Assembly: GCA_964016885.1 (NCBI GenBank)
Contig: OZ024749.1
Location: 45,756,001-45,820,000, forward strand
Length of the DNA stretch: 64,000 bases
Origin: Eledone cirrhosa
Taxonomy: Eukaryota
Direction of reading: 5' to 3'
The notes beneath the pieces were generated by a model that was not told the origin of the DNA, made no database searches, and was given only the letters and a program-made list of their open reading frames with translations. This document shows positions 1 to 64,000 of the stretch, piece by piece (the first letter of the stretch is position 1; each line of letters starts with the position of its first letter). Made by a program: the position numbers and the translations under genes.

Positions 1-1157
1 TGTGTGTGTAATTGTGGATATGTGTGTGTGTCAGTATTGGTTTGCCCGCGTGTAATTTTCTCTCCTTCGTTTAAGTTCTTCTCAACCTACACACATGTAT
101 TCTTTCTTAATTCATTCCTTCGATTCTTGTTTCTTTATCACATTTTTATATTCACACATTTTAAAGTTTCAGAAAAGTGAACTTTATTTCGTAATCATTA
201 TCACTTTGTTTATGAATATATTATAAGTTTGAACTAACTACCTAAAGAATCTGTGTAAATAAAGAAAGCTAGGGGCCTTATCCCTAGCTCTGACGTTATT
301 TGCCATTCCATCACCTATTGGTCAGTAACAATGCATGTAGTTAGTTTTTCTTTTCTCTTGTATGAGATAGTTTACAATACCGCCTGAGTTTTAGTGCCAA
401 ATCTGCCAGCTTTAATATATAATAGGACAATTTTGAGTCTCGAAAGCTCCGTTTGTGTAAATGTGTTTCCTTTCTGATGGAACTTACAAGTAAATGTATA
501 GGAATCGGTGTCGGCTAATTGATGCATTTCCGTTTTTGAGAATAGACAGGAAAAAAACTAGGACGTTTATGCAACGTATTGAAATAGCGTTCCGGTAACT
601 TCGACGAAATGTTGTGAAAATAACAAAAATGTGCGTTAGTATTCGGTTTAATGTAGACCGGACGGAGATTTTATGGTGGCCTTACCATTTGCGTTACAAC
701 CGTATTTAGTTTGATCCATATGTTTTACTTCGTATTAAACCGGATAGGTTTTAATACGGGTTTTATATAAAAGCTGAGTGCAAACACTCAAATATGTGGA
801 GAAAAAGACATGATGTTTGTCAAGAGGAATGATACAGTTAAGAATGCTTTTGTTTAAGTAGCCAAAGAATAGTTAATGAAGAGCCGAAGAGTACAACAGA
901 GACAATACGATGTGAATGATCTTATATTACTTAATGCTTATTGAGAGGAAGCGATCGAGATGGAGGAAAACAAAGAATGTGTAAATGCGTTTAAAACAAA
1001 ACTGACATAATTTTCTGTCCACGGTTGAGTTTGTTATTCCATCCTTCGATCCAGCCATCAATATATATATCGATATATTATGTCTATGCCAACACGCGCG
1101 AGTACACACTGACACATATACATATATATGGATAAAACTATATATATATATATATAT

Positions 1158-1217
<60 letters not shown>

Positions 1218-1426
1218 GCACATGTATCTCGGTGTGTATGTAAATGTTAGTGTTTGTGTCTTTGTGTATGTGTGAATAGCCCCATAGTCTGTCAGATAAA
1301 TGAATAATTATAAATATTGCGCAACTACAGACACATTCATGGATGCACACACACTCACGCATACTCACTCACACATACACACACATACGAACATACACAC
1401 ACATATATATATATATGAGAGACAGA

Positions 1427-1445
1427 ACGAGAGAGAGAGAGAGAT

Positions 1446-1533
<88 letters not shown>
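1427..1533. repeat. (GA)n microsatellite
   Basis: Direct inspection. Confidence 0.95.
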
Positions 1534-1537
<4 letters not shown>

Positions 1538-2473
1538 TGTTCTATAATAGTTTGTATCAAAATATTTATACAATAATTTGATACTAATATGTATGCATTT
1601 AGAATAACACTGATATTTTATAAAGTCATACAAAATAAACAGTTGGCTCACATGTTTAACATTTTTCATGGATATACCATCTCTGTGGTGTGTCATGTCG
1701 ATTGTAAACTGTTACGTTTGTTGACGCCGAAAAATGTATATATTTTGCATTAGTTGAATGTGTTTTACATTAATTGTACAAAGAGACACAATTTAGAAAT
1801 GTAAATTCGGATTAAGTGATAGCTATTTTCATTTCCATTTTCGAATTTTACTTCATTGGTACTACTGAGATTTTTACGTGAAATTTCATATATACTTTCA
1901 CCTGTAATATAAAGAATTTTCTACTGACCTACATAATTATCTAACCATTTCACCATTCAATTAAAGGCAAATGCGTGCAAGAATATATATTTATCTCTTC
2001 TATGGCTGCGTTGTTAATATATATACGGTGTAACAATATGTTTGCTATGTTGGCATACTTTATATATATTATTTTGCCTAATAATACACATATATATATT
2101 CAAGTTTCGGCTACGTATAGTGCAGGCAAATTTAGATGTTTCTTCTCAGAATAAACCCTGCGTGGAGACAACTATTCTTCGGTAAAAAATATATACTTCT
2201 TAATGTATATATTTACCGCACACGCATACAGACGTACACGCAAACATGGTCCTCGCATATAACAATTATTTTCCAGGCAACCCATTGTATCATTTTTCAA
2301 ATGTTCAATAGTGATTGTATAGGTATTTTTATTACATTCAAAATGGAGCAATATGCTTAATATTTTACGTCCGAGGATTAAATACCCAAAAGTAATATAC
2401 TCTCACGCACATATATATGTATATACGTAAATGCATTGGAGCATATACACATAGATGCATGCAATCGCACACA

Positions 2474-2511
<38 letters not shown>

Positions 2512-3833
2512 TATATATATATATATACTTACATAAACACATTTATATGTATATATGTTTAAACATAAATGCATATATACACAGTTACATACATATAACC
2601 ATCGATCTATTCACATATTTTCTTCAAACATAGTTTTCTTTTGAAATCTAACATAATGATGGACAACTTTCGTTCTATTCAGAACAGCGTTTGATATCTT
2701 TTCATATAGTTTTCTATAGCATATTTAGCGACCTCCTTGTCACATGTCACATATAAAACCTGATACCATTCTAACTTTGTACTCTTTTTCGAAAACAATA
2801 GGAAATTATTCTGCAACTGCTTCTTAAAATGAGAAAAAGAAATTGAATAAAAATTACACAAATCATAAAATAAAATAAATTATGAAAGATAGAAAGAGTT
2901 ACAAAAACGCCCCGAGTACTAATATTAGACAAACATGAAACAATCCTTCTACTACTACTAAAACAAATACCACTACTACTATGTGGCGTCAGTCGACCAA
3001 ATGGCGATTTGTAAACAACAACAACATGCACAACAACTACACCAACAAAAACAAAACATCAATCTACACAACAATCAACACAACAAGTCTTGTGGTCGTC
3101 TTTTGTTCAAATTTGTGTAAACTCATTGACATCTTTTCAACTCCGCCATTGACGTTACTAAATATTTTCTAAGCAAAGCGACTTACATTTTAACAATTTC
3201 GCATTTTCCGAAAAGAAAATGAATCTATGATAATAAAAAAAGAGAAATAATAAAGAAAAATGTGTGAAAATAACACAGTTAATGTAAGAATGTTCGTCCG
3301 CCGTAGTTGTACCTTTTTGTTATTGCAAATTAATCTGCCTCTAGACAGATTGGTCACGGTATTGATACATTCTTAAAAACAAAGGACCACGATACGATAT
3401 TAGCAAACATTAAATATAACTTTGTAATCAGTGAACGAAAGGCAAGGGCGAAAGAATTGTAATAAACGAAACAAGCCTAATTTGTTGTTGTGTTGGTAGT
3501 GTTGGTCGATCTTGATGTGGCTAATGTTTTTGTTTTTATTGTCCTTTTTATTTTACTATGTTCACATATGTGTTCTTGCTTTATTTTTCTTTATTGTTCC
3601 AAACTTTCCCATAGGCTTGATGTTTCCTCGTTAATATTAGTTCATCTTTCATTATAGAATAACTTTCATGTCTTCAATACGAAACTTGAATTTACAAAGA
3701 CTCTTTAATTTGCTCTATAAACGCCAAGATGAATGCCATACATACATCCGTAATTACATATAAACCTACATAATATACATAAATACATACACATCTACAC
3801 AGGCACACACATATATACATACATACATACACG

Positions 3834-3911
<78 letters not shown>

Positions 3912-4372
3912 CATACACATATATATATATGTATATATATGTATGTATGTATATATGGGAATGTGTATATGTCATAGTATGTACACTCCTGTAGTTACAG
4001 ATATATATATAAATTGTAGACACACATAAAGTCACAAACATACATACAAACATACACATACAGAAAGAGAGGGAGAGAAGAAAGTTCAATATGTGATATC
4101 ACAATTAGAAAACAACTTTTCATTAATTTCACTGGCATCAGTTTCTGTATATCTAGAGAATGGGCTCCCAATCCTCACACAATATCAGAAACTCGAACCA
4201 CATATTGAAAAAGTAATAAATGCATAAATATATATATCAAAAACAACCTAATATTTTATACGCAAAACAAAACAAAAATAATATACAAAATAGAAAAAAA
4301 ACATATAGTCCCACCAACACACACACACATGTAGAGATATGCACACACAGACACTGATGTATATATATACAT

Positions 4373-4937
<565 letters not shown>

Positions 4938-4975
4938 CATAAGTATTAACAAAATAGATGTTCTTTTGATCAAAT

Positions 4976-5032
4976 ACATTTTATTATACATATTTCGGAT
5001 GTACAACAGTACGTCCTCATCAGACAAAATAT
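4976..5032 (-). ncRNA. Minimal type-I hammerhead ribozyme
   Basis: Minus strand reads AUAUUUUGU-CUGAUGA-GGACGUAC(UGUU)GUACAUCC-GAAA-UAUGUA-UA^-AUAAAAUGU: intact core, stem II, short stem III and a 9-bp stem I. Confidence 0.85.
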
Positions 5033-5116
5033 AATGATACATGACATACCCTGAAATGTTAAATGGTTAAGATTTAATCTACATTGTTAAATCTTAACCA
5101 TTTAACACCTCAGGGT

Positions 5117-5168
5117 AATTTGTCTGATGAGGACGTACTGTTGTACATCCGAAATATGTATAATAAAA
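5117..5168 (+). ncRNA. Minimal type-I hammerhead ribozyme (mirror copy, stem I shortened by deletion)
   Basis: CTGATGA 5124-5130, stem II 5131-5150, GAAA 5151-5154, TATGTA-TA; predicted cleavage after 5162. Confidence 0.75.
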
Positions 5169-5341
5169 TGTAATTGATCAAAAGAACATCTATTTTATTA
5201 ATACTTATATTTTTATATTAATAACTCCTGCAAATTATTTTTCGCGTTGAGTGCTTCCGATCTACTGTAAAACTCATGCTTTGACATAATCATCGATTGT
5301 TGTTTAACAACTTAATATATATATATATATATATACATATA

Positions 5342-5404
<63 letters not shown>

Positions 5405-5422
5405 TGTATATATATATATATA

Positions 5423-5522
<100 letters not shown>

Positions 5523-6098
5523 CTATATATATATTTGTATATATATATATACATTCTGTTTTGCGGTTCGTTTCGCTTTCTCTAGCCGCCGAAATGCGAT
5601 TCTAGCGGAATTTATATATATATATATCGTTTTATAGTTGTAAATCACTGTGTGAATAAAAAAGCTCGTTTCTGTTTGTTCTTTAACAAGGCAATTGATA
5701 CAATTGATACATGTGCTCATGTTCATTAGATTACATGGGAGTTGAGTCTGGTTCAAAAAACTGCAAAATTATAAGATTTCGCTTAAATTTCTAACTAATT
5801 AATTTCATTGGTTGAAAGGAATGGCAGGTGGAACGTGATTAATTATGGCGTAGAATATTAAATGAATTCATCGGTTTTAGTCTTCGTTCAGGCATGAACA
5901 AATTTATTTTCGTGTCGCTCTATATTCCTTTCCTTTATTTTTGTGTATTTCTAAACGTATTTATTTGGTATTTGACGGTGGCAATTGTTTTTTGTTTGAG
6001 ATTTGTGTCTTGAGCGGAAGGTTTTCTGAATATTACTTCTAACATCAAAATACCGTTGTGGAATGTTTACTATATTTTTATGCTATATTATGCCATGT

Positions 6099-6152
<54 letters not shown>

Positions 6153-6154
<2 letters not shown>

Positions 6155-6306
6155 TATAATAATAATAATAAATTTGAAGATTAAAATCCAAAGAGGGCTC
6201 GATAAGGATAAATATATATCAAATATATAAGAGCCGTAGAGCAAATATTTATTAAATAACAGATTAAAGTTTACAGATTAAACTTTAATCTGTTATTTAA
6301 TAAGTA
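6153..6306 (-). mobile_element. Short foldback element family K, copy 1
   Basis: Hairpin 6246-6305 plus tail with GAGGGCTCGA (rc TCGAGCCCTC); (TA)n flanks; homologous to 16321-16420. Confidence 0.7.
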
Positions 6307-6337
6307 TATATATATATACATAAATATATATATAAAC

Positions 6338-6397
<60 letters not shown>

Positions 6398-6400
<3 letters not shown>

Positions 6401-6593
6401 TGAAGGAAATGTGGTAAGGAACCAGATGGACTATAACGCACCAAAATACTCAATACTTAGGGTAGTAGAGTGGGTAATAGGAACGAGTAGGACCCTGACG
6501 GCTGCGCTCAATCCGTTTCGACGGCTAATTCTGGACCAGAATAAGCCGTCGAAACGGCTTGAGCTCAGCCATCGGGGTCCTACTCATTCCTAT
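6398..6593 (-). mobile_element. Foldback element family B, copy 2
   Basis: Tail 6398-6476 plus palindrome 6477-6593; (TA)n on both sides. Confidence 0.85.
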
Positions 6594-6904
6594 ATATACA
6601 TATATATATATACACACATATATATATATATATACTATAAAGTATGTCCATAGAATCGTTTGAAAATATATATACACCATATATATATATATATATTCAC
6701 TTTATATATAAGATATATAATATTAGTTGTGCTTTTCAAACATCTCACTCTATTAATCTTTCCATTCACACAGATACATTCAAACGTACTCATTGCTGAA
6801 TATATAACTGCATACACGTTAATAATTATCATACATACACACATACATACTCTCACAGACATACACACACATACACACACACACACACACTCACACACGC
6901 ACCT

Positions 6905-6955
<51 letters not shown>

Positions 6956-7070
6956 CAGTAAGACATGGGAGACGCATTGTATTTATATGTATGTGCATGT
7001 CTGTCTGTGTGCGACTTGAATATTGCCTTTTTCTATCGGATATTACTACGTTGCTAATATCTTCTTTAAA

Positions 7071-7081
7071 GTAGCAGTAGC

Positions 7082-7161
<80 letters not shown>
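7071..7161. repeat. (TAG)n microsatellite
   Basis: Direct inspection. Confidence 0.95.
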
Positions 7162-8717
7162 AAGCTCATGTTTTATCTTATTATGTAGACATAATCCTTG
7201 TGGAGACCTGTCCTATTAACAACACAACCAATACCAAGAAAGCTCCTTGTCACACTCAGTCTCAACAAATATTGTGTTATGGGTAAAGATGTCTATGTGA
7301 TGCTAGCCCACTTGCAAGTTAACTTCTCGAGTAGAATGTTCCATTAGTTGAACAACTTGAGTATTAATCTTCAAAACCCTTGTATGTCCAATCTATTCCA
7401 TCCAATCTTACGTTTCTATTGCATCGTGTGACTGCGAATATACTAACGTTTTCGCTAGTATTATATAGCTAATATCACGTTGTAAATTATCAACCAAATT
7501 CTTACGATTCTTGGTATTTTGATTTATATTCATTCGTTTGCATTTTTTGTTGTGAAACTTTAGTGAGCAGTCACCTCACGATCACATACAGTCCAGCCAT
7601 GTCCTTACAGTTTATTCAGATGTAGCAGGTATACATTATAAAAGGTGTTCTAAACTTTCAAATAGAATGATATAGTTTCAAAGAGATTCATCTCATATTA
7701 TCTAGTGGTTGCTTGACGCGTTAGACACCACAACGTTGGTTCAAGCGAGACTATTTATGTACTCTAACGTAGCAAATCTGCAATTTAGTTTGGATTTACT
7801 GTCTTTTCATTTACGTTTGATTAAGTATATGGGGAAAATCAGAAACATTACTACTTCGTATTTTCTTTCGCCTCCAATTCTGTTTTCATGTCTATGTAAG
7901 ATACAATTATTATTTATATATTCTACTTCATGCCTGCAGGACAAATACCCCGTTTATTTCCGGTGATGTTTTAAATCTGATACTATTTTGTTTCAAGCTA
8001 TATTTCTATTTGTGTCTTTTTATATCATTCTTTGTATCATGTTTGTTTTTTCTAGTCATTTAAATTCTGCTTCTGATTGCAGCATTTTAAGCTGGTATTC
8101 TCAATCTTTGCCAGATGTTAAATGTATAAATGTATGAAGCATTGCCAGATAAGGATGCAATATATAATATACATATATATATATATATATATAATCCATG
8201 TAATATATATAATCCATATATATATATAATCCATGTAAAATATAGTAAAACGAAGTAAATTATAATGGAATATAAAAGAAGGTAATCCAAGTATTGAAAT
8301 CATTTTTATTCCTATTCCTGTGAAACGCTACGGAATACACAGAATATGCCGCTGGGAAATAAACTTTTCGACAATTTTAGCCTCGAGGATTACGAGTTTG
8401 AAGCGAAGAGGGGGAAACAAACTAAGAATTAAAGTAAATAACTGCTTAAATAAATAAACAGAAAAGGTAGAACATTCTAACAACAGTTGCAAAAAGCATA
8501 TTAAAAGTAATAATTAATATACACACATATATATATAACAAAATGATATAATGCTTGTGGCTATGTGGGTGGAACAGACAAAATGGCCGGGTGTGTAAGC
8601 AAATTCAATACGATTTATTTGGTTTCAGTTCAAATCCACTGTAGGTGTTTACTTGCATATTTATGCACGACATATACATACATACATACATACATATATA
8701 CATACATATATACATAC

Positions 8718-8780
<63 letters not shown>

Positions 8781-11194
8781 CATTGTAACTGCAAGCATCA
8801 TTTGCCGATGCAATTTTTCTATGAATATGCACTATACTTTCTGAAAACGCTTCTTCTCTCACGGCTGAGCTTATCTTCAATGGGAAGACATTTCAACATC
8901 ATTATCGAAAGTCGAAACAAAATATTTATTTGTTTTCTAACTTGTTACATCTCTCTTTCTCTTTCTGTCTGTTTTGCTTCTCGCTACCTTTGATTCTTTA
9001 ACTTTCCTCCTCTCTCTCTCTATAGCAGACTTACATTTTCTTGCTGTTTCATTTTACTATCTTCTTTCACTTTTCACAAATCGGATGCGCTACTTACAAA
9101 GTTTTATTTGCTATATTTTGATATATTGTGCATTAAAAACATTATATTTTCATATGTGGATTCAAAAAAGTTTGATTACGATTTCTTTTTGCAATTCCAC
9201 ACTATATGATGTAATAAATAAGTTTTATCGTGTCTAATAGTTCAATGTGATTTAGATAAATATGTACTATTGTTAGGAATGAGCGCGAGTTTACAAATAC
9301 AAGAATGCACTATATATAATCTAGTTCACATAATCACTGTCGATATACATACATTAACAGAGAGGGAGAGAGAAAGAGAAGAAATGCACGAGGTGCTTTA
9401 TTATATAAGTGGTGTTTTATTTCAAAGTTACATAAAGTTAGTTTCAAAACGTCTGTTTGGTGTAAAGTTCTTCGCTGCATACCGATGAAAAAAAAATGAA
9501 ATCCTGAGGCAAACGATATGAAAATTGACTTTATTTTTTTCCTGATAACAATGAAAGGAAGCAAATGCCTGTAGTTTGGAGCCATGTCGTAGGTGATGTA
9601 ACGTGGTGCTAACATCTCTAATAGTTTATTGTATTCATTTACTTATTCGTCTAACAGTCGATAATGAAGATGATGATCATAATGATGATGAGGGTGTTAA
9701 TGATGATGATGATGACGATGACGATGATAATGATAGTGATTGTTTTAGTTTGGTGCTGGTGGATTGGCAGATCGGGTGAGGAAGATTTTGCCGTTGGTGA
9801 TGTGGATGATAGTGATGATGATGATGATGACGTTGATGATTGTTTTCAGTTTTAAAGCGATAATTTTTGCAGTATAACAATGAAGTAGTTGATGATCATG
9901 ATGATGACAAAACCCACCATGTTTCCACCAGATACTATTCTCTTAGTTCAGAAACTATGCGAATACAATATAATATTTTGCGATTATTAATGCTGCAGAC
10001 ATAACTGACAAAGAAAATTGCAAAATACGAACAAATTCGTTCGTATATTAATTGATAGTGATGTGTAAAAGAGAAGGAAGCATCTACCTACAATCTCAAT
10101 CGGATTATGGTTCTTAGTTAACAAAAATTACTCACACATGACTTTATTCATTAAGAGATTCAGAGAACTTATTGTGTGTAAACTATGACATAGTTGTAAA
10201 CAATGCAAATTGTGTTGAAACAAATAGAATCACTATAAGTGTGGGTGGCGGATTACATTCGTCAGTTTGGTCATCATTTCATACAGTTAATATGTGATTG
10301 TAGATTGTTTATAATTACTGGACAATGGTGCATCGAAATATTTCATTTTTGTGCTACATGCACAAAATCTGCATCGTATTAGTCTGTTTTCGATTATTTG
10401 CTGGAATGAAGAATTAAAAGATTTTGGCTTTGAAATTATTGTTATTATTATGATACCATAGGAATATTCAACAAAAGTCTTCAAATGACTTTGACTGATT
10501 AATTAAAAATGTTACTTAGCAATTGCGTTATTTTACGCTTATGTCATTATTAATTAAGGACAATTTCTTACGTGCATTTCTTTAAATATTTAGATAGTTT
10601 TTAAATGTTAAGAAGATTGAAAACATTTGACATGAACTCACATAATTGTGTGAGATTGTATTCTCAATTGAATTATCTGGGGTGGATGATACGTTCGTGT
10701 TTGTAAACTATGTTTTAGATTGAAATTCCATCAGGATCAATTTGACATTCAATTTCATATCTAATAGTGTTTTACTGAAATTTATCTAAATTATATAGAC
10801 CCAATCCAAATATTTGGCTTGTGGGGTTATACTAAATAAATAAATTACGTAAATTATTTACATGCAGTTTTGTAAGTATTCTTCTGTAAATTCCGAATAA
10901 AAAATTGTTTGACACCGTCGCGTATAAAATGTTTTAATATTCCTCTATGTTGCTTTGAAATATATTTACTAAATATCAGCAATTTTCTGGATTTTCAAAC
11001 AGAGAAATATAATATAGAATAGTATTCTGAGTGACATGAGGTTCGTGTGTTCAAACATTAGTTTTAAACAACATTAACTATTGAATGAAAGGCATAATTG
11101 ACATCGTGGATAGGTTAGATCTGTTTTACGCTTAAAAAAAACAAACCTGTGACTCAGTATCAATATTGGAAAGGTGTAATCGATATATTTAATA

Positions 11195-11380
11195 ATAATT
11201 GTTTCTACATTCGGCACAAGGCCAGCAATTCACCAGTACATTACTGGTACTTAATTTATCGACCTCGTAAGGATGAAAGGCAAAGTTAACCTTGGCGGGA
11301 TTTGAACTCAGATCGTAAAGGGACGTAACTATGCTGTAAAGCATGTCCGACCCTCTACCAATTCTGCCAATCCACCGCCC
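11195..11380 (-). mobile_element. tRNA-derived SINE, full length
   Basis: A-box-like TGGCAGAATTGG, B box GAGTTCAAATCC, core GCCTTTCATCCTTACGAGGTCGATAAA, tail GTAGAAACAATTAT. Confidence 0.9.
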
Positions 11381-12038
11381 TGTATATTTAACATAATAAT
11401 ATGTGGTTAAGAAGATATACAAAATTGTGCATCAAAATAGAAATAAAATGTATATTACATGATATGTTCATATATCCCGCCTCGCCCTTTAGATTTGACT
11501 ATAGAAATGTGAGAGGTGGTAGAACAATTCGGATATCGCTGTAGTTTCTTGTTTTAATGTTTCAGAAGACACTGTTCTTCTTTCTACTAGATTTGTGGAA
11601 ATGACTACTTGATTTGCTTCCCCTCACTATGCTTTACTTATTAAATAGTATTGTCCTTACTTGGTAATATTGAATAGCAGTTTGTACTTATTTATTGATG
11701 TATTTATTTAATTGTTTATTGAATTATGGTTAAGTGGGAAAAGTGACTAGAGATGGAAATAATTGTCTATCTAATGCTATCAAATGACTAACAATGTATT
11801 AAAATGAATTCTATCTCTACCCATCTTATTCTCTATTATGCAGGGAAAACAGAACTATATTATTCTATTTCTTATTTTCTAAAGAAGGGAGTATGAATCG
11901 TCGGAAATATGATTCCTAAAACATAGCTGATTGTTTTTATATTCCATCGACATACAGCAATATAGTTAGCAAGATTAATGCCAGATATGAACTCAGAACC
12001 CATTGATACCCTAACAGAGTTCACTGGCTTTCTGTTTA

Positions 12039-12322
12039 CTTCTTCTTTTTCTTTTTCTTTATCTTTTTCTTTTTCTTTTTCTTTTTTTCTTCTTTTTTTT
12101 CTTTTCTATTTTTCTATTTTTTTTCTTTTCTTTTTTTATTTTTTTATTTCTACTCTTTTCTCATTTCTCTTTTCTTTTTCTTTTTCTTTTTCTTTTTCTT
12201 TTTCTTTTCCTTTTTTTCTTTTTCTTTTTCTTTTTCTTTTTCTTTTTCTTTTTCTTTTTTCTTTTTTTTCTTCTTCTTCTTCTTCTTCTTCTTCTTCTTC
12301 TTCTTCTTCTTCTTCTTCTTCT
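12039..12322. repeat. Polypyrimidine (CTTTTT)n/(CTT)n tract
   Basis: Direct inspection. Confidence 0.95.
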
Positions 12323-13235
12323 TTATACACACACATACGCACACACCCACATACACACATGCGCACACGGATAAACTAGCACACACTGAAAAAATACGCA
12401 CACAAAATACACACGGTTAGTACCTCAACTTGGACCACCACAAAACATCTTCCATCAACTTAATATTATTCTCAATGCTAGCTATATTGATATTTCACTC
12501 CAAATTGTGAAAGCGATGAAGCACAGGAGCAGTAACAGTAACAGTTGGAGTGATCCAGCCGGAATAATCTAATTGCTCAGGAAAGCTATAATTTATCGCC
12601 ATAAAGTGTACAAGTGTAAAGGGTAAAAGTATAAATAATAACAAGATGACAATTTCAGTATTATAATTTTTACGAATATAATAAAAGGGGAGAAGAATAA
12701 TGAAAAATAAATAAATTGCTAGATAAATAGAAACAAATAACGGGAAATGCGTGGGGTAGAATATATATATGTAAATATTAACGAATAAATTGTTTAGCCA
12801 TAATATTCTCCTTTTCTGTCGAATTTCTCAATCGAAGCGTTTGTAAATATGAACGAACGCCAGGGCTTTCAATTTTCAATTGTATACAAATACCCAACAA
12901 CATCAGCCAGTAAAAGAATCAGGGGAAATATACAGAGCACTATATAAAACAAAAAAACAAAAAAAAACATAAAAAATAGATAAAAATAAAAACATCAGAA
13001 AATAGCTCGGGGCATTCTTTCTTCATATAAGGCAGCATAATTTGGAAGAAAATAACTACGACACGGTTATCTCAATTGAATGGGGATATCTTGTAAATTG
13101 GAGGACCGAAATGATAGCGAAAACTTTGCCTTCCAGCAAGGTGACTTTACGTTGAGAGGGTAAAATGCGAGAAAGAGAATAGAGAATATGTAATTTTCTG
13201 TGTGTCGGAGGGAAATAATGTATAAAGAGATATAT

Positions 13236-13336
<101 letters not shown>

Positions 13337-13492
13337 ACGAGAGAGAGAGGGTGGGGTGGATATAGAATAAGGGAGAGAGAAAGATATAGCGATAGAGAGG
13401 CAAGCAGTGAAAGTCAGAGTGATAGGGTAGTGGGAAACCGAAATAGTGAGACTGTATGTGACTGAATGGAGTACTTAAATTAGAGAAATACA

Positions 13493-13507
13493 CTACTACT
13501 ACTTCAC

Positions 13508-13563
<56 letters not shown>

Positions 13564-13759
13564 GCTACTACTACTACTACTACTACTACTACTAATAATA
13601 ATAATAATAATAATGATAATAATAATACTAATACTACTACTACTGTGGATGATGATGATACTGCTGCTACTACTACTACTACTACTACTACTACTAGAAG
13701 AAGAAGAAGAAGAAGAAGAAGAAGAAGAAGAAGAAGAAGAAGAAGAAGAAGAAGAAGAA
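13493..13759. repeat. Compound (CTA)n/(ATA)n/(AGA)n microsatellite
   Basis: Direct inspection. Confidence 0.95.
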
Positions 13760-13948
13760 ATGGCGCTAAGTATAAAGATCGTGATGTTGGTTAATATGCT
13801 ACTTGACAGGATCATAAAGTGTTTGTAATATTCACTTGTGACGTCAGTGGTCACTCTGGTGATATTGTGTTCGTGTGTGTATAGCATGAGAGAACTGTGT
13901 TTATAGAATATACAAACATATAGACATAGTGTATACAAACATATTAAT

Positions 13949-13988
<40 letters not shown>

Positions 13989-13991
<3 letters not shown>

Positions 13992-14177
13992 GGAAAATGT
14001 TTAACCCCGACCGCAGAGCTGAAGCCGTTGCAACGGCTATAGTCCAGAAATAGCCCTCGAAACGGCTTGAGCTCTGCCGTCGGGGTTAAACATTTTCCTA
14101 TTACCGACTCTACTACTCTAAGTATTGAGTACTCTGGTACGTTATGGACCATCTGGTTCCTTACCACACTTCCTTCG

Positions 14178-14180
<3 letters not shown>
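13989..14180 (+). mobile_element. Foldback element family B, copy 3
   Basis: Palindrome 13989-14101 plus tail 14102-14180; (TA)n on both sides. Confidence 0.85.
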
Positions 14181-14252
<72 letters not shown>

Positions 14253-15313
14253 AAGACAGAAACGAAGCGAGAAACAGAGAAACAGGGGTGAGAGTGAGAT
14301 CATTCACATTTTGTTTCTTATCTATGATATGTTTTGTTCTTGAAATGATTAATCTTTCTTAAACACTTTAATCCAGGGACAACACCAGAATCATCTCTGT
14401 AAACATATCGTGGACTTTAAGTTTCAAATCTTACAATAGCTGCCATCTATGAGAGATAACAAGAAAATTTGATAACATAAAAATGAATAATAATAAAAAA
14501 AATTAATTTGAATTGTAAATATAAATCGAAGCAGTGTATTGATAAAACTGGCTCGATCTATGTCAAATAACAGAGACTGTATCACTTACAAGTAATGTGG
14601 TAGTAAATCATAGAGAATTTCTTGTTAGAGAAAAGACAGAGAAATAAGAATATAGTATGCATGTGAATAGAATTAAAAGAAGAAGATGCTGGAGCTGGTG
14701 TAGAAATACGCTAGTTTCACCATTCGGACCTCGCTGGAATATATACATATATATAAATATCACAACTTCATTATTTGAAATTCGATTTGGTGCAAATCCT
14801 TAACTATGGATATGGAACTTGATTATGACAGAAAGAATACGATTGCGAAATCATGCGGCCGTAATAGGGTCCCTCCGCAGGGTCTATGGAATAAAGTTAC
14901 TCAATGGATTGTATAGATCGCAGATCAAGTATTGAGTTTAGGTAGAGCCGCTACTTCTCTGAATTTAGAGATCTCAGCTTCGATATTACTAATATGTGAT
15001 CAAAATCTCTAAAGTAACTCAGATGTAGACCCGAACAAGTTTGTTGGAGTATATATATATATCAGCTCGGTTGGTCTCGCTTGGCAATCCAGCATGAACC
15101 AATTGGGAAAAGCTGCTTCTGAGAGAAGATGCTAGGAAGTGATGCTATGGCATAATGAACACACACACACATACACCCACACACACACACATACATACAT
15201 ATATATATATACAGGGATTGTAAAGTGAAGTTACTGTAGGTTCACTCAAGTGTGGACTCGATGTTTAGATTCACGTCAGTGGCGAGCTGTAGAACTAAGC
15301 AGCGTGTAATATA

Positions 15314-15501
15314 CTTGTTTCTACTAATGGCACATGGCCAGCAATTACCCAGTACATTACTGGTTCTTTATTTTATCAACCCCGTAAGAATGAAAGGCAA
15401 AGTTAACCTCAGCGGGATTTGAACTCAGAATGGCAAGGGCCGTAACTCTATGCGTCAAAGCATGGCGTCCCTCCCTCTACCGATACTGCCAATTCACCGC
15501 T
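15314..15501 (-). mobile_element. tRNA-derived SINE with 13-bp TSD
   Basis: Same family; TSD AGCGTGTAATATA at 15301-15313 and 15503-15515. Confidence 0.9.
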
Positions 15502-15871
15502 AAGCGTGTAATATAATAATAAAATTATATATATATATATACATATGTATATATATATATATATATGCGTGTGTGTATATGTGTGTGTGTATGTGTGTGT
15601 GTGTATGCGCAGCTGTCTGACTGCACGTATGTGGTGGATTTAAATGAGAAAAAAGAGAAAAGTAAGAAAGTAGACAGGAAGTAAAATAGGTAACGAAAGA
15701 TGAAAAAATACGAAGAGTTTTAAAAAGATTAGAACATATAAAACGAGATTTAGTGTGACAGAGGATATATGGATATTTAAATTGATATGTCGATAAATAG
15801 AACGATTTATATTAAGAGGATAAAACGATTGTAATATATATGTTTGCACACACACACACACATGTATATAT

Positions 15872-15924
<53 letters not shown>

Positions 15925-15998
15925 TTAAGATAAGCAGAACAAGCAAAATTCAGTACCCACGGGCATATTAACTTCTTCTATATATATATATATATATA

Positions 15999-16103
15999 TT
16001 GTTATAGTTGGGGAGGGTCATATTTGTGTAATATTGCCAGAATTAATAACAGAACACACTCACTGTTTCGACACACGATTTCATATAAAAAACCTCGCTA
16101 AAC
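15999..16103 (-). mobile_element. Family E tail in (TA)n
   Basis: Reverse complement of the 52329-52462 module (GGGGAGGGTCATATTTGTGTAATATTGCCAGAATTAATAACAGAAC shared). Confidence 0.7.
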
Positions 16104-16233
16104 TATATATATATATATATATAAATATACACACTCACACACACAAACACACACACACGCAGACATACACACGCACACACACACACACCTATCTATCTAT
16201 CTATCTATCTATCTATTTATATATCTATCTATC

Positions 16234-16309
<76 letters not shown>

Positions 16310-16320
16310 GATATATATAT

Positions 16321-16420
16321 AGTAATAATAATAAATTTGAAGACTAAAATCCAAAGAGGGCTCGATAAGGATAAATAAGCAGCGATTATTTGCTTAAACT
16401 TTAATGTGTTATTTTAATAA
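16321..16420 (-). mobile_element. Family K, copy 2 (internally deleted)
   Basis: Shares AATAAATTTGAAGA.TAAAATCCAAAGAGGGCTCGATAAGGATAAATA and TTAAACTTTAAT.TGTTATTT with copy 1. Confidence 0.7.
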
Positions 16421-16432
16421 ATATATATATAC

Positions 16433-16516
<84 letters not shown>

Positions 16517-16602
16517 GTATATACATACATATATATATATATGTATATATATATATACATACACATATATATATATGTATGTATATATATATAGGTATAT
16601 AA

Positions 16603-16662
<60 letters not shown>

Positions 16663-16777
16663 ATATTTGTACATATATATATATATATACATATATATAT
16701 AAAGAGACTGACGCGGAGATAATATATGGATATTAGGCTATAGACAGAGAGAGACAGTGAGAGAGATAGCCAGATAG

Positions 16778-16877
<100 letters not shown>

Positions 16878-18357
16878 TGAGAGAGAGAGAGATAGTTGCT
16901 TTGCGAATAAACGTAATAAGAAAAGCTGAGAATCTAAGAAGATGAGAAGATATTAAATAAAATGAAAAGATATTATTTAGAGCGTAGGTTAAAGATATTT
17001 TGATAGATATATTATCATACAGAGAAACGTAAATAATAGTATATGGAATACGAATACTTGATAAGACAATATGGCTTGTTAGAAGCGGGAATTTCTTCCC
17101 ACCATATTTTCCAGGGGAGAAAATATAGGGAGGTAACGAATTGGGTCTAGTAAGGTACAATAAAACGAAACATAAACATAAAAAAATAATGATATTACGT
17201 GAGAAAGAAAAAAGAGAGAGAAAGGAGTAAGTCAGAGAGAGTAGGTTGAGGTAAAAGAGAAAAAAAAAGGGGGGGGGGTGAGAGAAAAACAAAGATTGCA
17301 GATGAGATTACACTTAGTATAATCCAATATCGCTAATCTCTCTGTCAGGCAACTCTAATCCGATTGTTGGTTTTAATTTTATTTTTGTTGTTGTATATTG
17401 ATTTGTATCATTTCTTTCCCAGTTCTTCCTAATGCAAACAAGCAAGTTTTCGCCAAACTGACTTTAAGGAGCGCCTCATTTTGCAATAAATATACAGCCC
17501 CTGGCACCGCCTGGTGTTGTTTTTGTGGGTTTTGGCCTGAATTGTTACTCTTGTTGGTATTCTCAGTTTAGGTTGTTTAAATACATATATACGTGCGCGT
17601 GTGTGTGTGCGTGCGTCTGTGTGTGTGTCTGTGTGTGTGTCTATATATTGGATGGTTATTGAGCTTAATGGTCGACGCGAAAATACCAATTAGATTCTCT
17701 CTATAAATTAGAATAAACCCTGCAGGGCATGTTTGCCAAAGTATTAGAGAGAAGCAACTGGAGAAAGAGAGGTATTTTATATATATATATTAGCGTGAAG
17801 GGGACAGGGGTGCAGATATAATATAAAAGATAAAGAAGCTTAATGGACACAAACTATGAGGAGTCTGTCAACTTTGCCTCTGTGTATATTACTCCTTACT
17901 AGGTCTTCATTACGCCAAGGTGATGGTTACACTGTTTGAGTTGTTGAGCTGCTTAGGACTGTTCTTAGTGTATGGTTTCGGTTATACTGACAGTAATAAT
18001 GACGCTATAATTGATAGTGTTAGGATTTGGATTACTGAGATGGGTGGATAAAATCTGTGGTTTGTTTTGAGACGTGGGAGGGTACATACTCATTTGTATT
18101 GCCACCCAAACATATTCACACACATACATAACTCATATAATATTCTCTCTATATATTTTTTCGAGAATAGAGAGGAAATATACATCACATACATACACAC
18201 ACACTAGAGCACACACACATATTTTAAAAGATAATCCCACACTTACATTCAAGCATATTTACACTACGGTTAAACATTTCACACTCACAGTTGAATGTCT
18301 CGAAGGCATACAGACATAAAAAGATACATATACACACACTATTTCTCTCTATATATA

Positions 18358-18478
18358 TCACCTTGATCACCTTGACCGACCAGTCTGTCGAGCGCCATTC
18401 AGCGACGCTGGTCACAGCACGTGCTGTTTTAGCTATATGATGACGCCATCACACTGGCTGGGCGGGCATATATAGTCC
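18358..18478. promoter_or_regulatory. Candidate cis-regulatory module
   Basis: CpG-rich single-copy patch with tandem TCACCTTGA, CACGTG, TGACGCCA and GGGCGG within 120 bp. Confidence 0.3.
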
Positions 18479-18685
18479 AAGAAATGGCAAGAAAAATACA
18501 AACATGCGAAAACACAAATTGTTATTAGTATCACGCTTTGAACGAAATAGAACAGGGTTTGACTTTTTGGACATAAGTTCTTTGGGAGAGGGAGAATTCC
18601 GAGAGATAGAGAGGGTTAGAGAAAGAGAGAGAAGGCTGGAAAATCGAAGTTTGGAATATAAGTATACACATAATTACTTATGTAG

Positions 18686-18717
<32 letters not shown>

Positions 18718-18721
<4 letters not shown>

Positions 18722-19209
18722 TGGCTGCCAACACGTTTTCGAGTACGACCACTACGTTATATCCATGTAGGAGAACCCCTACCGATGCGCTGAACGAGTG
18801 TGACTTTTTAGTCCAGCCAGCGACTTGAACACTCTGGTACAAACACTACACTTGGGACAACTATTGACACATAGTGCTGGGCCCATGGTACCATGTGGTG
18901 ACAAGTGCAGAGAGATGTCCAGATATAAAGCAATGCCTGTGCCGTGAAGCTTTTATAGTGAGCAAAGGCACTGCACAAAGCCAGTCCCACTCTCTTAACC
19001 AAGATGATATTTACCAAAAAGAAGAACAAGTCAACATCATTGGATACCATCAGGGTTTTCCTTGTCCTAGAATTCTGCCTTGACAAAGGCTAAGGGGTCA
19101 TCTCTCCCGGTGAATTTGGATGGCCATTGATTCTTAAGAGCTCCTTTTCCCTTTGACAGGTTTTGTTTTTAGTCCTGCAGTATGTCCAAAGTCACCCTCC
19201 TCACCAAGA
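18718..19209 (-). mobile_element. RTE-like non-LTR retroelement 3' end (C2H2 zinc-finger remnant, 3' UTR hairpin, (AT)n tail)
   Basis: Minus strand 18859-18779 encodes [26 protein letters not shown], resembling the C-terminal finger of RTE-clade ORFs. It ends ...GGCAGCCACCAT(AT)n. Second copy at 62475. Confidence 0.6.
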
Positions 19210-20452
19210 ATATATACATACATATATACATACATATATACATACACACACTCACAGACATATGTAAACATACGCATAAATATATACATACATATTATAG
19301 CTATACATACAAGCAGGCACACGCATTTAGTCACATATACCATTATATTTATTTAAAATGAATAGGTGCGTGTGCGTGTTTGCAAGGCTTCGTTTTTGTT
19401 AGTGAGCAGACATAGATTTAGTTACATATACACTGTTTTAGACTGCAAGTTATGTGCACGTAATCACCTCACTGCTGATGTTTTATGAGAGATTCCACAA
19501 GAAAAAGATATATACAACTCGAATATCAGTTGCATAACTCCAGCTGTATCCTCTTCAATCCACGGCGTGATGTAGCAATGTCTTGTTTCATTCATGTAAT
19601 GAGTCTTTTATCTTCATCTCGTCGACATCAAGTTGACTTCGTGTCATTCACAAAATACCAAACGCTCTGCTGGTCATTTTACCTTTCAATGGCAATGTCT
19701 CTTCTTCATATTGTTTTTAACTCTTGATGAAAAAAGAAAACAAAAAAAAAATTGAAAAGAAAAAGGGCAAAAAGCGTTTGACAATAGATGAACTCAAATG
19801 AAATTCTTAACAGTTAAAAAAAAGTATTTAAATTTAGTTTTTGTGATTTTCATGTTTAACATTTTTATCATTTATTTATTGAATTTAATTAAACTTTATA
19901 TCTTTTTTTAGAAAGGCTATATATCTATTGTATTTCATTTTATAATTAATTAATTTATCATCATTATTTTTATTATCTTTATTATTGTTATTGTTGGTGT
20001 TTTTGTTATTATTATTTCTTTTTTAAATTTATTTATTAAAAAAAAACTTCTCATTTGTGAGAAGTTAAAACTTTTCTGTCTTCAATATTCGCTATTGTAA
20101 AAGTAAAGTACGTTTCTCTGTGCATGTTTCTGAAAAACTAAAAGTGGAAAAAAAGTTATTTCAGTTGTCATGTAATCAAAATTAGTTTAGATAAATAAAT
20201 TTCTTTTCATAACATGAACATTTTACTTCAGTTAAGTTAATATAAAATTATATCTGATATCATATCGTAACGATCATTATATAAAGCTGACTTCATATAG
20301 ATGTACTCATCTTAATTTATAATTTAGAAGATGGATTATTGATATATGAAAAAAAAAAAAAAATCTGGATTGATAGATGTACGAATATGACGATGATTAT
20401 TTGGCAGAATCACTAGCTCATCGGAGAAAATGTTATTATTTCCAAGTTAAAA

Positions 20453-20644
20453 GGGCGGTGGATTGACAGTATCGGTGGAGGGTCAGACGCCATGCTTTCT
20501 AGCATAGAATTACGGCTTTTACGGTCTGAGTTCAAATTCCGCCGAGGTTCACATTGCTATTCATCCGTACGGATTCGATAAAATAAAGTACCAGTAATGT
20601 GCTGGGTAATTGCTAGCCTTGTGCAAAAAAGTAGAAACAATTAT
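20453..20644 (+). mobile_element. tRNA-derived SINE (first unit of a tandem duplication)
   Basis: Same family. Confidence 0.9.
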
Positions 20645-20763
20645 TTATACGTTGAAATCACACCGAGGTTAACTTTGCCCCTCATTCATCAGGGTCGTTG
20701 AAATAAAGGAAGAATGATAACAATGTTGTCTTCCATTAGTACTGCTTTCCGTTCATTATAGAA

Positions 20764-20951
20764 GGTGGATTGGCAGTATCGTTAGAGGGTCTAACGCCAT
20801 GCTTTGCATCACAGAGTTGCGGCCCTTTACAGTCTAAGTTGAAATCCCACCGAGATTAACTTTAACTTTTATCAATATGGGGTCGATAAATAAAGTACCA
20901 GTAATGCACTGGAGTAATTGCTGGCCTTGTGCCAAAAGTAGAAACAATTAT
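20764..20951 (+). mobile_element. tRNA-derived SINE (second unit of a tandem duplication)
   Basis: Same family; the downstream ~120-bp flank is duplicated with the previous copy. Confidence 0.9.
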
Positions 20952-21260
20952 TTATACGTTGAAATCACACCGAGGTTAACTTTACCTCTCATTCTTTCTG
21001 GGTCGTTAAAATAAAGGAAGAATAATTAAGAAGTTGTCTCCCCTAGTAATGTTTTCCGTTCATTATAGAAAGACAAATAGTGTTTCATATTATATTTAAA
21101 CAAACGTGATTTGAAATGTATCGAATTATCGATTTGATGCATTGAGTGAATATGAATGTCGTAGAAGTGTAAGGTACTGAAACGCAGAAATACCTGTAAA
21201 ATAATAAGTTACTATAATACAGAAAATATAACATAGAAAACATTCCTCATCTCTCCCTAC

Positions 21261-21423
21261 CTCGCTCTCTAGGTAACTTATTACAACTACTTCTGCTGCC
21301 AGACTCATCTGCTGTTGCTGCTGATCCCACTGCATCTTCTCTACCCGTCGCAACCCAGATCGAATGCGCATCTGTCGCTCCTTTGTTTGTCCTTCTTGAT
21401 TCATCATAGATGCGTCACACCAA
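21261..21423 (-). CDS. Weak candidate exon (54 open codons: WCDASMMNQEGQTKERQMRIRSGLRRVEKMQWDQQQQQMSLAAEVVVISYLESE)
   Basis: GC-richer island with ATTTCAG acceptor at 21430-21424 and GAG|GTAGGG donor at 21261/21260; no recognisable domain. Confidence 0.2.
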
Positions 21424-22730
21424 CTGAAATATTTGTACAGTGACGCAGCCTAGATTAGCATGTAAAAAAATCAAACGGTTTGTTTAGAGCTGATGAGGTA
21501 ATCGGTACTTTTGTCTGGTTTTGTTTGCATGTGTTATACAACCCTGATTTTTCATTTTACCACAAATATTCCGTTTAAATTCTCCTCATCAACACACTTC
21601 TTTTAATCCGCTATACGTCCTATCCCTTTAATTTGCCCTCTCATTGACCCCCCCCCCCCTCTCTCTATTTCATTATCTCCCTCTTCCCCCCTCTCTCTCT
21701 ACCTCTTTCTCTTCTTTGTTTCTCTCTGCATCTTGGCTTCTCTCTCTCTCCTCTTCTCTGGCTGCTCTTTTCCGTCACTAAGTGTGTTCTATACGATTTT
21801 CTACGTGATGATCATTTATAGCAACCGACTGAATATTTTTAGAGTTATTTCTGTGTCTGAATTGCTGAGATTTCTACGAAATGTATATATATATATTATA
21901 CATATATTATGTAAAATATGTGACTGGGAGAAATTTGGCAGCTATCTTTAAGTCGTAGATACCCAGGCAAAAGTCACCTTCGTTGGTTCGTATTTGTTTG
22001 TATGTTATACAAATATATATAATGAATTTATTTATATTCTATTATAATTACCCCGTAGTGTAAATTTCTCGTATCATGACTATTGTAAAAGTGCGTTGAC
22101 TCACAAGTGAAGAGTGAAAATCACTTGTATTAATATCAATATGGGGGGGGGGGGGGGCAGTTGAGTAAGTTTTAAGATATAAAGTGTCATTATGACAGCG
22201 GAAGGATCCTCAGATTATCTACCAGTAGTGATGATCGCATCGTGCTGTACTTGGACCTGGGCACTCAATACCCTTTGTTTATATTGTTGTGGCACAACCG
22301 AAGTAAGGTAATATGACATAAAGTGTCGTGACATAAAGTAATTAGTTAAATGACGCCGTAGTCGCACGCGATTATTTATTTCCCAAAGCTTTAATCAACT
22401 GGATCGTGAAGAACTCTGATATATATAAACCTGTGGTTATTCATAAGTTTCTAGCAGTGACTTAACTCGATTCACTACAGTGCTATGTAAAGTTTCAACA
22501 GTTTAGCAGTAACGCATACACCTTTTTTAATTGATAGTATCATTATCAATGTTTTTCTAAATTAGCAACTAGATGTTTGCTTCTATTATATCAGGGTGCT
22601 TCTAAGTAACGTTTTCATACTCATACCTCATATCATTAAGTATCAGTAAAACGGTGTGTTCCTCTATATTTAACACATTATTCTGTTGTTAAGTATAATA
22701 GATATATAAATCCTTGTGAAATGAAACATA

Positions 22731-22948
22731 ATAGTTTCTTATATAGGCACAAGGCCACCAATTTTGGGGGAGGGGAAAGTCGATTAAATTGACTCCAGTG
22801 TGTGACTGGTACTTTATTTTCTCGACCCCGTAAGGATAAAAGGCAAAGTTAACCTCGGCGGGATTTGAACTCAGATCGTAAAGGACCGTAACTCTATGCT
22901 GCAAAGCATGGCGTCCGGCGCTCTACCGATACTTCCCATCCATCGCCC
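22731..22948 (-). mobile_element. tRNA-derived SINE, long subfamily
   Basis: Extra ~30-bp segment (TTTTGGGGGAGGGGAAAGTCGATTAAATTGAC); TSD-like TGTGA(A)ATGAAACATAATA on both sides. Confidence 0.9.
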
Positions 22949-23763
22949 TTGTGATGAAACATAATACAAAAAGAAAAACGACAAATAAAACATTATTAAA
23001 TCAGCTACAATACTCTAATTATCATGCATTTATTTGAAGAAATTATAACGTGTTTCAGGTTAAGTATGTGAATAAACAATTTATTTCGCATCGCCGGATT
23101 GTATAACTGGTATTCTAAACAATTGTTATTTGGGTAACATTGCAAAGAGTAGCTTTATATGTTCGAATATCTTGCATTAATTGCGTGAAGGTGATAAATA
23201 TGATTCAGGCTGCTAACGACGTCGATCAGGTATGAATAGTCCAGGAAATAAAAATATGTTTCTGAGCATTTAGCAATACGATTGGCTATGTGGTCCTTGG
23301 TATGTGTTATGTTTGCTTTAATGTATCCTCTCAGTAAGCAAGATCAAATATTTTATGCATGCATGTCTAATAACACAACAAACGAAAGGAAAAATGAATA
23401 TATGCATTCCATACAGATGCAATGGTTAGCACCTGTACGTAAAGGTAAAGAGATTTAGAAATCGTTTATTAAACAAAGTGTTAATATGTAAAAAACGTAA
23501 AAACTTTGAGTGGGAAGAGTTCCAAAAACATATATAAAAATGTATTTAAAAATGTACGTTACATATTAGCTTAAACATTAACATTTTTTTTTTTTTAAAT
23601 AAACAGCTAAATTGAGGGCTATATTCTAAGATAACCGAAGGGATAACTGATATATAACACACACATATACACGCATGAATATGTCTATATAAACCATCCT
23701 TTGCTATGATCGGTCATCAAGATTAGAGTATCCTGGTTTGTGTGTTATTAGCTATTTGTGAAA

Positions 23764-23943
23764 TATTGATTTCTCCTTTCGTCACAATGCCAGCAATTAT
23801 CCCAGTGTACTGATGCTTTATTTTATCGACCCCGTAAGGATGAAAGGCAAAGTTAACCTCGGCAGGATTTGAACTCAGACCGTACAGGGCCGTGACTCTA
23901 TGCTGAAATGCATGGAGTCCGATTCGCTACCGATATTGTCAAA
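23764..23943 (-). mobile_element. tRNA-derived SINE
   Basis: Same family. Confidence 0.85.
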
Positions 23944-23981
23944 TAATGAACACCATTTCTAATAAGCATTATATATGATGA

Positions 23982-24171
23982 GGGCGGTGAATTGGCAGTA
24001 TCGGTAGAGGGTTGGACGCCATGCTTTGTAGCATAGTTACGTCTCTTTACAGTCTGAGTTCAAATCCCGCCGAGGTTAACTTTGCCTTTCATCCTTACGT
24101 GGTCGATAAAATAAAGTACCAGTAATGTACTGGGTAATTGCTGGTCTTGTGCCAAAAGTAGAAACAATTAT
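23982..24171 (+). mobile_element. tRNA-derived SINE with 15-bp TSD
   Basis: TSD ATTATATATGATGAG at 23968-23982 and 24167-24181. Confidence 0.92.
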
Positions 24172-24678
24172 ATATGATGAGCACAATTATGTATCAACTT
24201 ACTTGAATATATTTACATCCCTTGTTGATTGTCCCTCTCTCACTTCCTCTCGCCAATTTTCTACATGTCTTCCTGTATTTCATTCTCACGTTGATATATA
24301 TTTCTTTCTTCGAGTGACAGGAAAAGAAAACTCCTATTTATTAGATTGTCCAAAGGAATACACTTAAACTTATGTAATTAAACCACAAACCAAAGCAGAA
24401 ACCACATAACATATTGAAACAATAAACATGAAAATCATATCATATAGAGAAGCCTCCAAAGACAGATTTTAAACAATATTAAACATAATAAATAACAAAA
24501 ATTACAAGAAAAATAGTAGCAAAGCGCGAGCATCATTATGAGCACAAGCATTTGTTACTGCTTTCCTCTATTTGTGTCTTTATTTTTTTAGCTAGTCAAT
24601 ATTAATCACTTGGGAATTTGATCCAGTGTCCAGTGGGAATTTGATCCAGTGTCTGTCCTCTGATAACGCAAGGATCAA

Positions 24679-24709
24679 TTACACATACACAAGCAAACAC
24701 ACACACATG

Positions 24710-24760
<51 letters not shown>

Positions 24761-24789
24761 TGTTACACATAGACAAGCACACACACATG

Positions 24790-24837
<48 letters not shown>

Positions 24838-24874
24838 GTTACACATAGACAAGCACACACACACATGTTAATAA

Positions 24875-24921
<47 letters not shown>
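24679..24921. repeat. Three-unit minisatellite with (TA)n spacers
   Basis: TTACACATA(G/C)ACAAGCA..CACACACATGTTAA repeated three times, each followed by (TA)n. Confidence 0.85.
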
Positions 24922-24924
<3 letters not shown>

Positions 24925-25276
24925 TGTCTGTTCTTGTATGTGTATGTGCGTTAGACAAAGAGGAAGAAGAAGGGGGGAAGGGAAACATACGTGAAAGACG
25001 AGAAACACACGCAGTCAGAGATCGTGAACCAATGACAGGTAATATAACTGAATGAGGTTTCAGCGAACAACTTTGAACCGAACCGAAGAACTAAATAAAT
25101 AACTGCCACTAATAATTGAATATATGTATTAATGTTGAATAAATCCTAGGTTATTAAACATTTGAAAAGGGATTCAAAGAAAACCCCAACGAAATAACAA
25201 TACCATTTACTAAAATAATAAGTCAAACACATATAAATTTCAGGTAAAGAAGTTTATAATATCCGGCCTCTGTAAA

Positions 25277-25492
25277 TAGATTAGTAATATCGTAGAGCGT
25301 CGGACGCCATGCCTCGTGGAATAGAGTTACAACCATTTACGTTCTGATTCCAAATACCACCGAGGTTAGCTTTGCCTTTCATCCTTACGGGGTTGGTAAA
25401 ATAAAGCATCAGTTATGCACTGATGTCGATTTAATCGCCCCCCCCCCCAAAAAAAAAAATTACTGGCCTTGTCCCTGTAATAGAAATCATTA
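25277..25492 (+). mobile_element. tRNA-derived SINE, long subfamily, diverged
   Basis: Core GCCTTTCATCCTTACGGGG plus a GTCGATTTAATCG-C-run insert. Confidence 0.8.
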
Positions 25493-26106
25493 TTATTGTT
25501 GTTTTTATTGTTTTTGTTGTTGCAGTTATTGATCACATTTGGCTTTCTGTATTTTATATGTATTTGTTGTAATTTAACACTTTTATATCCTTATGGCATC
25601 TCACAACTAGACCAACCACAGTCAGCTTTGCATTCGATATCAGAGTTTATCATTGTCAAATAAAAAAACAAATAAATAAATAATTAGCTAGCACGACATC
25701 AATAACAACAACAATGACATCAATAACAATAATCACGGCAGTATTAAAACAAGATAATGACGAAAAAAAAAACAAAAAAAAAACACCAACAACGAAAGAA
25801 TACATAGAGGAATAGCTATAAAAAAAAAAGTCAAACGCTTTGACGTCTGTTGTCTGAGAAGGAGAGAGAGATAGAAATATATATAGATGGACAGAGAGAA
25901 AGTGACATGTTAGAAGAAGAGAGAATGTAGATAGGTGAGGGTTGGGTGAAATGGCTCATGCATATCCTTCCACCAACCAGCTCACACATTGAAGCAACCC
26001 ACCTCCACGCACGATATCAAATAACGTAACACACACTTTAGAAAATCTTATAGGAAAGGGACCTTTATATATATATATGTGAGTCTGTTGCATAAATATA
26101 TAGAGA

Positions 26107-26251
26107 TAATTGTTTCTACTTTAGGCACAAGGCCAGCAATTATCTAGTGTATTACTGGTACTTTATTTTATCGACCCCGTAAGGATGAAAGGCAAAGTCA
26201 ACCTCGGCGGGATTTGAACTCAGATCGTAAAGGGACGTAACTATGCTGGAA
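26107..26251 (-). mobile_element. SINE, 5'-truncated
   Basis: B box, core and tail present. Confidence 0.85.
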
Positions 26252-26526
26252 AGATAGAGATAATACAAGTAAAAACATACGTAGATATATACATATATAA
26301 TCTCGCCTAGGCACACACATACATATAAAATCTCCCTATGCACACACGCACGCAAGCACACAATCACGTACCCATAAATACACATAGTCACATTCAAGCA
26401 ATGACACCTGAAGGCAGGCTCACTCCAATAGACACTATACATATATGTGTGAGTTTGGGAATGTGTGTATGCATGCGTGTGAGTTTGTGTGTGTATATAT
26501 ATATATATATAGATAGATAGATATAT

Positions 26527-26638
26527 GTAGAGGTTATATTTAATTTGTTGGGATACAACAAGCAAAATATTTTTATAACTGATATAAAGCACTCAACAAA
26601 TAATTGGACTAAACTATATATTAACAAATATATTAACC
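26527..26638 (-). mobile_element. Solo tail related to family G
   Basis: GTTATATTTAATTTGTTGGGATACAAC...ATAACTGATATAAAGCACTCAACAAATA matches the 57375 tail; abuts a truncated SINE. Confidence 0.7.
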
Positions 26639-26640
26639 TA

Positions 26641-26743
26641 TGACGAGGTTGACTTTGCCTTTCATACTTACGGGGTCGATAAAATAAAGTACCAGTAATG
26701 CACTGGTAATTGCTGGCCCTGTGCCTAACGTAGAAACAATTAT
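26641..26743 (+). mobile_element. SINE, 5'-truncated
   Basis: Core and tail only. Confidence 0.85.
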
Positions 26744-26783
26744 ATTTTATCTGATGGAAGCGCACCATAGTTTACCTTGGTGG

Positions 26784-26859
<76 letters not shown>

Positions 26860-26917
26860 ATGTGTGTGTGTGCATGTGTGTCTCTGTGTCTGTGTCCATA
26901 CATTATATCTATATCTA

Positions 26918-27088
26918 CGGTGGTTTGTCAGTATCGGTAGAAAGTCGGACGCCATGCTTTCCAGCATAGTTACGTCCCTTTACGGTTTGAGTTCAAATCC
27001 CGCCGAGGTTCAGTTTGCCTTTCATCCTTACAGGGTCCATAAAATAAAGTACCAGTAATGTACTTGGTAAAAAAGTAGAAGCAATTAT
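26918..27088 (+). mobile_element. SINE with 3' internal deletion
   Basis: Head, B box and core present. Confidence 0.85.
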
Positions 27089-27121
27089 ATCTCTATGTAT
27101 CTATCTATCTATATATCTATG

Positions 27122-27208
<87 letters not shown>

Positions 27209-27348
27209 ATATATACACACACACACATATATATGTATGTATATCTACGCATATATAGACCGATAAATCATCACGTATATCCAATACAGCTCAGACATCT
27301 GAATATATTTTTCTTGATGAGATTTTTCAAATATTTCACTATGTTTTA

Positions 27349-27426
27349 AATTGCCTTGTCCGACGAACGAATGAGGACGTTTCTTGTATTCGTCTTATTC
27401 GGGAAACCTCTGGTAATGAGGTAATT
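27349..27426 (+). ncRNA. Solitary hammerhead-like motif with CCGACGA core variant
   Basis: AAUUGCCUUGU-CCGACGA-ACGAAUGAGGACG(loop)CGUCUUAUUCGG-GAAA-CC(UCU)GG-UA^-AUGAGGUAAUU. Stem I is 11 bp and all three helices form; U4 is replaced by C. (TA)n follows ~20 bp downstream. Confidence 0.65.
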
Positions 27427-27442
27427 ATATTGTATTGTTTAT

Positions 27443-27508
<66 letters not shown>

Positions 27509-27544
27509 GCATACGGTACTAAACACATATATACTTTCATAGAC

Positions 27545-27616
<72 letters not shown>

Positions 27617-28365
27617 GTATATATATATATTTATTTATTTAGGTATTTATTTATACAGTAGCTTACATGTAGTTACATGCACAGACAAAATACCCTAATA
27701 CACATCTATCAAGCGAGCACACATACTGAGAAACAGAGATACATATATGCACACACACACACATGTAAAGATATAGTAACATGTATCCATACATATATGC
27801 ATGCACTCATACAAACCAACATATGCGTGCACATACATACAAACCCACCATACTCATATACATATTTACAAACATATATAACATAGGTATATATAGATAT
27901 GTACATAATGATATATACTTTCATACAGGTACATTGGCATATGCACATATATTTATGATACATGCATGCATATATAATTATGGAAACACCGCATACTTCC
28001 GCAATAAACAGCGACACACGACACGGCCAATTAATCAAATTAGACAGATTTGACACATCCCACAGCTGTTCTTGCTGTGTATGCCACAAGCACATCCTCG
28101 ATCGAGCTTCTAGATTTACAGAAGAAAAAAAAACAGACACTGGGCAACTGTTCTTGTTATTTTCGTCGCAGTTGGTATTTAATACAAGAACACCCATGTT
28201 CAAATCGACTTATGACCAAGGATATTGTAGCTATGGCTATCACGTCTTATTAAGGTTAATTATGAAACAATATCATCCGTGATTCTACCATTTTCTGTAC
28301 TTTGCCTGAGATTGTACCTACATATATCTAAACTCGAGCAGCCATGTACAATGTCCATCGTTGCC

Positions 28366-28406
<41 letters not shown>

Positions 28407-28947
28407 GTCCATCGCATATAACTGGTATTATGGGATAGAGGAAACTTGATAATATCGGTGAGGCTGGGATACTGAAAACAAATATATATATATATATGTA
28501 TATAAAGCACATTCTGCATAGCATGTTATCTTTACAACAATGCACAAAATCAGTTTTCGATTTATTTGTTTCGAATCTTTATGTTTCGTTCACAAATCAC
28601 TTTACTTTTTCTTGTCCAATTGAAGTACCAATCACGCATTAGTTTCGATTTCAGTTATTAATACATATTTGTATCTCCAAGTCTTTTATTACGTAATTAG
28701 CTACTGCTTAGTAGGCTGAAAATAATTCTTAGTGCTTCTTTGCAATTTACAGACGCTTGAGGGCAAAAATGCCCGAATGGTCCCACTATTGCGCAATATT
28801 GCTATTAGGGGTCATACCCCCTATTTGTGGCTGCATTGAAAGACATCCTGTTCTCATTGAAAGACATGGTTCTCTCCTAAACAAAATTGCATACCTTCCG
28901 TGAAATGACGCCCTGACATTTTTTTGATTTATGTTCAATTGAATATG

Positions 28948-28983
<36 letters not shown>

Positions 28984-28999
28984 AATATCTATATATATA

Positions 29000-29049
<50 letters not shown>

Positions 29050-29061
29050 AATATCTATATA

Positions 29062-29250
<189 letters not shown>

Positions 29251-30201
29251 ATATATAATATATATATATATATATAATACATATATATAAATATATATAT
29301 GTATTTATATATGTATTTATATATATATATATATAAGCAATATGAACAGACATTGCATTAATCTGTTGAGATAACCATTATGATAATAATTCCTGGTGAT
29401 GCTAAACTTATTTACGATGTTGGTGTTAGTGATGAACGTGTGGTTGTTGTTGATAATGGCGCTGGCTGTAGTAATTGGTATGGAAGTGTTGATTGTGGAG
29501 TTGAAAATGCATAGGTGGTGTGGTAGTAGCGGTTCCGTTGAAATGGAAGAGATTGTAACGATTATATTAGAAGTGAGGGTGATGGTGGCAGGTCAATATG
29601 ATGGAATATTTCATTTGGTAGGTGGTGTTGATGGCGTTAAATGAGGTGTTGCTGGTGGTGATGCGAGTAATAATATGAAAGCTGGAGCTGTTATGATGGT
29701 GATAGTAGTTCTATTTATATTAAGTTCTTGCTGATGTTGTTAATGGTAGTGATGGGGCTGGTGGTTGTGTTGGTCGAGTCGATGTTCGTTACAGCTATAA
29801 TGATGATGGTGTGATTCCAACAGCATATCGCCTAGGGGATAGTTTGATGATCTCGTGATACTGTGACCAATTGCTGGCAAATTGTGATCCGCCATGTTAA
29901 TCCTCTCACTCACCTCACTCACACATTTTTATATCCCTCTCTCATCGTTTAGCTCCCTAATTTACTACCTAATTTACTTCGATACCGCCTGTATATGTCC
30001 TCATTTATTAGGATGATTTAAGTGATACGGTGAAGCTGAAAATGTCGACAGTGCAATATGGTGTTGGCTGACATGGGAGCCAGTTAAAGAGAATGAGATG
30101 GGTGAGAGAACGATAGGGAGAGAGATAGATAGATATATATAGAGAGAGGGAGAGACATATGTGCGTGCGTTTATATCCTGCAGTAACTCTCTCTCTCTGT
30201 A

Positions 30202-30251
<50 letters not shown>

Positions 30252-30421
30252 TGTGTATGCTTCTATTTGTGTATGTTCGTGTATGACAGTGTGGAGGTGT
30301 GATGTTTTGAGAGTGTGAGATTGTAGCAGCTTCTTCTTCTTCTTCTTCTTCTTCTTCTTCTTCTTCTTCTTCTTCTTCTTGATAAACGGTGACTCTAAGA
30401 AGCAGATTAGAATATATATAA

Positions 30422-30508
<87 letters not shown>

Positions 30509-30595
30509 GAGAGTGAGTGAGTGAGGGTGAGAGAGAGAGAGAACGAAAGAGAGAGTGTGTGTGTGAGGGGAACTGATAGTGAACAGGATAACATG

Positions 30596-30627
<32 letters not shown>

Positions 30628-31660
30628 AAGAGACAGTAATATACTTTGATATAAATAGAAAGAGAATATGAGCTGGGGAATTATATGAAAAAATGTATTA
30701 AAATTAATTGTAGCAGGGAAAATAAAAAAAAGAAACGAAAGAAAAGAATTGTGTCGAGAAACTGATAGATAGATAGATATAGAGAGAGGGGTGAGTAAGG
30801 GGAAGAGAGGCGTGAGAGAGAGGTGTGGGAGAGAGGCGGGAAGAGAGTTAGAGTGAGAGGTGAAAGAGACAAAAGGGATTGTATGTGATAAAAGACGGGT
30901 TGAAAGATTACTTGATTAGGATCAGATATCACAGCAGGCAACTGACGTCACGGAGTCCCATCAGAGTTATCTGCTCTTCCCGTTACCCTTTTTATCACTC
31001 ACTTAATCTATTACTTTAGCCTTTCATTTAATTACGTTCTATTTTTTATTATTTAATTTTTATTTTCATTATTTTTTTCTGGATATTTGATATGTATTTA
31101 ATAATTATTTATGGGGACATGTTATACATTATTGTTGTTTTTTTAATCTTCTTCTATTTATGTCATATCTTATATTTATTCCATACGCCACTTGTAATTG
31201 TTGTTCTTTTAATTATTATTATTACCATCACTATTATTATTAGTATTATTATTATTATTTTGTTTATTTTTATTATTATTATTATTATTAATATTATTAT
31301 TATTATTATTATTATTAGAACATTTAAATTTTCACACAGGGAGGAATTGTGGGTGATAAAAAAAGAGTAATATAACAGCACCAACATAATTACTCCCAAA
31401 GAAATAGAAACCAAAAGGAACAGGGTGTGTTTGTGGTTGAGGTTATCAGTGTAATCAATATGAACCCTGTCGTAAATTGATACATCTATTGCGTTACGTT
31501 GTGAAGGGAGTGTAATGTAAGACAAGAGAGCCCATGTATAGTTTCGAAATATCTGCCATTATATACCTATTAACAACATCTGTTATTTGGTTACAGGTCA
31601 TTCATGTTGGAGTAGATCTATGATGATCCACACTGGGCTATCTTTTAACGGTTATATAGG

Positions 31661-31713
<53 letters not shown>

Positions 31714-32013
31714 TATATATATATATATATATAAAGTAAATCTCTATATATATATACATCATATATATATAAAAAAGTAAATCTAAATTGAAATATTCTT
31801 GCTCCTTGTACCTATTACGCAAATAACATTATATCGATAAAAGAGATAGAATATGTTGCACACAATTTAATGCACGTCAGTTTTGCATGTTTCCTTGAGA
31901 ATCAAGTGCACGAATCCACGTGTCTTGATGATGGGGCATAGCACTGAGCTACTTAGTGATTTCTTTTGATGTATGCTTATGATTCTTTTTTTTTGTACTT
32001 TAAATCTGATATA

Positions 32014-32065
<52 letters not shown>

Positions 32066-32412
32066 GTGAATCTTGTCTTTATTATATTTAGGAGCTTCTA
32101 AAGTGTCATGTCTTCACTGATCGATACATAGTAAGATACAGAGCTAATCAAGCGAAACAAAATGAAATTAATTGTAGGTAGATCAAAGGCGGGCGCATTG
32201 GGAAATGCTTTTAGAGATATTACTGTATTTAACTGAAAGATGATACAAATAAAAGCCAAATGAAAACAAATAGAGGGACAGAAATAAAAGAGAAAATTGT
32301 CATAAACGATCATTTTTGTCAGCCGCTAATCTGTACAAACTCGGATCAAAGTCTATTATTGCATTACATATACACGCATATGTATACATAAATGTATGTT
32401 TGATCACTCTCA

Positions 32413-33246
<834 letters not shown>

Positions 33247-33256
33247 ACAAAAGTTA

Positions 33257-33600
33257 CAAGCCGTTAAAGTTACAAGCTTTATAAAGCCCTTACACATGTT
33301 TCGCCCAAGGTGGCAGGTCTGAGGCAGATACTAAGGCAACGTTTTTAATGAAATACACTACACGGGTAGAATAATACTTTAACATCAGAATGCATATTAC
33401 ATATTGGTCGAAACATGTGTAAGAGCTTTAGAAAGATATGATTTAACGGCTTGCAAATCTTTCATTATTCATTTTGCCAATCACCGCTCTGCTTATCTTT
33501 GTACACTAAATATTAACCTTCTCTAATATTTAACTCTGATAAACCAAGCATCGAGCACTTATGCACCCACTTTTGGCATGTAATACTCTGTATCAAATCT
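33257..33600 (+). mobile_element. Older foldback element (family I) with hammerhead 3' half
   Basis: Degenerate arms 33257-33308 and 33404-33453 containing CGAAACATGTGTA; tail with TCGAGCACTT at 33551-33560. Right boundary approximate. Confidence 0.6.
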
Positions 33601-33647
33601 CTCTATACCTCCTCTTTCTATCCTCTTTTACGATACTGTAACTGTTT

Positions 33648-33711
<64 letters not shown>

Positions 33712-33809
33712 CGCCATGTAGTCTGGTTCGCTATCGAGATGATTTAAGCTCAACCGCTGGGAAAAATATCCCAAAAACACACAAACAGTCACACAAATAC
33801 ACACACGCG

Positions 33810-33872
<63 letters not shown>

Positions 33873-34228
33873 TTATATATATATAAACTCACACATATGT
33901 ATTTTTCCGTGATTGTTTACGATTCTTCCCACAAACCTGTTTAGAGAAAAAAGAGAATAAAATAAAATAAATTCAAAAACAAATCATGTATAAGAAGGAA
34001 GACGAGAAAAAAATAATACAATGTAATCCAATGCACTGGTGTAAGTTCGAGAGCTGGCGTCAGTCGGCTGCCTGATCCCACGCGAAACCTAACAATGAAG
34101 ATTTGGTGACTCCAGTGCTGGTTACAATCTAACCAAGCGGGAAATGATGTGACGGCAAAGGATGGTCAAACGTGTACACTGTTATTTGTTTATTATTATT
34201 GTTATTATTATTGATAACATTGTTAAAA

Positions 34229-34282
<54 letters not shown>

Positions 34283-34464
34283 ATTGTTGTTATTATTAAT
34301 TTTCGTTATGTTTCGTTCTTTCTTTCTCTTTATTTTCACGATATTTTTTTTTTTTTTTTTTTTTACTTGTTTGCTTTTAGCTGTTGTTTCCTGTTTTCCG
34401 TCACGACATATTTTTCGTGGCTTATTGTATATGGTTTCACATAAACTGAAACAGAGCCAAATGC

Positions 34465-34515
<51 letters not shown>

Positions 34516-34562
34516 AGAAAAAAAAGAAAGGGAAAGAGAGAGAGAGAGAGAGAAAGAGATAG

Positions 34563-34638
<76 letters not shown>

Positions 34639-35391
34639 GGTGAACAGAATTTGAAAATAAAATTGGAATCTTTAAGAAGATTTATTAATAATAATTTTAC
34701 CAGTTTCACATTTCGATCATATTTAAAAGTTAAATGAGATGGGTAGATGTGTGGCTATGTTTGATCATGGCATAGCCACATATCTTTCCTATTTACCTTT
34801 GAAAAACATGCACATCTGAAACCGGTTAATGTATTATGAATTAACCTACTTTAGTCTTTCATTGTATTAATCAATATATTATATATTTACATATAAAACT
34901 GTTCCACAATAGCCTCGACTAATTGTCCCAATTAAACAACTCTTTTTATGAAGACATACATTTCTATTATATTACGAATCATATGATGATTGGATATGTT
35001 AAATATTTATATAATTTAAACTTTCCCAAAATGAGTGCCATTCAATAATAAATAGTTTACATTGAAAATCAACCATCGGATCAGTTTCAATTTGAGGTTG
35101 AAAACATTTAACTTAACATATACAGCAGAAGAAATGCATGAACTTCATAATAATAATAATACTTTTGGTTAACTGACACAACTGATGCATTTACAATTAG
35201 CAGGAGCGGCATGGAAGTAAAATATGAGACAATATATATATATATATTCATCTCCTGTCATTACTACTACAGAGGTCCGTGAGCTGTTGATTCTAGAGTC
35301 GGGCCAGATCGATATAGATCGAAAATAGTGCTGATCAGTAGCGAAACGCCAAACAATTAACGTAATGAATAAAAGTAAAGATTCGTCCTTG

Positions 35392-35578
35392 TTGGATTGG
35401 CAGAATCGCTAGAGAGTCGGACACCATGCTTTGAAGCATAGAGTTACGTCCCTTTATGATCTGAGTTCAAATCCGGCCGAGGTTAATTTTGCCTTTCATC
35501 CTTACAGGGTCGATAAAATAAAGTACCAGCAATGTACTGGGTTATTGCTGGCCTTGTGCCTAAAATAGAAACAATTAT
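35392..35578 (+). mobile_element. tRNA-derived SINE
   Basis: Same family. Confidence 0.9.
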
Positions 35579-35797
35579 ATATATGTTTGTGTGTGTGTGT
35601 GAGAGAGAGTGTGTGTGTGCGTGCGTGTGTGTAATGGTAGAACATTGGTGTGTAGTAGTAGAGCACATTGTCCATGGGACCACTTTCGTAGTACTTCCAT
35701 AACTGTTAATACACCATTTCCGAGAACAACTTGTTCACCTTAAACCGAGCTGATGATACTTTCAGGCAGGGGAAACAAATTTTTCTCAGAAATTGTG

Positions 35798-35872
35798 TAT
35801 CAACTGTTGTGGAACTACTTACACACACATATATATATTATATATATGTAAATAGTTCCACGACAGTTGATA
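35798..35872. repeat. 26-bp inverted repeat ending in (TA)n (probable short foldback element)
   Basis: TATCAACTGTTGTGGAACTACTTACA (35798-35823) versus rc of 35847-35872, two mismatches. Confidence 0.65.
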
Positions 35873-36215
35873 TATATATATATATATATATTTACATTTA
35901 CATACGAACATGTTGGCCCGCTCATGAAATACTTCCCTAAAAAAAGCAAATTAATATCAATATTAATGTTAATGGCCCCTAGAACGAATGTGTCAAAATG
36001 TCCGCCTACTACAGAAATTATTTGGTTCAAAGTTGTTAAAATTGAAGATTCCACCATGTTCAAATGGCAATTAACCTTAAAATAGAGATATAGCTGGCAT
36101 GTCCTAATAAAAAGTTTTATAAATACATACATATATATGTGTATATATACGCATATATATATATGTGTGTGTGTATATGTATGTATATATATGTATTTAT
36201 ATATATATATAAATA

Positions 36216-36340
<125 letters not shown>

Positions 36341-36513
36341 TCAAGTATCGTAGCGTGTCAAAACTTCATGACACAGCCCATTCAGTGAGAGATTGCATGC
36401 TTACACATGCGTGTCACATGCGTGTATGCCACATAGTTAGAAGGCATTCATAAATAACTAATTATAGATTTCGGATTCGACATTATTTTGTCAACACTGT
36501 ATTACACAAAGAC

Positions 36514-36612
36514 AAGGGCGGTGCATGACAGAAACGGGAGAACGACTGACAAATTGCTTTGCGGGTATTTAGTGGAATTCGTTTGAGATTTGAGTTCAAA
36601 TCCGGCCGATGT
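36514..36612 (+). mobile_element. Old SINE head fragment
   Basis: GGGCGGTG...TGAGTTCAAATCCGGCCGA. Confidence 0.55.
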
Positions 36613-37879
36613 CGGTAGGCATCATAATGTTGTTGTTGTTAGTGACATGACGCGTTTTTGGTGACCCGCATTATTTTGTTGTTTAAATCTAGGACTCAAA
36701 TGACTAGTATACTATTAGAAGCCTTTTCCCTATACACATGATATTTTTATTTTATGTGTTGACAGCCATATTCCACATTCTCCATTTCTAAGACAAGATG
36801 GTGGGATTTGAGGAGAATTTCAATTGATTTCTAACTGAGTAACTGGACATCGGTTCGAGTACATACATTTTACATTTTGTGTTGTGTATAGTTTATTTAT
36901 ATTGTAAAATTGTTTGACTGTGAACGTATGTATGAAGCCATTACATTGGTAGTAAATTGTCATTCCTGGTCAAGCACCATTTAATTCATGTCGGTATTTC
37001 TATTTAGATACAGAGTTGAAGTTTCATATTTCGTCCTCTCTTTGTCGGTAAAATACTTGATGGTCTTTATTTATTTGTGTTATTACCACATGCAATTATG
37101 TTATATCTAAAATACATACAAGAAGGACGGTTTCTAAATACTAACTAATCACACGGAATAAGTAAAAAAAGGTGAAATAAAATTCTAACTAATAAAATGA
37201 TCGGAACATTAATGTATCACAAAATAATAAATAGCTCGAAGCAATTTTATGGACAGAAAAAAAACAAAACAAAAAACAAAAAACAAAACAAAAAAAAAAA
37301 AAACAACTGAAAATCATTCTTTATTTCATCATATAATGTACATGTGTTTTTTTTTCTGAAAAAGATGCCAAATAGAAAACAGTACAAAAATAATATTTTT
37401 TCCCCGCGAGAATCAATCTTCCGACAATAGTTGAAAGTCGGATATTTAGAAAACTTGCGGTGATATTGCTAAAAAACGAACAAAAAACGTACAATGATTT
37501 TGGTAGTTTGTGTATTTGAATATGAAGTATGTAGAGGAATGGTTCCGTGAATGTGTATATATGTTTTTCTTTAGTTGTAGGTTTATTTTGATTTAGTTTG
37601 TTTTTAAGTCAATGTGAATATATGTGTGTGTAGGTGTATTTTATCTCTTTTAATACGGATTTTTCACTGTGAGAAGTAGCATAGACCTTTCATTGAAAAA
37701 ATGCTTTGTAGCATTATTCTCTTTTGCAAGGCACCCTATTTGTCCATAAAGGCGATTTGTCTCCTTTGTTTTAAAATGTGTGTGTGTTTATGCACACACA
37801 AATACACACATATATATGTATGGAATATTCATATGCGTTTATTTCTGCCGCGTGTGTTTAAGATATTATGCACGGTTGT

Positions 37880-37929
<50 letters not shown>

Positions 37930-38935
37930 CATTATATATATATATATATATTATATATACATATATATACATATATACATATACACATATATATATAAAT
38001 ATATATATGTATATATATATACATATATACATATATATACATATATACATATACATATATATACATATATATACATATATATACATATATATATATGTGT
38101 GTGTGTGTGTGAAAATGGATATATGTGTGCATGTGTTTGTAAGAGAGTGTTCTTCCTAAGCATGTGGAGCAAGAGTTTCTGACGTCAAACAAAACAAAAT
38201 TCCACGACAAAATCAAATCTGACCTTTAAAAAAAAATAATTAAAAGTAAATGAGAGATAGTAGAAAACAAGGGAAAAAAGAAGCTAAATACATAATTACA
38301 CACAAAAACATACATGCTCACAAAAACACACTGCACATAACAAACCTTAATAAAACAATTCACCACAGAATATAATAATATAAAAACACAACACAAATAT
38401 TACGTGGAAAAACACATCATATGAAACGCAACGAAATTGACAGTACACAACAATGAGATAAGCGAAACAATAGGATGTTCCCTCTATACATCTCAAAAGC
38501 AATATTTAATGATGTAAACGCCGTTGTCTTTATCGTTGTTGTTTGTTATATTGTTGACGTTGTTTTTCAATGCTGTTGTTGTAGTTGTTATTGTTTGTAT
38601 ATGGTATGCTTTTATTCCGTTCTGCTTTCCCTTTACTAAACTTGTGTTGCATGGACAGATACTCGGTTTCGGTTCCCTGTTAGAAAGTACTGCGCTTTGT
38701 GAAATAAGATAGAGCAAAAATCAAATTAAATCATACGACACAGCTCAGTATTTTGTTTTAATTCATCTGTTATTAACATGTCCTGTGACTTCGTGTCTTA
38801 AATCGTTGAAATTACTGTTCTGAAGGGCTTCTTGACTCGCCGATTTGAAACCGGGGGAAAAACTAACTTGTGGTATTTAATTCTGGCCTCTTATGTATGA
38901 TTCCATATCTGACAAAATCAACGGAACTCACCATC

Positions 38936-39122
38936 ATAATTGTTTCTACTTTTGGCACAAGGCCAACAATTGCCCAGTACATTACTGGTACTTTATTTTA
39001 TCGACCCCGTAAGGATGAAAGGCAAAGTTAACCTCGGGGGGATTTGAACTCAGAATGGCAAGGGCCGTAACTCTGTGTGTAAAAGCATGGCGTCCGACCT
39101 TCTACCGATTCTGCCAGTCCAC
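38936..39122 (-). mobile_element. tRNA-derived SINE
   Basis: Same family. Confidence 0.9.
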
Positions 39123-41092
39123 AATGATCTTACACAAAGCTCGTTGGTGTATACGGCTATCTTATAATTTAAGTGTGATTTTCCGACGTCCAATTTTGGA
39201 GCTTCTAGATTTACAACAACACATAAGCTCCAATATATGTCTGTAATGTTCACTTTATCATTTAATGTAGGTAATGACGTTTAAGGTAGTACCAGACGTG
39301 GTAGTCATAATGATATTATAAATATAGAACTCAATGATATAATATGAAGAAATTATTGGAGATCCGTTGGGAAAATACTTTGGATATGTATTGGGTCGTC
39401 AAGTATGAAATTTGTAGAACTTTTTTTCTACAAATTTTTACTACAAATTTCCTACTTGAAGACCCAAAATTTATGATTGATGATCTTCGCTTAAATATAA
39501 ACCCTTCATATTTCCAAAATCGAAAAAATAAAATTACCACTTGAATACTGTGGTCTATTATTTTCAAATATTTTCGTACACAAATATGTGTGACGATGTC
39601 CGTATATTAGAAATACGTATTGAGGAATAGCTTGATGAATGAATCAACTGACTACCAGTAGAAACAATTGTAATTACAAGATACACTACATGATGCTTTA
39701 TAGAATGAAATCCGCCCAATCTTACAGTGCTTTCGTTATACCTGAGACCAAATAAATTTATACATAAATAGTTAGCTCATTAATTTTCTATCATTGCATA
39801 TCTAATATCACCGTAATGTGTCATTCTGATTCCATGCTAGAAATGATAATAGTTTCTAAATTCTAAAGTCTATATGCAAATAATTTCAGCTTCTATATTA
39901 TCTTCAATATATGTGGTCTAACAAGCATAGTGAAATGCTACAGGTAAAAGGCAATGATTATATTAAATTAAATTAGTGAAATTTGATGAAATAAGAAAAC
40001 ATAAATTACATTTATGTATGTGTTCAATGAAACATTTCTATTGTTTGTAATATAAACATATTTCAGCTTGAAAAGCCTGAGTAAATGTTGTATAGTATCT
40101 TACTATTCAGGGCAGAAAATGAGATATTCCATAGAATTAGATTCTCTTCCTAAGAAATTCATGAAGTCACTTACCATCAGAATTGAACTCACAGCTACCT
40201 TCGAAGATAATCAAATAATTCAACACTTTGATATTCCTATAGGGACAGAGCGATGGGGTAAATTCTAAAGAAGACGGGGAAAAGATCATTGAGAGATAAT
40301 AGAATTTTGAGATAACTACACTTTAAAATATCTTGTTCTAAAGTATTACGGGGCTAGTTAGTTTATTTACCGGAAGGGAGGAAAAATGAGATTCGGGTGG
40401 TTTGGTGGGGTGGAATACTCAACGCTGTGATTTGAAGCCAAGTCGATTTGGACAATAGTCAAATTTCGGTATGTAAGTTAACGAGTGATTTGTCAATGTT
40501 TCACCCCATTGTACTCATACGTCCTGTCACCATGTCACGGCCACGCCTTTTATTGTTCAAATTGTGCTAGTGGATTCGAGGTATTCTTTAAAGAGAGGGG
40601 TTGCTCCTCATTAGTTATCTGGCAGTTAGATATTTTTTTATCAGCATTTTTGTTGTTATTGTTACGGTCAATTCTGTGTTTTATATTGTTGCTCTTGTTT
40701 TATTTTTTTAAAAGATATTAATGAAGGAGGAAGGGTGGAAAATTGGCCGAATCGTTAACATTTCAAACTATGAGCCCTTACGTACTTATCTCAAATTCTG
40801 CCCACATCAATTTTAACTTTCATCCTTCTGTAGTTACTATCAAAGTTTGATATCATCAACTATATATCTCATCCAAACTTGAAGTCGCTTCATATAGGAC
40901 ATATTTCAATGACAGTGTGGATAAAGGGGGTAAAAGTAGGGAGGTTAGAGAACATGTTTGGTAACATTTTATTAGATTTCTTATTTTCATGTAAAATGTT
41001 TGGTGCCGAGAAAACAAATACCAATATATCACCAACGATGCCACACCAGGGACACATGTTTGATTGGTTTGGAGGACCAACTTTTCAACCTG

Positions 41093-41188
<96 letters not shown>

Positions 41189-44100
41189 ACGCCGATCTAA
41201 TGCAAGGTCCATCTCTCTCAAATATTACTCACTAGACAATTCTCCTCCCGAGGTTTTAAACAAACCTGTGTAAGGTGCTAATTAGTGGGACTGGACACGA
41301 AGGAACTTGGTTGAAGAGCGTATTTCTAAAGTACACCGCAATACATTATGATCAATATTTGACTAATATATCATTTAAAGGAAATTTGGCTACTATTTAT
41401 AGTAAGTTAAACATCAACCTACCCATCCCGGTTTACTAGTACTGGTTCCGCTACGCTAACCATGTAGCCACCGAGAGACAGCTGAATTGCCGAAATATTG
41501 ACCCAAAGTGTGACAAGATATAAAAGTAGCAGTGACCTCTAGTGACTATAGCAGTGACTGTAGTATTGTAATTGTAACATTTTAGAGGGTTGGATGAATG
41601 TGATGTTGATGTTAGTTAAGTGTTGGATTTAGATGACATAGGGATGGAAACTGTGAAGAATAAAATAAATATTAATTGCTATGATAGTATACGGCGTCAT
41701 CTGTAAAACTGCCACTTGAAAAGAAGGTGGATTTCGGATGATGGAAACGATAATAATGATGGTTATTGTTGTTGGTAGTGAAGGCGATAGTCGGTGTTGT
41801 TGTACATGATGTGTTTAAAGCAATGAAATCCTAAATATCATACACAGAATTTCTTATTGTTCCTCTAGGTTTTGAGTTCGCGTCGCACCCTGGAGTATTT
41901 TATATGATACAGTTGCAATACGATGTGTTATATATAAATAAGTATTTATACCTTCTTCAATCTTTTTAGCTCTGTTGTCTCCCCCACCCCTATCTCTTTC
42001 TCTTTCTCTCGCTCTCTCTCTCTCTCAATATATATATATGTTCGTGTTTGTGTGCGATAGAGAGTGCTTACCCATCACTGATGTTGGAAGTTTTCATTTT
42101 GCCATACTATTGTATGTCTCAATCATCAACATACTCTATTATGGGTGTGACATTGCGTATTTAAATGGAAGAGGTGCTACTCCCAATGTATAGTTACACT
42201 TACGTGTGTATGTTTCAATGTAGGCAGCAATTTAAGAGTAATTTACTCCAATATATAGCAGGTTGAATTACCCTCTAGGTATATCTCTTCCATTTAATAT
42301 ATATCTCATTTGTTTTTCTAAAGATAACCTGTCAATTATCCTTTGTTGAATCGGACTTGGCATAAACATTCCGAAAATCTTGGAATTAGAGTCATGACAT
42401 GAAAAATCCGTCTTTACTTGATTCCTTATATATATATATATTCTTCGGTAACATTTACAAATTACGTTGCGTTGAAGATGGTTTCAGGATAGGAAACGTA
42501 AAGGAAAAATAATAATATGCGATCAAACAAAGCTTATATTTTTCAATGATAAAAAAGGAAAACGTAGTCCTACATATTTTTTCTCAGACACTTTTTTTTA
42601 CACAAACGCACATACGCTTATAAAAATATACATATGTATGTATTTTGCATACTCTTTATAGCTAAACTATGATGAAGAACATAAGAGGAACAAACTAAAT
42701 TTAATAATATTAAAAACAAATCTAGACATTAGAATACTAACGAGAAAAAAATTGGCCCCATATTATTTCCTTCATTTATATATGTATTTATTTATTCGTC
42801 TGTTTATTCAATCATTCATCTATTCCGTCATTTGTTTATTTTTCATCCCACTTTAAGTCACTTAACAAGACCAACTTTTGACATAAGGAAATGCACAACT
42901 ATCTTTAATCTAACATATTTTTCGTTGAAAATGTTTTTGTTAATTTTTATTTTCTATTTCTCTTCGTGTATTCTCCCCTGTTTATGTTGTTTTTCTGTGT
43001 TTGTTTGCATGTTTGTTTTTTCTCGCTTTGGTAGTATTAGATGTCCGCAGAAAGTTTTATATCCAACGGAAAATGTTTGTTGATTATGATTGATTACATT
43101 GGTAAGATCAAGGGTTCAAATTGGCTTAACTCCATCATGGTTTAAATCATTCAAATCATGATTGATATAGAATGTAATAGCCCCGAGGTAACAAGCCGCG
43201 GCAGGAGTAACAACAATAACAAAAACAACAACAGAAAAGAAGAATAAAAAGTACAACAACAACAAGAACTAATCCTAAAGCCATCGCAAGAACAACAACA
43301 ATAAAAATGCCAAGAACAAGAAACATGTGACCAGATCAACGAAGCAATAACAAAACTGTCAAACAAACTCAAATATAAAGCAAACAAAGAACAATAGATA
43401 CGAAAGGGGAATAAATGAAATACGGTAGAGAATGATACAAAGTATGAAAGAGAGTATGTGTGTGTAAGCTGTAGAAATTGCAAAGAGATGTACTATCTCT
43501 GACCGCCTACATCCGACACATAACACACTCTCACACACAGACAGACATACTGAAAAAAATGTATAATATGCAAACCCTAAAATCATCAATACTGTATGCT
43601 GGTTGTCAGTTTCGAAACAACACAGGAAAAACGCAAGAAAAATGAGTTGTAGAATTGATCTAACGACGGTGAATAAAACAACAACAATAACAACAATAAT
43701 AATAATGATAAACACTGATTATTCACATTAGTAATTTTTTATTGACCACAGGAATCAGGTAATATAAATCACACACATTCCGTACAAAAGTATTATAAAC
43801 ATAATGCTGTGTATGTATATACATAATAAATAGGTGTTAGGCAAAAATATACACATTTTAAAAACATATTATCTTATACAATAAAAACATATAAAATGTG
43901 TTAAAGACATCTCCAAAAAAGAGGATAAGTTCAACTGTAAGGCATTAAAAGAATTTTCCGCGCCTTGTGGCATCCCACTAACAACTGTACTTTCTAGGTG
44001 GAATTAAATCACTGGCCCAGTTAAACATAGAATTTACAACATGCACATTTCTTACAACAAGTTAACGTGCAAACTGCCAATCACTCTATTACCACCTACA

Positions 44101-47100
44101 TCAAATGATATTTAATTAGGGGTGTATCTGTGAGAAAATGACTTATCTGTTACCGTATAAGACATGACATTACTTCACTATGTGCACTCAAGAGATGAAA
44201 ACCGATTGTTCTTCATTGCAAAAAGGATAGTAGTGGAAAGAGATGTACAAGGAACTCAGTCAATATCTGGATAATTTTATTCACTAATCATAGTTGATCT
44301 TTGTATCATAACCCCCTTCAATTCCTTTCATCATCATCCTGAAAACGTATTTTCGTATAGGTTAAATAGACTCAAAAGCACATATTTCTAATATTACAAT
44401 TTTACAGAGGTTGAGGTAATACAGTCAATAACATATTAGATGGGTAGATATCATCGACTATTCCAGTACGATACTGAGGTATATTTTAGAGCTAAACGAT
44501 GAAAGAAAAATCATTATTAGTACAGCAAACGTCACAGTAATTCAGAGATTTCCCCTCTTACATACGAAAATATGTTCTAATAGAAATAAATATCTTGCGT
44601 CCTAAGCTCCTCAGTTTTTGAAATTTATTTACATTATCTGAATTAAACAAAAGAAAGCACTTTAACGAAAGAAATATAAGAAAGATTTAATCATGCTTAA
44701 TATTCGATGAAACAGAAACAATTTGTTAACAAATCTTTGCCAGTAATCAGCATTATCCATTCCACCGTTGCGTTAGGGTATTGTTTGAATTCGTGGTATT
44801 TATTTAGTTTTCAATATATGTAAATGAATGATTGTGTATTTGAAAAAGGATCCATGTAAGGGAATATTATGAGATAATGTGATGGAATATTAATCATTTC
44901 TTTCTTCAAAAATAATTAATTGTAACGGAAAAAACCCTCCACTAATATACTTTCAAATAACAGCCAGTCGTCGCGTTGGGTAATGCGAAGAGAACATTGA
45001 CTGAGTGAGCTAGGTCTGTTGATAAATGGGCCGAACTACATCTTGACAGCAATTTGACAGCAAACATGTCAACGCACCAGCAATTGCAATATTCTAACGT
45101 CGTCTAACTTACTCTGCAATGTTTGGTTCATGTTCTTCAATTAAAATATCAATTTCATCCTAACTATATCTCTTTTTTGCATGAGATAATCAATACTGTG
45201 ATTAAAAGTAAACAAAAAAATATTATCCTATCCAATGGCCAGCATATGTGAGATTTATTCTGATTTAGGGTTTGAAGGAAGGCAGATAATTTGTCCAGCA
45301 ATGTTATTTACACTTTTTATTTCACGCATATCAAGCATCCTCCCTCGCTTACTAATCCCGAATATTTTGAAATTTATTTATTTATTCTAAGTTCCTATTC
45401 CTTAATCTTCATTATCACAAATGTCACTACAATCAACATAGCTATCAGATCACCGGGTCACTTTTACCATAGCCAGCTTTAGGAGATCAGAACATGTAGA
45501 TTTAACATACCGGGATATGTTCGTAAAGAATGTAATATTCTTCAATATATGATGCAGTATTATGAACAAAGAATAACCAATTCCTCTCTTGACGATGTAA
45601 GACAGATCTTGTCAATGAACTGACCATATGGTTACCTGTGTAATGGTTCAGTGCAGAAATCTATATAGAATGTACCTGGCAAAATGATGTGTCACTTGAA
45701 ATCTACTCCTCGATGAAGTTACTGAAGATTCTTAAATATAGTAAATAGGAACTTTTCTTTTTAAATCCTACGTCTGACAGTTGCTGGGAGCGACGGTGTT
45801 GAATATGGATAAGATGCAATGGAACCGTAATACTAATTTTAAAATGTGAGGAAACGACAAAATAGTCCATTGCGTACATATTATATTTTTTTAGGATTAT
45901 CTTGAAAGTTCGCTTTCAGATAGATCCAAGTTACAGTCACGTTCATCATATAAATAGCCGATGGTTTTTCGTTGTTCAGTAGCTCTTTTGATGGAATTAT
46001 TTACGCAGATGAGGTGTAAATAGCTGGAGAGATGGCTTTTACACTCTGACAGAACACTCAAATATCGAGTACTACTTGAAAGGTATGAGTGAAATAAAGA
46101 GGTTAAACGTAATGTTGAGGTTTGGGCAGAATGATAATTTGGCTTCCGTGAAGAGGAATCATTTTGTTGCTCCTGAAAGTAAGGGTTTGGAGACTGATAA
46201 TGCTCTTAGTGGGAAGTTGCGGAGGATTTTAAAGAGCTCTATTGTCTATAAATGCCTGGCACCGTATTTGTTTATATGTGTCTGTATTCCTGTGTATACA
46301 TGAATATTTACCTTTTCATTCTGACTATATAATATACTACGAAATGTTGGCTATATTCGATATATTTAAATGTTATTTTCATAGAAAAGGATGTTCTTCT
46401 TGCGGATGTATTCATACCTATAGATTTTTCTCTTGCTTTCTTTTTATGCCCGACCTTCTCTAGATCATTAATAACAGACGAGGTCTTGTGATAAGTTTCC
46501 AGGACTGCTTTGGCTTTCCTTTGTCTGTGATGCTAAAAGGAGAAAGAAATGCCTATACCGAGTGAGCAATGAGAGAGAAAATGAATTGGATTAGGCAGAT
46601 AAATATGTAGCTGAGAGTTATATAGTTCTGGTTGTTGCGAGGTAAATAATCAGTAAATATTGTGAAATAAGAATGCTTATGATGACACAGTGTGCTCTGT
46701 GTTAGATATATGAATGGAATTAGAGTTCCATCTAAGAGAGAAACTATTGCTGTACTTCAGTAAAATAGCAGAAGCAAACAATGATTGAATGATAGATAAA
46801 ATAATATATGTAAGTATAGAAATATAATTTGAAGTATAGTGATAAATATGTCATATTTTAATAGTAAAATATACACTGGGGTCATTATGATTGAAATATT
46901 GAAGGGAGAACAACAGCATGGCCGCGCTTCAATGATTAAAACGAGTTTAAGAATAACAGAATGAGAAAGATCATATACATATATGATACATATTTATAAA
47001 TATACACATATCAAACACGCACACAAACACACACCCACATGTACACAAACACTAGTGTGTGTATGTGTACCTAAAAACATCCATACACTGAACTGAAATA

Positions 47101-47434
47101 AGCATCGTATATTTATCACGTGTTCTTGTTCACTGAAGCGTTACTAATCTGAGTCTGTAGTGAACTGATTCACCATAATCGCATAAAAGGACATTCACAC
47201 AAAATCCTGAAAAAATAATATACACGAATAAATATACACGAATTAAACAAATAAAAAAAATCTATACATGATTCATTGTTTACAGTATTTTTATTTGGCG
47301 TTCAATTTAGTGATGGGGCTGGTTGTGTTAGTTTGTAGGTGTGTCGACGGTCTCGTTGTGGTTACAAGCGATGACCGCTGTGGAGGTGGATGGGAATCTT
47401 ATCATTTCATTTCTCTGCTTCCATCCTTTCTTCC

Positions 47435-47489
<55 letters not shown>

Positions 47490-47493
<4 letters not shown>

Positions 47494-47728
47494 CACTTAA
47501 TATGTAATATTATACCATACTATTTCATTATAATATCATTATAATTTTAAAGGATGTTAATGCATTACTACCATGTTGTTTGTTTCCTTTCCTCTGTTTT
47601 CCTCTGTCCCGATAACTTAATTTAGTTATCGCTTGCACTGATTTTAGGTATCTAGTCTTTAATACGAAGAAACACCAACGATAATCAGCCGGTTACTGAT
47701 GAAAGACATTCTGTTTCTCGGTCTATTT

Positions 47729-47792
<64 letters not shown>

Positions 47793-48020
47793 TACACGGG
47801 TGTGTATGATTTTGTATAGAAGATTATGTTAATAAAAGGAATTACAACTTTGTCTGATTTACTCGTTTTATTTACAATCCTTTAAAATTATATTGATATT
47901 ATAATGAAATAGTATGGTAGAATATTAAATGTTAAGAGTTAATTGGACAAGTACTTTCATGCTTTCGCAATCTTCAGGTTCGTAATGTGTGGTGACAGTC
48001 AAGTTTGCAATTTTCAACTG

Positions 48021-48023
<3 letters not shown>
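47490..48023 (+). mobile_element. Inverted-repeat element (family J) in (TA)n
   Basis: 47490-47555 is the reverse complement of 47877-47941 with few mismatches; ~80-bp tail to (TA)n with CAAGTACTT. Confidence 0.6.
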
Positions 48024-48066
<43 letters not shown>

Positions 48067-48235
48067 TAGTTATGAGAGAGAGAGGTGCTTCATATAGTGA
48101 AACTTAGGTACAAAGATTAAGTGTACAGTTGAATTTTCTACTATGCCATTTGTTTTTTTAGTTTCCCATTTGTTCTTTATATATTCATTCTATAAGACAC
48201 AGCATTAATGCGTAATCCTTCTCTCTCTCTCTCTT

Positions 48236-48320
<85 letters not shown>

Positions 48321-48328
<8 letters not shown>

Positions 48329-48360
48329 TGCCCCCTCGTTGTCGAGTATGGCCATTACAC
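48321..48360 (-). mobile_element. Extreme 3' end of a related RTE-like element
   Basis: rc reads GGCCATACTCGACAACGAGGGGGCAGCCATCAT(AT)n versus GGCCGTACTCGAAAACGAGTTGGCAGCCACCAT at 62475. Confidence 0.55.
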
Positions 48361-48495
48361 GATTTACCATTATTAACAATTTTTTTATTAATTCTATCTT
48401 GCAATGCCCGTGCGTGAAGATATTTTTTTTAAAGTGAGGAAAGACTGTGCATATATATATATATATCTATATATATATATATATATATATATATT

Positions 48496-48690
48496 TAACG
48501 AAGGAAATGTGGTAAGGAACCAGGTGGACCATAACGCACCAAAGTAGTCAATACTTAGGGTAGTAGAGTGGGTAATAGGAACGAGTAGGACGCCGACGGG
48601 TGAGCTCAGGCCGTTTCGACGGCTAATTCCGTCCAGAATTAGCCGTCGAAACGGCCTGAGCTCAGCCGTCGGGGTCCTACCCGTTCCTAT
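48496..48690 (-). mobile_element. Foldback element family B, copy 5
   Basis: Tail 48496-48574 plus palindrome 48575-48690 containing GAAACGGCCTGAGCTCAGCCGTC; (TA)n on both sides. Confidence 0.85.
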
Positions 48691-48885
48691 ATATATATAT
48701 ATATATATAGGGTGAGAAAGAGAGAGGGGGGACAGTTTGAGAGACAGACAGTGAGACAGAGAGAGAGAGACGGGGGTACTGCAATGTTGAAACCGGGAAG
48801 ACCACCAATCAAGGGGTTCTCGATACATGTTTTAATGCGTAGTTTGCACATATATATCAGCTGTCTCTCATATGTATATATATAC

Positions 48886-48967
<82 letters not shown>

Positions 48968-49252
48968 CTATCGTATCCCTTAGATGGTTTGTAATATTTT
49001 ATTAATATTCCTTTTACCATTGGTCTGAGTTAATTTAGGCACTTTGTTTCCTCAACTTCTATTTCCATTAGTGAGCTTTTAACCTACGTTTACACCCCTT
49101 AATGTTAGGGGTCATATTTCCAAAAGGAATTATTGCGAAGATATATCATACCTTCAGTTCTGTTTAGCAATCATACTCATTTCGAAATTACGTTCATTAT
49201 TCTTCGATGTATACATGACATAGCCTAGAAAGAAGATGTTTTCTATATATAT

Positions 49253-49440
49253 ATAATTGTTTCTACTTTTGGCACAAGGCCAGCAAATTATCCAGTACAT
49301 TACTGGTACTTTATTTTATCGACCCCGTAAGGATGAAAGGCAAAGTCAACCTCAGCGGGATTTGAACTCAGATCGTAAAGGGACGTAACTATGCTGGAAA
49401 GCATGGCGTCCGACCCTCCACCGATACTGCCAATTCACCG
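49253..49440 (-). mobile_element. tRNA-derived SINE
   Basis: Same family. Confidence 0.9.
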
Positions 49441-49540
49441 ATATATAATAATGTTTACATGCCAACGCAAGAGCAGAATGAGGGACTCATTCGACTGATA
49501 GGGCTTAAAAGAGGCTGTTTGCATAATTGCAAACGAATCG

Positions 49541-49640
49541 AATTTGACTTTGCCTTTCATCCTTACGGGGTCGATAAAATAAAGTACCAGTAATGCATTG
49601 GGTAATTGCTGGCCTTGTGCCAAAAGTAGAAACAATTATT
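49541..49640 (+). mobile_element. SINE, 5'-truncated
   Basis: Core and tail only. Confidence 0.85.
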
Positions 49641-49823
49641 AATATTCGGAAAAATTCAGATTACATTTATGCTATTCAGTCATGTAGAGAGATAACTTTT
49701 TTGTTTATATATATATATATATAAACATACATATGTACTTATACATATATATTAATTCATATATACAAGTATTTCTCTAACTCTCCATTTCTTTTTCTTT
49801 CTTCCTCTCTCTCCCTCTCACTT

Positions 49824-49855
<32 letters not shown>

Positions 49856-49886
49856 CGTGTGTGTGTGTGCGTGCATGCGTGTGTGC

Positions 49887-49953
<67 letters not shown>

Positions 49954-50357
49954 TATATATATTTAGACAAATAGTCGAGACCAGTAGAGATCGACAAAAT
50001 AACAAAGGAGAGTCGTATAGATGGAAGAATATAAAGAAAGAAATAAAGAGACGATACAAAAAATTCTCTCACGTACCTTTTCACTCACGGAAATATGGCG
50101 ACTCCTTGTCCTGTAGACATATTGTATATTACATTGTAAACATTTGTCATATTGTTTGTCGTTCATTTTGTTGTTGTTATTTCGTTTTTGTTACTGTGCT
50201 CATGCTTTCTGTTGTGTTTACTTTATATACCAGTAAATCTCTTATATATCTCGTTGTTGTTGTTGTCTACGTTCTCGTTGGCTTTGTTGTCTACGCTTTC
50301 CTGGTTCCAAAAATGTTGATCCTGCTGATTCTGTAGCTCCCCAGACAATTGGTAATA

Positions 50358-50550
50358 ATAATTGTTTCTACTGTTGGCACAAGCCCCGCAATTACTCCAG
50401 CAGTGTATTACTGGTACTTTATTTTATTGACCTCGTAAGGATGAAAGGCGTAGATGACCTCGGCGTGATTTGAACTCAGATCATAAACGGCCGTAACTCT
50501 ATGCTGCAAAGCATGGCATCTGATCCTCTATCGATACTCCCAATCCACCG
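50358..50550 (-). mobile_element. tRNA-derived SINE (tandem pair, left)
   Basis: Same family; AATTGGTAA(T/C)AATAATTG on both sides. Confidence 0.88.
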
Positions 50551-50564
50551 TTAAATTGGTAACA

Positions 50565-50747
50565 ATAATTGTTTCTACTTTTAGCACAAGGCCAGTAATT
50601 ATCCCAGTGTATTACTGGTACTTTATTTTATTGACCCCGTAAGGATGAAAGGCAAAGTTAACCTCGGCGGGATTTGAACTCAGAATGGAAAGGTTCGTAA
50701 CTCTATGCGTCAAAGCATGGCGTCCGACCCTCTAACGATACTGCCAA
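50565..50747 (-). mobile_element. tRNA-derived SINE (tandem pair, right)
   Basis: Same family. Confidence 0.88.
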
Positions 50748-51157
50748 GAGTTTGATGTCAGTGATGATGGTGAGGATGACATTTATGATTTTAATGACTA
50801 TGGTCGTTTTGTAGTGTTGCTGTTGATGATGGTAATGATAATAATGCTTGTGAGTATGCAGAGGCGGAAATGGAAGGAGGGGGGCAAAGAACGAATATTG
50901 TTTGATGTTTGCAATAGTGCTACATGTTTGAAATTGGTTTGGGTTTTTTTTGTGTGTAGTTGTGTATTTTGACAGAAATTTTAAATATGCTTCAATTTCC
51001 GATTACACATAACCACCATATTCAACGGCATCTTTATTATCACCATTATTAATTTGATTTGTGGAAGTATTCAAACAACCAGATAACTGCACACATACAT
51101 ACACACAACCACATTCACTCACACAAAAGCTCATATATCTCTCTCTCTATATATATA

Positions 51158-51438
51158 GTAAGAATATTTTTCGAAACAGCTAGCAGGTTTTAAATTATTA
51201 TAAATGTAAGCTATCGCGGTATTTTGACTAAAGAAATAAACAAAATTATTTAGCCTGATAGTGGGGTTAAGAACCCTCGGAGAAATGGAAGAAGATGAGT
51301 ATTGACGTATATGGGAGTCGAACCCACATATTTGGTTATCCAGACCACTGTGCTACAATTTACACCAACACATCACCTGTCTTTTTCCATTCAATGTAAG
51401 GTCAAGTAAGAATATTTTTCGAAACAGCGAGCGGGTTT
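51158..51438 (-). mobile_element. Family D element, partial-tandem form with ~33-bp direct terminal repeats and an internal tRNA-like unit
   Basis: GTAAGAATATTTTTCGAAACAGC(T/G)AGC(A/G)GGTTT at 51158-51190 and 51406-51438 (period 248); TA repeats on both flanks. Confidence 0.8.
51303..51374 (-). tRNA. tRNA-like cloverleaf (72 nt; probably element-borne or pseudo, loop reads GGA but the variable arm is short)
   Basis: GATGTGT-TG-GTGT(AAATTGTA)GCAC-A-GTGGT(CTGGATA)ACCAA-ATAT-GTGGG(TTCGACT)CCCAT-ATACGTC-A. All four stems pair with canonical spacing (one mismatch in the anticodon stem); B box GGTTCGACTCC. Confidence 0.7.
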
Positions 51439-51441
51439 ATA

Positions 51442-51531
<90 letters not shown>

Positions 51532-51546
51532 CATATATATATATAC

Positions 51547-51652
<106 letters not shown>

Positions 51653-52285
51653 GATATAAATATTTATATATATGGAGTGTGTGCGTATGTGTGCCTCTGT
51701 CCTCTAATAAACGCACTCCCATATATACATATAAACACACACTTATAAATAAATATATTCTTAGATACAATGAGAAAATTATATATAAGTAAATTGATAT
51801 GAAGATATACATACGGATATATATTTTATATCATTGTGTTTCAGTAGGTGCTTAAACTTATTGTTTGATTGTGTACAGAAATGCGTATGTAGAAATGTTT
51901 GTTTATATAATCCCCTAAAGCAAGCATGCTTTGAAGATTTTTGCAATGCACCTGTAGAATACACCTGTAAATGCTTGTGCCTGGTGGGGTTACAGAAAAT
52001 AATAAAGGTGAATACTTGATTGTGTTGTAAATGTATTGTTATCCGCCACATATTTATAGGCGTATCTTAATACTATATCTATTTGCTTTCTAATTTGCTA
52101 ACCCTTATCTTTTATAGAGATCAACATGCGGTACATCTCTCCTCTCATAGTTTTCTATCACACATTCACTTTCTTGGCTTCTGTCTTTCTCTCTCTCGCT
52201 TTATCTTGCTTTTGCTCTGTCTCTTTTTTCTCTATCCTTCTTTCTCTTCTGTATAACATGTTACTGTTATTTTAAGTATATATAT

Positions 52286-52560
<275 letters not shown>

Positions 52561-53065
52561 CATATATATATATATGTATGTATGTGTATGTGTGTGTACA
52601 CATATATATATATATGTGTGTGTTTGTTTGTGTTTGCCATATAAGTATATATTTTAATTTAAGACTGTATGTCAATAATAGTAGTTTCGATGTCAGGTAA
52701 ATAATGGCTGAGGTGGAAGAAAATACAAGACAGAATCTGATAGAAATGAAATAATTTATTGTCGTGAAAGGGTATTGGATAATTTTGATACATGGATATA
52801 TATTTAGGTGTCTAATAAGTATAACTCAATTTTATTCGAGTACATCACAAGTTATATATATTTTTCAATTTTTAATCCGTTCTTATATACTCCTTTGTAA
52901 TAATACTCTATTTATTTTCTAAGCTGGGTTACCATTTACCAGATTTGTTGGTGCATGTGTTGGCGTTTTAAAAAAAATAAGATGTCTTCATTCCAATAAA
53001 AAGCGATGTTGCGAGTGTTAAATCTTTACCTTACAATTCAAGAGTTACATAAACTTGGAGGTATG

Positions 53066-53127
<62 letters not shown>

Positions 53128-53218
53128 TTAAAGAGAGAGAGGTGGGTGTTCCTGGTGTGTGTGTGCATGTGTGTGGAATTATGTATGTATGTGTCTATGT
53201 GTGTTTCTGCATGCATGC

Positions 53219-53315
<97 letters not shown>

Positions 53316-54600
53316 TATATAGATAGATAGATAGATAGGTAGATAGATATAAATCTGTGTGTGCGCATGTGTGTGTGTATGTCCGTATGTGTACGCTGCA
53401 TCAATCTATGAAGCTTCCTTCCTCACTCCCACCTTTACCCCTCCTGAAACTTCACTTTAACGATATATTATTACCTTCTATACTCTCGGTTTACATTTGC
53501 TTTATTCTAATTGTTCATCGTTTAGTATAACGTCCATCCACCTTTTAGTACATGACATGTATAAAGCGCAATCATTGTTTTGTTTTAGCTTGAATTTCCT
53601 CTCTCAATTGTTCATATGAGGATTTTATTGCTTCTTTATACCTTCTCTATCCTCCGAATAGTCTTTTCTTTGTCTTCATCGATCTTCAATATATATATGT
53701 CCTGATTGATTTTTCTTTACTTAATGGTATCAAGAGAAAGCTGCATCTAATTTCACCTGTCTCTCATAATTAACTTACGGAGATGTCCCTATTGTGTTTT
53801 TTAATGGGAGTATTATTATGTTTATCGTTATGTTTCATTCTATTATTATTGATATTGTTACTATTATGCTCATTATTATCGTTAGAACAATAATGATAGA
53901 ATCATAAGAGATCCGGAGAAAACCCAATAAGTTTTACACTGTGTCATGCATCAGGAATCGATTCGATTTAATAAGTTGATAAGGTCATCCATTATCAAGA
54001 GGATACATTCGTCAAAGATACAGTCCTTCCTTTAAGATTGAAAATGTGGTTTACTATTCATTCCCCTACAATTTCTAACAGGTCTAGCATATATATATAG
54101 AAATATTTTCGTTGGTTTATTTATAGGTCAAGTAATATGATATTCTTTATATGGTTAAGAGTCCCAGTATTTAGAATAATAGAGGAAGAAGAATGTGTAT
54201 AAAATCTTTGCTAATGATTCTGAATACTGTGCCAGCATTTTATAATTATGATTTATATATCGTGCATTCAATTATAACAATATGACTTTGTTATGATCAC
54301 GTCCTTACATTCAATATATCAACAAAGTACCCACTTCCCTATAAACGACTCTCATGTTATTCAATAGTTGTTTGAATTGCTAATAGTATATTCATAGATC
54401 AAGATATTGTGTTTATGAACAAATCCCGAGGGTGAAAATCTTCACCAGTGAAAATATCTACATGAACTTTATTTTATCACTAAATATTTTGCCCAAATAT
54501 AATCATACATTATGTGTGCTGTGTGTTGTGTCACAATACACAGCACACAAAAACAAAATGGTGTAGGGCAGAACAAAGGCGAGACACAAAATAAAAAACC

Positions 54601-54876
<276 letters not shown>

Positions 54877-55214
54877 TAGATATACATACATATATATATA
54901 CATACACATATATATATATATATACATTCGAATCATGAATTGCTCCAAATTTTACTGAATATGGTCGGTGAGATCAATTGCTGCTAAATAATTTATTAAA
55001 TAAAATTAGTTACCTATACACGTACTTGCACTGCACTTCATTCGCTAATCTTCTGCTATAGATCGCTTATGAAGGAACAACCTCGAAACACACAATTTAC
55101 TAAATGTCAAGTTTCGGAATTGCACGCCATTCGCAAAATGCCATCTTTACATTACTTAGACCATGTAATGGCAAACTTTGTGTGAATATAAGATATCGAA
55201 ATGGAGCATGTATG

Positions 55215-55262
<48 letters not shown>

Positions 55263-55330
55263 TATATATATATATATGTGTGTGTGTGCATGTGTGTGTG
55301 TGTGTATATGTATGTATATATATCGATATT

Positions 55331-55377
<47 letters not shown>

Positions 55378-55441
55378 GCGTGTGTGTGTGTGAATATGTA
55401 TGTATATATATATGTATATTTATATATATATATAAATATAA

Positions 55442-55595
<154 letters not shown>

Positions 55596-55608
55596 TATAA
55601 TTTTATAT

Positions 55609-55649
<41 letters not shown>

Positions 55650-55846
55650 GTGACATGGGAATGATAAATACTGGATGGATATAGGGAGGGTATGGTGATA
55701 TATAATTTGAAATAAGTCTATATATGCACGCAGGTATCTTATAATACTTGGAAATCAATAAAGTAGTAACCCATAATGGAAATTCGGTTTCAAATCGCAA
55801 CGTTCATTTCGACATGTTATTATACATAAAAAGATCAGCCAAAGAT

Positions 55847-55913
55847 ATTGGCAGTATCGGTAGAGAGTCGGACGCCATGCTTTCCAGCAGAGTTACGTCC
55901 CTTTACGGTCTGA
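55847..55913 (+). mobile_element. SINE head fragment (3'-truncated)
   Basis: ATTGGCAGTATCGGTAGAGAGTCGGACGCCATGCTT...TTTACGGTCTGA. Confidence 0.8.
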
Positions 55914-56389
55914 TGAAACGTGATAGGAGACTGTTGTTTTACCTTTGTTTTCGTTTCAGATCTTCTTCTTCTTCTTCTTCTTCTTCTTCTTCTTCTTCTT
56001 CTTCTTCTTCTTCTTCTTCTTCTTCTTCTTCTCATTCCGTCCGCTGTACTCCTGAATATCCTCTCATCAGTGACATATATATATTTATATATACATATAC
56101 AAAGAGTGAAATTTGAAAAAAAAAAGCAGTAAAATGAAAATTATGCAGATTTGCTTTTCATAGAGGTCATGATTTTTTAATATATATTTTGGCATGTATA
56201 TAAAACTTGTTGGTATATTTATGTGGGTTAGTGTTTGAGGTTTCTACGTATGCACATTCTATTCATTCACGCCACATTTGAGTTCCGTCACATACTTTTC
56301 ATAAGGAGGAACATTCCACAGGACAAAGATCAATTTGTATGTAGGCGTGCATGCATTTATGTACACACATACATACACACACACACATG

Positions 56390-56466
<77 letters not shown>

Positions 56467-56536
56467 TTGTATATATGTATGTATTTACATAAATATATAT
56501 ATTTATAAATGTATATATATATATGTATGTATTTAC

Positions 56537-56569
<33 letters not shown>

Positions 56570-56639
56570 CATATGTGTATATATATGTATGTACATATAT
56601 ATATATGTATGTATAGTATATATATATATAGGTATGTAC

Positions 56640-56670
<31 letters not shown>

Positions 56671-56976
56671 TATGTATATATATACATATATATATATACA
56701 TATATATATATATGTATATATATATGTATGTATGTATATATATGTATGTATTATCTGATCAGAGCAAACAGCACGGACACTCTATCTCAAAATTATTTTT
56801 GAAAAGCATTTAGAAATGCGCAACCGGTAAAAACTTAAAAACTTAAAACCACAACTGAATACTAACCCATACAATCACTAATACTCTTTTATTCCTAATT
56901 AAACCATTTTTCAACTGTGAACAATTTGTCAGCATTTTCTATTCCGTTTACCAATATATATATATATATATATATA

Positions 56977-57082
56977 TGCAAAAGTTTTATTTAAAATTGT
57001 TGGGTTACAACGAGTAAATATTTTATAACTGATAAAAAAGCACTCAACAGTTTTTGGAGTAGGTTTACGATATTAAACTCGT
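56977..57082 (-). mobile_element. Solo tail of family G in (TA)n
   Basis: Homologous to 57375-57470; AAGCACTCAA at 57038-57047. Confidence 0.75.
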
Positions 57083-57091
57083 ATATATATA

Positions 57092-57182
<91 letters not shown>

Positions 57183-57505
57183 TTTAACTTTAATTATATC
57201 TCGTAAATTAATACAACTGGTTTTTCCACATTATACATATTGTTAGCACCCCAAACACTTAAATTGGGTTTATATTTAAATATAACCTAATGTTTGTTGA
57301 GTGAGATGGTTACCAGTCGGAGTTTAGCTTTGAACTATCTCTATTATTGTATTAAATATATATATATATATATATGGAAAGTTATATTTAAAATTGTTGG
57401 GTTACAACTAGTAAATATTTATAACTGATATAAAAGCACTCGACAAATATTTGGAGTATATTTACAATATTAAATAAATGGAAACTATATTTATAAAACC
57501 ATATT

Positions 57506-57571
57506 TATTTCATTATATATATTTCGGGGATATCATATTAACAATATGCCATGCCCTCCTCAGACAAAATA
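57506..57571 (-). ncRNA. Minimal type-I hammerhead ribozyme (mirror copy)
   Basis: Reverse complement of 57723-57788 within the palindrome. Confidence 0.82.
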
Positions 57572-57722
57572 CAATATAAACAGTTTTATAGATAAATAGA
57601 TTTGACATACCGTTATAACACCGACTTCCATTTGAAGAGGTTTACAGCTTAAACCTCTTCAAATAGAAGTCGGTGTTATAACGGTATGTCAAATCTATTT
57701 ATCTATAAAACTGTTTATATTG

Positions 57723-57788
57723 TATTTTGTCTGAGGAGGGCATGGCATATTGTTAATATGATATCCCCGAAATATATATAATGAAATA
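57723..57788 (+). ncRNA. Minimal type-I hammerhead ribozyme
   Basis: UAUUUUGU-CUGAGGA-GGGCAUGGCAUAUU(GUU)AAUAUGAUAUCCCC-GAAA-UAUAUA-UA^-AUGAAAUA; predicted cleavage after 57780. Confidence 0.82.
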
Positions 57789-57825
57789 AATATGGTTTTA
57801 TAAATATAGTTTCCATTTATTTAAT

Positions 57826-57902
<77 letters not shown>

Positions 57903-57924
57903 TATATATCATATATATATATAT

Positions 57925-58022
<98 letters not shown>

Positions 58023-58032
58023 TATATATATC

Positions 58033-58097
<65 letters not shown>

Positions 58098-58588
58098 ATA
58101 TATATATATATGATATATATAGGTATTATAAACATACGACAGTCTTATTAAGAATGAGCTTTTTGCGAGAGATGATGATGATACAGCTATCCCAGTATCA
58201 GTGCTATTTGGCGGGTACCTAACCACGCTGTATATGACCCATGTATGCAAGCAATACATAACGATAAATAGAGAAATATCTCTTAGTAAATATTTTGCAG
58301 AATAACACAACCACAATATTAGTAATATTCAGTTCATCATCTTTTCATAAACATTGTCCCATACTGTGAATTGTCCTCCTGTTTACTGTCCTCTGGGGCA
58401 TGCAATATATAATCCTGTCTAAAATGTCAAAATTAGTGGTGTCACATAGCATATGCGTCTATAGCACCATTAAATTATTTTCTCTTTAAGAGAGAGTGTT
58501 AGAGAGATAGAGAGAGAGAGAGAGAGAGGGGAGGGAGGAGAGATATATTATAAGAAGAAGATATAGAGAGGGACATAGTGCGATCTAC

Positions 58589-58652
<64 letters not shown>

Positions 58653-60055
58653 TCGCTGGCGAAATTTGAACTTAGACTATAAAAGTTAGAAATTGAATAT
58701 TAAAAGTAAATTTGTCCTTCTTCAATACAGACAACTCACTGGGAATCAGGTATATAATCTTTAAATGAAATCGCAGCGCAAAATTACATACATAACCCAA
58801 TTTTGCCAAACACCCAAAATTTGTTTCCCATTTAACAAATTTAGTTCGCAATTGTTTTTAATTGGCCAAGGATGTGTCCAAAATAATTGGTCAATAACTA
58901 CTTCAGATTTGAAGTGAGTCTAGACACATGCATAGCCAAGACACATCTAATTTTCGTTTTAAATAATACACCCCCATGTGTAATATTTTACCCTCTTGTT
59001 ACCCACACCCATATACTATACTCGATTGTATTAACATAAAAAGAGGGTTGATATTTACCTAATTAACAAAACCACTTTTACTCATAACAAGCAATCCTTG
59101 AGAGATTTTGTAGCGACAGTTTTCCATTGTCCCTATTGTCCTCTATTGAACGGATTTTCTTCTATTGCGTTTCACGTATCCGATCCAACACCACTTAAAC
59201 TTTCAAGCTACGAAAAGTAAAATTCACTTCAACATAGAGCACGCTAAGACATTTCTATTAAACAGAGAGTTTGGTTTTGAGAGTTACTTTTACAGGAAAC
59301 TAATAGCAGACTTGTTTGGATCAACGGGTTATACATTTAAAGCTTACTGATTGACCCTTTCGAATTCTGAGTTCAAATCCCTCCAGTGTTTCATTTCATA
59401 TTTATAACCATTTTAATCGAATTATGCCTTCCGTAAAACATGAGACCTGATTTGTTTTTAATATATAAGAGTGAATTGTTTTACATCTGTATTGACTTAT
59501 GCTCAACATTTTAAGTCACAGATAAGCACTCCTAAACAACTTTGAATAGGCTCACAGCATTTCACAACAGTCTTGTGTCAATTGGGGAGTTGTATAGGTA
59601 ACAGTTCTGAGTGGCCGTGCTAAAGATACGGATAAATGTGTGTAATGTTTGCTCTCCTCACCCAGCAAACCAGAAAAAAAGACGAGATAGGGATGAACAG
59701 AGATGATCCAAAATTAGATTGTGTCCATCCGGGTTCAAATGAAGATAACAAACAAAAGAGCTGATAAATGAGTTAAAGAAAATGTTAAATATACAGTACA
59801 AACAAAATGAAAACCAGGTGCCAGGAGAGAAACATAGAGACAGAAAGACAGAAGCAAATAAGATACCATATAATTAACACAAACACACAGACACACAAAC
59901 ATATATATATTCATTATATAAAAATTAACTCTACATCGGTATTGAGTACTGTTTCCTCTCAGGTGTGAACTACATAGGGATACATTTATATGTAAATATA
60001 TATATATATATATACTTATACATATAGTAGTGTATATATGAATATATATATATAT

Positions 60056-60965
<910 letters not shown>

Positions 60966-61176
60966 TATATAGAAGTGAGAAAAACTCCAGAAAAACCCCA
61001 TCTCAACCCTACTTTTGAAAAGCAGAAAAACTGCGAAACCGGTAAAGGAACCAAATACATATATATATATTTTTTTAAAATAAGACTCCAGTTGCATTTT
61101 CGATTTCATATTTTTCTTTATACTTTCACTCGTGTAGGACACCTCGGTTATTTTTCATTTTGTAAAAAAATCTCAC

Positions 61177-61237
<61 letters not shown>

Positions 61238-61244
61238 CACACAC

Positions 61245-61417
<173 letters not shown>

Positions 61418-61420
61418 TTT

Positions 61421-61568
<148 letters not shown>

Positions 61569-62293
61569 AAAGTATAATGCTACATGTGTTAACTTATATG
61601 TGCTTGTTTGTTTGCTTGAATGTATCATTGTTTGCAAAGAATATTAGTCAGAAAAATGTCAGCAAACCACACGATGAGCGTTGAAGTGCAACCCAGAGAG
61701 TGTAGATCGATGTGGCTGCTGTTCAATGTATTTGCCCTTTGTCTCCCAATGGGTTTATATATACGTCGGTGATATTAGTGTGTCTGCATGTCTATATATG
61801 TGTTTTTCGTTGCGTATTTCAAATTATGTTTGTCTGGGCGGCGTCCTGTATGTGAAACCGTGCGTTAGTGTTTAAACTGATACATGCATCGAGTTATTCA
61901 AAAATCGGGAAATAAATTTGCACCTGTATTGCAAGACATTTGACGTGTCAGTGCGCAAGAATAAAATGACCGGATTTCGAGGGTGCTGATTCTAACTGTG
62001 CATTAATGCTTACAACAATGTAGCTCCATATCCAGATATCACAATGCATGCATAAACTTATTGTTAGTTAAGTATATATGCGATTGTTGATTTTGGCAAA
62101 ACAACTTAATTAAACTCTGTTCTAAAATTCTCTTACGCTACATGTATGTCTGTCTGTCCCATAGCATAAAACAGACAAACAAACACCTACACACACATAT
62201 ATATATATGTGTGTGTGCGTGTGTGTGTGTGTGTATAACATCATATATTTTTGCATATATATGTTTATATGTATGCATATACACACACACACA

Positions 62294-62347
<54 letters not shown>

Positions 62348-62371
62348 TATACATACATATATATCTATATC

Positions 62372-62461
<90 letters not shown>

Positions 62462-62474
62462 TATATATATAAAT

Positions 62475-62823
62475 ATGGTGGCTGCCAACTCGTTTTCGAG
62501 TACGGCCACTACTTTATATTCATGTAGGAGAACCCCTACGGATGGGCTGAACAAGTGTGACTTTTTAGTTCAGCCAGTGACTTGAAAACTCTGGTACAAA
62601 CACTACACTTGCGACAATCATTGACACATAGTGCTGGGCCCAATGTCCCATGTGATGACAAGTGCAGAGAGATCTCCAGATATAACGCAATGCCTGTGCC
62701 GTCTGGCTGATATAACACCTGCAACCCTGATGGTATCGAATGATGTTGACTTGTTCTTCTTTTTGGTAAATATCATATTGGTTAAGAGAGTGGGACTGGC
62801 TTTGTGCAGTGCCTTTGCTCACT

Positions 62824-62826
<3 letters not shown>
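62475..62826 (-). mobile_element. Second copy of the RTE-like element with 5' inversion
   Basis: 62475-62702 is collinear with 18718-18945; 62723-62826 is the reverse complement of 18954-19057. Confidence 0.7.
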
Positions 62827-62890
<64 letters not shown>

Positions 62891-62892
<2 letters not shown>

Positions 62893-63090
62893 TTTTGAGT
62901 TTATGTTGGTTGTATACCAACACCTCAGTATGCAGGCTGGAGCACTCGACGAAGTGCGCAGGTTGGTTTGGTTACTCCGGAGTAGTGTAAAATAAAGTTA
63001 AATAAAAGTCAAATGATTAAAATTTAGCTTCGTTTATCACTGCAGTGATAAACGAAGCTAAATTTTAATCATTTGACTTTTATTTAACTT

Positions 63091-63097
<7 letters not shown>
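62891..63097 (-). mobile_element. Foldback element family H
   Basis: Perfect loopless palindrome 62988-63097 (centre CACTG|CAGTG at 63042/63043). Tail 62891-62987 has GAGCACTCGA at 62940-62949. (TA)n on both sides. Confidence 0.8.
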
Positions 63098-63188
<91 letters not shown>

Positions 63189-63314
63189 AGGAGGTGAGTT
63201 TTATTGTAGTACAATAAAGCAATGCAGATATCGGATAAGAAGCACTCTACAGTTTGTAGGACTGGAGTATACATAATATATATGAGAACAAAAGATGGTT
63301 AAAGGAGTTCCATG

Positions 63315-63385
63315 TATTTTATTATGCGCATTTCAAAAACAAATATCATCATGCAATAATATTTGTGTTTTCATCAGATAAAACA
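63315..63385 (-). ncRNA. Minimal type-I hammerhead ribozyme
   Basis: Minus strand: UGUUUUAU-CUGAUGA-AAACACAAAUAUUAUU(GCAU)GAUGAUAUUUGUUUUU-GAAA-UGCGCA-UA^-AUAAAAUA; palindromic stem III and 8-bp stem I. Confidence 0.85.
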
Positions 63386-63489
63386 GGAGGACATGATATG
63401 AAGGCTAAAAAACACTTGTGGATAGTTCAGTTTTAAATTTAAAACTGAACTATCCACAAGTGTTTTTTAGCCTTCATATCATGTCCTCC

Positions 63490-63561
63490 TGTTTTATCTG
63501 ATGAAAACACAAATATTATTGCATGATGATATTTGTTTTTGAAAATGCGCATAATATAATA
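63490..63561 (+). ncRNA. Hammerhead ribozyme mirror copy (one extra A after GAAA, one stem I change)
   Basis: CTGATGA 63498-63504 ... GAAAATGCGCATA 63541-63553. Confidence 0.65.
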
Positions 63562-63591
63562 CATGGAACTCCTTTAACCATCTTTTGTTCT

Positions 63592-63753
<162 letters not shown>

Positions 63754-63851
63754 TATATAAATATGAATATATATATATATTATATATTATATAAGACGGC
63801 TTATATATATAAATATATATATAAATAAATATGTATATATATATATGTATG

Positions 63852-63883
<32 letters not shown>

Positions 63884-63899
63884 TGTATATATATATATG

Positions 63900-64000
<101 letters not shown>

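Follow-up and report, generated by a model that had tools for sequence, protein, structure and literature searches.

Animal non-LTR retrozymes are non-coding tandem units of a few hundred bases, which occur as monomers, dimers and arrays, are linked to Penelope-like elements (PLEs) and are defined by a type I hammerhead ribozyme in each unit (PMC7229834; 10.64898/2026.07.22.740005). The family considered here is organized in a similar manner, but has a tRNA cloverleaf instead of the hammerhead. PLEs are characterized by partial tandems, an inverted truncated copy, a tail of 30–40 bp at one end only and (TA)n targets (Craig et al., 2021, PMC8557442), and the tail has been described as the interval between two internal start sites, with both DNA strands being extended (Frangieh et al., 2024, PMC11167929). 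The Naiad and Neptune elements, which target (TA)n, and non-autonomous Chlamys elements (e.g., MRC1) are like this family in their partial tandems, inverted truncated arm and 30–40 bp tail, and Naiads likewise have no canonical hammerhead. Unlike PLEs, the family has no ORF, and its internal tRNA and tRNA-linked truncation hotspot are absent from the PLE descriptions in the excerpts available (PMC8557442, PMC11167929).

Transfer RNA-derived SINEs, including the MESC, V and CORE families of molluscs and the SINEs of cephalopods, are also short and non-coding, and have A and B boxes within a tRNA-like portion (Matetovici et al., 2016, PMC4758252); an octopus repeat study leaves most SINE families unclassified (PMC13282606). 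In such SINEs (PMC4758252), the tRNA is the 5' head and the ends are of LINE type with target-site duplications, whereas in this family the tRNA is internal, the ends are of PLE type and a T5 run follows behind the tRNA. A further likeness is to the plus-strand strong stop of retroviruses, where reverse transcription of a tRNA, begun at its 3' end, halts at methylated A58 (m1A58), a modification that stops the retroviral enzyme in vitro (Fukuda et al., 2021, PMC8599865) and that, according to another report, is installed on precursor tRNAs (10.64898/2026.05.17.725798). In the retroviral case the tRNA serves as primer and the virus benefits from the stop (PMC8599865); here, on the other hand, the tRNA lies in the template and the stop is deduced from genomic ends only.

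The element was examined in a 64,000-nucleotide stretch of Eledone cirrhosa DNA, the whole of which is referred to as the window (Table 1). Two 33-bp stretches, of which the first is 51158-51190 and the second begins 248 bp further on at 51406, are identical at 31 of 33 positions. A preliminary description had taken them for direct terminal repeats of a 248-bp unit; the two stretches are there, but the second is the start of a truncated tandem unit, and the true unit is 272 bp, the period of an array of about ten units elsewhere in the genome. A 24-bp deletion between 51394 and 51395, private to the window copy, produces the apparent 248 bp, and the locus 51158-51438 is one 272-bp unit minus 24 bp, plus 33 bp of the next unit (a partial tandem). 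The reported TA context is present on both sides. Other family copies have their far (truncated) end at any position in the unit, and what recurs among them is a tail of about 36 bp, at one end only; it is this tail that lies at 33215-33246, which had been put forward as evidence of a recurrent terminal repeat. By analogy with the meaning given to the PLE tail in PMC11167929, the tail would represent the RNA 3' end together with the region in which reverse transcription starts. The second family copy in the window (approximately 32981-33246) is a foldback, as had been recognized; its centre, at 33097-33100, falls within the tRNA, roughly 10 nt from the 3' end. Positions in the unit are given below as u coordinates, which run along the plus strand of the D1 unit from 51158 (u1) and place tRNA position 73 at u146, A58 at u161 and G1 at u217.

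Table 1. Features of the two family copies in the window (window coordinates).
Feature	Coordinates	Strand	Basis
(TC)n/(TA)n target at fixed end	51138-51157	.	sequence
PLE-type tail, about 36 bp, from long fixed end (u1 = 51158) to short fixed end (u35-37)	51158-51193	-	origin histogram; long and short ends in 44/44 foldbacks
Body: two small hairpins and one helix arm pairing with the tail; without hammerhead core	51194-51283	-	folds, motif scan, Rfam on array units
tRNA trailer; pairs with leader and lengthens acceptor stem by about 18 bp; T5 run of the family, interrupted here	51284-51302	-	folds
72-nt tRNA-like cloverleaf, anticodon GGA; A-box-like segment about 51355-51367, B box 51315-51323, A58 51318	51303-51374	-	
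Family-wide truncation hotspot, u147-163 (tRNA positions 72-56); window copy read through	51304-51320	-	
Leader upstream of tRNA, shortened from the family's 55 bp to 31 bp by the 24-bp deletion	51375-51405	-	
Second tandem unit, first 33 bp, truncated (apparent terminal repeat)	51406-51438	-	
(TA)n target at truncated end	51439-51673	.	
Second insertion, short arm of foldback, about u37-156, without tail, after (AT)n 32889-32982	32981-33100	-	
Long arm of second insertion, u156 to u1, tail included; meets the short arm at the hotspot	33097-33246	+	

Microsatellites dominated the output of a repeat search over the whole window, and several other repeats were seen there. For instance, another inverted-repeat element (33251-33460) directly adjoins the long end of the second copy, and foldbacks of another family, with a hammerhead-like core by eye, lie on (TA)n at 32514-32692, 6402-6590, 48498-48690, 13989-14178 and 4376-4572. 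A very frequent repeat of about 190 bp has at least a dozen copies in the window (11171-11398, 15300-15503, 20425-21070, 50347-50747 and others), some of them tandem or inverted.

A search of the 3.0-Gb genome with the element gave 1,960 candidates, of which 40 were scored, the ten-unit array with its 272-bp period among them; exact probes for the body and the tRNA core matched 6,213 and 1,364 times genome-wide, respectively, against 0 control matches. Four subfamilies share the same layout, and partial tandems occur among their copies. The D1, D2 and D3 units are 272, 290 and 260 bp long, with a median identity of copies to consensus of 94–97%, and the D4 unit, with 354 probe matches, is 276 bp long with a median of 91%, and is the older. 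The units of the ten-unit array differ from one another, as after DNA-level exchange, and in this array, the longest and a single locus, the T-arm is altered in 9 of 10 tRNA copies, with two recurring variants. In one insertion (L297:1420-1900) the left arm combines a 3' half of D4 type with a D1-like leader, which suggests a template switch between subfamilies. Sequencing runs labelled as other organisms (X4, X5, X7, X8) contain pieces of the family, for which relatives and Eledone cirrhosa DNA are both possible sources.

For the cloverleaf, ARAGORN and Rfam both agree with the preliminary description: the sole ARAGORN tRNA call in the window is 51302-51375 on the minus strand (Ser-GGA), and RF00005 matches 51303-51374 with 48.5 bits (gathering score 29), tRNA being the only Rfam family above its gathering score among the 150 of 197 window matches listed. 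The 72-nt structure does lie within the element, starting 64 bp inside the right end; it had been called intact, but is slightly decayed, with G18 changed and the T5 run after it interrupted. According to folding, the tRNA-sense strand of the family forms a cloverleaf atop a leader-trailer helix (z −2.77 versus −1.41 for the opposite strand). Base pairing is retained at 91%, and subfamilies differ from one another by one-sided swaps; no covariation above that of shuffles was found, and 1 of 33 pairs has a two-sided change. The anticodon is GGA, with GGC in D4 and CGA in some D3-like copies, and the D1-D3 anticodon arm has a G27-A43 mismatch and U37. The conserved anticodon and canonical anticodon arm of a functional tRNA gene are thus both wanting, and the family tRNA, with its GGA, CGA and GGC anticodons, is not a decoder.

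A and B boxes are present in the cloverleaf, and the B box is intact in D1-D3 and broken in D4. A58 also belongs to the B box, so that a Pol III promoter may exist in D1-D3 and be missing from D4. In D1-D3, however, the tRNA is followed at a distance of 9 nt by a T5 run, and a test for depletion of T runs as Pol III terminators was not significant. A source for the tRNA was sought with exact patterns in viral and prokaryote collections, which yielded 0 matches; a weak match to a phage tRNA-Trp (E 0.2, 44/86 nt) is a hint only, and none of the 16 host RF00005 matches (63 scored candidates) resembles the family tRNA. Ten of these 16 belong to a second, unrelated repeat (L214, L216-L224; e.g., G000:C1:420766010-420766082), which has a well-formed internal tRNA-like gene about 305 bp from its fixed end, with leader-trailer pairing, T4 behind it and a variable anticodon, often GGC as in D4. 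The end of that repeat begins with a perfect hairpin, usually on (TA)n; it is longer than 1 kb, contains an internal inverted repeat and is possibly a DNA element. Degenerate tRNA-like genes also occur in arrays (L213, L215; G000:C1:243.65-243.68 Mb), and the anticodon of some of them is CUA.

The ends of the family were mapped in the first 100 of the 6,213 body-probe matches, all on contig C1, together with earlier loci, which merged into 76 loci; places sampled twice were counted once, and near-identical duplicates (L147, L151; L321, L330, L344) were dropped from the comparisons between subfamilies. The fixed ends form one group at u-10 to u3 and another mostly at u35-60, and TA-rich flanks are found at 90 of the 121 fixed ends in this sample. 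Foldbacks account for 44 of the 76 loci, and every one of them pairs a long end with a short end; the same pairing is seen in 30 of 35 D4 foldbacks, in which the tail is longer (about 55 bp). The family therefore shares several features with PLEs: its units form partial tandems (pLTR-like), two-armed insertions carry a tail of 30–40 bp on one side only, 5' truncation is variable and accompanied by inversion, and the target is AT-rich or a microsatellite. Taken together, these sequence features make it very probable that the family is mobilized by PLE machinery.

Autonomous GIY-YIG elements in the same genome end on (TA)n downstream of their ORF, and the fixed ends of the family are therefore read as RNA 3' ends and its RNA as the tRNA-sense strand. 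RNA-editing scars, examined as a marker of strand, showed no bias (A>G 1.24% versus T>C 1.32%). Non-consensus bases are shared by the two arms of an insertion in 191 of 1,285 cases, versus 419 of 8,517 between loci, which is compatible with one template per insertion. Among the 110 D1-D3 arms that cover the probe, 20 reach u266 or beyond and belong to copies exceeding a single unit, for which the template must have been multimeric or circular, or the enzyme must have jumped between templates.

Ninety of these 110 arms reach u147, and 53 of the 90 (approximately 59%) end at u147-163, between the tRNA 3' end and the T-loop, where the ending rate per base is 7.6 times that of the rest. The hotspot ends peak at u155-156 (22 ends), have a shoulder at u159-162 (8 ends) and then drop, with a right edge at u160-162. 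The clustering of truncations that had been sought at the tRNA 3' end is therefore strong on the 3' side, but the ends lie 2–16 nt inside the tRNA, with the peak at positions 63-64. RNase Z, which presumably would cut at u145, had been named as a processing enzyme and fails as the main cause of the truncations: the ends lie off its site, only 6 of 110 arms ending at u144-147, and CCA-bearing genomic copies gave 0 matches.

The hotspot is a property of three subfamilies, with 19 of 36 arms in D1, 9 of 18 in D2 and 25 of 36 in D3, versus 4 of 76 (about 5%) in D4, for which the first 78 of 354 matches were sampled (5 of 80 arms, or 4 of 76 minus three duplicates). D4 has U58 and G59 instead of A58 and C59 (110 of 113 aligned bases at position 58). 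It shares with D1-D3 the acceptor 3' strand, the T-stem and short palindromes; because D4 keeps them, neither palindromes nor T-stem strength alone can account for the hotspot. The contrast holds in long arms (27/45 in D1-D3 versus 3/37 in D4), in short arms (26/45 versus 1/39), in arms without an inverted partner (14/23 versus 1/32) and in asymmetric joins (25/51 versus 3/44). D4 also differs in the D-stem, the anticodon arm and the acceptor 5' strand, and the comparison is of one lineage with three relatives, in which D4 may have another partner enzyme. A second cluster near the tRNA 5' end (u213-227) comprises 13 of 50 arms in a sample picked with the tRNA probe (the first 30 loci and 13 further regions of the 1,364 matches) versus 4 of 27 in the unbiased sample, and is suggestive only. 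At the D4 loci L279-L348, 6 of 62 arms end at u184-185, at the anticodon, a small number noticed post hoc.

These observations probably describe a ribozyme-less tandem element, mobilized by a PLE, whose RNA undergoes tRNA-like handling, so that methylation of A58 or an A58-dependent fold stops reverse transcription. The array, the PLE-type ends and the hotspot contrast support what the preliminary description had proposed, namely a tandem, non-autonomous element with a tRNA mimic, moved by Penelope-type machinery. It is likely that a Penelope-like reverse transcriptase copies units of 260–290 bp from tRNA-sense RNA into (TA)n; by analogy with PLEs, the enzyme would very probably initiate at two internal RNA sites and extend the two DNA strands at the cut, so that a long and a short arm result. 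The stop at the hotspot would probably come from host tRNA-like handling of the D1-D3 RNA, for which the D4 contrast argues, and its leading candidate is m1A58, to which we give slightly less than an even chance. The weakest step is transcription: the A and B boxes of D1-D3 would tentatively form a Pol III promoter, the T5 run would be read through and multi-unit arms would derive from multimeric or circular RNA. Use of RNase P, together with a Pol III promoter, is possible.

A stop at m1A58 predicts a cDNA end at u160, where the cluster has its right edge. The 22 of 53 ends that form the peak (u155-156) lie 4–5 nt short of the base before A58, and trimming must therefore be assumed; the stopped cDNA end would lose a few bases back to nearby microhomologies and then be joined. 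Any scar that read-through may have left at A58 is weak: the base is changed in 8 of 153 read-through passes over all loci, versus 4.1% (p 0.30), and at loci not chosen by similarity in 7 of 88 versus 116 of 3,745 for other A (3.1%, p 0.02), with 3 of the 7 from one locus. Changes in the T-loop are not enriched in read-through (26/616 versus 477/12,815), and in the majority of multi-pass arms the T-loop is intact. The genomic pattern would look no different if an A58-dependent fold, or a cut in the T-arm, took the place of a stop at m1A58.

Such a cut is an improbable explanation, yet the one that fares best among the alternatives to blocked reverse transcription. A nuclease recognizing the tRNA fold would open the T-arm, the template would start there, and the tRNA would replace the hammerhead as processing signal, in keeping with the absence of a hammerhead, with the same dependence on an intact T-loop and with the weak cluster at the tRNA 5' end, where 5 ends at u218 among 50 arms are as RNase P would give. 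Cutting by RNase Z, expected at u145, is opposed by the 6 of 110 arms at u144-147 versus 22 at u155-156 and by the 0 CCA-bearing copies; moreover, of the 27 arms that continue beyond the T-arm, 23 continue beyond the tRNA 5' end as well, and D4 has spread without either cluster.

Somewhat less probable than cutting is a passive role for the tRNA, with the hotspot arising in D1-D3 through amplification of truncated or foldback masters or through a change of partner enzyme. In symmetric foldbacks, the hotspot holds the ends of all 14 arms, and several share one centre, as amplified masters would give, and D4 has amplified without A58 or the B box, in a family whose tRNA has a variable anticodon and no covariation. 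The hotspot is nonetheless present in partnerless arms (14/23) and in asymmetric joins (25/51), and its ends are spread over u147-162, with differing junction sequences, in three subfamilies, all of which speaks against this reading.

It is very improbable that the element is a hammerhead retrozyme whose ribozyme is hidden, scrambled or on the opposite strand, and that its tRNA is incidental. Scrambled hammerheads exist, according to Eckert et al. (PMC10085705), and the D1-D3 plus strand does carry GAAAC, a GUA triplet and CUGA in type-II order. The resulting plus-strand candidate was rejected: its core is wrong, stem I cannot form beside the triplet and its helices need G-U pairs that are valid only on the tRNA-sense strand. 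As the preliminary description had remarked, there is no canonical hammerhead, with CUGANGA absent from both strands of D1-D4 and Rfam finding only tRNA, and no ribozyme at E up to 10, in two array units. The least credible alternative is an ordinary tRNA-derived SINE moved by a LINE and later duplicated at the DNA level, for although the A and B boxes, the 13 of 50 arms ending near the tRNA 5' end and the array units that differ as after DNA-level exchange would suit it, its end anatomy contradicts it, as the copies are not bounded by a start at the tRNA 5' end (4 of 27 arms in the unbiased sample; such a start in most copies had been named as the mark of a plain SINE), a LINE-type tail and target-site duplications, but by paired long and short ends in 44 of 44 two-armed insertions, whose fixed ends sit on (TA)n. 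The copies also have neither a poly(A) nor a simple-repeat tail of their own, and they often exceed one unit, with 20 of 110 arms reaching u266.

Within literature listings and the opening parts of abstracts, no PLE-mobilized element bearing a tRNA and no retroelement truncation linked to m1A58 was found; the family may stand under a generic name in the Octopus vulgaris repeat library (PMC13282606), Repbase or Dfam. Small PLE passengers have been described with hammerheads and SINEs with LINE partners, and this family joins a tRNA-like segment to PLE ends. A broader and rather doubtful reading of the sequences is that they represent a SINE-like class driven by Penelope instead of LINEs, in which the tRNA mimic would replace the hammerhead and give a Pol III promoter, and the A58 mark of a host methyltransferase would be recorded as a stop in thousands of germline insertions. 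If this were true, a tRNA modification would act as a brake on a mobile element and would be readable from DNA alone. D1 versus D4 would serve as a natural control, making germ-line tRNA-like modification of a retroelement RNA, and any limiting effect of it on copying, directly assayable. The A58-dependent stop would also lend independent genomic support to PLE RNA polarity and two-site initiation.

An autonomous PLE with a matching 3' end was not seen in 50 (30 + 20) of the 10,596 candidate GIY-YIG places, and the published 3' ends of Naiad_Obim and Naiad_Ovul do not match the family in a comparison by eye. One lead (L247) turned out to be an inserted D4 copy. With a degenerate tail pattern, for which 13 of the first 30 loci were inspected, all of the matches listed are pieces of the D family. 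Most of the loci L092-L121 belong to an abundant PLE family of autonomous type, which has, by eye, a 3' hammerhead-like core starting with U instead of C; several of its copies have a 40-bp piece set off from the end by a TA tract, also by eye.
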